From the NCBI GenBank assembly GCA_024137785.1, contig JAHRHZ010000145.1:5632752-5696751 (forward strand): DNA of 64,000 nucleotides, given 5' to 3'. The stretch's first letter is position 1; the number at the start of each line of letters is the position of its first letter. Below are positions 1 through 64,000 of the stretch, in pieces. The notes beneath the pieces were generated by a model, which saw only the letters and a program-made list of their open reading frames with translations, was not told where the DNA came from and made no database searches. The translations under genes were made by a program, and so were the position numbers. This DNA is from Ginglymostoma cirratum. Taxonomy: Eukaryota.

Positions 1-218
1 GAGGAGCAGGAAAGCTGACGTTTCAAGACTAGACCCTTCTTCAGAAAATGTTTGATGTTCAGAAACATTTTCTGAACATCAGACATTTTCTGAAGAAGGG
101 TCTAGGTCCAAAACGTCAGCTTTCCTGGTCCTCTGATGCCGCTTGGCCTGCTGTGTTCATCCAGCTCTACACCTTGTTATCTCAGATTCTCCAGCATCTG
201 CAGTTCCTACTATCTCTG
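1..218. mobile_element. Penelope-like pLTR fragments as an inverted pair (hairpin 1-133), cut by the window edge
   Basis: 1-65 is a near-perfect reverse complement of 69-133 (loop CAT); family tail ...ctccagcatctgcagttcctactatctctg; hammerhead-like cores at 17-44(-) and 90-117(+). Confidence 0.8.
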
Positions 219-338
219 AAACAACTCATTAGGTAAACAGTTTTCCCCATTCTAACATCAAGACATGCCAATGAAAATTAAATTCTTTATTTGTTTTCCG
301 TTTTATGTGATCAATCCATTTGCCTGTTCTGATTACAG

Positions 339-446
339 GCCTGTGAGAAAGTTGGCATACAGATCCCTCGGTTTTGTTACCATGACAGATTGTCTGTTGC
401 TGGGAATTGTCGAATGTGCCTGGTGGAAATCGAAAAAGCTCCTAAG
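339..446 (+). CDS. NDUFS1: NDUFS1 coding exon (human exon 4 equivalent); upstream exons lie outside the window
   Basis: cag|GCC...AAG|gtaata; 108 nt; [36 protein letters not shown] with N1b 2Fe-2S ligands. Confidence 0.97.
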
Positions 447-1117
447 GTAATAAGAGTGTTAGCGCTTTATGATGGATTCTCAATTGGGTGAATATGCTGG
501 ACGAGATGGGCAATGGAAAGTGATGGGTAGGGAAATAAATTCCATTGTCATAAAATTGAATACTTCAGTAAGAGGATTTTTGTGCCTGGACAGCAATGAT
601 TTTCCCACAGGAAAAGAGTAGTGAGTCAACTGAGAAATAGAGTGCAATCAGCATTGTACAAGGCCATTCAACATCTCCCACTGCAGTGACTCTATTTTTG
701 GTCTTTTTATTCCTTCCTACCTCTCATGCCTGAACACTTTCTTTACTTTCCAACGCTTAAAATGCAGAATTGTCCCCTCTGTTGATAATGTGCTGTTGGA
801 GGTGGGGCACTGCATTCTTTTGACCGAGAAAAGAGTATCAATTTAAAACATGTTCATATTCCTGAAAAGTAAAAGTTAGTTGTAATTTCTGAAATAAATT
901 AACTTTCAAAACAGGTCAACAACAAGACCCCTTTCTTAAAAATGGATTAAATAAAAAATACTACAGGTTTTGAATCTCCCTCATCAAAACCATAGATATT
1001 GAAGAGGCACCTATGAATATTTATATTATGTCCATATGAGTTACTTTCTGATTTAACATATTGCTATTATTTTGATAATTTAGGTGAGTGCCAATTAGGT
1101 TTGCTTTTCTTTTTTAG

Positions 1118-1194
1118 CCTGTAGCTGCCTGTGCTATGCCTGTGATGAAAGGGTGGAATATTCTTACCAACTCAGAGAAAAGCAAGAAAGCCAG
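1118..1194 (+). CDS. NDUFS1: NDUFS1 exon 5
   Basis: tttag|CCT...AG|gtatag; 77 nt; [26 protein letters not shown]. Confidence 0.97.
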
Positions 1195-1724
1195 GTATAG
1201 TATGTTACCAGCAAAAATGAAAATTGCTGGAGAAACTCAACAGGTCTGACAGCATCTGTGGAGAATCCAGTCCAGTTACCATCTTCCTTTGTGCAAGAAT
1301 GTCGCCAGGCAGCAGGCAGTTTAGGATTGTTGTTTTGAGGTTAGCGCTTAATGAGCGGAGCAAAGACATGGTGGCTAAATTTGTACCTGATACCAAGGCT
1401 CGTTAGAAAGCATGTGATGAAGAAAACAAATAGTCTGATTTGAGTGGGCAAGAGTCTGGCAAATGGAGAAATGTGGGAAAATATGAAGTTGTTCATTTTG
1501 GCACCAAAGTGAAATAGGAAAATATTACTTTAAAGGAGAATGACTGGAATTCCAAGATGCAGAAAAGCTTAGATGTTCTTGGTAAAGGTAAAGTTGCCAT
1601 ATTTTTGCCAGACCACATGGATGTGTTTTAACGTGAGTCATCACGCCTCAGGTGAGGAGAGAGGTTGAGAAGGAGAATCTTTCATGGTAGCCTCAGCTGG
1701 TATTTGAATTGAACACATGCTGTT

Positions 1725-3500
1725 CTTAAGTATATTAATAGTAAAAAATTAGTGAAGGATAGAGTGGGTCCTATAAGGAACAAGCGGGGTAAGCTGCTCA
1801 CAGAAACAAGGGACATGCCAGAGGCACTAAATGAATATTTTGCTTCTAGGACCTAGTCAGAAACTTGTGTGGAACAACTGAAAAGTATAGTGATAGTTAA
1901 AGAAGAAGTGCTAAAAAGGCTGGCAGCGGTCCACGTAGAGAAGTCGCCAGGCCCAGATGGAATGCCTCCTAGATCGGTGAGAGAGTTAAAGGAGAAAATT
2001 ACACAGCCCTTGACACCGTTTCCAAGCCTCTCCAGAACACAGCATTGGTCCTCAGGGGGCTGGAGGATTGCAAATGTGACACCATTTAAGAAATGGGCAA
2101 AGGATGACGTGGAAAACTACAGACCTGTCAGCTTGAGAGATGATAAGAACTGCAGATGCTGGAGCCAGAGACAACACAGTGTGCAGCTGGAGGAACACAG
2201 CAGACCAGGCAGCACCGGAAGAGCAGGAAAGTTGACGTGTCAGGTCGGACCCCTTCTTCAGCTTGACGTCAGTAGTGGAAGAGAATGGTACTGTGGGCGT
2301 TGTATATTTGGACTTTCAGAAATCGTTTGATAAGATGCCACATAGCATATTGGTTAGCAAATTAGAAATGCTTACGATTGTGTCCTTGGCAGCATGGATT
2401 AGAAATTGGCTAAAAGATTGGAAACAGGGTAGGTATAGATGGGCATTTCTCAGATTAGAGATGATTTGAAAGTGATGTTTCCCAGAGATCAGTGTTGGGA
2501 CTCTTACTTCTTCTGATTTTATGTAAACGATTTGGAGATGGGTTTTGAGGGAAAAATTTCTAAATTTGCAGTTGGTTTTAAACTAAGGAGAATCATGAAT
2601 TATGAAGATGATGCTGAGCAGCTTCAGAGAGACATTGACAAGTTGGCCAACTGGGAAGACAGCTAGCAAAAGTGAATTTTGATGTAGAGAAGTGTGAGAA
2701 TGTATTTTTGTGGAAGAAACACGGAGACAATACTTGCTCAATGCTACAGCTTTGATAGGAGTACAGGAGCAGAGGGACCTCATAGTTTACGTGCATGATT
2801 CTCTAAAGTTGGCCAGACAAGTTAAAACTGTGAGTAAGAAGGCTGAGAGGATCCTTTGGTTTATAAATTGAGATATAGAGTACAAAAGCAAGAAACTGAT
2901 GCTACCTCTCTAAAAATCATTGGTCAGACCATATTTGGAGTATTGTGTTCAGTTCTGGGTAGCTTGTTTAAGGCAGGATGTTAAGGAAGGAGTTCAAAGG
3001 AGATTTGCTAGAATTATACCAGGAATGAAGAATTTTCAACACAAGGACAGATTAGAGAGATTGGGCTTACTCCCCTTGTGCAGCGAAGATTAAAAGGTGG
3101 ATTTATTGAGGATTGGGTTAATTCTGCTTGGAGCAGAGAAGATCAAGGAGTGACCTTATTGAGGTGTTCAAAATTATGAGCAGTTTTGACAGGGTGAAGA
3201 AGGATATTCTGTTTCCACTATTTGGTATGTCAGTAACGGGGGATCACAATTTCAAAACTGTTGGCGAGACAGCTAGGAGTGAGATGATGAGGAACTTATT
3301 TGGAATGTGCTGCCTGGGAGAGTGATCGCAAATTCCAAAAAGTTTCAAAAGAGAGCTGGATAAAAATTTGAAAGTCACGAAGTTAGAAGCTTCAGAGAAA
3401 AGGCTGGAGAGTGGTACTCGCTGGGTCGCTCTTTCAGGGGCTGGTACAGATATGATGGGTTGAATGGCCTCATTCTGTACTTTAAAATTCTATGAATCTC
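1725..3500 (+). mobile_element. Degenerate CR1 LINE ORF2 (RT) and 3' end, interrupted by a Penelope-derived insert
   Basis: KSPGPDG, WRIANVTP, NYRPVSL/TSVV, VYLDFQKSFDKMPH motifs with stops and frameshifts; CR1-type tail gaatggcctc...attctatga. Confidence 0.9.
2137..2257 (-). mobile_element. Penelope-derived short insert nested in CR1 RT
   Basis: Flanked by duplicated tcagcttga (2128-2136, 2258-2266); splits YRPVSL|TSVV. Confidence 0.85.
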
Positions 3501-3589
3501 TATTGATGATCACTCTGCATCAAAAACCAACCACCTGAGCTAACTGACTCCCCACTCTGGGCTAACCATGCCTTTTTCTACTCCAGTTC

Positions 3590-4150
3590 AGAGAGTGAGA
3601 GGCTGACTTGATTGAAATGTATAAGTTGTGGAATGATCTTGACATTGCGGAATAAAATGAAACAAAGAATGGATGTTGGAGTTCTGAAACAAATGACAAC
3701 AGAAATTGCTGGACTCAAAATGTTGACTCTGTTTTCTCTGCACAGATACTGCCAGACCTGCTGAGCTTCTCCAGCAATTTCTGCTTTTGTTTTTTGACAT
3801 GGTGGATATGGAAAGAATGTATGCGCTTGTGGGTCAGTCCAGAACTAGGCGACACCATTATAAGAATTAAGGGAGACACTTTTTGGTTCAAGATAAATTT
3901 TTCACAGTGGGTTATGCGATGGTGGGACATTGTGCCCCAGCAGGTGGTAGAGACAGGGTGATTAAATGTTTTAAGAGAGACGCAGATTGATTCTTAGTAG
4001 GCAGGGAAATCAAATATTATTGGGGGCAGATGGGAATTTGGAATTTGAAATGAAGACTGGTCATACGGGATCTTAATGGATGGCACAGCTGGCCTGGGCT
4101 GGGGGAGGATGCGAATGATCAACTTCTCCTCCTATTTGCTATGTTAGTAT
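3590..4150 (+). mobile_element. CR1 3' fragment containing a second-family Penelope remnant (~3700-3795)
   Basis: CR1-like 3' ORF2 and UTR sequence; inner piece ccagacctgctgagcttctccagcaatttctg. Confidence 0.6.
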
Positions 4151-5418
4151 TATCGTCAGTTGGTGGAAATATTAATTGGGTTTATTGTTGATAGCAATTT
4201 GGATCAATGTTTAGAAGTTTGGCAGGATCTTTCCTTTGATGAGGGGATCAAGAAGTCGGAGGCACTGTTTCAAAAATAAAAGGTCTCTCCTTAATGACAG
4301 AAATGAGGTGGAATATTCCCCAGTCTCTGTATCTGTACCCTCACCACATGTAACATACAGCCTATACTCTCCACCACTATTTTCTCAGTTTGTGTCCATC
4401 TGTGCTACATTTCAGTGCTAGCGAGTCGGATGTGGATAAGGGGCAGGAGTCATTTTTTATGCTTAGTGGTGAGGTTTAGGGGTTAGCAGGTTAGGAGATA
4501 TGGTTACGCTCATTGATTAAGATTAGGATTTCGGGTTAGCGATCGTGGTTGTATACATGGGTTAAGGCTAAGTCTTAGTGTTCAGAGTTAAAGGTTAATG
4601 GTTATTCTTAAGATAAGGATAGAATTAAGGATGCAAAACTGAGAAAATGGAGTATGTGGTGGAGTGAATGTAGATTGGATATTTCTCCTGGCTGTAGAGT
4701 CCAGAACCTTGGGGCAAATAATTTCTGAATAAGGTGTAAGCAGATGTAGAGGAATTTCTTCATGCAGAGACTGGTGAATCTTTGGAACCATTTATCCCAG
4801 AGGGCTGCTGAAGCCCATGTCACACAGTATATTCAAGCCATAAATTGATAGATTTCTGGAAACTAATGACATCAAGGGATACAGAGATAGCATGGAAAAG
4901 TGGTTTTGAGGCAGATGATCAGCCCCATTTAATAGCAGAGTACGTTTGATGGCTTGAATGGCAGACTCCCATTCTTATATATAAAAGCTCTTTGCAGATT
5001 ACTATGTGTATATGCGTTTAAAATGAACTGAAAGCACTATTTTCTGTACTGCTCAATTGCAACCTGTACCAGTTATTAATGAAGGAAATTGTTAAACTGA
5101 TATTTTTGATATAACCTGCCAAGTTTAGTGAAGAATTGAGAAGCTCTTGTGGCAGGGGGAAGGGACAGGGCAAATAACTTGCATGAAGGAGAAAGACTGT
5201 GGGAATGCTCTCCAATAGACTGCAATGTCAGGTTTTTGGATTGGATTGAGCAGTATTGGTAAAATACATGCAGTGTACCCAGGAGACCTACCAAGTTCCA
5301 CTGATGCACTGTGTCTTCGTGGGCATCGACTATTCAGTGTACAACAAAAATTGTGCTTCACTATCCTGTGTATAATTGTATCTAACTATTGGGCTTCATT
5401 TTTGCTTTGCCTTAACAG

Positions 5419-5500
5419 GGAAGGTGTGATGGAGTTTCTGCTGGCTAATCACCCATTGGATTGTCCCATCTGCGATCAAGGAGGGGAATGTGATCTCCAG
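5419..5500 (+). CDS. NDUFS1: NDUFS1 exon 6
   Basis: cag|G...CAG|gtatca; 82 nt; [27 protein letters not shown] (N5 HxxxCxxCxxxxxC motif). Confidence 0.97.
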
Positions 5501-7949
5501 GTATCACTGCTATTGATAGTAGTGAATGTAAAAAGACTTTGCTTCCGTGAGTGAAGATATAACAGGATGAAGGTGTTATAATTCTGGTAGCTTCTATCAG
5601 TTTTACTTGTGTTCCATGCCTATAAATGAGCTTCATTCTCCTATAAACTGTAGCATATCTGGCAGTGCCATACTGCCTAGGTATCAGACCAAAGCGGTTT
5701 TACTGAAAGATATTCGCTGCTAAACTCTTTTGTTACCATGCTACTTTGAACAAACCCTGTGGACAGTGAGACTCGTGCTATGAATCAAGTTTATTAAGAC
5801 TAAGATGAAATGGGAGCAGAAAATTAATACAGGTGAACTTGTAAGTTGGCCCTCCTGAATAACAAAGTGGAGTACTTCACAGCCAATAATATTGAATCCT
5901 AGGTAACTTCATTTATAAGCCACATAATGAAGATTTCGACTGTGGGTTCTTCAGGTGCTCACTTAAACACGAACTGCAATGTAATGTGCAGGATGAAGAT
6001 CTGATACAGGCTGACGTGGAAGTTATTTCCCTTCCTCAAAGTCGATGGCTAGTGGCCTAGGAATTGTCTGCTACCTTAGAACACATTTGATGGCAAGTCA
6101 CCACCTTTAAAGTGATAACAGTTAACTTTGTTCAGATAAAAGTTTACACCACCTGTTTGCTTTCTGAGATCGTCTCCCAACCCTGTGTAGTATATTCAGA
6201 ATATGGTTTAAGTTCCAAAAACAAAGAAATTACACCCAACGACATATACTCTGAAGCTTCCATTGAATGTTTGTGCTGAGGAATGGAGGTTCCCCTGTTT
6301 TGTGGCAATCGTGTTAATTTATCTATTGTTGATGGGATGCGTGCAATAATGTTCACAGTCATCAGGTATGCATCTGATTTAAATGAATTATACCAGTTTC
6401 AAAACTGTCAAATCATGATTGATTACATTCCCATGGGAAAAGAAGATAAAGGGAGAGGGTTGCAGCTGATTAAAGGATTTGAGATGGTAAGATATGTTCT
6501 GTTCTGATGGCAACATCCAGAAGAACTTGGGGTACAACCTTAACATTGGAGCTGGGTCATTCAGGCATGGTATCAGAAGGTGCTTCTTCATACAAACAGG
6601 GATGGAATTCTGGAACTCTCCCTCCAGAAAAGTGCTTGAGGTTGTGTGGCATTTGAATGTTTGAAACCGAAAATAAGTTGCGTTTTGTTGAGTAGGGATG
6701 ATACAACCAAGGTGTCTGTATATGGAGTTAGTGTACAACTCTGCTATTAGCTAACTAGGTAGTGTAATTGGCTTGAGGGGCTCAATATTGCTCCAAGCAG
6801 CAATTGAAAGAAGAGCTTCAGGATGCAGGGGAAAGGTGCAGAGCGTTTGAAGAGAAGAGCTGAAGCACGAGGGAAAGAGGAAAAAGAGAGTCAAAAATTC
6901 ATACTGAGTGAAATTGTAAAATCTTTGTATGAATACCATAGATAAATGTTGTTTCTATAATGAAACTAATGAAGAATGACAAGACAAAGGTATAGGCCAA
7001 GGAACACCTGGAGAGTTCACAGAATCACAGAATTGTTGTCATGGAGAAAGAGGCCATTCAGCCCATCATATTTGCACTTGCTCACCAACTGAGCATGACA
7101 ATTTAATGCCATTCTGTTGTCTTTTCTCTGTAATCCTGCACATTGATTCTATTCAAAAACAATCACGTCATACCATTTTGAATATCTCAATTGAACCTTC
7201 ATTCACCACACTTTTAGGCAGTGCCTTCCAAATCCTAACTTTTCTCTGTGTGAAAAAGGATTTTTTTCTTGCATCATATTTGCTTCTTGTACAATTTACT
7301 TGATATCTGTTCCCTCTCATTCTTGATTCTTTTTATGAGCAAAATGTTCCTCATTGAGTTGTTAGGTAAAGCCTAGGTTTACTAAAGGTTCAATGAAATT
7401 AATTTTAAGAATATTAAAATTGGCTCTACTGAAGATGAATCTGTCAGAATTCTGTTTGGCGCCCTTTAGGGTAAAATGAGTTTCAAGTGAGTGATCCAGA
7501 TAGTTTGATAAGTTATAAGATTAATATTCAGTCACTTTACATTTGTAAGTCACATGGTTGCATATTGTAGTGCTTCAGAGGTCATATATCTACATATTTA
7601 TTAAAAGCTTTATGTTTGCATGATTTCCTGTCAACTCTTATTATTTGTTCTGTAAACTTGTCATGCTATAATTACAATTATCCCCCAGTGGAGGTCCTGT
7701 ACTTACATTTTCTGCCTACCTAAGCTTGTTATAATTGTGCGAAATGGGAAACCCAAGCAGCGCAGACAGCAACTGCATGCAGTTGTGGTATATTTCATTA
7801 GATATTTTCTCCCTCAGACTCTGTATGATATAGCCAGCCATTCTTATTTACTGTCTGCATGTCTGTCACTTGATGACTGTTTGTTTGTTTGTTTGTTTGT
7901 TTGCCGTTCCAATTTTATGCTTACTGTGTAATAATTGTAATTGATGTAG

Positions 7950-8081
<132 letters not shown>

Positions 8082-8269
8082 TAACTGTCCAAATCTACTG
8101 TGTTTGTTAAAACAGTTATTTGAGTTCTTCCAGTAACCTAGTTGATGAATTCCCAGTCTGCCTTGACAAGCATTCATACAGACAAGTTCTATAAAAGTGT
8201 CGCTGATGTCACCTGTGGAAAGAATTGCATCCCCGAGGTATGGGCTGTGGCTCATAGGGAAGTATGTAC

Positions 8270-8640
8270 TCCTCTGAAGTCCCACTGTATATACGTGAAT
8301 AAAAAAGTCTCTGCTGACATACCAACATAGTACTGAGAGGATGCTGCATTGAGGAACGTGAAATGCAATATTAAACTGAAGGCCCATCTACCCTTTGAGG
8401 TGGACATAAGAGATTCTGTGGCATTCTTTTGAAGAAGACCAAGAAAATGTCCTGAACAATATCAATCCCTCAACTAGCATCATTAAAATAATTTGGTTAT
8501 TTTCTCTTTGCTGATTGAGGGAACATACTACGCACAATTTCACTCCCTCACTTCTCAGATTCCAACTAAATATTTGGGCTTTAAACTATTTTGGAACATC
8601 TTGGGATTGTGAAAGACACAGGTGATTATCAGTTCTTTCT
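8270..8640 (+). mobile_element. Deu-domain SINE (SacSINE1/AmnSINE-like), decayed
   Basis: Core aggtggacataagagattctgtggcattcttttgaagaaga...gtcctgaacaatat..ccctcaac. Related copies at ~11880-12240, 19850-20160(-), 23520-23930(-), 32060-32400, 43840-44270(-), 44960-45280, 55960-56290, 57290-57480(-), 59270-59590(-). Confidence 0.7.
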
Positions 8641-8973
8641 TTTACAAAATATTGTGCATTTCCGCCCCAGAGAGGGGATAAAAATCATCAAAGAATACAA
8701 GTTGTTTTTCTTCACCTATCAGTTGGATTTTGTAATCTTGGGACTCATTCCTGCACAATAGCAGAAGAAAATAGAGTAATTTTGCCTCCACAAACAACAC
8801 CTTAACTTTTGACATTGCATGCCTTTACACTTTGTTATGGTACAGCTGTAAATGACAAAACATGTACTCGGCAATTTATTGCATTTGAAACCCCTCATTT
8901 GGGGAAAATGGGGTAGTGGGAGAGAGGGAGGCCTGGTGGGAAGGCAGGGGTGTGGTTTCTCTATTCCTAATAA

Positions 8974-9402
<429 letters not shown>

Positions 9403-9659
9403 TGAGGTGCACTGCACCACGGGTTAAGAGCACATACATGGCAAAGAACGTGGGACAAAAAGCACACTTTGCAGCCCTTTAAGCCAGTCCTACCATTCAG
9501 TCAGATCATAATTGATCTGCCCCTCGATTCCATTTAGCTGCCTTCGTTCCATCTTCCTTCAAATCCTTGCCAGATAAAAAAAATCACCTTCTCCTTTTAT
9601 AGTGCCCTTTGGACCATGACCCTACCATGAACCAACAAGTGCTTGTTTCCAGAACAATC

Positions 9660-10621
9660 ACTAACCTCTCTCCTCCAGTGGATAGCTCATATTTCTTGAG
9701 TAATTTGTCAGCGGTCTGTGTTCTTATTTCACCCCAGACCTTGACAACCAATTCACACAGGGTTGTCAACATCTGAGCCTGATGCTGCCTCCTGTGATGA
9801 ATGTCTTCTCTTCTCCAATCATCCAGTCCTGTCACTTCTAACTGATGCTATCCTTGAAAGGCCTGTTTCAAGAGGCATCCCAGATAAGATATTTTTCTGT
9901 ATGTAATCCTGTTTGAAAATTCCATACTTTTTCCTCTGCCACGTGTTCAAGCCGCATACACCCATCTGCACCAAGATGAAGATCATTTGTCTTGAGAATT
10001 GCTGTTTGGGAGTATTTTCTCTTGAATATCACAGTTGGCTTAAGCTCTGTACCATAACAGCTCATTGCTGAATCCAATATTTTCTTAGTTGTCTTCATTA
10101 TCACCAATTTCACGACAACTTTGCTCACCATTTGACTGGAGAGATGTCAAAATTTACACAAGTAATACAGGTCAATCTGATCCATTCTTCTGTTGATGTT
10201 TGATTACAACCTGCTGTAATGCAATAAATATGTCATCGGGCTCAGCTGAGAAACCATGCAAAATCTTGATGTGACACAGTGCAATATTGTTTACCTTCAT
10301 CATGAACTTGGTGCAATGTCCAGGTTTGCATTTGAAGTCTGCGTTGCCTAAGTTTTTTTTGCTTATTTTGGGGCGAAGATTCAGGTTGATCTGTAAGAAA
10401 CTGAGAGCTCATTCTGGGGATTTTCATTGATATATTTTGCAATTTTGTCTTCCAACTATGGTACAAATGACTGCATGCACGTTCGAAAGCAGCTACATCA
10501 GCTATGTAGAGAATGTCCTCCAATCTCTAAAATTCTTCTTCAATACCTTGAATTCTCTAGCTCTTGTACAATTATTTGTCTGCTCTTCAATCTAAATTCC
10601 TTTTGAGTTTGATCTAGCCAT
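9660..10621 (-). pseudogene. Decayed pogo/Tigger-superfamily (POGK-like) transposase: Brinker DBD, CENP-B HTH, DDE_1
   Basis: Minus-strand remnants in the expected order: EEQTNNCTRAREFKVLKKNFRDWR; P*LEDKIAKYINENPQN; ADFKCKPGHCTKFM; GTELKPTVIFKRK...EKVW...YLIWDAS; LCELVVKVWGEI...KKYELS; many stops and frameshifts. Confidence 0.75.
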
Positions 10622-11113
10622 GTGTAGCTAGTCACCATGCTGCCAAATTCATGTGCAGGATTGACAGGAATGCATTGGGTGCCAACAAGGTTATAACTTT
10701 GACTTGTTGACATGTGCAGCTAGGATGTGCTGAAATGGTGTGCTATTCAATAATTCAGTCAATACATGGGCCTGCACCAGGACAAGTTTTATTTCGATGG
10801 TGAGCATTTGGTAAATTTTTGGAGCTTGAATCTTGGCCAAATGTTAGGAGTCAGTTTTTTCACAAGGTCAACCATTGCTCGAGTATATATTCAAAGAAAT
10901 AGTAGCTTTGAAATTGTCATTTAGGTGGCTATTCCCAGCAGCCTCAACAAGTTTTTGTGGGGAGTTTCAGATTTCCATCACACTTTACACAATGAATTAC
11001 TTCCTTGAATCATCGTCATTACTCTTGAATGGCCTAACTCCAAGGTCATCACCTTTTGTTTTAGACTCTGCAACCAGAGCAAATACTTTCTGCCTTTTAA
11101 ACATCTCATGAAG

Positions 11114-11204
11114 GTTTTCTGAAGAACGGTCCCGACCCAAAATGTCAACTTTGTTGCTCCTCTGATGCTGCCTGACCTGCTGTGCTCCTCTAGCTCCACA
11201 CCGT
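11114..11204 (+). mobile_element. Penelope-derived short insert with 12-bp TSD, inside a minus-strand CR1 remnant
   Basis: catctcatgaag at 11102-11113 and 11205-11216; degenerate core ctgaagaacggtcccgacccaaaatgtc. Confidence 0.85.
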
Positions 11205-11545
11205 CATCTCATGAAGATTGCCTCTTTAACTTCCTAAACTCAAGGGGATACAAGTATAGTCTGTGAAACCTGTCCTCATAATTTAACTGTTTTGAACTGT
11301 ATATCATTCTCAGGGTTTAAAATTTCACCTTCATGCATCAGCATTATACTGCCACCTAAAGTAACTGGAGAGATCTAAAGAGATTTTACTACCGAAGTTC
11401 ATGCCAAAGATATTTATAATCTAAACACTACGTAAGTTTTTTGTGATGTGCTGTGTTCTGGGATTCTGCTCAAGTATAAAGAGGTTTGATGAGTGTAATG
11501 CTCAAATCATGTCACAATTCCTCAACTTCTGCCAATTAAATTTAA

Positions 11546-11719
<174 letters not shown>

Positions 11720-13108
11720 TGAAGGATTTTAACATGACAGTGTGTTTTGTAAAAGTACTGCACTCAAAATCCTCCAGCTCTCTAATAATTTGGTATGATT
11801 TACAAAATGTCAAAAGTGAGGCGGAAGAGAAATTTCACTCCTTTCATGTAAGAAGCCATGACCCAGTTGAAACATTTTATTTTGGAGTCAGAAGGTTGTA
11901 GATCCAGGTGCCTGTTCAGAGACATCGGCACAAAATCTTACCTGATGCTTAAACATAGTACTAAGGGGCCTGTACTGTCAGCGTTGCCATTTTTCAAGTG
12001 ACACATGAAACAAAGATCTCACTTCGGGCAAATGTAAAAGATTTTGTGGTTTATTTCCAAAGGAGAGTTCTCCCCAGTGTCTTAATCATTGTTCTGTCAA
12101 CTGCATCTAAAAACAGATAAGCTGGCAACTTCTGCATTGTTCTTTGTGGGAGTTTGATGGGTGCAAATTGACTGTAATGCTTCCTAATTTTATCATATCT
12201 AAATTTCAAAGTAACTCATTGGCTGTTAAGGTCTTTCTAGCCCAAGAGGAAGAATACAGCATATACCTTGCTGTTGAGATTACAGTCAATTCGTTCAAAG
12301 AGAATTCCATTCACTATCCTGCTCACTTAGTCTTTCCTGTTGTCCCTGCATTTGTCATTTGAAATATTTACCCTGTTTCCTTTTGAAAAGTACTTTGAAT
12401 CTTTATCTACAATCTTGCCAGGGGAATTCCAGATCCTGACCATTCATTATGCAATGGTTTTTCCTCACATTGTCTTTTTAGTTCTTTTCTATACATCACT
12501 AGGTTCACGCACTGGAAATTGAGCCCCTTTGTTCTCAAAGTGATCACAAAGGTTGTTTAAAAAAATGCAGAATTCCCCAATTAGCCTGTCCTTTAGATCT
12601 AGGTTGTTAGAAACACAGACCATTTTTCTGTACTTCACGGGTTACTATATTTCAAATAAATACACTGTAAGGACGGAGAAAGAATTAGGAACTGTAACTA
12701 GTCAAAGCTCTAACCCACTTAAACTTTCCATTTACGCACACAGACAGACATGGACATTACAGTTTAATGGTTTTACACACAGCAATTAAACCTTTTGCAG
12801 ACAATGCACAACTTGAATCCCTCATCCTTGGAACCTCATGGCTCAATGAACAGGATACAGATATTGACAGAATGCAAGAGAATTAGTTCAGTGCACTGAT
12901 ATGGTCTTTAACGTAGAAAGTTTACTATTCCAGACAGGAAATATAATGTAAATACACAGGAAAGATATCATGAAACACACCATGTGCAGCAAGCCTTTGT
13001 GCTTCTGCTTCTCTGAAATACTGATATGAATTTTTGAGGGGAATTTGTTGATTGTATTGATTTCAAAAGTGGGTGTGTGTTTTTTTAATCACTTATTTTG
13101 CTCTGCAG

Positions 13109-13223
13109 GTTTGCATATGACGGCCTTAAGCGTCAGCGCTTAATTGTTCCCATGGTTAGGGGTTCGAAGGGGCAGCTGGTGTCCGCATCCTGGGAGGAGG
13201 CGCTAACACAGATTGCTGAAGTG
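13109..13223 (+). CDS. NDUFS1: NDUFS1 exon 10
   Basis: cag|G...GTG|gtaaga; 115 nt; FAYDGLKRQRLIVPMVRGSKGQLVSASWEEALTQIAEV. Confidence 0.96.
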
Positions 13224-14123
13224 GTAAGAAACTGCCCTAAGTTGCAATGAGCTGAACATATTCAGCAAACATTGTGGGCTCGAAGATAGAGGTCAACCTT
13301 ATGTGACAGGACACATCTACTCATTAATCCAACATAATATCTGTTTATTATCCTTGGAAAGCAAAATCCTCTCTTGGCTCATCCCTTCTTAGCTCTTTAA
13401 AGTGCTGTAGCCCCACTGTTCCCTTTCCTCGTATGGAGATTAGTGGATGGTCAGAACCTAGACATTTTCCATGACACCCACAACATAGGGCTGGCTGCTA
13501 AGGATGGTGGGCACCTGTCTAGGGTGCCATGTTCAAGTGTCACCAAATGTGTGGCTGCTGGACATATGCTGTGTTTCGGCTGTTCTGCTGCTCCCCCACT
13601 GGTGTGCTGCTTTCTTTGGGTGAGGGGTGAAGAATTTTCCTTTTGGCTGTATGAGACTAAAGCTAATCTTAACTGAATGCAAGATTTAAAAATTAAGAGT
13701 TAAGTAAATATTTAAATGATTTAAAATTGCTGCAAGTTTTGGTAGAGGAGATGGGGAGAAACTGCTGTCACTGCCAGGAGAATTAGTTATCCGGGGGCTT
13801 AGATAATTGGTAAAAGGGCCAAAGGAAAAGGTGAGGCCTTTTTCCTTTATGCAGTGAGTTGATCGCATCATGAATGCACTGCCTGTAGGGTGATGGTAAC
13901 GGAACTACTTGTAACATTCAAAGGGAATTTGAGAGACTGTACAAGGCAAAATCACTATGTTATCAGGCAAGAGCAGGGAAGAGGTACTGATTTGATAGTT
14001 CTTTCAAACATGTGACACAAGTGGGACATGACAAATGGCTCCTGTGCTGTTATGTTGCTATGAAATCCAAGATAATTTCCTCCTTCCTAGCCCTCACCAT
14101 TAACATTAATATTGTGGCTACAG

Positions 14124-14269
14124 TTGCAGGGAGTACAGGATAACGGTGTGGCCGCCATTGCTGGAGGAATGGCTGACGCTGAGGCTCTTGTGGCCCTGAA
14201 GGACATGATCAACAGGTTAAACAGTGAAGGATTGTGCACGGAGGAGATCTTCCCAATGGATGGAGCTGG
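14124..14269 (+). CDS. NDUFS1: NDUFS1 exon 11
   Basis: cag|TTG...GG|gtaaga; 146 nt; [49 protein letters not shown]. Confidence 0.95.
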
Positions 14270-14712
14270 GTAAGATTGCCACACTTGTTCATCATTGGAG
14301 AATATAGTACAGAATCAGATATTTAAACCCAAGATGATGGATAACAAGTTGCAGTGAGACAGTGACACACTGAAGTTGTTTGCTTTTTGTGATGTGTAAG
14401 AGTAGCATTCCTGGTTAAATCCTTTGCATCTGTCATTGGAAGCTTCAATTTAACAATAAAACGAGTTCAATTCATATTTAGATAGCACATTTCACAGCTG
14501 GTGGATGCCCCATAGTTCTTTTTTCCTGCCCCTGTAAGGTAGGCACTGTCCTGAGATAGGAAGCAGATCCAGTGGAAAGTTATCGCCCTCTAATGGCAGG
14601 AATTTTAAACTATTTTGCTAATTCCCTGCAGTCTTTATGTACCATTGGCTTTTCCTTTACAGAGCATAAAGCAAGGTGTAACACAGTGTTTTGTTTGACT
14701 GTTTCCAAACAG

Positions 14713-14841
14713 TACTGATTTGCGGTCCAATTATCTGCTGAACACAAAAATTTCTGGAGTAGAGGAGGCTGATGTCTTGCTCCTGGTTGGCACCAACCCA
14801 CGCTATGAAGCCCCACTTTTCAATGTTCGAGTCAGAAAAAG
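14713..14841 (+). CDS. NDUFS1: NDUFS1 exon 12
   Basis: cag|T...AG|gtcagt; 129 nt; [43 protein letters not shown]. Confidence 0.97.
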
Positions 14842-16818
14842 GTCAGTACGTGAATGATTGCGACTCTGGAAAAAAAAGATTGCATACCCTCGGTGCACAA
14901 GGCTTCTGTTCTTTGCTTGTTAATGTTTCCTTTTGCTCACTGACGTTGATGACACATTTGCTGACAAAACTGCAATAACAATTTGCATTTATATAACATG
15001 TTCGACATCACACATTATCTGAAGACCCTTCAAATGATAGTAGTCAAACAAAAATTGACCTTGGTTTACAAAAAGATTTACAGAAAAAGTAGGTGATCAG
15101 AGCTTGGTCAAATACATTGTGTTTTAAAGAGCTTATTAAAGGAGGAAAGAGGCAGGAAGTTGAAGAGTTTTAAGGAGGGAATTTCAGGCTACAGAACTAG
15201 CAGTTGAAGACACAAATGCTGTTGGTGGAATAACTAAATCAGGGATTGCAAAGGCCAGACATAGAAGGAGGCAGTGAACTTGCAGGTTTGTAAGCCTGGA
15301 GAGATCACACGTGCAAAGATCTTTATTAAAACCTGAAGCTCTGACCAAGCTTTTGGTTACCTGTCCTAACATTTTAAAGAACTTAGTGTTGGATTTTGAG
15401 AGAGAACACTCCTGTAAAGTGGCTTAGAGTTGAAAGGTGCTGATTAGATGCAGGTTTATGTATATATGACACCTTGGCTCTGATGGGAGTACATTTGGAA
15501 CAGAAGGGCTTAAGTTACATAACAGTGCTATTGGCCAACAGATTAGCAGGTCCTTGAACTTGTGCAAATTTGTTGGACCTTGTCTTATGTGTGTACATAA
15601 TTAGACCCAAATCAACTGTTTTTGCAATGCCGTTTGAGCATGGTTACTCTAGAATTTACTTGAGGCTGCACCCAAGGATACCATAAAAACAAAGTGCTTT
15701 TATCGTTGATGTGAACTGTGCTGTTCGATGCTGCACATTGAGAAAATTTGTGACATTGTTTGTATAATGTTATTTACTCTTGGAAATCCCATGGATATTC
15801 TGTACTGAGTTAGCAGCTTTGAGCAAGAGTGCATTGTTGCACTTCCATGTTCCTGGATGCCTGCTTCTTCTCACTACATTGTGTGGACATAATCAGACTC
15901 CACTATGACCTCTGGTTCTTTGGCAGCTCTTCCTCCTCCACGCACAGTAATAGAATATTTTGCAGACATTGGTTCTCAAATCCCACATGTGAGGAGCAGC
16001 GGCTTGGGGCACCTATGAAAGCATATTCCTACTCCAAAATGTTATCACCTTTTTGAGAGAGTTAGGAGGGAAGGGCAAATGAGCATCTTTGTTGTCAAGT
16101 TCAGCAGTTGCGGATTTGTTTGAAATTCCACTCAATGCCAAAATCAGTAAGGTCATAAAAATGAATGACAAGTCATAACCACAGAACAGGCCATTCAACT
16201 CAACCTATTTAACTTATTGATCACCCTCCGTGAAACTAAATAATTCGGACCGCACTTGCTCAGCATGCTCCTGAGATTGCTTTCCACACTTTTCCTTCAC
16301 TTGCATGTCTAATCCAGTATTTATCTGTGCAAAACATTTGCAAACTCCACTCCTCAAGCTTTCAGTCTGCAATTGTGCAGACTAGGGGATAGGCAGAGAG
16401 AGAACTAACATGCCCAGCAGTCAGCTATAGATAGGTATTGAGTGAAAAATGGATTGCAACTGTGGAGAAGTAGGGTAAAGTTAAAGTCATCATTGTTCCA
16501 AAGAACCATAGGGCTGCTGTCATCAGAGAACGATGAATGTCGGTCGTTTAGCCTGAGGGTCACCACATCAGAGACGAGGGACAAGGCTGAGAAGATGGGA
16601 CATTTGTGGTAATCTCAGCTAGTACTGGAAGTGAACCCGCACTGTCAAGCCAGCCGTCTAATCGACTGAAATATACATATTCTTTCACATGTTACTTAAC
16701 TGAGCATTTCCAGCAGTATCTGTTGCCATTCCTTAATTGAAGCCATTAAGGACTCAGTAATAGGTTGTGCTGCATAAAACCTGATTTTCCCCTTCCAAGT
16801 GTTTGTGCTTATTTACAG

Positions 16819-16948
16819 TTGGCTGCACAATGATCTCCAAGTGGCTTTAGTTGGGACCAACGTGGATTTGAGCTACAGCTACAATCACCTTGGAGACTCT
16901 CCACAAGTGTTACAAGAGATTGCTTCAGGAAAGCACCCTTTCAGCCAG
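16819..16948 (+). CDS. NDUFS1: NDUFS1 exon 13
   Basis: cag|T...CAG|gtacag; 130 nt; [43 protein letters not shown]. Confidence 0.97.
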
Positions 16949-18491
16949 GTACAGCCTATGGCTCCAGGTTATCCTGATTATGTGCCATGTAAATACATAC
17001 CATGTTATTATAATTAATCTCTCATTCGCATTTGATTTAATGTTGTTGATGAAGCAGCGGCTATATACTTGGTGCCACTGGCATGGAATTGACTTCCGCC
17101 AAAGCATAATAAAGGTTGACTCATTTGAAAATCTTGAATAAATTTGACTCAATCATCAGGGAATAGAGCAGTTTGCCCTTCGGACATGATAAAAGGACAG
17201 TTATAATATGGGGACTTCGATTGAGAAAGCTAATGTTCTATAACAATTCCATGTTTTCTTAGAACTGTGTTTTCTCCAATTCATAATGATTTCTGTAAGT
17301 AGATCTGATAACTTGCAAGAGTTATGAAACTCTGAGGATGATCAATGATCATTTCTTTGGAAGTATACATACAAGGTTTTACACGTATTTTGGTGAATAG
17401 TAAAACAGATTTTTTTCAAATAGCTGTACTACTTCACGTTAAAGAGGGAGCTGAGTGCAAAAGACTTGACAAAATGATGTCGGATGTAAACCTTCCTGAC
17501 ATGAAAAAGTCCTTAATGGGTTGAATTACCTTGAAGTGAAATTACTTTATGATTTTAAAAAAAGTAAGCTTCAGATTTCTTTACACATTTGTCAAACAAA
17601 GTTCTTAATTAGTCTTTGTGAAAAGGCAAGTTTGTTTTGTTTTGCATTCGTATCAGTACAGGTTCCCAGCTTGGAAAAGTTCATGATCTGTCTTTAACTG
17701 TTCAACCTGGTCAAATTGAGAGATGAGGCAAAAACTTGATGCGTTCAAAATTTGTAATGCAAAGCTATCTTAAACACTTCAAATATAGTCATGTAAATTC
17801 AGAGCTCTACAAAAATATACACCAATGGAATTTCCTTTTTTCAGTTGCTAAAAATTAACTCCGATCATAGACTCTTCGGATAATTCCATTTCACTTGCAC
17901 CCACCTTTAGAACCAATTCCTCTTCGGCAATTTAAAATTCATTTGATTAAACACTAAAACATCTCTTTGATTCTCTTAAGCAATGGTCACCTGAGCTTTG
18001 TTTTAAGCTATAAAAGCTAAATTCACTTTTGTGAAAATCTCTGTTTGTGCTTGCACAGGCATGTTAGTAGGGTGTGCTGTGTTTCTGTGAGTTGCTTGGG
18101 TCACTTAGACCCTGGTCTGTGAACTACTTGTAACAGCAATAACATAAACGCACAAACTTATTCAGTTTAGTGTCTGAGGAACAATTTAATTGACAGGGGA
18201 GGGGGGAAAAACCCAATAAATTGGTTGATTCAGTGTCCAGTTACCAGATTAGCATTTGAAATGTTTATTTTGATTAGAGAAATATCTCTATTTGCGATAA
18301 TCAATTTGAACAGTCAATCAACGTAATTGAGAAACATTCAGAGCAATAGTTTGTAACTGGTATGGTTACAGCTACTGGAGTTACTAGAAAATTGTAAAAT
18401 CGTCCCTAAATTGACTGCAAAGTGGTAAGACCAACTGGTACACTGACCTTGTATTTTTGTTTTTCCTATTCCACCCTCTTCCAAAATCCAG

Positions 18492-18652
18492 GTCCTGAGT
18501 AAAGCGAAGAAGCCCATGGTGGTGGTGGGCAGTTCAATTCTTCAGCGGAGTGACAGTGCAGCAATACATGCTGCTGTCAGCACCATTGCACAGAATGCCC
18601 GAGCAGGCAGTGAAGTTGGAGATGACTGGAAAGTTTTAAACGTCCTTCAGAG
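18492..18652 (+). CDS. NDUFS1: NDUFS1 exon 14
   Basis: cag|GTC...AG|gttgga; 161 nt; [54 protein letters not shown]. Confidence 0.96.
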
Positions 18653-19164
18653 GTTGGAAATGTGATCGATGAAGCAGTGAAAGCATTTTGTAACTTGGAT
18701 GTGGGCCTTGATGTTTTGGTGGAGTACTCCCTAAACTAAACCTCACAGGTTCCAGTTTCAGCACCACCTACTGCATATCTCTTCCCAGTTTTGAATTTAG
18801 TCAGATTACGGCACAGAACCTCACCCCTATCCACATTGTACACTGAAACAGTGTGAATTTTTGTAGCGCCTGTGACAGCCTCAGGAGATCCCAAAGCTCT
18901 CAGCAGCAAATTAAATTTTCTTCCTGCATGCCCGGAAATGTAATGGAGCAGGTTCACTTGAGGCATTCAAGAGGCCATGGATGATTTGGTTAGAAATAGT
19001 GTGCAAGGGTATGGTGAAAGGAAACTGGAGATTGGCACTAGATAATGATGCTCATTTGAAGAGCTAGTGCAGGCACGTTGAACCAAATAGTCTCCCATGA
19101 TGTAACAAGCTTGGGGCTGGATGAACACAGCAGGTCAAGCAGCATCATAGGAGCAGGAAAACTT

Positions 19165-19192
19165 GACGTTTCGGGCCTAAACCCTTCATCAG
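19165..19192 (-). ncRNA. Minimal type-I hammerhead ribozyme motif (Penelope-type)
   Basis: Minus strand reads CUGAUGA-A-GGG[UUUAGG]CCC-GAAA-C-GUC. Confidence 0.7.
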
Positions 19193-19214
19193 AAAATGAA
19201 GAAGGGTTTAGGCC

Positions 19215-19614
19215 NNNNNNNNNNNNNNNNNNNNNNNNNNNNNNNNNNNNNNNNNNNNNNNNNNNNNNNNNNNNNNNNNNNNNNNNNNNNNNNNNNNNNN
19301 NNNNNNNNNNNNNNNNNNNNNNNNNNNNNNNNNNNNNNNNNNNNNNNNNNNNNNNNNNNNNNNNNNNNNNNNNNNNNNNNNNNNNNNNNNNNNNNNNNNN
19401 NNNNNNNNNNNNNNNNNNNNNNNNNNNNNNNNNNNNNNNNNNNNNNNNNNNNNNNNNNNNNNNNNNNNNNNNNNNNNNNNNNNNNNNNNNNNNNNNNNNN
19501 NNNNNNNNNNNNNNNNNNNNNNNNNNNNNNNNNNNNNNNNNNNNNNNNNNNNNNNNNNNNNNNNNNNNNNNNNNNNNNNNNNNNNNNNNNNNNNNNNNNN
19601 NNNNNNNNNNNNNN
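19215..19614. other. Assembly gap (400 N)
   Basis: Run of n. Confidence 1.
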
Positions 19615-19649
19615 TATTTATTTCAGAACCCTCTTCCCCTCCCCCATTT

Positions 19650-19677
19650 CTGAAGAAGGGTTTAGGCCCGAAACGTC
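19650..19677 (+). ncRNA. Minimal type-I hammerhead ribozyme motif (Penelope-type)
   Basis: CUGAAGA-A-GGG[UUUAGG]CCC-GAAA-C-GUC; flanks AUUU/AAGU can form stem I; palindromic ACGU in place of stem III. Confidence 0.7.
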
Positions 19678-22067
19678 AAGTTTTCCTGCTCCTATGATGC
19701 TGCTTGACCTGCTGTGTTCATCCAGCCCCAAGCTTGTTATCTCGGATTCTCCAGCATCTGCAGTACCTTTTATCTCAGTCTCCCATGATGTAATAGCTCT
19801 TTGATTTTTTTTTTTCCCAAGTCTAGTCCCTGTTGTAGTGCAGGAAATGCAGCAGCCACTTGGCACACAAAAAGCTCCCACAAACAATAATGTGATAATG
19901 AGCAGATAATCTGCGTCAGGAATGTTGAGAATGAAAATATTAACAGGACACGAGGGTGAGTTCTCCTGTTCTTTCAAACTGTGCCTTGGGATCTTTTAAA
20001 CTGACTTTAGTGAGCGGACAGGACCTTGCTTTAACTTTACATTTGAAAAATGACACTTTCAATATGATGGTATTGCCTCAGCACTGGATTCGCAGCTTAC
20101 ATTTGATGCTCATGTTTCTGGAGTGGGGCTGTCTATTTCTCAGATGAGAGTGCCACACACAAAGTCTCAAATGTAATACAATATTGAGTCAGTGATTTAT
20201 GTTTTAGCACTATTTCAGTCATCTATTGATCTTAAAAGATTTTATGCTTGATCTTGGGAACTGCTGAGTTCCATAATACATCCCCACAAGCTACAGATCT
20301 CCAATGGCACTTTTGATGTCACGCAGTGTACAGTTTCAAGCAAAAATTGTTAAAATTTGGGACTCATGACAGTGGCAAGTGCATATAATGCTTGTGGAGG
20401 TATGAAGTATACGTGTGATTGTTCAACACCATAACGATTAGTGTGTGCAAATATCCCTTGCATCTCATAAACAGACTATATCACCACTGAAAGTATTCCA
20501 TTTTCTGAAATGAGACAGAATGATCTTCAGACAAAAGGAAACCAGTTTTTTGTTTGACTTTGGATATTCACAGATCATTCCAGCTATCTTTGGTGCTTTA
20601 TAGACTTTAATGCCTTGACAGCCCCTCCACACGTTGCACTTCACAACCAATGAAACCGCTTATGTGAATGCAGATTTATTCATTCAAATAAAGTTGGCAG
20701 GCTTTAATATCAGCTGACTACCAAGAAGGGATAAATTTAGAATACAGCTTAATATCTGAAGGAAGGCAGCTCCCATTCTCAACTGAAAATGTCAATTTTT
20801 TCCACAGATGCAGTCAAACCTGCTGAATTTCTCCAGCATTTTCTGTGTCTGTTTAAGGTTTCAACATCCATAGTGTTTTGCTTTTATCCTAGCAGTGAAG
20901 CACTCCCACAATACTGCACTGAACTGTCAACTTAAACAATGTGCGTGAGGCCACTCGACCCTCCAACTAACAAAGCTATGAGAATATAATCAAAAAAAAT
21001 AATGCCAATAATTTAGCTGTGTTCTCAAATAAACTCCATAGAATTTTCCAGCATAGAAATGGGCCATTCAGCCCAACTGGTGTGTGCTAGAAATCATCCT
21101 CCATACAAGACTCCTCCCATCTTACTTCACTTGTTACAAAACATTGTATTTCTTTCTTTCTCATGTCCTTATCTAGCTTTGTCCTTAAAAGCAGCAATGC
21201 TGTTCAGCTCAAATATTCCATGCTGTCATGAGTCCCAAATTTTAACAATTTTTTTTTTTTTTTTTTTTGTAGTCACGTTTGGATTTGGCATTGGTGTCAT
21301 CCTCCCAGCCCTTTAGTTGAATCGTTCTCATTCACTCAAGCAATTTTTAAGAATGATATTAGAGAAGAAGTACTTTGGATGTGAGGAGAGTCAAATTAAG
21401 TTAGGATGGTTCTCCTTTGCACAGTGAATGTTAATAGGATGTTTTTACAGAGATGATTAAAATTTTGAAGAGATTTGAGGTAAGGAGAAACTGTTTTTAC
21501 TGTCGGGACACATTTCATCTAGCAAGAAAAAACTGGGTGCTGGAAGTCAGAAACTAAAACAACTTGCTGGGAAAACTTAGCTGATTTGGCAGCACCTGTG
21601 GAGAGAAAGTAGAGTTAACCTTTTGAGCCCAGTGAACCTTATTCAGAATGTTGTTTTTGTTGTGTTTATTGCACAGATTTCATTTAATTGGCAAAAGAAC
21701 AAAAGGGTACATGAGATTTTCTTCCCATCAATGAATTAAGATTCAGAATTCATTGCCAAAGAAGGCTAATGAAAACAGGTTTAACAATAATTTTGGAATA
21801 GGAATTCCATATGTACTCAAAAGAATTTGTAGGAATGCAGCTGAATGAGTGAGGGGGTAATTTGATAATTCTTTCAAAAGGTCAGCACAATGAACTGCAT
21901 GGCCTTCTCCTGAAGGGTATGTTTGTATGAAATTAGAGATTTAAACTCAAAAACCTTCTTTTACTGAGGCAGCATGACAAGTTATGTTCTGATTTCTGGC
22001 CTGTGTTGTAATCAGTTTGTAGTTGTTTATTTGATGTGAAGTAACAAAGACACATGTGTTCATGCAG

Positions 22068-22222
22068 GGTAGCCAGCCAAGTAGCCGCTCTGGATTTGGG
22101 ATACAAAGCTGGTGTTGACTTTATCCGGAAAAACCCCCCCAAAGTACTATTCCTTCTTGGAGCAGACAGTGGCTGCATCACAAGACAGGACCTTCCAAAG
22201 GACTGCTTCATCATTTATCAGG
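22068..22222 (+). CDS. NDUFS1: NDUFS1 exon 15
   Basis: cag|G...G|gtaagt; 155 nt; [52 protein letters not shown]. Confidence 0.97.
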
Positions 22223-22759
22223 GTAAGTATCAGGTCAACTGTCTACATTATGCTGTTGAACCTCCTGATATAATGCGTGTATAGAGGCTGCTGACTCTCC
22301 ATTTAACTGTAAACAGTTCTTGACCGGGGCAGAGATTGAATCCTGTGTCTGAAGGAGTACTTTAGTCTACAATCTTTTGACTGAAAGTGCTCCTGTTGGA
22401 TAGTGGCCTCACAGTGCAGACCCACGGTTTTAAAAGCTAGTCATGATTGGAGACCTTCTTTGGGCATCTTGCCTCACAGGCAACGAGCAACATGTTTAGA
22501 AATATTGTAGAAGAAGAATAAATTACACCATTTTGAATTTGAGGTTAAATCCTATGAGGTAGAACACATGGAACTATCCTGTATTATGCAACCAGCTGCA
22601 AGATACCAGATCTGAAACTGCCTGTTGCTGACTGTGTTGCCAACTTTGTAATTGCTTTGTCTTGATGTCCCAGAACTTGACAAATGGAAAATTTTTTTAA
22701 AAATAAATTTGCACACTGTGGTGTCAAATGATCATTGACTTTCCGTGTTCTCCTTTTAG

Positions 22760-22935
22760 GACATCATGGAGACGTCGGAGCCCCCATGGCAGATGTTGTT
22801 CTGCCTGGAGCTGCTTACACAGAGAAGAAAGCAACATATGTCAACACAGAGGGCCGTGCCCAGCAGACCAGAGTGGCAGTAACGGCACCTGGCATGGCCA
22901 GGGAGGATTGGCAAATTATACGTGCACTTTCTGAG
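22760..22935 (+). CDS. NDUFS1: NDUFS1 exon 16
   Basis: tag|GA...GAG|gtatag; 176 nt; [58 protein letters not shown]. Confidence 0.97.
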
Positions 22936-24159
22936 GTATAGTAGAGCTTCCGTGAAATAGAAACAGTGACAGGAGGAGTCAATTCAGCCCTTGAGTCTGT
23001 TTTCTCATTTAATTAGTGAAATGGAGGCTGACCTCCAGCTGCTTTATTTGGTCACTTTTTTTTTTTTATCTTGCCTGGCTCCACTTGCTACCGTGGAGGA
23101 CCATGAAAATCCAACCTCCCAAAGATAAAGCAAGACATAAAGTTTCAAATGCAATTCCATGAGAAAGCATGGCAATTTGAGTAATTCAGAAATTTTCTCT
23201 TGGAGTATACAAAATGATGACTAAGCCTTCTTGTGTTCTCAAATGTTATTCCCTTTAGAAATTAAATATCCTCGTGTTTATAGTGATCCACATGCCGGGG
23301 ACAGAGCCTATCTAAGCATTTTTAAAATAATGATTTTTACACTGTTGCTGTTTAGCATCCATCAGCCTTTTCTCAAGTTGGTGATAGATGTCATGCTCTT
23401 CAGAGCACAGTTATGTAATCTAGAACAGTTCCTTAATCCAGCACTTTCTGGTCTGGCTCAGTTAAGCTCACATGAATCCCGAATAAAACACATTGTTGTC
23501 TCTGGTGAGCTTTAAATACTTGGATTGATAGAGTATCTTTCACAACTTCTGACATCCCAAAGGACTTTGCAGCTGATGAAGTAATATTGGGGTGTTGTGA
23601 TAGCGGAAATACGGCAGCCAGTTTATGCACGTGAAGATCTCACAAACAACAGTGATGTGATAATGATCAAATAGCCAGTTTTCTAATGTTGGCTTTGAGG
23701 TACTAGTAATGACAAGGACACCTGCAAAAAGTCCATCATGTTTTTGTTTGAAATAGTACAGTATCTTCTGTTTTAACATTCGTTAAGTGTGGATGCAGGG
23801 CCTTGATTTAACACCATATTGAGAAGAGAGTGGCTGTGAAGCTCCAGGGCAGTACCAAGGGAGTGTTGGCCAATCAGAGTAGATTTTGAGCTTAAATCTC
23901 TCAACTAGGGCTTAATCATCTGAGCCTTGGTTGAGTATCAGGATCGAGTCTACAGTTTATTTTCCTAAACTGTACGGTTCTGTACAACACTGTATAGTAT
24001 ACCTATTCTATAGAATTGGAAAGAAAATCTGCATGAAAGCTCTTAATTTGCTTTTTGAACACTTGAGTTCTTCATGTTTATCCAGACCAAATTTTCACCG
24101 GTTTACTTTGAATTGAAAAGTGCGGTCTGATGTGTTCCTAATCCTTTGTCTTTTTGCAG

Positions 24160-24294
24160 GTGGTTGGTGTGACACTTCCATATGATACTCTGGATGAGGT
24201 CCGTGACAGGCTGGCTGAGATATCGCCAAATCTGATCTGCTACAATGATGTCGAGGAGGCTAATTTTTTCAAACAGGCAAACGAGCTCGCAAAG
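24160..24294 (+). CDS. NDUFS1: NDUFS1 exon 17
   Basis: cag|GTG...AAG|gtcagc; 135 nt; [45 protein letters not shown]. Confidence 0.97.
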
Positions 24295-24755
24295 GTCAGC
24301 TTAATATCACTGTTTACACTCTGCTGTCTGAACCCCCTCTTTTTTCCAGTAACTTAATTATGTTGCATGCTATAATAATTGAAGCCTTATCGGACAAAAG
24401 CAGGAGATATTTGTGGATGTTTGGTGGGGAGGAGAAAAAAACTGCATTTTGGAAGTGGGTTTTAAAGGCCATCATTTTTCAAGGAACAGCAACCAGTTGA
24501 GGAATGAATGATGTTCAGTGACCAAATTTACAGGAACATTAAGCTTTTCATAAAGTTGTAGGTGACAGATGACTACAGAGTGTAAGGAGAGATTAGGTCA
24601 TGGTAATGTTAAATATTGGAGCAGAAAAGGAAATGATCAAGGGCATGAGAACTGAGGTGAATGCTTCGTGCTGTGTGTATTAATTTTAATTAATATTCTT
24701 CTGTTTGCTCAATTCCTTGAGGCAGCCTCTGAATAATTTCTGTGCTTTCTTACAG

Positions 24756-24828
24756 CTTGTGAATCAACAAGTCTTAACTGAGCCACTTGTTCCACCTCAA
24801 CTTACAATTAAAGATTTTTACATGACTG
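24756..24828 (+). CDS. NDUFS1: NDUFS1 exon 18
   Basis: cag|CTT...G|gtacgt; 73 nt; [24 protein letters not shown]. Confidence 0.96.
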
Positions 24829-26126
24829 GTACGTGTTAATTGAATATTCCATGGAATATTGCTTGGGTACTAGACCGGCTAATGCTTGCTTAAGGATAAA
24901 ATCTGGAGATTTTGTTCTATTAGCTAATGAGTTAAATGTGCTGTTGACTCATAGTAGCCATGTTCAAGGACATTTGGGCGCTTTGTATGCAATAGTTGGA
25001 TACCATTCTGTTTGAAAAGTCCAGATTTTGCAGTGGTAAAACTGTCAGCATCGCTGTCAATACTCCACGCAAACTAATGGCAAATTTTGGAGGTTGTGCA
25101 TGTGTAGAATAACACACAAATCCAGACATTTCTGCCAATAATTCATCAGAGGGTGTGCTGTTAACATATTCCCCACCCTCTATGCACCAGCCCCATCCTG
25201 TCTATAGGGTACAATCCCTGAACAACCAAGAATGTCCACTTTCATACTGTTGGTCTTCCTGCAAAAAAATTAGAAAAAGGTGCAACATGTTCAATGAGAT
25301 GTAATATGCTTTTTAATTATATATATTTATTTGAGAATTACGACAAAACATCTTCACTGGTCCTGAAAGGCTTGTTTTAATTTTGATCCAAATCGATCAT
25401 GATTTAGTTCACTATTTGAAAATCTAAAATAAAAATAACGTACTAGGTATTTTAGCTTCTGCTGCTACCCATGAGGCTCCTTCAGGGTCATTAGCTGTTT
25501 ATTGTGTTTGCTCATGTTGCTGCTCACAGATCTGGAGGTCCACCATGGGAAAGAGGAAGTTTGCATCACATAGTAGTCAGTCCTTGTTGGCCGTTTTGTT
25601 TTGAGGTCTGCAACTCATGCTGATCTTTCACTAATGACTGTGAAATATAGGCTATTTTGTAATATTGCTCAAGTTATGGTATTAATAAAATGCTTTTATT
25701 AAGTTTGAAGTGTGCACAAATAGTTCAGTCACATGTCTGATTCAGCTTGTATTATCTGTTCCCTTTTATGTCTATTAATGTCCCAAGACACACCATAATG
25801 CAATCGGAGAAAAATCAACAACTTGCTAAAGGACCGTGGATTCGAGGGATGGTGCAAATTTTGGTCAGAGATAGGTCTTAAAGCAGAAGAAGCAGGTGCA
25901 GGCATAACCGGGTTTTGGGAAGGAATTCCTGATAGTTGTCAGTATTGAGGTGAAGTAGTCCATATGGGTACAGAATTTCAGGAATTTTTTTAAAAACAAA
26001 TTCACAGGATTTGAGTGTTGATTGCTGGGCTAGCATTTATTGCCCAGACAGCAGTGAAGAGCAAACCACATTGCTGTGGATAGACTTCTGTATAGTCCAG
26101 AGCTGGTTCTCTCTCTTGCACGTTCT

Positions 26127-26130
<4 letters not shown>

Positions 26131-26163
<33 letters not shown>
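26131..26163 (+). repeat. (CT)n microsatellite
   Basis: About 16 CT units. Other simple repeats: (GTTT)n ~7878-7902, (TGC)n ~37600-37616, (GTGTT)n ~57743-57767, poly-C ~38639-38657 and ~63077-63102. Confidence 0.95.
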
Positions 26164-26167
<4 letters not shown>

Positions 26168-27170
26168 GCTCGCGTACTCTCTTCCTCCCTGCCCTTCTCT
26201 CTTTGATGGGACTTGAACATAAGTCAGTGCAGTATAGGAGAGGGACTGCAGAGTTTTGGAAGAGCTGATGTTTATGACAGGTGAAGGATGGGAGGATGGT
26301 CAGGAGTGCATTGGATTAATTGAGTCCAGGGTGATTGCAGCTTTCCATGCCACTGTGCATCCTAACAAAAGCAATATTTTCATTCATGTGGTACCTTATC
26401 AAATTCAGATATTTTCCAACGAGTACGAGGAAGAAATTTGCCATGAGTTCAAATGCCATGGTTAGATTATACAAACAGCAATGCGATAAACAATCGGTCG
26501 ATCTGCTTTTCCCATTGTTGATGAAGGAAGTAATGTTGAACAGAGCATCAAAGAGCACCCTTCAGTTCAAAAAATTCCTGAGAATCATTGGAACAATTAA
26601 TTTGGATGACTTTATCTCCAAGAAAATGACAGGGCCCTGGCCAGTGAGCCAAGATTAGAGGTGGCTAAGTCTTAACAGACCCTGAAAGCAACAAAGTACA
26701 TAATGAAACCAAAATGGGCCTCAGATTTCAATGTTATTTGCTTGTTTTCCTTTAATCTGCAAATAGACCTGAAGCTGCTGTAACTTAAAATTGGGATTTA
26801 GACACTAATAAGGCAGGAACACGAGGAATAGATGAATCTCCAAATTTCAAACTAGCCTATAAATCTAGGTGAATATAGACATATACTTTGTGGGTCAAAT
26901 TGTCATAGCTTGGGACCAAATTGTGCCAGAGACATGATTGTGTAAACATCTTACGTTCGCAATTACATAAAATCCTGTTGTGCAAATTGAAGCCATAAAG
27001 CTACCCCCTTCCATGTTAACCTAAAAATCAAGCAATGATGGTGTTTTCTTGTTGGATTGTTTTGTTCTGTGAAGAACTATGTTTAAAATATAATACTGGT
27101 TGTAGGGAATGGGTTCCACTGTATTTGTGTAACTGGTTTCAGCAAAAGCCTGGGATCACTCAATGTTTAA

Positions 27171-27296
<126 letters not shown>

Positions 27297-27706
27297 CTTA
27301 GACTGACAAAAAAGACCTCAAAAGCATTGGTGTTGTACTTCTCTAGCTGAATTCTGCATAAATATTTAAAAAGGACAAGCTGCTAAAGAAGACTGAGTTC
27401 ATGTCTGACTGTATACTCTGAGCATGATTCGTGAAGTTGTACGATGCTCAGTGTAGGGGGCTAAGTGCGTGACACACTCCACCCATTTACTAGCTACATG
27501 CCATCATTGCATAATAGCATCTGTTATGTTAAGTAGTATAAATTTCCACATGAAATTCAAAAGGTTTAATGTGATAATTGGGCTGTGTGATAAACTTCTT
27601 CTGATTATGCTGACTGTGTTCAAGACGCTTATTTTTGTGTGTTTTATTGCAACCTTCTCAAGGATGACAACAGTTCTTGTAACACTGCAGTCGGATTTTT
27701 ATGGGA

Positions 27707-27712
27707 AATAAA
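27707..27712 (+). terminator. Probable NDUFS1 polyadenylation signal (3' UTR about 430 nt)
   Basis: First AATAAA I find after the stop; GT-rich tgtgctgtttg lies about 30 nt downstream. Confidence 0.65.
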
Positions 27713-28289
27713 TCTATATCATGGGTGAAGGCAGTGGAATGTGCTGTTTGACACAAACACAGAAAAAGTTCGAGAAACTCAGCAATTCTGGTAGCATCTG
27801 TGGAGAGAGGAACAGAGTTAACATTTCAAGAGTGTGACTCTTGTTCAGTTCCAAAGCATTGAGAAACTTTTTCTGCTTGTCTCAGATTTCCAGCAGCTGC
27901 AGTATTTTGCTTTTAAGTATATTCTTTGCATGACTGTAAGCAGTATCCTTGGTCATTTGGATTGTACACTGTAAATTGGTACCTGACAGTTCATCAAAGA
28001 CGTTTCTGCTCCTGGATAAAGGCGCCTATGCATCTTTGATCTTGACTCACTCAATATCCTGTCTGCCATCAAGGCCAAAGCCTTGAAAGTGCTAAACTGA
28101 GCTCTCTCACCTCTGATCCTTTCACCGAAACAAATTGCATTAACATAGCACGTTTAACATGATGAAATATACTCAAGGCACTTCACAAAATTGGGGTGTG
28201 GAATAACACTGGCAAAATTATTAGAATAAATTCAGAAGGACAGTAGTAACCGCTGTTAAAAGTGCAGAATAATCAAGGACAATGAACAT

Positions 28290-29080
28290 ACGTCTGTTTA
28301 GAGAAGGTTATGTCTCACTGACTGTTTTAAGAAGGGAACAAGTAGGTTATTGAGGGCAGTGTGGTGGATGTAGTCTATATGGATTTTAGCAGGGTCATTG
28401 ATAAAGTCCCTTATGGCTGTAGCTTTTAAAAGGTGGCAGAACTGATTACGGTGATTAAGAAAGCATTTGGCGTCTTTCCTTTATTAGATGAGGTGTAGGA
28501 GATTAAAGAAAAAAGAGCAGACAGATTATGCTTGAGCTGTTTGCAACAACAGTTAGGCCACAGGTTCAGTATTCTAAATGGTTCTGTTTGTTCTATAGGA
28601 AAGATGTGATTGTGTGAGCGAATGCAGAGGAAATTTACATGGATGTTGCCAAGATTGGAAGAGTTTGCCTATGATAAAAGATGAGATTAGTTGAAGTTGT
28701 TTTCCATATAACAGAGGAGACTGGTGACTTAACTGATGTGTATAAAATTATGAAAACCTCCATACTGCAAATAGAGGTGATCTATTTACCATAGCAGTGA
28801 ATGTAGGTTTAATGTCATTGACAGAAGGATTAGAACGGGGAGATGAAGGAATGTTTGTTTACCTAGAGGGTGAAGGGGACCCGGAACACATTGCCTGAAA
28901 GAGTGGTTTTGAGGCGGAGACTCACCGTCTTTTTTTTAAAAAAAGTATACGGATGCCATTGTGAAGAGGTCTGACCTGCAGAACTCTGGGCTGAGTGCAG
29001 GAAGATTAGCCTATACTGGGTAGCTCTTTGTGATTGGCATGGGATAAAAGGCCTCCTGTGTTGTAAAATTTGAATTATCA
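28290..29080 (+). mobile_element. Degenerate, internally deleted CR1 LINE
   Basis: gtggatgtagtctatatggattttagc (VDVVYMDFS) RT motif followed by CR1 3' ORF2 and UTR. Confidence 0.75.
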
Positions 29081-30056
29081 ACTCTGTCAGGTCTATGGCC
29101 TTCTCCGCTCTAAGAAGAACAACCACAATCTATCTTATCCCTTTTCTTAGCAGAATCCCTCCTGTCCAGACATCAGTCTCATGAATCTCCTTTGAATCCT
29201 CTCCAGTGCAATCACATCTCTCCTGTCGTATGGTAACCAGAACTACAGCTGTGGCCCAACTAACATGATAATGGAGCAAATAGGATCAGAGGTTATAGGG
29301 AGAAAGCAGGAGGAAGCTATTGAGTTGAACGATCAGCCATGCTCATAAACAATGGCGAAACCGGCATGAAGGGCCGAATGGCCTCCTCCTGGTCCTATCT
29401 TCTATGCTTTTGTGAAATTTTGACATTGAGTAGAATGACAAAACATGGCCAAAGAAGCAAATGCATTTGAAATGAGGGGAATACAGGGTTTGGCTCAAGA
29501 GTACACCATCAGCCCATTAAAAGTCTGTTTTGCCATGTATTGTAATCATGGCTATCTGAACAATCCAACACTTCAATGCCTTTAACCAACATTATTCCCA
29601 AAACCCTTTATGCCATTGCTAATAAAAATTTTATTAACCTCTACTTTAAATATACTCTCAAACACAGCTTCCATAACCCTCTGGTAACAGAATTCCAGAG
29701 CGGCCACACTCTGAGTAAAAACGTTTTTCCTCAGCATGATGCTAAATGGCATTCCCCTTTACTTTTGTAATGTCCTGCTCCTTCTAGATACCTCATCTAG
29801 GCGAAATATCTTAAAGAGATAGACAGAGAACAGTCCTGCCATCCCATGAATGAGTCTGGTGCACTTTCATTGTGCTCCCTCGATCGTAATTCTGGAATAT
29901 CTTTCCTGAGATACGTAGACCCAAACTGCACTGTGCTTCAGGTGATCTCATTGAAATCTATAACATGCTTAAATGGGATAGACAGAGGAGATGCAATGAA
30001 GATATTTCCCCTAGTTGAGGAATCTAGAACCAGGGGCACAACATAAAAATAAGGTG

Positions 30057-30207
30057 AGAAAACAAGGTGTCAAGCTTTTCTGAAGAAGTGTCCAGACCCG
30101 AAACGTCAGTTTTCCTGCTCCTCTGATGCTGCTTGACCTGCTGCGTTGAGCCAGCTCTACACCTTATTGTCTCAGATTCTCCAGCATCGGCAGTTCCTAC
30201 TATCTCT
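30057..30207 (+). mobile_element. Penelope-derived insert with 14-bp TSD in a CR1 3' fragment; hammerhead core at 30080-30107
   Basis: ataaaaataaggtg at 30043-30056 and 30208-30221; core CTGAAGA-A-GTGTCCAGACCC-GAAA-CGTC. Confidence 0.87.
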
Positions 30208-30879
30208 ATAAAAATAAGGTGGATGTCATTTAACAGTATAACCAAGTTCCTGTACAATTGAAGCAGTACTTCACTAGTGCTGTACTCACATCCTCTTGCA
30301 ATGGAGACTAAAATCCCATTAGTACTTCTTAATATCTTGCTGCACCTCCATGTTCGCCTGCAGTGATATACTGACAAGGATACATATGTCGCTATTTAGA
30401 GCTGCCTTTGCAGCCTCTCAGCATTTAAGAAATACTCTACAGATTTGTTACTCCTAGCATACTGAATAACCTCACATTTCTCCATGTTATATTCCATCTG
30501 CTGTGTTTAGGGAGTGAATGCCAGATTTTAAGGCCAAGGCTGTTGAAGGTACAGCCACGTGGGGGTAGGGGGATGAAAATTGAAAATGCCCAAACAGACC
30601 AGATTTCAAGGAATGCTGATACCTCAATTGGTGGTGGTTGTGGGGGGTAGGGGCCAGGGTGAGGCAATGGAAAAATTTCATCAAGAATGAGCATTTTAAA
30701 ATTACTTGAATTGGTCCCAATGTACATCAGTAACAGAGGGGTTACGCAAGTGAGAACATGGAATACAGGGTTTTGAATGACCTCATGTTTATGGAAAGTA
30801 GCATTAAGGAGGCTCTCTGTGAGGGCATTGGATTAATCAATTCCAAAGATAATAAACGCAAAGCTGATGTGCTACGCGC

Positions 30880-31115
30880 CTGATCTTTGAGCATCCAGTG
30901 TAGTGGGGTGTAAGCAGATGGGAAGACCTCCTCATGGGTCTGCACCTGGGGCCTGGCGAGATTGGCTATAAACAGGTCCAAGCAAAGGGCCACGGAGGGA
31001 GTCATCTCTGCCAACTGTCTGCCCCTCTTCCAGGATTATGTTTGTGCCTAGCTGTCCTTGAAGAAGGAGCATGCGGTGTCCATCAATGCTCTCAATGCCT
31101 TTAGGGAGGGGTGAG
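30880..31115 (+). mobile_element. Tx1/L1-clade LINE ORF2 C-terminal fragment
   Basis: With one frameshift reads DLLMGLHLG-LARLAINRSKQRATEGVISANCLPLFQDYVCA*LSLKKEHAVSINALNAFREG, resembling fish/shark Tx1 ORF2 ends. Confidence 0.55.
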
Positions 31116-32820
31116 GATATATTTTTGACAACTCCCCAATTCTGAAATTTGAAATAGTGCTGAAAAGTCCTGGAGGGTCAATTTTGCATCTCATCCAAAA
31201 GACTGGAAGGAATTTGGACATTGTATTCAGAAATTAAACATTCAAAAATAGATACGAACCTCTATAAATTGATGTTAAATACTAATGCTCACAGCCACCT
31301 TTACAACACAGGAATTTACATTTTGGATGGATTGACTTTACTCATAGTTTGGTGAATATTCACCTGACATAGAACTCGAATGAATTTTATTCCAAGTTCT
31401 GTACCAAATGGATATGAAAGCTTGTGTATTATAATGGGATATACACTAATGAAGATGTAACCGATTAAGCTCACTCTAGCATCAGCACAGCAGAGGGGAC
31501 GAACAGATCAGAGAGAAGCATCTTTGGAGTAAGACTTCACACTAGAAAGATGTGAATAAGTGTAAATGAAGAATGTTGCAATACCAAAGAGAGTGAAATA
31601 GCTTTACTGTAGATGAAGAACAAACATGGTAGTCTAGAGACTCCAGCATAGCACTGGTCTGGTAAAAGACATCAGTCTCCAAGAGTGTATGTGTAGGCAG
31701 CAAACATCCAGAGAAGCAAGAGATGGTTTTGGATAATTATAAATTATACTGTAGACAAGTCATCTCAAAGCAGCCTGGAGCATATGGTGTGCAACGCAAA
31801 GATGGACTTTCACTTATGTAGCACACATATACGTAGGACATCCCCAATTAATTAAGTACTTTTGAAGCTTATCAAGTTTTACAATTTGGAAAATATTCTT
31901 ACATGGCCAGATCCCACAGACATAAGTTCCCTCATCTTCCAAAGGTGAAAGGTTCTCTCTGCCACTTGGCTCAAGTTTTGCAAGAGCAGAAGTTGAAGTA
32001 TTTCTAAGCTTGAACTTACGTGCACATACTTCCAGTCAGGATGAATCCTTGGTACTGAGGGAAACACTCCTACTGCTAAGTTGGGAGATTGTCAGTTCAA
32101 GACTTACTACAGCAATTTGAGCACAAATTCTTGGCTGACTTTCCAGTGCTGTACTGTGGCAGTGCTGCACTGTCGGAGATTGCATCTTTCAGACAAGATA
32201 CGAAAGTGGAGCCCTATCTGCCCTCTCAGGTGAATCAGGAAGACTCCTTGACGCTACTTCAAAGAAGCACAGCGAGTTCTCGACAATATTTCTTCCTCAA
32301 GATGTATCACTAAAAACTGATGAGTTGGTCATTATCATATCACTGTTTGAGGAAGGTTTGCCATGCATGCTCTGATCACCTTGGATCCTACAGTACTGCT
32401 GTTCAAGACAGATCTGTTGGACTATAATATGCACTTTTCTCTGGAGAATAGTTGTCTAAAATTACCTTACGTAAGTGGTTTGAACATCAGCCACTTGTAC
32501 AATAACTGGCATACATCTGCTGTAAGTACATGTACCAGATGTTGGCATGAACCCAACTGCTACAAAGCAAGAAATGTTCTCGTATACCATAGGACTCAAT
32601 GTAGAAGTGGTAAGCCATTCCAAAGAACATGGAAATCAAATGCTTGAGAGACATTTTGTGTCCTTAAACTTAAGCAAATGTCTTTTAAACATTGTACCTG
32701 CATTTACCACTTTCTCTGGCAGTTCATTCCACACACGAATCACTCTTTATGTAAAAAAGTTGCCCCCCCCCCATGTCCTTTTAAAATCATTTTAAACCCT
32801 CTCACCTTAAAAATACGCCC

Positions 32821-33143
32821 TTCATCAGAATCCGGAGGGAGGAGGGAAACTTCTTCAGGGTAGGCATCTTTGGAAGAGGCTTCGCAGTGGGGTTAAAATT
32901 GTATCAGAGATAATAGGAACTGCAGATGCTGGAGAATCTGAGATAACAAGGTGTGGAGCTGGATGAACACGGCAGGCCAAGCAGCATCAGAGGAGCAGGA
33001 AGGCTTGACGTTTCAGAATGATAAAGGGTCTAGGGCCGAAACGTCAAGCTTTCCTGCTCCTACGGTGCTGCTTGGCCTGCCGTGTTCATCCAGCTCTACA
33101 CATTGTTATCTCGGATTCTCCAGCATCTGCAGTTCCTATTATC
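32821..33143. mobile_element. Penelope-like insertion with inverted arms and a 16-bp TSD (1 mismatch)
   Basis: ccttaa(a/g)aatacgccc at 32805-32820 and 33144-33159; arms ~32909-33014 and ~33037-33143 are reverse complements; the left side carries about 90 nt of extra internal sequence. Confidence 0.87.
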
Positions 33144-33239
33144 CCTTAAGAATACGCCCCTTAGTTTTGAAGTTTTCCACCCTAGGGAAAAAGACCCATG
33201 TCATTCACCTTATCTATGCCCCTCATGATTTGGCTGATT

Positions 33240-34285
33240 GAAGAATAGACACAATGATGGCTGGGGTCAGAAACCACCTATATTGAGAAGGGTTGTTTTT
33301 TTCAAGTGGAAGACTTTTAACCAATGGGGTTCCACAGCAATCAATGCTGGGACCAGAACTGTTTGCAACATATATGAATGGCTTGGAGGAAGGAAATGAA
33401 TGTACTGTTGTCAAATCAGCAGACAACACAAAAATAGGTAAAAAGGAAGATTGTGAGAGGGTTACAATCACTTTACAGGGAGATATTGATAGGTTAACTC
33501 AGTGGGCAAAAAGTTGGAGTATAATGTGGGAAAATGTGAAGTTGTTCATTTCGGAAGGAAGAACAAAAGAATATTATTTAAACGGAGAGAAACTGCACAA
33601 AGTTGCGACAGAAAAGCGACTTGGGGGTGCTTGTACACAAAACACAGGAAGCTAGCACACAGTTGCAGCAGGTAATCAGGAAGGGTCAGAGAATGTTCGT
33701 CCTTATTTCAATGGGGGTGGAGTATAAGATTAGGGAAGTTTTATTGCAACTGTATAAGGTGCTGGTGAGACCACATCTGAAGTACTGTGAGAAGTTCTAG
33801 TCCCTTTCTTTAAGGAAAGGTGTCATTTTCTTGGAGGCAGTTCAAAGTTCAGTAGAGTGATTGTCTTATGAGCAAAGGCTAAACAGATTGTGATTCTATA
33901 AAGTTTAGAAGAATGAGAGGCGAGCTCATTGAAACATATAAGATTCCGAAGGGGCTTGACAGGGTAAATGCTGAGAGGATGTTTCTCTTTATGGGAGAGC
34001 CGAGGACAAGAAGGCAGAGCCTCAGAATAGAGGGACACTACTTTAAGACCGAGATGAGGAGGATTGTGAGTCTTTGGAACTCCTTGCCACAGAGAGTTAA
34101 GCAGCTGAATCCTTGTGTACATTTAAGGCTGAGATAGATTCTTGATCAGTAGGGGAATCAAGGGTTATGGAAAAAACACATGAAAGTGGATGAGAGGAAT
34201 GTCAGATCAGCCATGATCCTATTGAATGGCACAGCAGGCCTAAGGGGCCGAATGGCCTACCCCTAGTCCTATTCATATGGCCTTG
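33240..34285 (+). mobile_element. 5'-truncated CR1 LINE (best-preserved copy in the window)
   Basis: GVPQQSMLGPELF..YMNGLEEG...KSADNTKIG...LQGDIDRL; LLQLYKVLVRPHLKYC; MRGELIETYKI; 3' tail ggccgaatggcctac. Confidence 0.92.
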
Positions 34286-36289
34286 GGGTCTAATGAAGCC
34301 ACAAAAAGGATGATCGGACAATTGAAGACGCAATTGAGAGTGCAGGGAGCCTTACACACCACTCTATTTGTTTCAATCAATTAGCCATTTAAAGCATTAA
34401 TGTATGAGGAATGAACCAAATGGATGGAGCCTACAGATCAGGGTTTATACAATCTGGGCAAAAGAAGTGGGCCACTGTTTCGCACTTGAGCAAATGGGTG
34501 AGACATCTGTCGTGACTAGTGGAATACGGGTGGAACAGTGAAGAAGTCATTCAAGAATCAGCAACGCTCCAGGTGTCACCGATGGTGGTTTACTACATGG
34601 AAAAAAAAGTGACAGTTCCTAAAATAGCAGCAATGATGAACATAAGAGCAGTGATAAGGAAATTTGAGACTTCCACGATTGGTGAGATACACCGTTGAGT
34701 TATTCTTTTGTTCAGTGATGGTAAGTATTGAGAAAATTGTTGATTTTTTTTCCCTTGAAGGCAGATGTTAGTAATACCCATAAGGACCGAAATGTCTTTT
34801 ATTCTTGGATTTTTATTAAAATCCTGGTGCTTCTCATAGTCTAGCAAATGTGGTAATGACTGCTCGTGCTTCAAGACGACATAAATGGAAATCTTTCTTT
34901 GTTGTCTAAGCCGTGAAATCATCAGATAGATTGGCATTGAGCCTTTTTTTAATGTGTAACTATTTGTGATGCCCCTTTGCCCCTCGGACTGACTTAGCTG
35001 ATCTGTACCGCAAGTATTTGTTTATTTTTGCCCGATCCATAAATGGCAATGCAACTTGGTAACAATTTTTTTTTATCCATTGGTTGTTAGACCTCAATTG
35101 ACCCAAAAGAATTTTTAAGATAAATCTAGTGATCCAGAACCTGGTAGAGGATGAGCACTGGATTTACATCAAAGAAGTTGAAGGAATGTTGAATTAAGCA
35201 TTTCAAGAAGAATGATCCAGTTTTATCAAAATGAACTACGGGAAAAATCATGATTTGTTCATAAATTAGGAATGCACGAAGACACTGATACTCTATTCGG
35301 GAGAAAACTCTTGAATTCACCAGCATCTCTATTTACATCGATTTTTGAGTTAGATCCTACTCCCTCCCCATCTCCATTTCCAGCCCAGTGATCAGAGTTG
35401 TAGATGCATTTTAAATACGCGCTGGTCTCTGAGAGCATGACTTATGGTTTCATTGTCAGCTATCCTGCCTCCAAATCAGAGGTCTCGCTCTGGTGTCCTG
35501 ACCAGCATTTATCTTTCCATCAACTTGACTAAAACAAGTTGCTGAACATTACAACATTTTTGTTTGTGGGAACTTATCACAGCATTTCCTACAAGAGAAT
35601 CTCACTACACTTCAGAAGCAATTTGTTGGTTGTGAAGCTGTGTTTGTAAATGTCACAGCGTCAATGCAATTCCTTCTTCAGGACAGTCAATATCCCTTTC
35701 AGCATCAAATATGATTAAAGCTGATAGCACAGCCCATTTTATGTTTATTTAAAACATTTAGTTTAACTGTAATTTTTAAATTCCACTGTTTCTTAAAAAA
35801 GACATAAATGTAATCACTGGTGCTGCAGTTGTTCATGGGATCCTGCCGTGTATAAAATAGATGTTCTGTTTTTCCACAACAAAAGGTGATCTTACTTCAT
35901 TGGCTTTGAAGTGCTTCAGGATGATCTGAAAATAAGAAATGCATGATGCATGTATAGACTTTGCTTTAATCTATGCTAACCTGAGAAAAAGAATAAGTTC
36001 AGGACTTTGTTAAAGCAAACTATAAGAAGAACAAATGTAACTGTGCTTCTATTTGAATTTAAATCTAGGTGGTGCCAAATTGAAATCAGGCATTTTGAAT
36101 TTACATTCACTTCACAGAATTGTCACGGTGCTGAAGGAGACCACCCAGCCTATCATGTTTGTGCCAGCTCTCTAAATGAGCATTTCACATAGTGCCATTC
36201 TCCTACCTTCTCCCTGTACACCTGCTCATTGTTCTTACTAAACAACAGTTTAATTCCTTTTTGAATGTCTCAATTCAAATTCAATTATG

Positions 36290-36625
36290 GTGAGGTGACA
36301 GCCTAGTGATATTATTGTTGAGCTGTTAATCTAGACACCCAGGTAATAATCTGGGGACCCAGTTTTGAATCCCACCACATCAGATGGTGGAAACTGAATT
36401 CAATAAAAATCTGGAATTAAGAGCCTAAAGATGACCATGAATCACTATTGGGTAAAACCCATCTGCTTCACTAACGTGCCATCCTTACCTGGGCTGACCT
36501 ACATGTCAGTCCAGACCCACAGCAATGTGGTTGACTCTTCACTGCCCTCTGAGCAATTGGGGATGGGCAATAAATACTGCCTAGCCAGTGTCACTCTTAT
36601 CCTCTGCGTGAACAAAAAAATTTGA
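36290..36625 (+). mobile_element. tRNA-headed shark-type SINE nested in a minus-strand CR1 remnant (~36110-37130)
   Basis: Degenerate A/B-box head (…ttgaatcccacc), body ending gggcaataaat...gaacaaaaaaa; related copies at ~48715-49030(+) and ~26000-26100(-). Confidence 0.65.
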
Positions 36626-37469
36626 AGCTGCCTCCACCACACTCTCAGGCAACGCATTCCTGAGCCTAAAGCTTTACTACATGAAAAGCATATTTTAAAA
36701 TTCATTCATGAGATAATAGCATTAGTGACTGGGCCAGCATTTTTTGCCGAGCCGTCGTTTGCTCCTTTCGCTAATTACTTAAAACTTGTGTCGACTCTTA
36801 TTCTCAATCCTTTCACGAATGGGAACAGTTTCTCCCTATCTACAATGGCCAGACCCTCATGATTTTTAACCTGTCTATCAGATCTCATCGCATTTCTGCA
36901 GTCTGTGAGGATAAAAGTCCTAGATTCTCCAAACTATCTTCACAAGTGAAGTTTTTCATCCATGGTATCCTGCTTGTGAATCCTGTCTGCGCTCTCTCCA
37001 AATACTTCCACATTCTTCCTAAATTGCACTGCCCAGAACAGGGAGACAATTCACCAGCCGAGGTCAAAATTGTGACTTACTGCACACAAGTTTAAAAGAA
37101 CTTCTTTGTTTTGGTACTCCAAGTGCCTGTTAATACACAATCGTCATACACGCATACCATCAGTCATATGTTTATGAATGCACAATGCATGTGTATACAT
37201 AGCCACACAAACGACACAAAGTAGGCAGTTTTAACTGGACTTGCTAAGTCACACTATTCCAGTGCAATCAAAGAGACAGGAACCAGTTGTAAACTTTACA
37301 TTTTTTAATATACTTTCCATGTTGAAATAGCAAAAAGCCACCAATGGGATAAATTATTCTGAATACTTGCTGACAAATGATCGATTAATATTGCTGATAA
37401 GCAATAACCCGGCACGCACCACTTCGAGGTTTAAAAATAAGGTCCTGGAAGATGCAGGGCAAATAGAAA

Positions 37470-38960
37470 AGTGGGCCCAGCGCGCTCTCCGCTGGTTTCA
37501 GCCCCTGTCTTGGCTGTCAGATTGTCACACAGGATTCCCCAGCCCGGCAAAAGTTGCTATGATTCCCAGGGTTCACTTCCAGGCGGCGGCGCCGGCTACT
37601 GCTGCTGCTGCTGCTGACGGGAGGCCCGACCTGGGCGACTCCTCCCAGCCGCCCGCGACTTTCGGCGGCGTCAACGACCCATCTTTCCCGCATGTCGCTC
37701 TTTGTTCCCTCTCCCTCCTCGGTCGATCTTCACCGCCTTGTAGTGAGTTGGGGAGACGGTGAAAGAACGAGAAGCGGTCGGGCAGATTTTAAAAAAAACA
37801 AAACGCGATCGCGGCCAAAAGTAAAACGAGCCCTCCCGCCCGCACTCGCAGACGACTGCTAGTCGGGGAGGGGAGGAAGGGCGAGGAGACGCGTGCGCAG
37901 TGGGAGCCTGCTACCCCCCAACCCCCAACCACCACCCCTCCCCCCGCCCTCTGTCCCCGACGCGCCCCTCCCCCCTCTCCCCCGCCTCTAGCAGCCCGGA
38001 GCCAGCCCGGCCAGCACAGCGAGCCAGCCAGCCAACGGTAAACGGCCGCTACAGCGCCTCCACCGCCCGGGCCTCGAACATCCACGGACTCACTTTGCAA
38101 GCGGCGCCCGGGACCAGGCGCCCCGAGCCGGGCGGCGGTTTGCAAATTTAGACCGGGGATCCGAGAGGTGGGTTCGGAATTTCAGTCTGTTGTGTTTTTT
38201 TACCGCCCCCCACTCCAACCACCCCCACCACCTTTCGTTTCCCCCTCCCCTTTCCCACCACCGCCTTCCCCCTCCCCGCTCTCTCGGTCGTTGTTGTCGC
38301 TCGGCGTGTTTGATGGTTTCATTTCCTTTACTTTCCTTTACTTTCCTTTCTGCTGCTCCTCTTCCAAAAGAGAGGGAGAGAAAAAATAAATCAGTTGAAT
38401 TTCTGGGTAGCAGCCGGCGTTGCGACCGAGCCTAAGGGAGGGGTGGGTGTTCAGGGGGTAATAGGCCCGAGCGGATGGTGTAGGCCTCCGCGGTTGTTTT
38501 TAATGTGTATGTTTTCTTTTTCCTCAAAAAAAAGGCCGGTTGTCATTATTGCACTTACATATTATTTTATTTTATATAAAGGTGGGAGCTGTTTGTAGAT
38601 TCTGGGCCTCGCTTGGCCCTCTCTTTTCTTCAAAACCTTCCCCCCCCCCCCCCCCCCTTTGTGTGCCGAGCGGTCACCGACCCCCCGAGAGGGAGAGAGG
38701 CGGGCCCACGGGCCTGCCCGGCCTAGGCCTCGCGTCATGGGTGGCTTGAGAAGCCCTGAGGCAACTGGGCCTCGGGGCGGGCGGCCCACCCAACCTGGCC
38801 CGGGCCCCGGCCCCGGCTTTCTTTGTCTGCAGGCCGCAGCGAGGCAGGGCTGCTGGGTTCGTCGGTGCCCGTGGGCAGGCCTACAGAGACGGCCTGGGCT
38901 CTGATCAGAACTTGGGTCGGAGGCACAGATTTCCTCTCCCCTCACCAACCGCCCCCGCCC
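37470..38960 (+). promoter_or_regulatory. INO80D: CpG island: probable INO80D promoter and non-coding first exon
   Basis: Only strongly GC/CpG-rich segment in the window. Contains GC boxes (~37831, 37941, 37981), an NRF1-like ACGCGTGCGCAG (37889-37900) and candidate donors CG|GTAAAC (38037/8) and AG|GTGGGT (38167/8). INO80D is the next gene downstream. Confidence 0.8.
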
Positions 38961-40539
38961 CAGTCCTGTGGAACAGAGGTTAAATTCTTCCTGTTTCTTT
39001 CTCAGACTCCAGGCCTTAGTTATATGGAAGAGAGAGCGTGATCCCTTCCAGTCACACACTCAAGATATGTAGACATCTCTGCAAAACTAAGCGCGCACCT
39101 TGGGAAATCTCCTCTTACTTATACACGCAACACACCTTAGCTATGCAGAGTTCTTCCTTATATTTATATACATACAGACTTTCTTTATCCCTTATGCTTG
39201 TACACCACCATGTCTTCATTTTACTGATATTTTTCTGTATTTATATACGTACAGATTTTGACCATTGCCTCAATGCTTATCCTTTGAATGCATTCAAGTT
39301 CATGATCTTCCTCACCCTAATGTTCATGTGCAAAGATGCTTGCTACAGTTAAATGCACGCTGCCCTATGAGCTTTCTCTGTCCATTATTAAGAACGCGAT
39401 TTAACCTGAACATCAAATCCACTGTCTCACCCTATATATGTCCATAGCCTTCAGGCATGGAGAATTCCAAAGCCACAGGCCCCTGTGAAAATATTTCGGT
39501 CATCTTGGTCCTTGCTGGATGATGCCCTTTTCCTAAAACTCTGACTCCTGAGTTGTATACAATGAGGGAAACATCTGCTTATGTGGTGTGTATGTATGTA
39601 TAATATTAATGTCCAAAAACAGATCCTTGAAGTGATTCCCTTTATAATTAACTGTTTTGTTGAGGTATTCAGACAGAAATGGATCTTGCAGTTATATCTG
39701 TGTTGTCGATGATGTTCCTATTGTAGGTGTACAAAAACCTGAGAGAGAGAATCCTGTCATTTCTTTAGTTGTGAGCAGATTTTAGTTACAGTTGGACAAG
39801 TATCCTTTACAATTGGCAAGTTCAATCCCATTATAATTGTACAAGGCAGTCTTTCAAAGTTCAGCCACCTTGTACTTCAGTTTCTAATGAATGATGCAGA
39901 AGACTTCTTAGTGTGTCAGTTTGTTCTAGACATGTGCATGTGTTGAAATGTGTAAGCTGTTAAATGGCAAAATGAATATTGAGTACTCTATTATGCTGGA
40001 CCTCTTTATTGGCAAATGAATGTTTCATTCATACCCTGTGCCCATCTGCTCAATATGGTCTGAGTTGTAAAAAGAATTTTTTTCAAAGTGAGTTTATTTA
40101 ATGTGCTCTGGTTAATCAACAGAAACAATTAATGGGATGGTAGTGTTAAGTGAGCCAGTCTGTCCAGTTAGTGTGTGGATTATGCATGAGTCTTATTTTA
40201 GAGCTTGTATTGCACAGAAAACTTCAGGCATTGCTGTGACGATAGTGCAAAGTATCAAAAAAATTGACGTTTGTAATTGAAGTTTGTAGGAGACAAATCT
40301 GGCATGTGGCTTGAATGAAAAATGGTGCAGGAGCCAGGTGTGATATTTTTGGAATGGTATCTGTTCTAAATGGAGCAAGTACAGTCTGACAACAATTAAC
40401 ACAGAAGTTGTCATTGGCAGACTCTGAAGAAAGATCACCTATCAATGATGTCCTTTTCCTAGATTAATATTGTACATCATTCCAATGAATGCTAAGACTT
40501 TATGGTGATGTCTTTCTTGCCGATGCCCTCTTCACCCAT

Positions 40540-40935
40540 TGCTTCTGCACTCACTGACCAATGTTTGTTCCTGATCCATCAATGTCTTGATTTTTAAAAT
40601 TTTCATCCTTATGGCTTTGCCGTTCCCTATCCCTGTAATCTCCTACAACCCCGTAAAATTCTGCGTTCCTGCCAATCTGCCTGCCTGCGTATAACAGCTG
40701 TCATCGCTCTTAGTGGCACATCTTCTGCTATCTTGCCCATAAATTCTGGAGTTCCCTCCCTAAACTTGTCACTGTCTCTCTTTTTATCCGTCCTTTAAGT
40801 AACTCTTCGAAGCTACCACTTTGAATTAACTTGTGATCACCTTTGAAATCTCTGTGTATAGCTCAGTGTCAAATACTGCATGTTAACTCTCCCAGTTGTT
40901 CAACTTGGGAACATTTTATAAAATTAAATATTTGC
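40540..40935 (+). mobile_element. L2-type LINE 3' fragment
   Basis: ccctatccctgtaatctcctacaacc...ctggagttccctccctaaac; similar pieces at ~43000-43480(+), ~47080-47230(+), ~14975-15300(-), ~30500-30840(-). Confidence 0.55.
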
Positions 40936-43621
40936 ACGTCGTCCTAAGTTTATTTCAGAAAAATAATTTCTAAAAGTGAGTTTGAAGTGCAACAGCTGAA
41001 TTAGCAATAATATATTTCCTGACCTGCACCAGCACTGTGAGGATCCAATGTCGGGTCACCCTGTTTGTTTAAATCAGTGATGCCACCACTTCACCCTTTA
41101 GTTTTACGTGGCTATTCTTGCTGCAAATCCTGTACCAAGATAGGACATCATGAAACTTCGAAGCAAATTTTAGTGGCCATAGGGTTTCTCAAGTCATAGT
41201 TACGCACCGATCTCAACAGCATGCTGACTTGATGCTGTTCTTTACACAGGTTCTGAAGTTAAATAATGTATTGAACGATCTGCTTGCATGCAGTGGTTTA
41301 TCAGCACGTTGCTGTAAGGAGTGTGGGGCTGGGCACAGAAATATCCTCCAGGATTTCCCAGATAATGAGTTCCTGTTGTCAGCCAGGCTCTGGGAGGGAA
41401 GCTTGGGGGAAGGAGATCTCTGGTTTATGTGAAGTATGTGGAGATGTTCTTGCCAGCCGTGAATAGGGAGAGTAGAAAATCGACAAGCAAGTCGTCTGTA
41501 ATCTGTTACAGTTTAAAAGTGTTGTGCGCAAGCTTGACTGTTTGCCTTAAAAACTGTGGAAGTGATAAACCCATTCCATGCGGTAATTTGACTGGGGAAG
41601 TTACCCATTTAGAGTGGGCTTGCAATTTTGTTTTTCTCAGTTTAGTGGCTTGCATCAATTGTTCAGAGCTATCACATGTCTAACAGGCCATGTGGTCTTT
41701 CTCTGCTGTATGGTCCTGTGTTTGACCAAATGAGTTCCATTGCATCATAAATCAATTTTACAATTTGTCAGTAACATTGCCATACCCATGCTGTAACCTC
41801 AACTGATCAAGCTGATCTCACAAAATGGGAATCGGACATGGCACCTTGAGGTCCACACAATTTGGTTGTAGAGTTACATCACTCGTGCAACTATTCAAAG
41901 CTATGTTGTATTTCAAATATTTATTTGGATTTTGCTGTTTTGGCATGCAGCGAATGTAGATGATTGGGAACAAATTGGTGCTTCATCAAAACAGCATGTT
42001 TACGTGTCAGCTTCTGAGTTTAGAAATGTGTTATTGGGAAGTCCGGTTCATTGTTGTCTGAGATTATCCCTTGAACCCAGCCTGACAACACAATCTGTGC
42101 TTGAGCTGGAGCTATTCTTGGATTGCTGTCTGGCAGTTGCTGATTGGAGCGTACTATGTGTCTGGATGTTGAGCACGAGCCTGCCGGGCGGTAGCCTCAC
42201 CCTGTGGTCAAAAAAGCCTGCAACTTGCTGTGCAAACTGGCACCTGAGGATTAGCAGCTGGGGCCAAGTTATGGTTGTCTGCTCTTGGCTGTAACTATTC
42301 CCAAGTGTAAGCTCAGAGGAACTGGAGTTGGCTATTCAGCCCCTTGAGCTGAGCCCACCATTTGATTAGATCATAGGTGAACTGTATTTGAACTCCGTTT
42401 ACCTGCCTTAGTCCTGTAACTTGTTGCACCCATTCCTAATAATCTTATTAATCTCAGTTCTGAAATTTTAATTCGATCCTTACCATGAAGAGCTTTCAAT
42501 GAAGTGTTCTTGATTTATGCTTCCTTTTTGTGTGAAGAAGTGTGTCCTGATATCACCTCTGAACGGTCCAGTTTTAATTTGAAGATTGTGCTCCTTTAAG
42601 CGTATATACGCCCCTGGAAAAAGTCCCTTCCAAGAATAGGAGAGAGTGGCGGGAGAAACCAAGCAAACATACTGTCTTTTGTTGACTGTGTTCTGTTGTG
42701 GGCACACCAGTGTGTTCTGTCTTGCCTTGTGTAATATGAAAAGTGTTTTTAAAAATATTACTAATATTGGACAGTCAGTTGTACTTGCAGATTAATATAG
42801 AAGTGCCAAGGGGGAGGAAGGTCAGAAGAAAGTTTTGAATCTCTGCCAGTGGTTTCTAACTGTGATTCTAATTTGTGTGAGATGGTATCAATAGTTACCA
42901 AATGTTGGTACGGAGTTCATATAAGATAAAACAGTATTTCAGTTTTTCTTTACCTTTTCCATTTTACCTCTATACTTAATTCTGCTAATTGTCTCCTCAC
43001 CAGCTTCTCATCTCCCACTCGATATAAACTTCAGCTCATCAAAAACTCTCTTCCCCATATTGTAACTCTGTCCTATTTGCACATCACTTCTGTTAGCTGA
43101 ACTACATGTGATCGCAGTTTGCAACAGTACTTATACTTCTCCTTACTGTCTTCAAAGCCCTCTATGACGTTGCCTGTCTGTCCTTATAATGTCCTTCAAC
43201 TCTTCCAATTCTGGCTCCAAGCATATCCCTGATTTTCTACTCTTCGGTTGTACCTTTGGCTGCCAAAGCTCCAACATCTAGAACTCTCTTCTTAAACATC
43301 TCATCATCCTCCTTTAAGGTGATCAGTAAAATCTACCGCTCTGACAAACTTTGGCCACCTGTCCTGATACCTCCTCCTGTAGTTCACTGTCAAGATTTAA
43401 TTGGTAATGGCCATGTGAATTGCTTTGTAATGTTTTGTTATGATCAAGGCACAAAATATATGCGAGGTGCAATTGTTGTAAGTAATTTTCAGTGACCTTG
43501 ATTTTCCACTGTCTGAGAATGGTATTGTTTTACTGGAAGAAATGTTTCCATTGACATGAGTGCATCTCAGATGAAATTTTCAAACTTTGCATTAAGTGGG
43601 TACTACTATGGCTTGAGATGA

Positions 43622-43746
43622 GAGATAAAAGGTACTGCAGATGCTGGAGAATCCGAGATAACAAGCATGGGGCTGGATGAACACAGCAGGTCAAGCAGCA
43701 TCATAGGAGCAGGAAAACTTGACGTTTCGGGCCTAAACCCTTCATC
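43622..43746 (-). mobile_element. Young Penelope pLTR fragment, truncated within the hammerhead core
   Basis: One mismatch over about 88 nt against 19103-19190; lacks the initial CU of CUGAUGA. Confidence 0.87.
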
Positions 43747-46700
43747 TTGGTTTGATACAGAGGTACTTATAACGTAGCCTGTTTCTTGCACTTCTTAATA
43801 GAGCCAATGTCGCAAGAGTGAATTTTTTTAAAAGTTACATAAATAGAAGTCTTTCTTTAACAATTTCGGGACGCCCAGAGTAGTTTGCAGTACTCTTCGA
43901 AGTGTTACAGTTATGATATTGGAAATGTAAGGGCCAAGTAATGCACTTGCAAGCTCCCACAAATAGCAATGTGATTGTGATCATTTTAACTATTTAATCA
44001 TGCTTTTGAAAGATAATTATTGTCCAGGACATGGTGGAGAACTCTCCTACTCTGCAAAGTAGTGGCATACAATATTTTACTTCCATCTGAGGACAGGAGT
44101 CACCTCGGTTGAACCTCTCCTCTGAAAGACATCACCTCCACTTCAGGACTCACTCAGGTTGGCACTTAGAGTGTTGGCCTTGAGTTGAGGGTTATGTCTC
44201 GGTAGTTTCAAGTCTCACTCCAAGATTTTGACTTCGGTAAGAGTGCATCTGGCTGAACTATTACTGATGGCTCTGGCTGTAGTTAGAGTGTGTTATCTTT
44301 GTTATCATTCTCGCCTTGGGACTTTTCAACGGTTGTTTGGTATAAGAATCTTGATAGGGAATGGCAGGCTGTTCACCTGTGAGCAGCATCGCAGCTGAAC
44401 CTGATCGTGATCACACCTAATGCCTTCAAGTGCACACAGGGGTCATTGTGGTAAGGGAGGAGTGAGGATTCCAAATTAGTTTGTTTCCTTCCACCTCAAA
44501 CTGAAGACTTTCTGAGCTGATTATTTCACTGCTACAATTTTGTGCTTTTTTTGTATCCAGAAACAAAAGTAAATTTTGCTGCTTGAACTTGCCAGATTTT
44601 ACCCTCGCGATGTGTAATTTTTGTTTTGCTTCGTACCTTTGCTCTCTTCAATTTGACTCGGTTTGGGACCCACCCTACATGCTCTATCCCCGTGCTGCAC
44701 ATTGGCACACTCACTATGAAAGGGTAGGTACAGGAACTCTTGTTAATATCCGAGTAAGCTGCAGTGTGATTTGTTGTGCTTGAGCCCAAGTATAACAGTA
44801 GACTGTAAAAGGAAGTGGAAGGCAGTGTGGCTCTGTATTTCCAGAAGGCGGGTGTTGACTTGTGGGGGCAAGGGAGTGGGGCAAAAAAAAGGTGGTGAAG
44901 GAACAGAGAGACTGGTTTATAAAGACAAGCACACAGTTGTTTGTTTTCAACAGCAGCTCAGATGTCACACTCTTACACCCTTAATTAGAAGGCTTGAGAC
45001 TCATTCCAGAGATTTGAGCACATTCTAGGCTGACATTTCAAATTCTGTTGATGGACAGCTGCACTGTTGAATGTTCTGTCTTTCAGACACCTGGCCGACA
45101 TCCTGTGGCCAGCTTGAATAAAAAGAGATATTTGGACTTTGTTTCATTGCCTTTAGTGGGACCTTGCTGTGTGCAGATTGTCACGCTGCAGATTATATGG
45201 CAGTCAATGACTACACTGCGTTAGCTGCAAAGCATTTTGAAATATTTGAGAAGTTGTGAAAGGTGCTATACAAGTGCAACTGCTGCCTGTCGTTCACAGC
45301 TGACACACGATCAAACCAGTTAAAAGTAGGCATCCTATAGGCCTCGAGTGGAATAGGCCATCAGACCTTTAATGTTGATTTGCAGGAATTTCTGGAGCAA
45401 ATTTGAAGGGGCAAATATTCAATAAATTAGCCTGGTCTATCATCAATAGTGCTGCTCTCATCATGAATCTGACTAGCCCAGCTATTTGAGCGTGATTGTA
45501 TGAAAGAAAATTGACTGATCACCAGGCAGGTTATTTTGGAGACGAATTTTCCTGGCTGTTGGTTAGGTTACACTCCATGAGGAAGTAAAATGAGCAGGGA
45601 ATTAAGACTCAGTGTGATGGTTTGTTTACAAATGGTGATCAGATGCATTAACCAGGGATTTTGGTTTCATTCTGGTTTTATAAACTGAGAATTTTGCCTC
45701 CTCAAGCAGTGTTTAATCTACAACCAAAGCTTTCATTCTGAGTCAGGGGTCGGCGACTGCCTCTTGACTGGAGCTACAACTTGTCCAGTACAGGTGCAGT
45801 GAATGTCACAATGTTTAATGCTGGAGAGTTTGACCTAAAGCTTGAGGTACACCTTGGAGGGGGTTTAACTACCTCGTTGATCCCATTTCGGGATGAAGTG
45901 TTCTGGAAATCTTGAAATGAATGTACAATCCAAGATACCCACTGCAGTGTTGCATGGCGTAGAGGGCTGAAAGAATTAATGTAAACTGTGTCACTGTTCG
46001 CATACCGCACTGTAGGTCTGGGAGGAACACTGATCACCTGTGCAGTCCCTGACCACAAATCTGCAGGTGGATCTGCAGCCTCTCAGCCTGTCTAGTTCAA
46101 TGCTTGGATTGTCCTCCTGCAGATTAAGGGTTGGAACAGCACAGACGAGCCACAGCTTTACCAGTTTACTTGGGAATTAACTTAGGATGATTTGTCTTCT
46201 CTTCCATCAGACCCCATTGCTTAGTCCTTTTAGTGAGGAGATGACAAGTGTTTCCTTCTCAGGCAGCCCCTGCTCCTGGACTGTCGATGGTGCTCAGCAG
46301 ACGTGGCAGTGTGAGTGCTGTTTTAGTACACCTGTCTGCAGCTCCTCAGTGAGGAAGAATTTGAGCTCAGTCTGACTCGAAGGAACTTCATCTCACCATG
46401 TCAACCCACAATTATCGTTTTGGCAGTAATTTGAATGGCTAAAGATGATAAACAATCTGTCCTGCCATCAACTTCAAAAAGGAAGTACCAAACAAAGTGG
46501 TGAGAGGAGGACGGTTTCACGTCAGGTAACCCAGCAACACACGGTACAGAGAAATCTCCTTTTTAAAAAAAAAATGGCTAATGTATGGATTGTGGACCAG
46601 CAGATAAAATCAAGCAATGTTGATGCATCACTAGAATTTGTGATGGTGATTTCAATATTGTGATCTTCGCAGATCAAAGACAAGCATTATACGCCATTGT

Positions 46701-49267
46701 GGAGTCAATGGCTCAACATTTAATTGAGAGATTCCTCTAGTTGTTCATGCATTGTCTTGTTTGTCACAAGGTGTTTCTCAGATGCTCTTTAAACCACGCT
46801 AACATGGTCTTTTAGTCTTGGCTGAGCAATTCATTGAGGTGGGTGACAGATGGTTGTACGTTCTCTCGAGGTATCAGTAACAGGAGAAGAATGTCTGTGT
46901 GGCAACCAAGTTAGGGTGAAGGAGTCAGAGTGACTCTCAGTGCCCTTTGAGAACACACAAATGAAATAACCAGTATGTGAGATAGTGAATTGGAAGGGAG
47001 TGAAGATAGTAGTGAGTAGTAGGTAGGAGGTGCCGATGTGGTGAAAAGTGTCATCTGGCGCCGCCACCCGCTAGGGCCCTCAGTTTTCGAATTTCCCCCA
47101 AAGCCCTCTGCAGCTTATCTATCACTCCTGCTTTAAGACTCTCCTTAACACTTAGCTCTTCTGCAATACTTCTGGTTTTTAAATCTCCCTGCAAAGCACT
47201 TGGTGCATTTTTATTATGTTGGAGTACTGTATAAAATTCAGTCATTGAAAAGAAGTGCCGTGAAGGTCTTGTACAGGCCACGCTTCAGCCACATTTTATC
47301 AAGATGTGTTCGTGATATAGATTATGCTGTGGTAACTCTGGGGCGAAGATGGTGGTGCACCTCTGAAAAACAGCTACTATTTCATATGCATTTACCATAG
47401 TCAATTCCCATCCATTAGTCCAGTTTAATAAAAATTTAAAAACAGACATAGAAAGGGGGAGATAGCTGTTCAGTGTTGTCCTCCAGAACTCTTCCATTTG
47501 CAATCTGCATGCTAAACTGTAACCTGTTCAGTTTACTCCGTCTGGCCGACATGTGACTCTAATTCCAAGCCAGTGTTGTTTGACTCAACAGCTGTGTAAA
47601 GTGGCTTAAAAGGCCTCACACAGTGCATTGAAAATAGGGATGGGAAGTGTGGCAGTGTTTTTCGTCTCAAAATTTAATACAAGTCTACTTGACAGCAGGT
47701 TGGTCATTGTGGGCCAATTCCCCATGGGCTCATGCTTCACCACAAAGTTTTACCCTCTCTTGTTCAGGGTATCATATTCAACCTAAAGGACAAAAGCTCG
47801 TGTTTCTCTTGATCACTACAACATACGCAATGTAATTCAAAGTTGACCTATTGCCCTAAAGTGACTACTGAAGCAGGCACTGAGTGAGAATTATATTGTT
47901 AAACACAGATTCCAATTGGAGTCCCATCATCCAGAAGTCTGACCAGTGCAATCAAGTACTGGAGAACTGCACATAAACAGGAAGATGGCTTTATCGATTC
48001 CCCAAAGCCTCTGTGATGTGGTTCTGGAATTTAACGAATGGGGTGGTTCAGATTTACCAGCTGTAATGATAGAATTATGAATTGGAAATGCAAAGAAGCA
48101 GAAAATACTGGCTGATGTTACACAGCTGGTTTTGTTCTCTGAATGGCAAGTCGTAACTATGTGGCATCTGCAAGGTGGTACTATGACTTAAGGGATTGTC
48201 CAGTTTACCAATAGTAAAAGTCAGTGACATAGTCATATTTTTCAAATTGAACAATTTTCCAAATATCTTTGTTACAACCATGCAGGCATACGAGTTAAAA
48301 ACATATATGAGCTTTAACATCAACAAAAACAGGAATTGCTGGAAAATCTCAGCATTTCTGGCAGTATCTGTAGAGAGAAGGCTGAATTAAAGAAGGGTCA
48401 CTGGATCTGAAACGTTAACTCTGCCAGACCTACTGAGTTTATTCAGCAATTTGTTTTTGTTTGATTTCCAGCATTTTTTAAACAAGAATTTTAACATATT
48501 TAGCCAGAATGTTGGAATCAATCTGCCAGATTTTCAATTGAAATAGTCCAATCTTGTTTGGGAATAGGGCTTGTGATTTCAGTCACCTTCATTGAAAAAA
48601 TGATCTGCATGCCTTAGAAAAGATGGGGTGGAATCAGCAAATGGGGATCAGCTTCGGTGACGGATATATGCATTGATACCAGATGAATACCGAACATTGA
48701 AGGTAGTGTCGGTCAAGGTGATGTGATAATGTCTCTTGACTAGTAATCCAGAGGCCAGCTGGATTTAAGTGAATAACTTTTGAATGTAAAGCTAGTATCA
48801 TTAACTGTGACTATGATGCCATCGCCAATTGTTCTAAAAACCCATCTGGCTTGGTATTTTGGACAAAGAAATCTGACCTTGATCTTCGTGACATGTGAAT
48901 GTAGACCTAGAGTAATGTGGTTAACTTCTAAATGTCTTCAGTGAATCACTCAGTTCAAGATCAATGAGGGATGGTCACCAAATGCTTGCCTGGGCAATGG
49001 CACCTTCGTATCACGAATAAAGGTGAAAAACTTACCATGCAAAACTCTAGGGTGACAGAGCATTGGTTTAGATAAAAGTAGATTTAAAGTAAATTTTTTT
49101 AAAAACAAAAACCTACATACCACATGGCACTTCCAGGAGTGGTGAAGGTATGATGGGAATTGAAGACGCAATTAGATACGAGCTGAATGATTGATTGAAA
49201 GGACCAGAAGATGAGAAGTACATCTTTGCATTGCAGAATGACTTCATTCAGCTCATTATTTCACATC

Positions 49268-49438
49268 GAGGCAGTAAGGACTGCAGATGCTGGAAGCTAG
49301 AATCAATAAATGTGGAGCTGGAAAAGCATAACGATTCAGACAGTGTCCGAGGAGCAGGTAAGTCAACGTTTTAGGCAGACTTCCCTGCTCCTCGGATGCT
49401 GTCTGACCTGTGCTTTTCCAGCTTCGCACCCATTGTTT
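49268..49438. mobile_element. Older Penelope-like inverted pair
   Basis: gagctggaaaagca...cagacagtgtccgaggagcagg opposes cctgctcctcggatgctgtctga...tgcttttccagc. Confidence 0.7.
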
Positions 49439-49439
49439 C

Positions 49440-50730
49440 ATATAGACTGGATAGCTCTTTTATAGCCAACTATCCATCCGAGCTCTTTGCCCATGGCCTC
49501 CTAGTTTGCAACACAGCAAGACCATATCCAAATAATTTTTCAAAGTGGTGAGGACAGTGAGTTCCAGACCCCCAGCTGCCTCTCAGTGAAAGGATCTCTC
49601 CTCAACTTGGCTCTATCTCGTGGGTATTGACCTTTGAGTGAAAGTGGGTCTTTCCTATCCAATCTGTCTCGACCCTCGGTTAACTGCCCCTCAATTATAT
49701 TTTCTGTCAGCCGCCTCCATTCAAAAGGAACAAAGTCCAGCTGATCCAAATCTTTGCTTAAGCTACAATTATTCGGTTGGGAGGGGGAAATTCAGTTATT
49801 CTGATTTAGTCCCCCTCTTCCCTGCATTTTTGGTTTTCATTATTGTTGCACAGCTGCTGATCGGCAGCACTTGTTAATGGTTACTCTTCAGTTTTTTAAA
49901 TTAGTTAATATGGTAAGTTTTCAAGAGAAAATAATTATCGAGGCCTCAGGCATCTTTTTAGTCCTTTCTGTACTCGTTTCTGGTGTGGCCACATCCAACC
50001 TGTGACATGGTGATCAGACTGTATTCAGTATTATACCAGTGGTTTAACTGGTATTTTATACATTTCTGGTATAATGTCTGTATCCTTGTGTTCTAAGCCT
50101 TGGGCACGAAAGGAAAGTGACTTTAACCACCTTATTTACTTATCCTGCTAACTTCAGACATCTGTAGGCCAACACTCCAAAGTCCTTGTATTCCTTCCAC
50201 ATTTCAAACCTTATTGATTATTGTTTTTCCTTGTCTTGTTTGTCCTTCCCAAATGCATTACTTTACATTGTATAGATTGAATTGCATTTGCCACTTTTGT
50301 GCCCTGTTAACCAGCCCATTCATATCTTCTTACATGTCACAACTTCCTTCCTCTGTCATCCATGCAGTAAATTTTAGTATCATCTGCAAACATGATATTC
50401 TTGCCCCCTATCTTTAGCTCTAACTCATCGGTATGTATTCAAAAAGGAACAGATCTAGCACTGAGCTCTGTGGAACTCGACTGTAAACGGCCTTCCCCAT
50501 TCATAAAAACACTCCTTTACTTTCTCCCACTGAGCCAAATTAGTTGCAACTTGCCACTTTCTCTTGGAATCCGTGATGTTCTAATGTTCTGTCCAGTTTG
50601 TCATGAGGGACTTTATCAAGAGTCTTCGTAAAACCTATGGAGACAAACTACTTCAAATGTGACTTCATCAACCTTCTTTGTTACATGATTAAAATACACT
50701 CGTGTTAGTCAGATACAGCATTCACTTATG
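49440..50730 (-). mobile_element. Degenerate CR1 LINE, antisense
   Basis: catcatctgcaaac-like (FADD) and gggactttatcaagagtc (…DKVP) remnants on the minus strand plus 3' ORF2 pieces. Confidence 0.75.
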
Positions 50731-51394
50731 TTTGTGCTGACTGAATAAACTGTGAGAAACACAGTTTATTTCTCCCAAAGACCGCGTATATTGCCTCTTG
50801 GAAGTTGTCCGTGACACACAAATTACTGATTTGCTTCTGTTCTCATGCTTGAATTTTTCTTCTCTTGTTTTTACCACATCTGTGCTACTGAATCAACGTC
50901 TGAATTTACTTTTTAACAATGAAACTTGGTTTTTTCTTACCCAGTTTTCTCGTCCTCTTTTTCCCTTAATCTACTGAGTGAAATGTAGATAAGATTGAAA
51001 ATTTTGTTGAGAGTGACTGTTTATTTCACAGAGCCAGTCCTGCAGTAGCTGCTTATCCTTATTTAGTATGCTGCTTATGATTGGAGAGACTGATGCACGC
51101 ACTTAGGGATTTTGAAATAAGTTTGGTGGTCTTTATTTATCTGTCATTGACTAATGCTGTGTGTGCACGTAGAAGGCCAGTTTCCCCTGTACATGGTGAT
51201 TACCTGATCATAGTCTGTAGTGAGGTTGCTGATCAGGTTAGCAGCCTTAGCTTGAATGAGCCCCCAGGGAAAATTGGTCAGTATTCGCTTTCACCATTGA
51301 TATCCATTGAACTCATTTGGAAAGTTTAGTCATGAGAAAGTATGGTGAGGGTGTACCTCTGAGCTTGGCTCTCCAAATGATTGAAGTCCTGGTT

Positions 51395-51597
51395 AATACA
51401 GTTGGCTGGCTTGCGATATGGTGTGTTGCCAACAGCATGGGTTCAGTTCTCTCACTGGTTAATGTTACCTTGAAGTACTCTTCACAATCACTTCCCTAGA
51501 CTGAGGCCTGGTGATCCTCAGGTTAAACTACCACCAGTCATCTCTTGAGTGAACAGAGAGGTCCTCTAGGGCAATGGTGACTTTATCTTTACCTTTT
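51395..51597 (+). mobile_element. tRNA-derived SINE
   Basis: gccaacagcatgggttcagttc head, cctcaggttaaactaccacc body, ctttatctttacctttt tail; antisense relatives at ~1583-1725 and ~16473-16670. Confidence 0.6.
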
Positions 51598-52589
51598 GAG
51601 GTAATGCCTTGCGAGTTGTTGTTAAAGAAGACATGGCATGTCAGGAGTTGTCATTATTTCAACTGGAACACACTTTGGAAGCTGCGTTGTGGGTAAAATA
51701 GTATAGGCTGCATGGGTCTATGCTGTTAATGCCACGTATTAGCAACTGTCTCCTGCACTGAGATCCTCAGAATTGTTTTGAAGTCTATTCTGTCTCTAAG
51801 CTGCTTCCTTTGCAGCCTGTCCTGTTGGTATAATTTTGCCTTGTGTGCACCAAATTGGAAATTTCATGTCAACAGCATATCTTCAAAGCACCTGCTAGCA
51901 AATTATGAACCTGTGCAGTTAATGTATTTTGTAAAACTGTGGACAAGATCTTGGGTACAGTTTTACAAATGTTTTCTTTGATATCATGTGATCAAGGCCT
52001 ATAGTTATTGTCCATCACAAGTTATTCTGATAGAGGTTCAGACATTTGATGGCTAGAGGGTAGTTCAGAGTTAGTCACATCAACAAGGAGCTGGCGATAT
52101 ACGGAGGCCCAGCAGGTTAAGGATGTCAGGACAAGTTCTCTTTCAGTAAACAAGTACTTGTGTGCTACCACAATCCAACAGTTGGAGTCAGGTTTCTTGA
52201 GATCATCGTTTTATTTTCAGATGTTTCGAGCAAAATTGCAATACTTAAACTGCTCAGGTAGAAATTAACCTGAAGTTTTTTGGATTATCAGTTCCATTGT
52301 AAGACTGACTCTGCCAGTGTTGGTCACTTCACTTCACTTTACTGCTGATAGTGTCCCTGTCAGCAATACTTAACCCTTCCAAATGCATTTGTGTGTTTAC
52401 TAAATTCCAGGGACTTTCTGGGGGATTATCAAAGCTTATGGTTCACGCAGAAGCCGTTGATCCTTCTTGTAACCTCAAGAACAACCAGTCTTTCTCATTA
52501 TTCTCTTTGATTCCTAGGGATTTTTGGAATGTGTGGTGGGGAAAACTGGAGATGATGTTTAACTCTGCTGGTACTGATTTTATAACATC

Positions 52590-53020
52590 AGCCATGGTTT
52601 GGTGAATGACAGTATTTCCTCCAAAGGTTTGGGGCTCAAGTCTCACTCAAGACGTTGAGCACAAAATCTCGACAGATGCTTCAATGGAGTCTTGAGGGAG
52701 TGAAGTGTTGTTGGATTTGAGTGATGTTCAACCAAGACCCTGTCTGCCCCCTCGGATTGAAGAAAGTATTTCACTATGTGACTTTAGAAAAAGGGCAAAG
52801 GAGTCTTCCCTGGCTAATATTTATCCTGTAACTAGCATGACTAAAACAGATCAACTGGCCATTATCATGTGGCTGCTTGTCGGGCCTTGCCGTGTGCAAC
52901 CTGGCTGCTACCCTTCCAAGGTGAAAACACTCGCCATGCTCCAAAGGTACTTCATTGGCTGTAAGTAGGTCTGGGTCATACCGAGGTTGTACCAAAACCA
53001 CATAATTAACAAATCTTCCT
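52590..53020 (+). mobile_element. Near full-length Deu-domain SINE
   Basis: tRNA-like head (ggctcaagtctcactc), core ctggctaatatttatcc...actaaaacagat, tail gtacttcattggctgtaa. Confidence 0.72.
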
Positions 53021-53611
53021 TGGCACTGACCAGAATTTGATTTTTTTTATAAAGCTGCTGGGTGAGGGAGGAGTGAATAATGTTTGATCTGGCTTTTCTA
53101 AGTTTGCTTCATTTCCTCAGCTTTTATATCCTTCTAGGTCACAGGCAGCTCTCTCTTCCAGCTGTCATGCTTAATAATGTGTGAGCAGCACAGGCAGTTA
53201 GAATGAAATTTGAGTGCTTCACGTTTTGGTTTAATGGTGAAGGGTTGTGTTATGCTCTCAGGAACCACTGCCGTTCTTTAACCCATCCTATTCAGGTAAC
53301 AATCTTTTTGTTTTCCTTCCAGCAGTACTTGAGGCTGACTCTATGTTGTCCCACTACATTGTATTTCTGCTTCCACCTGATGCATCATTTGGATGCAATG
53401 CTGTGGTGGATCTTCATTCAACAAAAAGAAATTGTGTTTATACTGCAACAGCAACATTAACTTGGTAAAACATGCCAACTAGCTCTACAGGGGTGTTATC
53501 GGACTAACTGGATAGCAGAAGAACAAAAGCTTGATCAGCTAGAAACTTCTGAGTTACTCGGATGTTTCTCACATTCTGAAATTGCATAAATATCGCCCCT
53601 TCCACATTTCA

Positions 53612-53712
53612 CATCAGCTCTGATGGAGAGTCATCTAGACTCAAAACATTAGCTTGCTGTGTCTCCATGATGTTGCCTGACCTGCCGTGATTTCCACATT
53701 TTTCATTTTTGG
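53612..53712 (+). mobile_element. Penelope remnant of another subfamily with a decayed hammerhead motif
   Basis: agct-CTGATGG-A-GAGTC[atcta]GACTC-AAAA-CATT-agct. Related remnants at ~1210-1265, 20790-20890, 21530-21650, 27750-27915, 48325-48475, 56500-56600, 61250-61360. Confidence 0.65.
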
Positions 53713-56700
53713 TAACTTTGGAGGAATGTCAGGAGACTGGAAGAGATGCATACGTTGAGTGAATTTTAGAGCTCTAGTTTTGATTTTTTTCCTATTTGCC
53801 TGTAAGGAAGTTAGAATGTCACTGTCTCAAAAGGAACTGGTGGTTTTGTGACAATTACTGGGACCATGTGCTGCAGCTGCACTAATACTTTTGTACTCTG
53901 TGGTTTCGTATAACCTTTGCTAGTGTTACCTCACATATTTTCAACAGCACAGAGATTTCACGTAGTCAAGATTTGTTTCACTAAAATTTCAGCAAAATGC
54001 AATGGTCAAACTTACAACTAAATGATTAATTCAAAACTGCACTGAGATTCTTGCAAGACACTTGATTAAGGGCAATGAAGAGTGGCAATAAATGCTAACC
54101 TTGCCATTGGCACCCAGTGACGTCTCCTGAATTGAAACAAGCTGAGGTTTTGTTCTCAAATCACTGGTGAGGTTTGAACTCACTGCCACTTGATTCAGAA
54201 GTGAGGATGCTACCACTGAACCATGGCTGACACACACAGTTTGCAGCAGAATGGTTTAGTGCTGTCGTCAGGGATGTTCTTGGTAGTACTGTTAAAAGTT
54301 TATTTGCATCGATGTCACAAGTTTATCAATCTGATTTTGTTCTTGAATAAACAGCAGTGACAACACTGGGAGACTAACTTGTTAAAACTGCCAAGTTCAG
54401 TATGGTGGGGGCCACTTGAATTGACATCAGACAGGAAGTTGGACACTGCAGCAATCCTATCAGCTCAACTGTGTGTGTATGCGTGTGTGTCTCTGTCTGT
54501 CTCTTTGGTCACAGCGCACTCTGTAGTAGACATAAGTCAATTTTTGCAGTGATTTGATTAATATTTACTCCCTAAGGCATATTTTTAACTGTTTGTGCTT
54601 TAGCTTAACTACCAGAAGTAGTACAATCAACCACAAGCATTTGTACTTTTAATTGTTGCTAAATAATGACTTACCTTTGAAATAAAAGCCTGTGGATTCA
54701 TAGAGGAGAAACATTTCATTTGTTTTTGGAAAGGCTACCTCAATCAAATATGAATTAGACAAGTTCCTTCTTTAAAGGTGCAGTGCACAACTTTAAAAAA
54801 AATTAAAGGAAGGCTGGAGAGAGATTGTAGAGTACATAAGAGTTGACAAAGATAGAGATGGCATAATTTGTTTAAAATGTGAGGGTAGGAACTCTAAACT
54901 TGATATGATCGGGGAGACAGGAGTGATGAGTGAGCAGGACAGCGTGCCACTAATGGAGTTTGGAGTGAACTCAAGTTTACACATGCAAGTTGAGAGACCA
55001 GCTGGGAGGATTGGAGATGCCACTGTCATGAAATGATATTGTGAGCATGAGCTGGGCTCAGTAGATGTTATGGAACTGGAAGTTGGTAATTGATGTTCTA
55101 CATGGAGTTAAATGAGGGCAATTGATGATGAAGAGATGGCATTGGAGGGGAATGGTGTGATCCATCCTGTCGGAGGCCGCAGAGAGTCACTGTCTGGGTT
55201 GCTGAGAATATAATTTACCAGTTTGATAGAGGCCACTTTATTACTGAGTAGAGTAGGACGCTTTATTACATCATGGAATGTAGACTTCCTTGGCAAGGTC
55301 AACATTTATTGCCCTTCCCGAAGTGTCCTTGCAAAGAAGACAGTGCCTCTTGAGCAGTACATTTAGGAATTCATAAACTAGTCACACCTGCCCCGGAGAT
55401 GGGTTGTAACATTATTAAAAATAATTGTGACTACATATTGAGTCCAACTTCATTTGTTAGTTGAGCAGATGTTTGTTTGTAACCTGTAACTGAACAAATT
55501 GTTCTAAATGTGTGTAAACATTGGCTTCAGTTATAGCTTTCACTTCCTGACCTTGTGGGATAAAACAGACAATATTTCATTAAATAGGCAGGTGAATTGC
55601 ATGATTGACTGTTTATATTGGTACATATCTTCTATGGGCTTCTGTTATTAACTGATTCTAGTCGGCCAAGATCAAGGTTTCTGCTCCTGATCGCTATTTG
55701 TTCATACTTGCTGGAAAGTTGGTGCGTGGCAAGTACAAGATTGGGTTGGCATCTAGTGATGAAAATAATGGGAAAGAAATAGAAAACAGGAAGGAGATCT
55801 TTTCTGGGTCATATACAACACAAAAAAATGGGAATTTCCTCCACCCCAGTAGATGCTTGTTCTCATAAGCTAATTCATCTGTTTTATCAAAATGTTTTCC
55901 TCTTAATTTTCGTGAGGTGTTGGCCACAGTTTGTGTAACACCCCATGCCAAGTAAGTGCTGCAATCAGTAGTGCTGTCTTTCAGATGAAAAGACAAACTG
56001 AGGCTTTGTCTGACCCCTCAGGTGTAGATAAAAGATCACATGGCATTTCACAGGAAGTGGAGTAGGGTACCTAACCCTGCTTTGTTCAAGCTAATGGTAT
56101 TTTCGGCCAGTGTCACTAAAGTATGTGATCTGGTCTTTATATTTCTGTTTGCACTGTGTTACGTATAAATAGGCTGCTGTATTGTCTTCTTTGCAACAGG
56201 GACGACACTTAAAGTACTTCCATTGCCTGAAAAGTACAGAGAGATGTACTGAGGTTGAGAACTGATATATAAATGTCAGCTTTTTCATTCTTGTCCTGTG
56301 ACTGTCATCATTTTGCTTTGGATCACCGCAGGATAAGGAAGCTAGTGGTATTGCGCTTGTACCGGGCAAATTCACAGAATTCCACTATCTTATGTGCGTT
56401 AAATTGTTGAATATCGAGCCCAGAGAGTTAAGGTACATTAACTTATTGAATACTGAGCCCAGAGTAGCTTCTGCAGAAGCTTGGTGCTGGATTGCAGCAT
56501 TAACTGTTTTTAATCTCCACAGATGCTGCCAAATGTGTTGTGTTCTTCCAGCATTTTGTGTTTGTTTCAGATTTCCAGCATCTGCAGTACTTTGCTTTTA
56601 CCCGTGTGTAACCACTGCAACTTGACCTCAAATGATACCACATCTTTGAATAGATTTCTGTATCTGAGATTGAATCGGCATCTTGTCGTCGTGAAGTACT

Positions 56701-59700
56701 ATTAAGTGGCAGCTTGTAAAACAAATCTTAAATTAAGTTTTTGTATCTTATTTGATTATATATTGAACTTTCTCCTGCAACTGTTAAATATGTGCACATA
56801 TTGAATGGCTGTTATGATGGAGCGACTCCAGTATAATGGCTGCTTTATTCCTTGCAATAGCACAATTAACATCTTTAAGGCACCTAAGTGGAATTACTAA
56901 GCTTTGAGCAAAATTACCACAAGCAACTTGGTATCACATTCCCAAAACAACCTTATTAGAAGTTCAAATCTTTCTTTGGAGCGGCTTAACTAGTCTCTTC
57001 TGAAAAGAGGAACTACGGTATGTGGAATGGTACTACTGAGAGTTTTTGGCCCCCTGATGCCCCAGGTAACTTAGTTGTCCATAAGGATTTCAGTAAGGTC
57101 CAGTGCACACATGAACACCTTGTGCTACATTTGCTTGAACTTGGAAAAATGGCTTGCACACCTTCAGTGCAAGAGTCAAGTTTTGATGGTTAAGGAATTC
57201 AGTGATGGCCGTTAATGTGCAAACAGCTGTAATGATGTCCTAAGAGGATAACACACAATTTTTGTACAGAATGGAAGTATTTGGAAAGAATAACGTGTAT
57301 TTATTCAGCCCATAGCACAATTTCAGGATATCTCCAAAGCTTAACAGTCAATAAACAACTTTCGGAATGTTATCACTGTTGTAACTCAGCATCCAATTTG
57401 CACACAGCAAGCTCCCACAAATGGAAATGATGACAAAGGTGATCTTTTGTTGATACTGACTAAAGGATAAGTATTGACTAGAGGTCAATCAGAAGAGGCT
57501 TCTTGCTTCCGGTTTTGCCATTGGACCTTTCACATTAAAAACTGTGATTTATACGTCCACCGTTGTCTCCTGTTGCAGTGACAATGTCTGTAATTTAACA
57601 GAGGACTGATCAGACAGGAGGTGAACATGCAAAACCAGGGAGAGAGAGCTCACCGCCCGGATACGTTGCAGAGAGCAATGCCAATGGCATCATACATGGG
57701 GGAAAAAAATAGTGACTCCAGAGACTCGATCACCAAATGGCTGTGTTGTGTTGTGTTGTGTTGTGTTTCCAGTGATGACTAAATACAAACATGTAACATG
57801 TGTATGTTCATCTGCCCAGAATGTGCAGGCTTCTCTGCACATGAGAAGTATATGATGTATAAATTATATATTTTTAAAAAGGTATGATGTATCTATTTGT
57901 ATGCAATGGGATTTAATGAACCTACTTTGTGAATAGCATTTGTTGTGCATGGCACACTGAATGTAGAATTTTGTATCCCATTATGGCGAATATGTTTTTT
58001 GCCAGGAATTGTGACGCAGGTTGAGCAGTATGAGAATTTGAGCCCTTCTAGCCTTGGACACATTGTCAGTAGACCTATCAAAGAGGTTTCAACTCAGATA
58101 AAAGTTAACTTTTCATGTTTTCAAGTTGCAGAACAGAAACGTAGGAAAGAGGTATTCCCCTCTTTTGCCAGCATCCTGGCTGGGTAGTGCATTTGGTATT
58201 TGTAGTTGGAGGGGATAAAAGAGATAGTAGAGGCAGTACCTTTTCAAAGGGACTTTAAATATAGTTGAACTCTGGCACAATCCAGAGAGGATGCTCCCAA
58301 TCTAATACAAAATTAAGTACGCTATTATCCAGACCTTCAACCATTAGTGGCTGTATTGAGTCAAAGGTGTTTTCTAAAATTGGTACATGTCCTAAAATAA
58401 CCTTGCTGTGATTAGGTAACAATTTATTAATGTGTTGGGTGGCACTGTTTGTAGTTCACAAACAACACATTGAAGGTGATAACTTAGTCAAAACTGTTCG
58501 TATTGGAAAGTTGAAATGCTGTATCAGTAAAATTTGTGTAATCCACTATCCTCTTGTGCTCAAATAAAACGTGCATTTATATTGTGCCTTACTCACCAAA
58601 ATATCTCCAAGTGCTGACTGCAGTGAACTGCTTTTTGAAACATGACTGTATATAAATATTGTCTGACATGAATGAAGAAATACCTGGTGAGCAACCCCCC
58701 CCCACCTTCACCCCACTCCACGTGGGACAGTGCTTGAGGTGCTTAACTGAGTCATATTGATGAAAGTAGCTGAGGTAGGCAACTTCATATGTGTACACAA
58801 GCTGAGTACAGCATGCTTTTGAAAGGTAAAGACTCATGTCCGTGTCACTTCAGTAAAGTCGAACAGGCTTTTAAACTATAACAAACTGTCAAACGTGACC
58901 TGAGATTAAGGCAAGTTGTCAAATGTGTAGCGCTTCAGAATTGTTGTGAGACATCATGAAACTGCAAACACTAAAATAAGAATGAAGCCTCCTCAGTCCT
59001 ACCTTCCCTATTCTCAATACTTCGATTAACGTTTTTTAATATGTTGGATTCTTGAACCATAGAGTTTCACGGTGAAACTAATGTTAATCCTGCATTGAAC
59101 TGAGAGCACCTGACCAATCTTGTGGATAACTGTTTCTCCCCATGTTATTCGGAATATTCTGGCCTCTAATCTCAGCCAGGATAGCTGGTGAGAGTCCAGA
59201 CCAACTCCACTTTTAGCTTGTTAAGAAGGAGGGTGCTTAATATTCTCAAATCTTTGGTATCACCAAGACAGCACAAAGCACTTTAGAGCCAATGAAGTAT
59301 TTTTGAAGTGTAGTTACTCTGTAATGTAAGGAACATGGTTTGTGTGCAGTCAAGTCCCACAAGTGATAAATGACCAAATGATTGTAATAGTTGGGAGGCA
59401 AGTATAGGCTGAAATCGTGCCATGATATGATTTAGATCTATTTCAGAGGGCAAGTGGGACCTTGGTTTAATAGCTCAAATAACATGTTACCTCTGACATT
59501 GCAGCATTCACTTGCTAATGAAACTGCCTGGATTTTGTGCTCGAGTCCCAAACATGCTCACTCAGATGACCGTGTTACTAGCTGAGGATGGCTGTAGTCT
59601 GTAGTTGGGTAACAAAGAAGAAATAGGAATGCCTGGGTTTTCCTGCTTTTGGTCACTGTCCTGTGAGATCTACTCAGAGCTGCGTCTGTTCAGATGTCAG

Positions 59701-59957
59701 GTGAGGACAGGGTGAAGCATACTGTAGTTCCTGTGTTAGTGGGTGAGTCTATAAAAAGTTAGTGTTCCAAGTATATCAAAGGTGAGCAGCTTGGATCGGC
59801 TGATAAAGGGCTGTAGATGTCCATGGAGGTGCATCTTAGGGAGAAGACATTGGGGGGTGTGCATCATTTTCCCCCTCCGATTGATGCAGTGTTATTGCCC
59901 GGACTACACTTCTGTTAATCGCAGCATGCATCTGACACTCTGCCCTTTTGTCTATAG

Positions 59958-59986
59958 CTGATGTTCACAAGGAGAAGAATCACGTG
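59958..59986 (+). other. INO80D: 5' UTR portion of the INO80D first coding exon
   Basis: Acceptor ctctgcccttttgtctatag| lies 29 nt before the ATG. Confidence 0.75.
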
Positions 59987-60204
59987 ATGTATGAAGGCAA
60001 ACACATACACTTCTCAGAGGTCGATAACAAGCCATTGTGCTCCTACAGCCCCAAGCTCTGCAAACAGCGCCGACTCAACGGCTACGCATTCTGCATTCGC
60101 CACGTTCTGGAGGACAAAACTGCCCCTTTCAAGCAATGTGAATTTGTAGCCAAGTACAACAGCCAGCGGTGCACGAATCCTATCCCAAAATCTGAAGACC
60201 GAAG
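59987..60204 (+). CDS. INO80D: INO80 complex subunit D, first coding exon (N-terminal Cys/His-rich zinc-finger-like domain); gene continues beyond the window
   Basis: MYEGKHIHFSEVDNKPLCSYSPKLCKQRRLNGYAFCIRHVLEDKTAPFKQCEFVAKYNSQRCTNPIPKSEDR(R) is the recognisable INO80D N-terminus; 218 coding nt ending at AG|gcaagt. Confidence 0.93.
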
Positions 60205-61729
60205 GCAAGTCAACCTTTTGAATTGGGTAAACAGTGGGAGGCCATAATTTTAAACATTTCGGTAGTCTGGAAACTGATGATATTGAGTATAACATTGCTT
60301 TCCGACAGGACTGTAACCGTTTAAGGTGATGATTTACCACCAGCATTACGTACAAGGCAATTGCGTTTAGGCAATAAATGCTGGATCTCTCCGGTGAAGC
60401 CCGTGTACTGTGAGAAAGTAAAACAAAATCACCCACACAGTTCTATTCCTTGTTCTAGCCAGTAGAAGGTAACATTGGACAAGGTGTACAGATAACGTTC
60501 ATCATCTTAATGTGGGTTCCCCATCTGGTGAGTTGAGTTAAAATTAGTTTCTTCAGTTTCTCAGACTACATAGCGTCAATGCCATTTTAAAAAAAGGTTC
60601 AAGTGAGGTAGATAGAATCTGACTTTACTTACCTGCCAATGTTTGTAATTATTTCATTGGTAGTGAGGTTCTGTGGCTATGTGATCTGTTTGTAAACAAA
60701 TGATCACAAATCCCCTTTTTCCTTCTGTCACTTTTTACATGGAACTGTGCCTAACCACAAGCAGTGGCATCGTTGGTACAGTGTTTCAATTCTGAGTTGT
60801 GGGTGATGTGAGATGAGAAAAGATGGAAGTGTTTTTATTTTCCTCCTGAGCAAGGCATGAAAAGAAGATATGCTGTTGAAGCTTTTCATCTTGCATTCAA
60901 CAGGACAGAATTGCAAGATAACAAAGCTCTAAGGGGATATCACTTTGTACTGTCGAGCAAATGGACGTGTCAAGGCATTGTCTTGGAGAATGTAACAGGA
61001 AGTGACCGCCCTCTGAGCCTTTTTTGTTCAAAGTTGAAAAAGGCATAGTGCCACGCTGTGTGAGAGAACCCACATTCACATGCAGGATCTTGTCTTTTAA
61101 CCACCAGAAAGGACACGTCCATGCATTGAACCTTTTAAATGAGAGACTGGTGACTACCATTTGGTGAGCATTCCCCCGACATTGCCTTCACTAACTAGAG
61201 TCCATTTGCCAACATTCAGCGCCGCCTTATGCTGGACAAGCTGTTTAAAACAGAAACACAACAGGTCTGACAGCATCTGTGGGGAGTTACTGTTTCAAGT
61301 CTGAAATGATTTGTCTTCAGGACTACAGATTTCCAGCATCCACAGTATATTGCTGCTTTTCGAGTATAAATTTTCATTCTGTTTTTGGAGTTTGATATTC
61401 TTGTGATTGTGTCCTGATGATTGCAAGATGTAAAGCTTGGACATAGCGATTATTTTTTCACAACTTGAGTATTCCTGAACTACCAGGTGACCATATTTTC
61501 CTTCTCTTCCCAAGATCACTGTTAGTGCTGAGATAGTGTTCCACAAATATTTTAGGATGTCGCGAACTGAACTTTAGGGGTGCTATACCATGCTTCCCAT
61601 GCTTCTGGTACAGTTGGTAAACCAGCAGATGGTTCACGGTGATCTATGTGTCTGTTCTTTGCTGTAGCCATCTCTGTTTAACATCATAACCAAGATCAGT
61701 TTCACGGTCAGAGTTTAACAGTAAGGGAT

Positions 61730-62110
61730 GGCCCACTTGAGAGAGATGAGGTAAACGTTTGTCTCTGAGGGTTGAGAGTCTTTGGTATTCCTTACCTCAA
61801 AAGGCAGTGGATGCCCAATGTTGCAGACTCTAAGGTCAGAGGGCATAATCTCAGAATAAAGGTTCTCACATTTAAGATTGATGTGAGGGAATTTCTTCTC
61901 TAGGGGTTGAGAATCTCTGGAATGATTTACCCCAGAGAGCAGTTTAAGCTGGGTCATTTAAGTATATTCAAGGCTGAGAGAGATTTTTAATCTCTCAGGG
62001 AACCGAGGTTATGGGGAAAAGGCAGGAAGTACTATTGATGACTATCACATCAGCTATGATCTTATTGTGTGGGAGACTCAAAGGGCTCAGGAACCTACCC
62101 TTCATATGTT
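61730..62110 (+). mobile_element. CR1 3' fragments (two tandem pieces); another at ~62400-62760
   Basis: Repeated gatgagg..ttt.tctc..agggttgaga.tct.tgg motif and ttcaaggctgaga...ggttatgggga tail. Confidence 0.7.
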
Positions 62111-63081
62111 TGTAGGAAGATATGTGGGCAGAAACTTATAAACTTAAGCCAATGGCTGGTGCCGTCAGTATGGACAGTTCTTGGTGGTTATGGCAATTAC
62201 TTCTCCAGTGCTTCCTTGGAAAGCTGAAAGGAAGTAGTTTCCCCCCAGAGATTTTAAGTCAGTAAAGATTTGATCCAATCGAATCTCTTGGCACAGAGCC
62301 AGTTTGTACCTAATGGGGCTCTTTGACACAACTCAGCAAGTTGAACACTGATACTGATCCAGGGATCCCCCATGGCAAATTTTATCATTCTTCACATAAG
62401 TTGAGCGCATTGGGTCTCTGCTCATTGAAATTCAGAAAAGTTAAGGCTGACCTAATGGAAGAATATCATGTTCTGAGATGGGGGTGCTTGGCATGATAGC
62501 TGCTGATAGTACGTTCATGGGGGAGTCTTGACCTGGGGGCACAGTTTCAAAATAGGGAATCTCCTATTTAATACAGATGGTGCTTAACCTTGGAATTTCT
62601 CTTTCCTGAAATGGCAGAGTTTGAATTATTGAATATATCCATGGTTCAATTAAACACATCCTGGATCTAAAAGAGAGCCAAGGGTTATGGGGAGCCAGCA
62701 AGACACACAGGGGGTCTCCATGATTGAGTTGACTGCTTGAGGCAATTCCAGTATATATGTTCTTGCATTTAAACACAAGCACCATGGCCATATCTTGTTT
62801 CCTACAAGTGGAGACATATTCTGTGTTGACGTGCCAGTTCATTCTTTCACTGGTCAAATGAGACAGGCTGACCGTCTACACACTGGCTGTTGGATTGATC
62901 CAATCTATTTGACAAGTTTATTCTCACCGCCTACTTGAACTCCACCTTGGACTGCACTTCACCCTGCAGAATGAGAACTGAAAACTTGCAGTGGCAGGGA
63001 ATTGTCTATTAGGGAAAGAAGAGATGCCAAGGGCAATTCATAAGTAGTTATTGAGGGACCCCTTCCTCCTCCTCCTCCCCC

Positions 63082-63112
<31 letters not shown>

Positions 63113-64000
63113 GTTTGCATCTGTTATAAAGCCAATGTTGCCCTCTGTGTTTGGAATTCCATTTCAAGTTATGACGTAATGGTCTCCTGCAAGGCTGAAG
63201 TGATTTGAAATCTTAGAAGCATTCCTGTAATTGTTTTTTATTTGTTTGATAGCATGTAAGCTATAGCTAGTAGCAGCAGTAAAAGTTGAAAGTGAAATCC
63301 TAATATTACTGAGAAATAAAAAGCCAGTTTCTGAGGAAAATAACCATTTGCCTGGAGTAACGGCGAACTTGACAATTAGCTATTCTGAAGTAGAGATCGT
63401 GCACTGATCTCTCATTGAGCAACATGTCCATGCTTTGTGATTAACTCACTCCTGAGAGATCGCAAAACTTGGAGCAATTTATTAATCACCGTCTGTCATT
63501 TCAGTCCTCAGCAATTGGCGGAGCTGAGAGTTTTGATTGGACCATCACGTTTAATCTGTGTCTGTTCTTCACCTCGAGTCCACTGCTAGCTAATAGGGCT
63601 GGCCCTCTGCCTCTTGTGTTACCAGTACGTGAACACCATTTTAAAATTGTTCAGCTTGCAACACAATTGTCCCCGTTTTATTTTGTCCCTTTCACCTAAC
63701 CTGTTCGCGCAAATCATGTGAATATCCCAATGGTGCTTTGTTGAAAATGTTTCTTGCATTGATACCCAGATCTACACTGTACCACTCTGTCGTGCAGCTC
63801 GAGTGTCAGTGCTATTTGCATATTCATCCACCAGAATGTAATTGCATCTTTCTCCCTGCTTAACTCTTCTCAAAGTTGCAAAGCATGTAGAGAAGTCTTT
63901 CTTTCCCTCATGTTCTGGAGTTGCTTATCCAAGATTGTTCATTGTCCGTGTTACTTCTATATTACATAAGACGTTTTAAAAGGATTAATCTTTTACACCA

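Follow-up and report, generated by a model that had tools for sequence, protein, structure and literature searches.

A recent Penelope-like element insertion with a minimal hammerhead motif in an NDUFS1 intron of Ginglymostoma cirratum

The window, the stretch of 64,000 nucleotides analysed here, holds in an intron of NDUFS1 a recent, 5′-truncated insertion of a very abundant Penelope-like element (PLE), likely of the Neptune type, whose hammerhead is carried along as a passenger and likely leaves the NDUFS1 pre-mRNA uncut, a reading given a probability of about 85%. The layout of the insertion, its target-site duplication, the empty site in a relative, the open reading frame (ORF) of the family, its copy number and the splicing across the intron were directly observed. 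The insertion is a real feature, and its class, layout and motif are already published.

Host gene and layout of the insertion

The host gene had been named NDUFS1 by the sequence-only reading, and this was confirmed by the exon upstream of the insertion (18492..18652, + strand), corresponding to residues 465-518 of the mammalian complex I 75 kDa subunit, and by ten ordered + strand matches to the NuoG profile, found at one locus only in the genome. The NDUFS1 exons were mapped in part, and the number 14 given to the exon and intron agrees with the human exon numbering. The host intron (18653..22067, + strand) runs from GT to AG, and its spliced joint was present in reads and contigs. The insertion comprises about 674 nt flanked by a target-site duplication (TSD) of 14-17 nt, whose left copy (19089..19105, +) consists of 14 nt plus 3 nt common to the arm end and whose right copy (19777..19793, +) is its direct repeat. 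This sequence occurs as a single copy at the empty site of a relative (organism B), in which 18400-19105 and 19813-19901 lie on one contig, 11 letters apart. The relative is about 5% divergent in this intron, with 36 differences over the upstream intron piece, which justifies the earlier description of the insertion as young. Contigs that contain the insertion junctions came from three samples of the same species in a single study (X1, X2 and X4) and mostly reach fewer than 31 letters into the element; the contigs of X5 and X6 end short of the junctions, and no empty-site joint was among those listed for the same-species runs.

The visible element ends in two arms placed head-to-head. The left one is an inverted piece of the pLTR without tail (19103..19195, −), extending from the family's inner 3′ end site to the 5′ edge of the hammerhead, and the right one belongs to the visible 3′ end of the element (19616..19776, +), which includes the end of a pyrimidine-rich 3′ region, the pLTR with the hammerhead, and the tail. 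The arms (19103-19195, −, and 19647-19739, +) are identical at 92 of 93 nt, the sole mismatch being position N7 of the hammerhead. The 37-nt tail (19740..19776, +) is confined to the direct arm and lies between both family 3′ end sites, the inner of which terminates the left arm and the outer the right arm. The inversion junction (19174..19214) is a palindrome with 18-nt arms and a 5-nt spacer, whose right half is a third, partial core in direct orientation, starting at 19197 and bearing an A in place of C3. Past this junction, the interior between the arms reads N.

Inverted 5′ copies and one-sided tails of 30-40 nt (PMC8557442), as well as TSDs and palindromes at the inverted junction (PMC3846280), are described for PLE insertions. 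According to the available text of these papers, the tailless inverted arm, the 37-nt tail, the TSD and the junction palindrome are shared with units of EN+ PLEs such as Pen2a_Av of Adineta and Penelope of D. virilis; unlike those units, the insertion in NDUFS1 shows a short, ORF-less visible stub with an N interior. A non-LTR retrozyme, composed of head-to-tail hammerhead units, was considered and rejected, given that the visible arms are head-to-head and that no tandem array was found at the insertion, whose interior reads N. Retrozymes reach up to 120,000 copies in the axolotl (PMC7229834) and are reported in one chondrichthyan (bioRxiv 10.64898/2026.07.22.740005).

The same intron also contains a perfect inverted repeat of 31 nt (20342-20372 and 21223-21253, 850 nt apart), across whose left copy the contig of the relative is gapped. 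Elsewhere in the window, the segment 37400-39000 is GC-rich and CpG-island-like, and probably holds the first exon of the following gene together with its promoter.

The element family and its hammerhead

A search with the right arm retrieved 1,433 candidates, and the 40 that were scored were about 99% identical. Two family copies (L024 and L009) carry an ORF with reverse transcriptase (RT)-like motifs recognized by eye, a C-x4-C-x2-C linker and a GIY-YIG domain, the latter with a PF01541 match (E=2e-4, 21.8 bits) just under the Pfam cut-off of 22.6. A CX2-5CxxC linker between RT and C-terminal GIY-YIG is given as a mark of Neptune and Nematis PLEs (PMC8557442, in part), and the family is likely a Neptune-type EN+ PLE. 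Its zinc-finger-like Neptune/Nematis linker distinguishes it from the PAc element of Anolis, a member of the Poseidon clade in which, in the text available, the ORF starts inside the ribozyme (PMC11167929).

The exact 28-nt core has 33,304 matches in the 4.36 Gb genome versus none for the reversed pattern. With loop II free, the matches rise to 72,071, and with both helices free to 126,244, versus 69 for the control; all these counts are floors, because about one third of the sampled DNA reads N. The number of exact matches means that the core is no product of chance and, by the same token, that it is nothing special to this locus, so the interest previously attached to a core in NDUFS1 did not survive the count of more than 33,000 identical cores. 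Both the exact and the relaxed figures are far above the about 4,000 minimal hammerhead ribozymes (min-HHRs) of the coelacanth and 9,000 of Xenopus in PMC4209133, as far as its available text goes. No shark terms occur in the searchable supplement of that paper, one file lying outside the search, and no study of shark PLE hammerheads was found in the literature, of which the supplements of 10.64898/2026.07.22.740005 may name the family. Within the 64-kb window there are nine core-like sites. Other family pieces lie on both strands at 17-216, 2137-2261, 11116-11198, 30077-30206, 32907-33143 and 43622-43746, with head-to-head pairs at 2-216 and 32907-33143, and the piece at 30080 has intact core boxes and a mismatch in stem II.

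Both cores reported from the letters alone were read directly in the sequence. The one at 19650-19677 (+) is CTGAAGA-A-GGGTTTAGGCCC-GAAA-C-GTC, and that at 19165-19192 (−) is the same with CTGATGA, so that they differ only at N7 of CUGANGA. The former lies in a minimal type-I hammerhead (19646..19681, +) composed of stem I (19646-49/19678-81), the core at 19650-56, the extra A at 19657, stem II (19658-61/19666-69), GAAA and the ACGU palindrome, with a predicted cut after 19677. Its CUGANGA, GAAA and UH boxes are intact and all 12 core nucleotides are kept; stem I has only four weak pairs (AUUU/AAGU), and the palindromic 15.2-16.2 positions (ACGU) bear no loop III. The extra A before stem II and the ACGU palindrome acting as stem III are thus present as described; stem II is also present, but instead of the 3 bp drawn before it is better represented by 4 bp (GGGU/GCCC) closed by a UUAG loop. 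The core with N7=U (19165..19192, −) is opposite to NDUFS1 and, if transcribed, would be folded back into the junction hairpin.

An extra nucleotide, a G10.1-C11.1 pair and palindromic 15.2-16.2 positions are regular features of metazoan PLE min-HHRs (Cervera and de la Pena 2014, PMC4209133), for which reason the extra A and the ACGU palindrome are not new. According to the available text of that paper, the likeness extends to the core boxes, the base between 9 and 10.1, the G10.1-C11.1 pair, the missing loop III and the short helix I, as well as to the location in the pLTR, the opposite-strand pairs a few hundred bases apart (100-700 bp in the published cases) and the predominance of solo truncated copies. 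The Schistosoma min-HHR, with no activity as a monomer and low activity as a dimer, has a helix II of 7-8 bp, unlike the 4 bp found here (PMC4209133). In the family copies, the hammerhead is located in the pLTR, with the ORF upstream and the tail downstream. The proposal of a minimal type-I hammerhead with an extra nucleotide in a Penelope pLTR was therefore upheld by the family ORF, the layout, the tail and the published features of the motif.

The extra A occurs in all 66 anchored family copies, and the first pair of stem II is G-C or G-U in 48 of 52 alignment rows. In these rows the hammerhead structure was paired in 86.8% of cells, a value reached by 4 of 500 shuffles, with slid controls at 8-52%; the rows, 52 distinct ones of 80, had been pre-selected on the core boxes, so the core was fixed, and the 28 left out were mostly young-family rows differing only in the junction-derived flank, plus a few degenerate ones. 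Variation within the family is concentrated at N7, loop II and CpG sites. A sister family (L067:894-935, L075:7231-7272, L118:1675-1716) has N7=G, a stem II of 5 bp and a GUU cut site, and carries a G-C pair in stem I versus U-G in the family of the NDUFS1 insertion, a swap present in 11 rows and counted as one event. Many copies of the sister family also seem to begin just before the core.

Alternatively, the motif would only resemble a hammerhead and would owe its conservation to serving, at the start of the element, as a DNA promoter or a priming signal. This is compatible with a covariation score no higher than that of shuffles in the 52 rows (60/500) and with a downstream flank that is also partly conserved between families. 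Similarly, the excess conservation of the core over its flanks that had been anticipated was not significant among the sampled copies, neither in 66 copies (rare differences p=0.30, per-column p=0.54) nor against the 3′ flank in 55 copies with 13 core-list loci removed (p=0.42 and 1.0, respectively), in tests with little power among recently copied elements. A pooled test on the 66 copies (p=4e-5) was rejected because inherited subfamily variants were counted many times and 13 loci came from core-containing lists. All 12 core bases are retained in 48 of 55 copies when the anchors lie outside the core. In addition, the copy ends do not mark the cut site, and PMC4209133, in its available text, leaves room for other functions. 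However, the differences between the families (N7, loop II, H17, the added stem II pair and the exchange of U-G for G-C in stem I) fall at the positions that are free in a hammerhead, and homologous motifs cleave in vitro (PMC4209133, PMC11167929, both in part). This look-alike reading was judged unlikely; within the element itself, the motif probably works as a ribozyme.

Folding and splicing of the NDUFS1 pre-mRNA

Although cores exist on both strands, as first noted, the second is part of the inverted arm, and only that at 19650 is in the sense strand of the pre-mRNA, the left arm being its antisense. Folding predicts that, within the NDUFS1 transcript, the sense core is bound by the inverted arm in a 93-bp duplex of −186 kcal/mol, or −145 with prior formation of the junction hairpin. 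In this prediction N7 is the only core base that does not pair with the left arm, the probability of stem II is about 1e-8, and forcing the ribozyme fold would cost 39 kcal/mol, compared with 9 kcal/mol for the right arm alone. The dimer helix (ACGU) is predicted to be worth only about −3 kcal/mol. The duplex is provisional, as the N interior was kept unpaired and equilibrium folding ignores co-transcriptional kinetics and proteins. In other family copies the direct repeat continues past the junction, and an interior continuing it at the NDUFS1 insertion could let the left arm pair locally, freeing the sense core. If the inverted arm paired with the N interior in this way, the core would be left as a weak monomer, with a C3-less partial core as its visible neighbour; monomers of this kind are reported in PMC4209133 and PMC11167929 to need a dimer partner or the element's protein for activity.

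The intron is spliced in all six same-species runs that cover the joint. The GT..AG joint (18652/22068) was read in X22 (6 reads, 5 starts) and X1, and the letters of the next exon follow the donor in X2, X4, X5 and X6; X23 contributed only 14 reads, and X9 is DNA of the relative. The depth of intron contigs was similar on both sides of the insertion in four of four runs, a weak measure, and the reads showed no place with many molecule ends, in a library poorly suited to show them. Normal splicing would still allow a minority of the transcripts, or the intron after its excision, to be cleaved. In X22, a polyA library, family reads over 19070-19873 were about a thousand-fold deeper than the NDUFS1 exons, in both mate orientations. 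A long pyrimidine tract ending in TTTCAG, 20 nt before the ribozyme (19616-19645, also in family copies), resembles a 3′ splice site in sense orientation, and no spliced joint to it was among those listed.

The sequence-only reading had envisaged a possibly competent self-cleaving motif in the pre-mRNA. The intron is transcribed and the motif does lie in its sense strand; a likely role as a cutter was not supported, given the predicted duplex, the observed splicing and the inactivity of published monomers. Cutting of some nascent NDUFS1 transcripts by the sense core, with help from a trans partner or an element protein, would trim expression or process the intron. The core is intact and in sense orientation, the abundant family RNA of X22 means that trans partners for the ACGU helix exist, and cleavage of the anole PLE was helped by protein (PMC11167929, in part). 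However, the 93-bp duplex and the slight dimer helix, the splicing and even intron depth just described, and the tolerance of tens of thousands of such cores in the genome all weigh against it, and such cutting was rated quite improbable. The insertion would otherwise matter, if at all, as a long intronic dsRNA hairpin, a substrate for editing or small RNAs, rather than as a ribozyme. This effect of the near-perfect 93-bp inverted repeat was held to be the least probable of the readings, considering that such partners are common (a head-to-head partner lies within 1.4 kb of 45 of the 121 sampled copies) and that no effect on splicing was seen; locus-specific editing is unreadable at the arms, because reads of other copies swamp them.

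A canonical type-I hammerhead, or a domesticated intronic ribozyme, was likewise considered and rejected: an Rfam scan of 17000-22000 (E≤10) gave nine weak matches and no hammerhead, the fold is unfavoured, and the orthologous site in the relative is empty. The type-I topology and the sense position in an intron are shared with amniote intronic hammerheads (RECK and others; PMC6155905); those are canonical and conserved across species in the available text, whereas the one in NDUFS1 is minimal, belongs to a multicopy family and is lacking in a close relative.

Ends of family copies and role of the hammerhead

The ends of 121 distinct copies, chosen regardless of core from 60 grid stretches and the first listed matches, were compared. 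Their 3′ ends fall at 19733-19750 (inner site, 63 copies), at 19768-19790 (outer site, 51) and elsewhere (7). Both sites (19734-19743 and 19768-19776) close with the word TTATCTC, and AGT mostly follows the 30 best matches to the NDUFS1 copy, which may reflect target preference or query selection. The 5′ ends, with 18 copies censored by N, are few around the cut site (19676-19683, 4 of 105 at risk), increase at 19651-19658 (17 of 92) and 19643-19650 (25 of 74), and drop to 3 of 46 in the next 20 nt beyond 19643. Among the 42 clustered ends, 19 abut inverted family sequence, and both inner junctions of the NDUFS1 insertion are within this cluster. The same pattern was observed genome-wide from one downstream anchor, with 65,575 copies reaching 19678, 58,669 reaching 19665, 43,348 reaching 19648 and 24,933 reaching 19641. 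About 10% of copies are thus lost across the cut site versus 42% across seven bases at the 5′ edge of the motif, in rough counts obtained with probe lengths of 4-9 nt, whose losses include mutation and N.

These ends suggest that uncleaved element RNA gets copied. We infer that reverse transcription was initiated at two fixed positions separated by the 37 nt of the tail, that uncleaved element RNA was copied through the ribozyme, and that a fold-back at the 5′ edge of the ribozyme would have generated the inverted arm. In the anole PLE, two RT start sites bound the tail, the ribozyme cleaved only with protein and, in the available text, no RNA-seq ends were found at the cut site (PMC11167929). 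The family resembles this Anolis Poseidon PAc element (Frangieh et al. 2024) in having two 3′ end sites that bound a tail downstream of the hammerhead, in the evidence for an uncleaved RNA template and in showing no read ends at the cut site.

The simplest reading of the 5′-end cluster would be that the element RNA begins there, the alternative being a preferred fold-back site for self-priming (PMC3846280, in part). RT pausing at the hairpin was rated less likely as its source, because the enzyme meets the 3′ side of the hairpin first, where ends are few, and a splice acceptor was rejected, as there is no AG at the cluster. The sequence CCATTTC, replaced by TCAGTT in the sister family, overlaps the 5′ strand of stem I, and we take both to resemble the initiator consensus. 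Penelope of D. virilis has an internal promoter with an initiator (PMC2377424, in part). It is possible, if doubtful, that the RNA starts at the ribozyme, the hammerhead being its first 36 nt; cleavage would then remove a capped leader of 32 nt, and its role would be that of an off switch or translation switch instead of end formation. In this reading, tens of thousands of genomic copies would testify to an uncleaved RNA template.

For NDUFS1, the insertion probably has no consequence. Were the motif to cut pre-mRNA, its identical cores, numbering tens of thousands, would burden long genes across the genome, which would be notable. On the role of PLE hammerheads, the family, being young and very large, provides a simple genomic test, with copy ends that stay away from the cut site and gather at the 5′ border of the motif, and a compact construct for biochemistry. 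If the RNA does start at the ribozyme, the family would be a natural in vivo readout of PLE hammerhead action.
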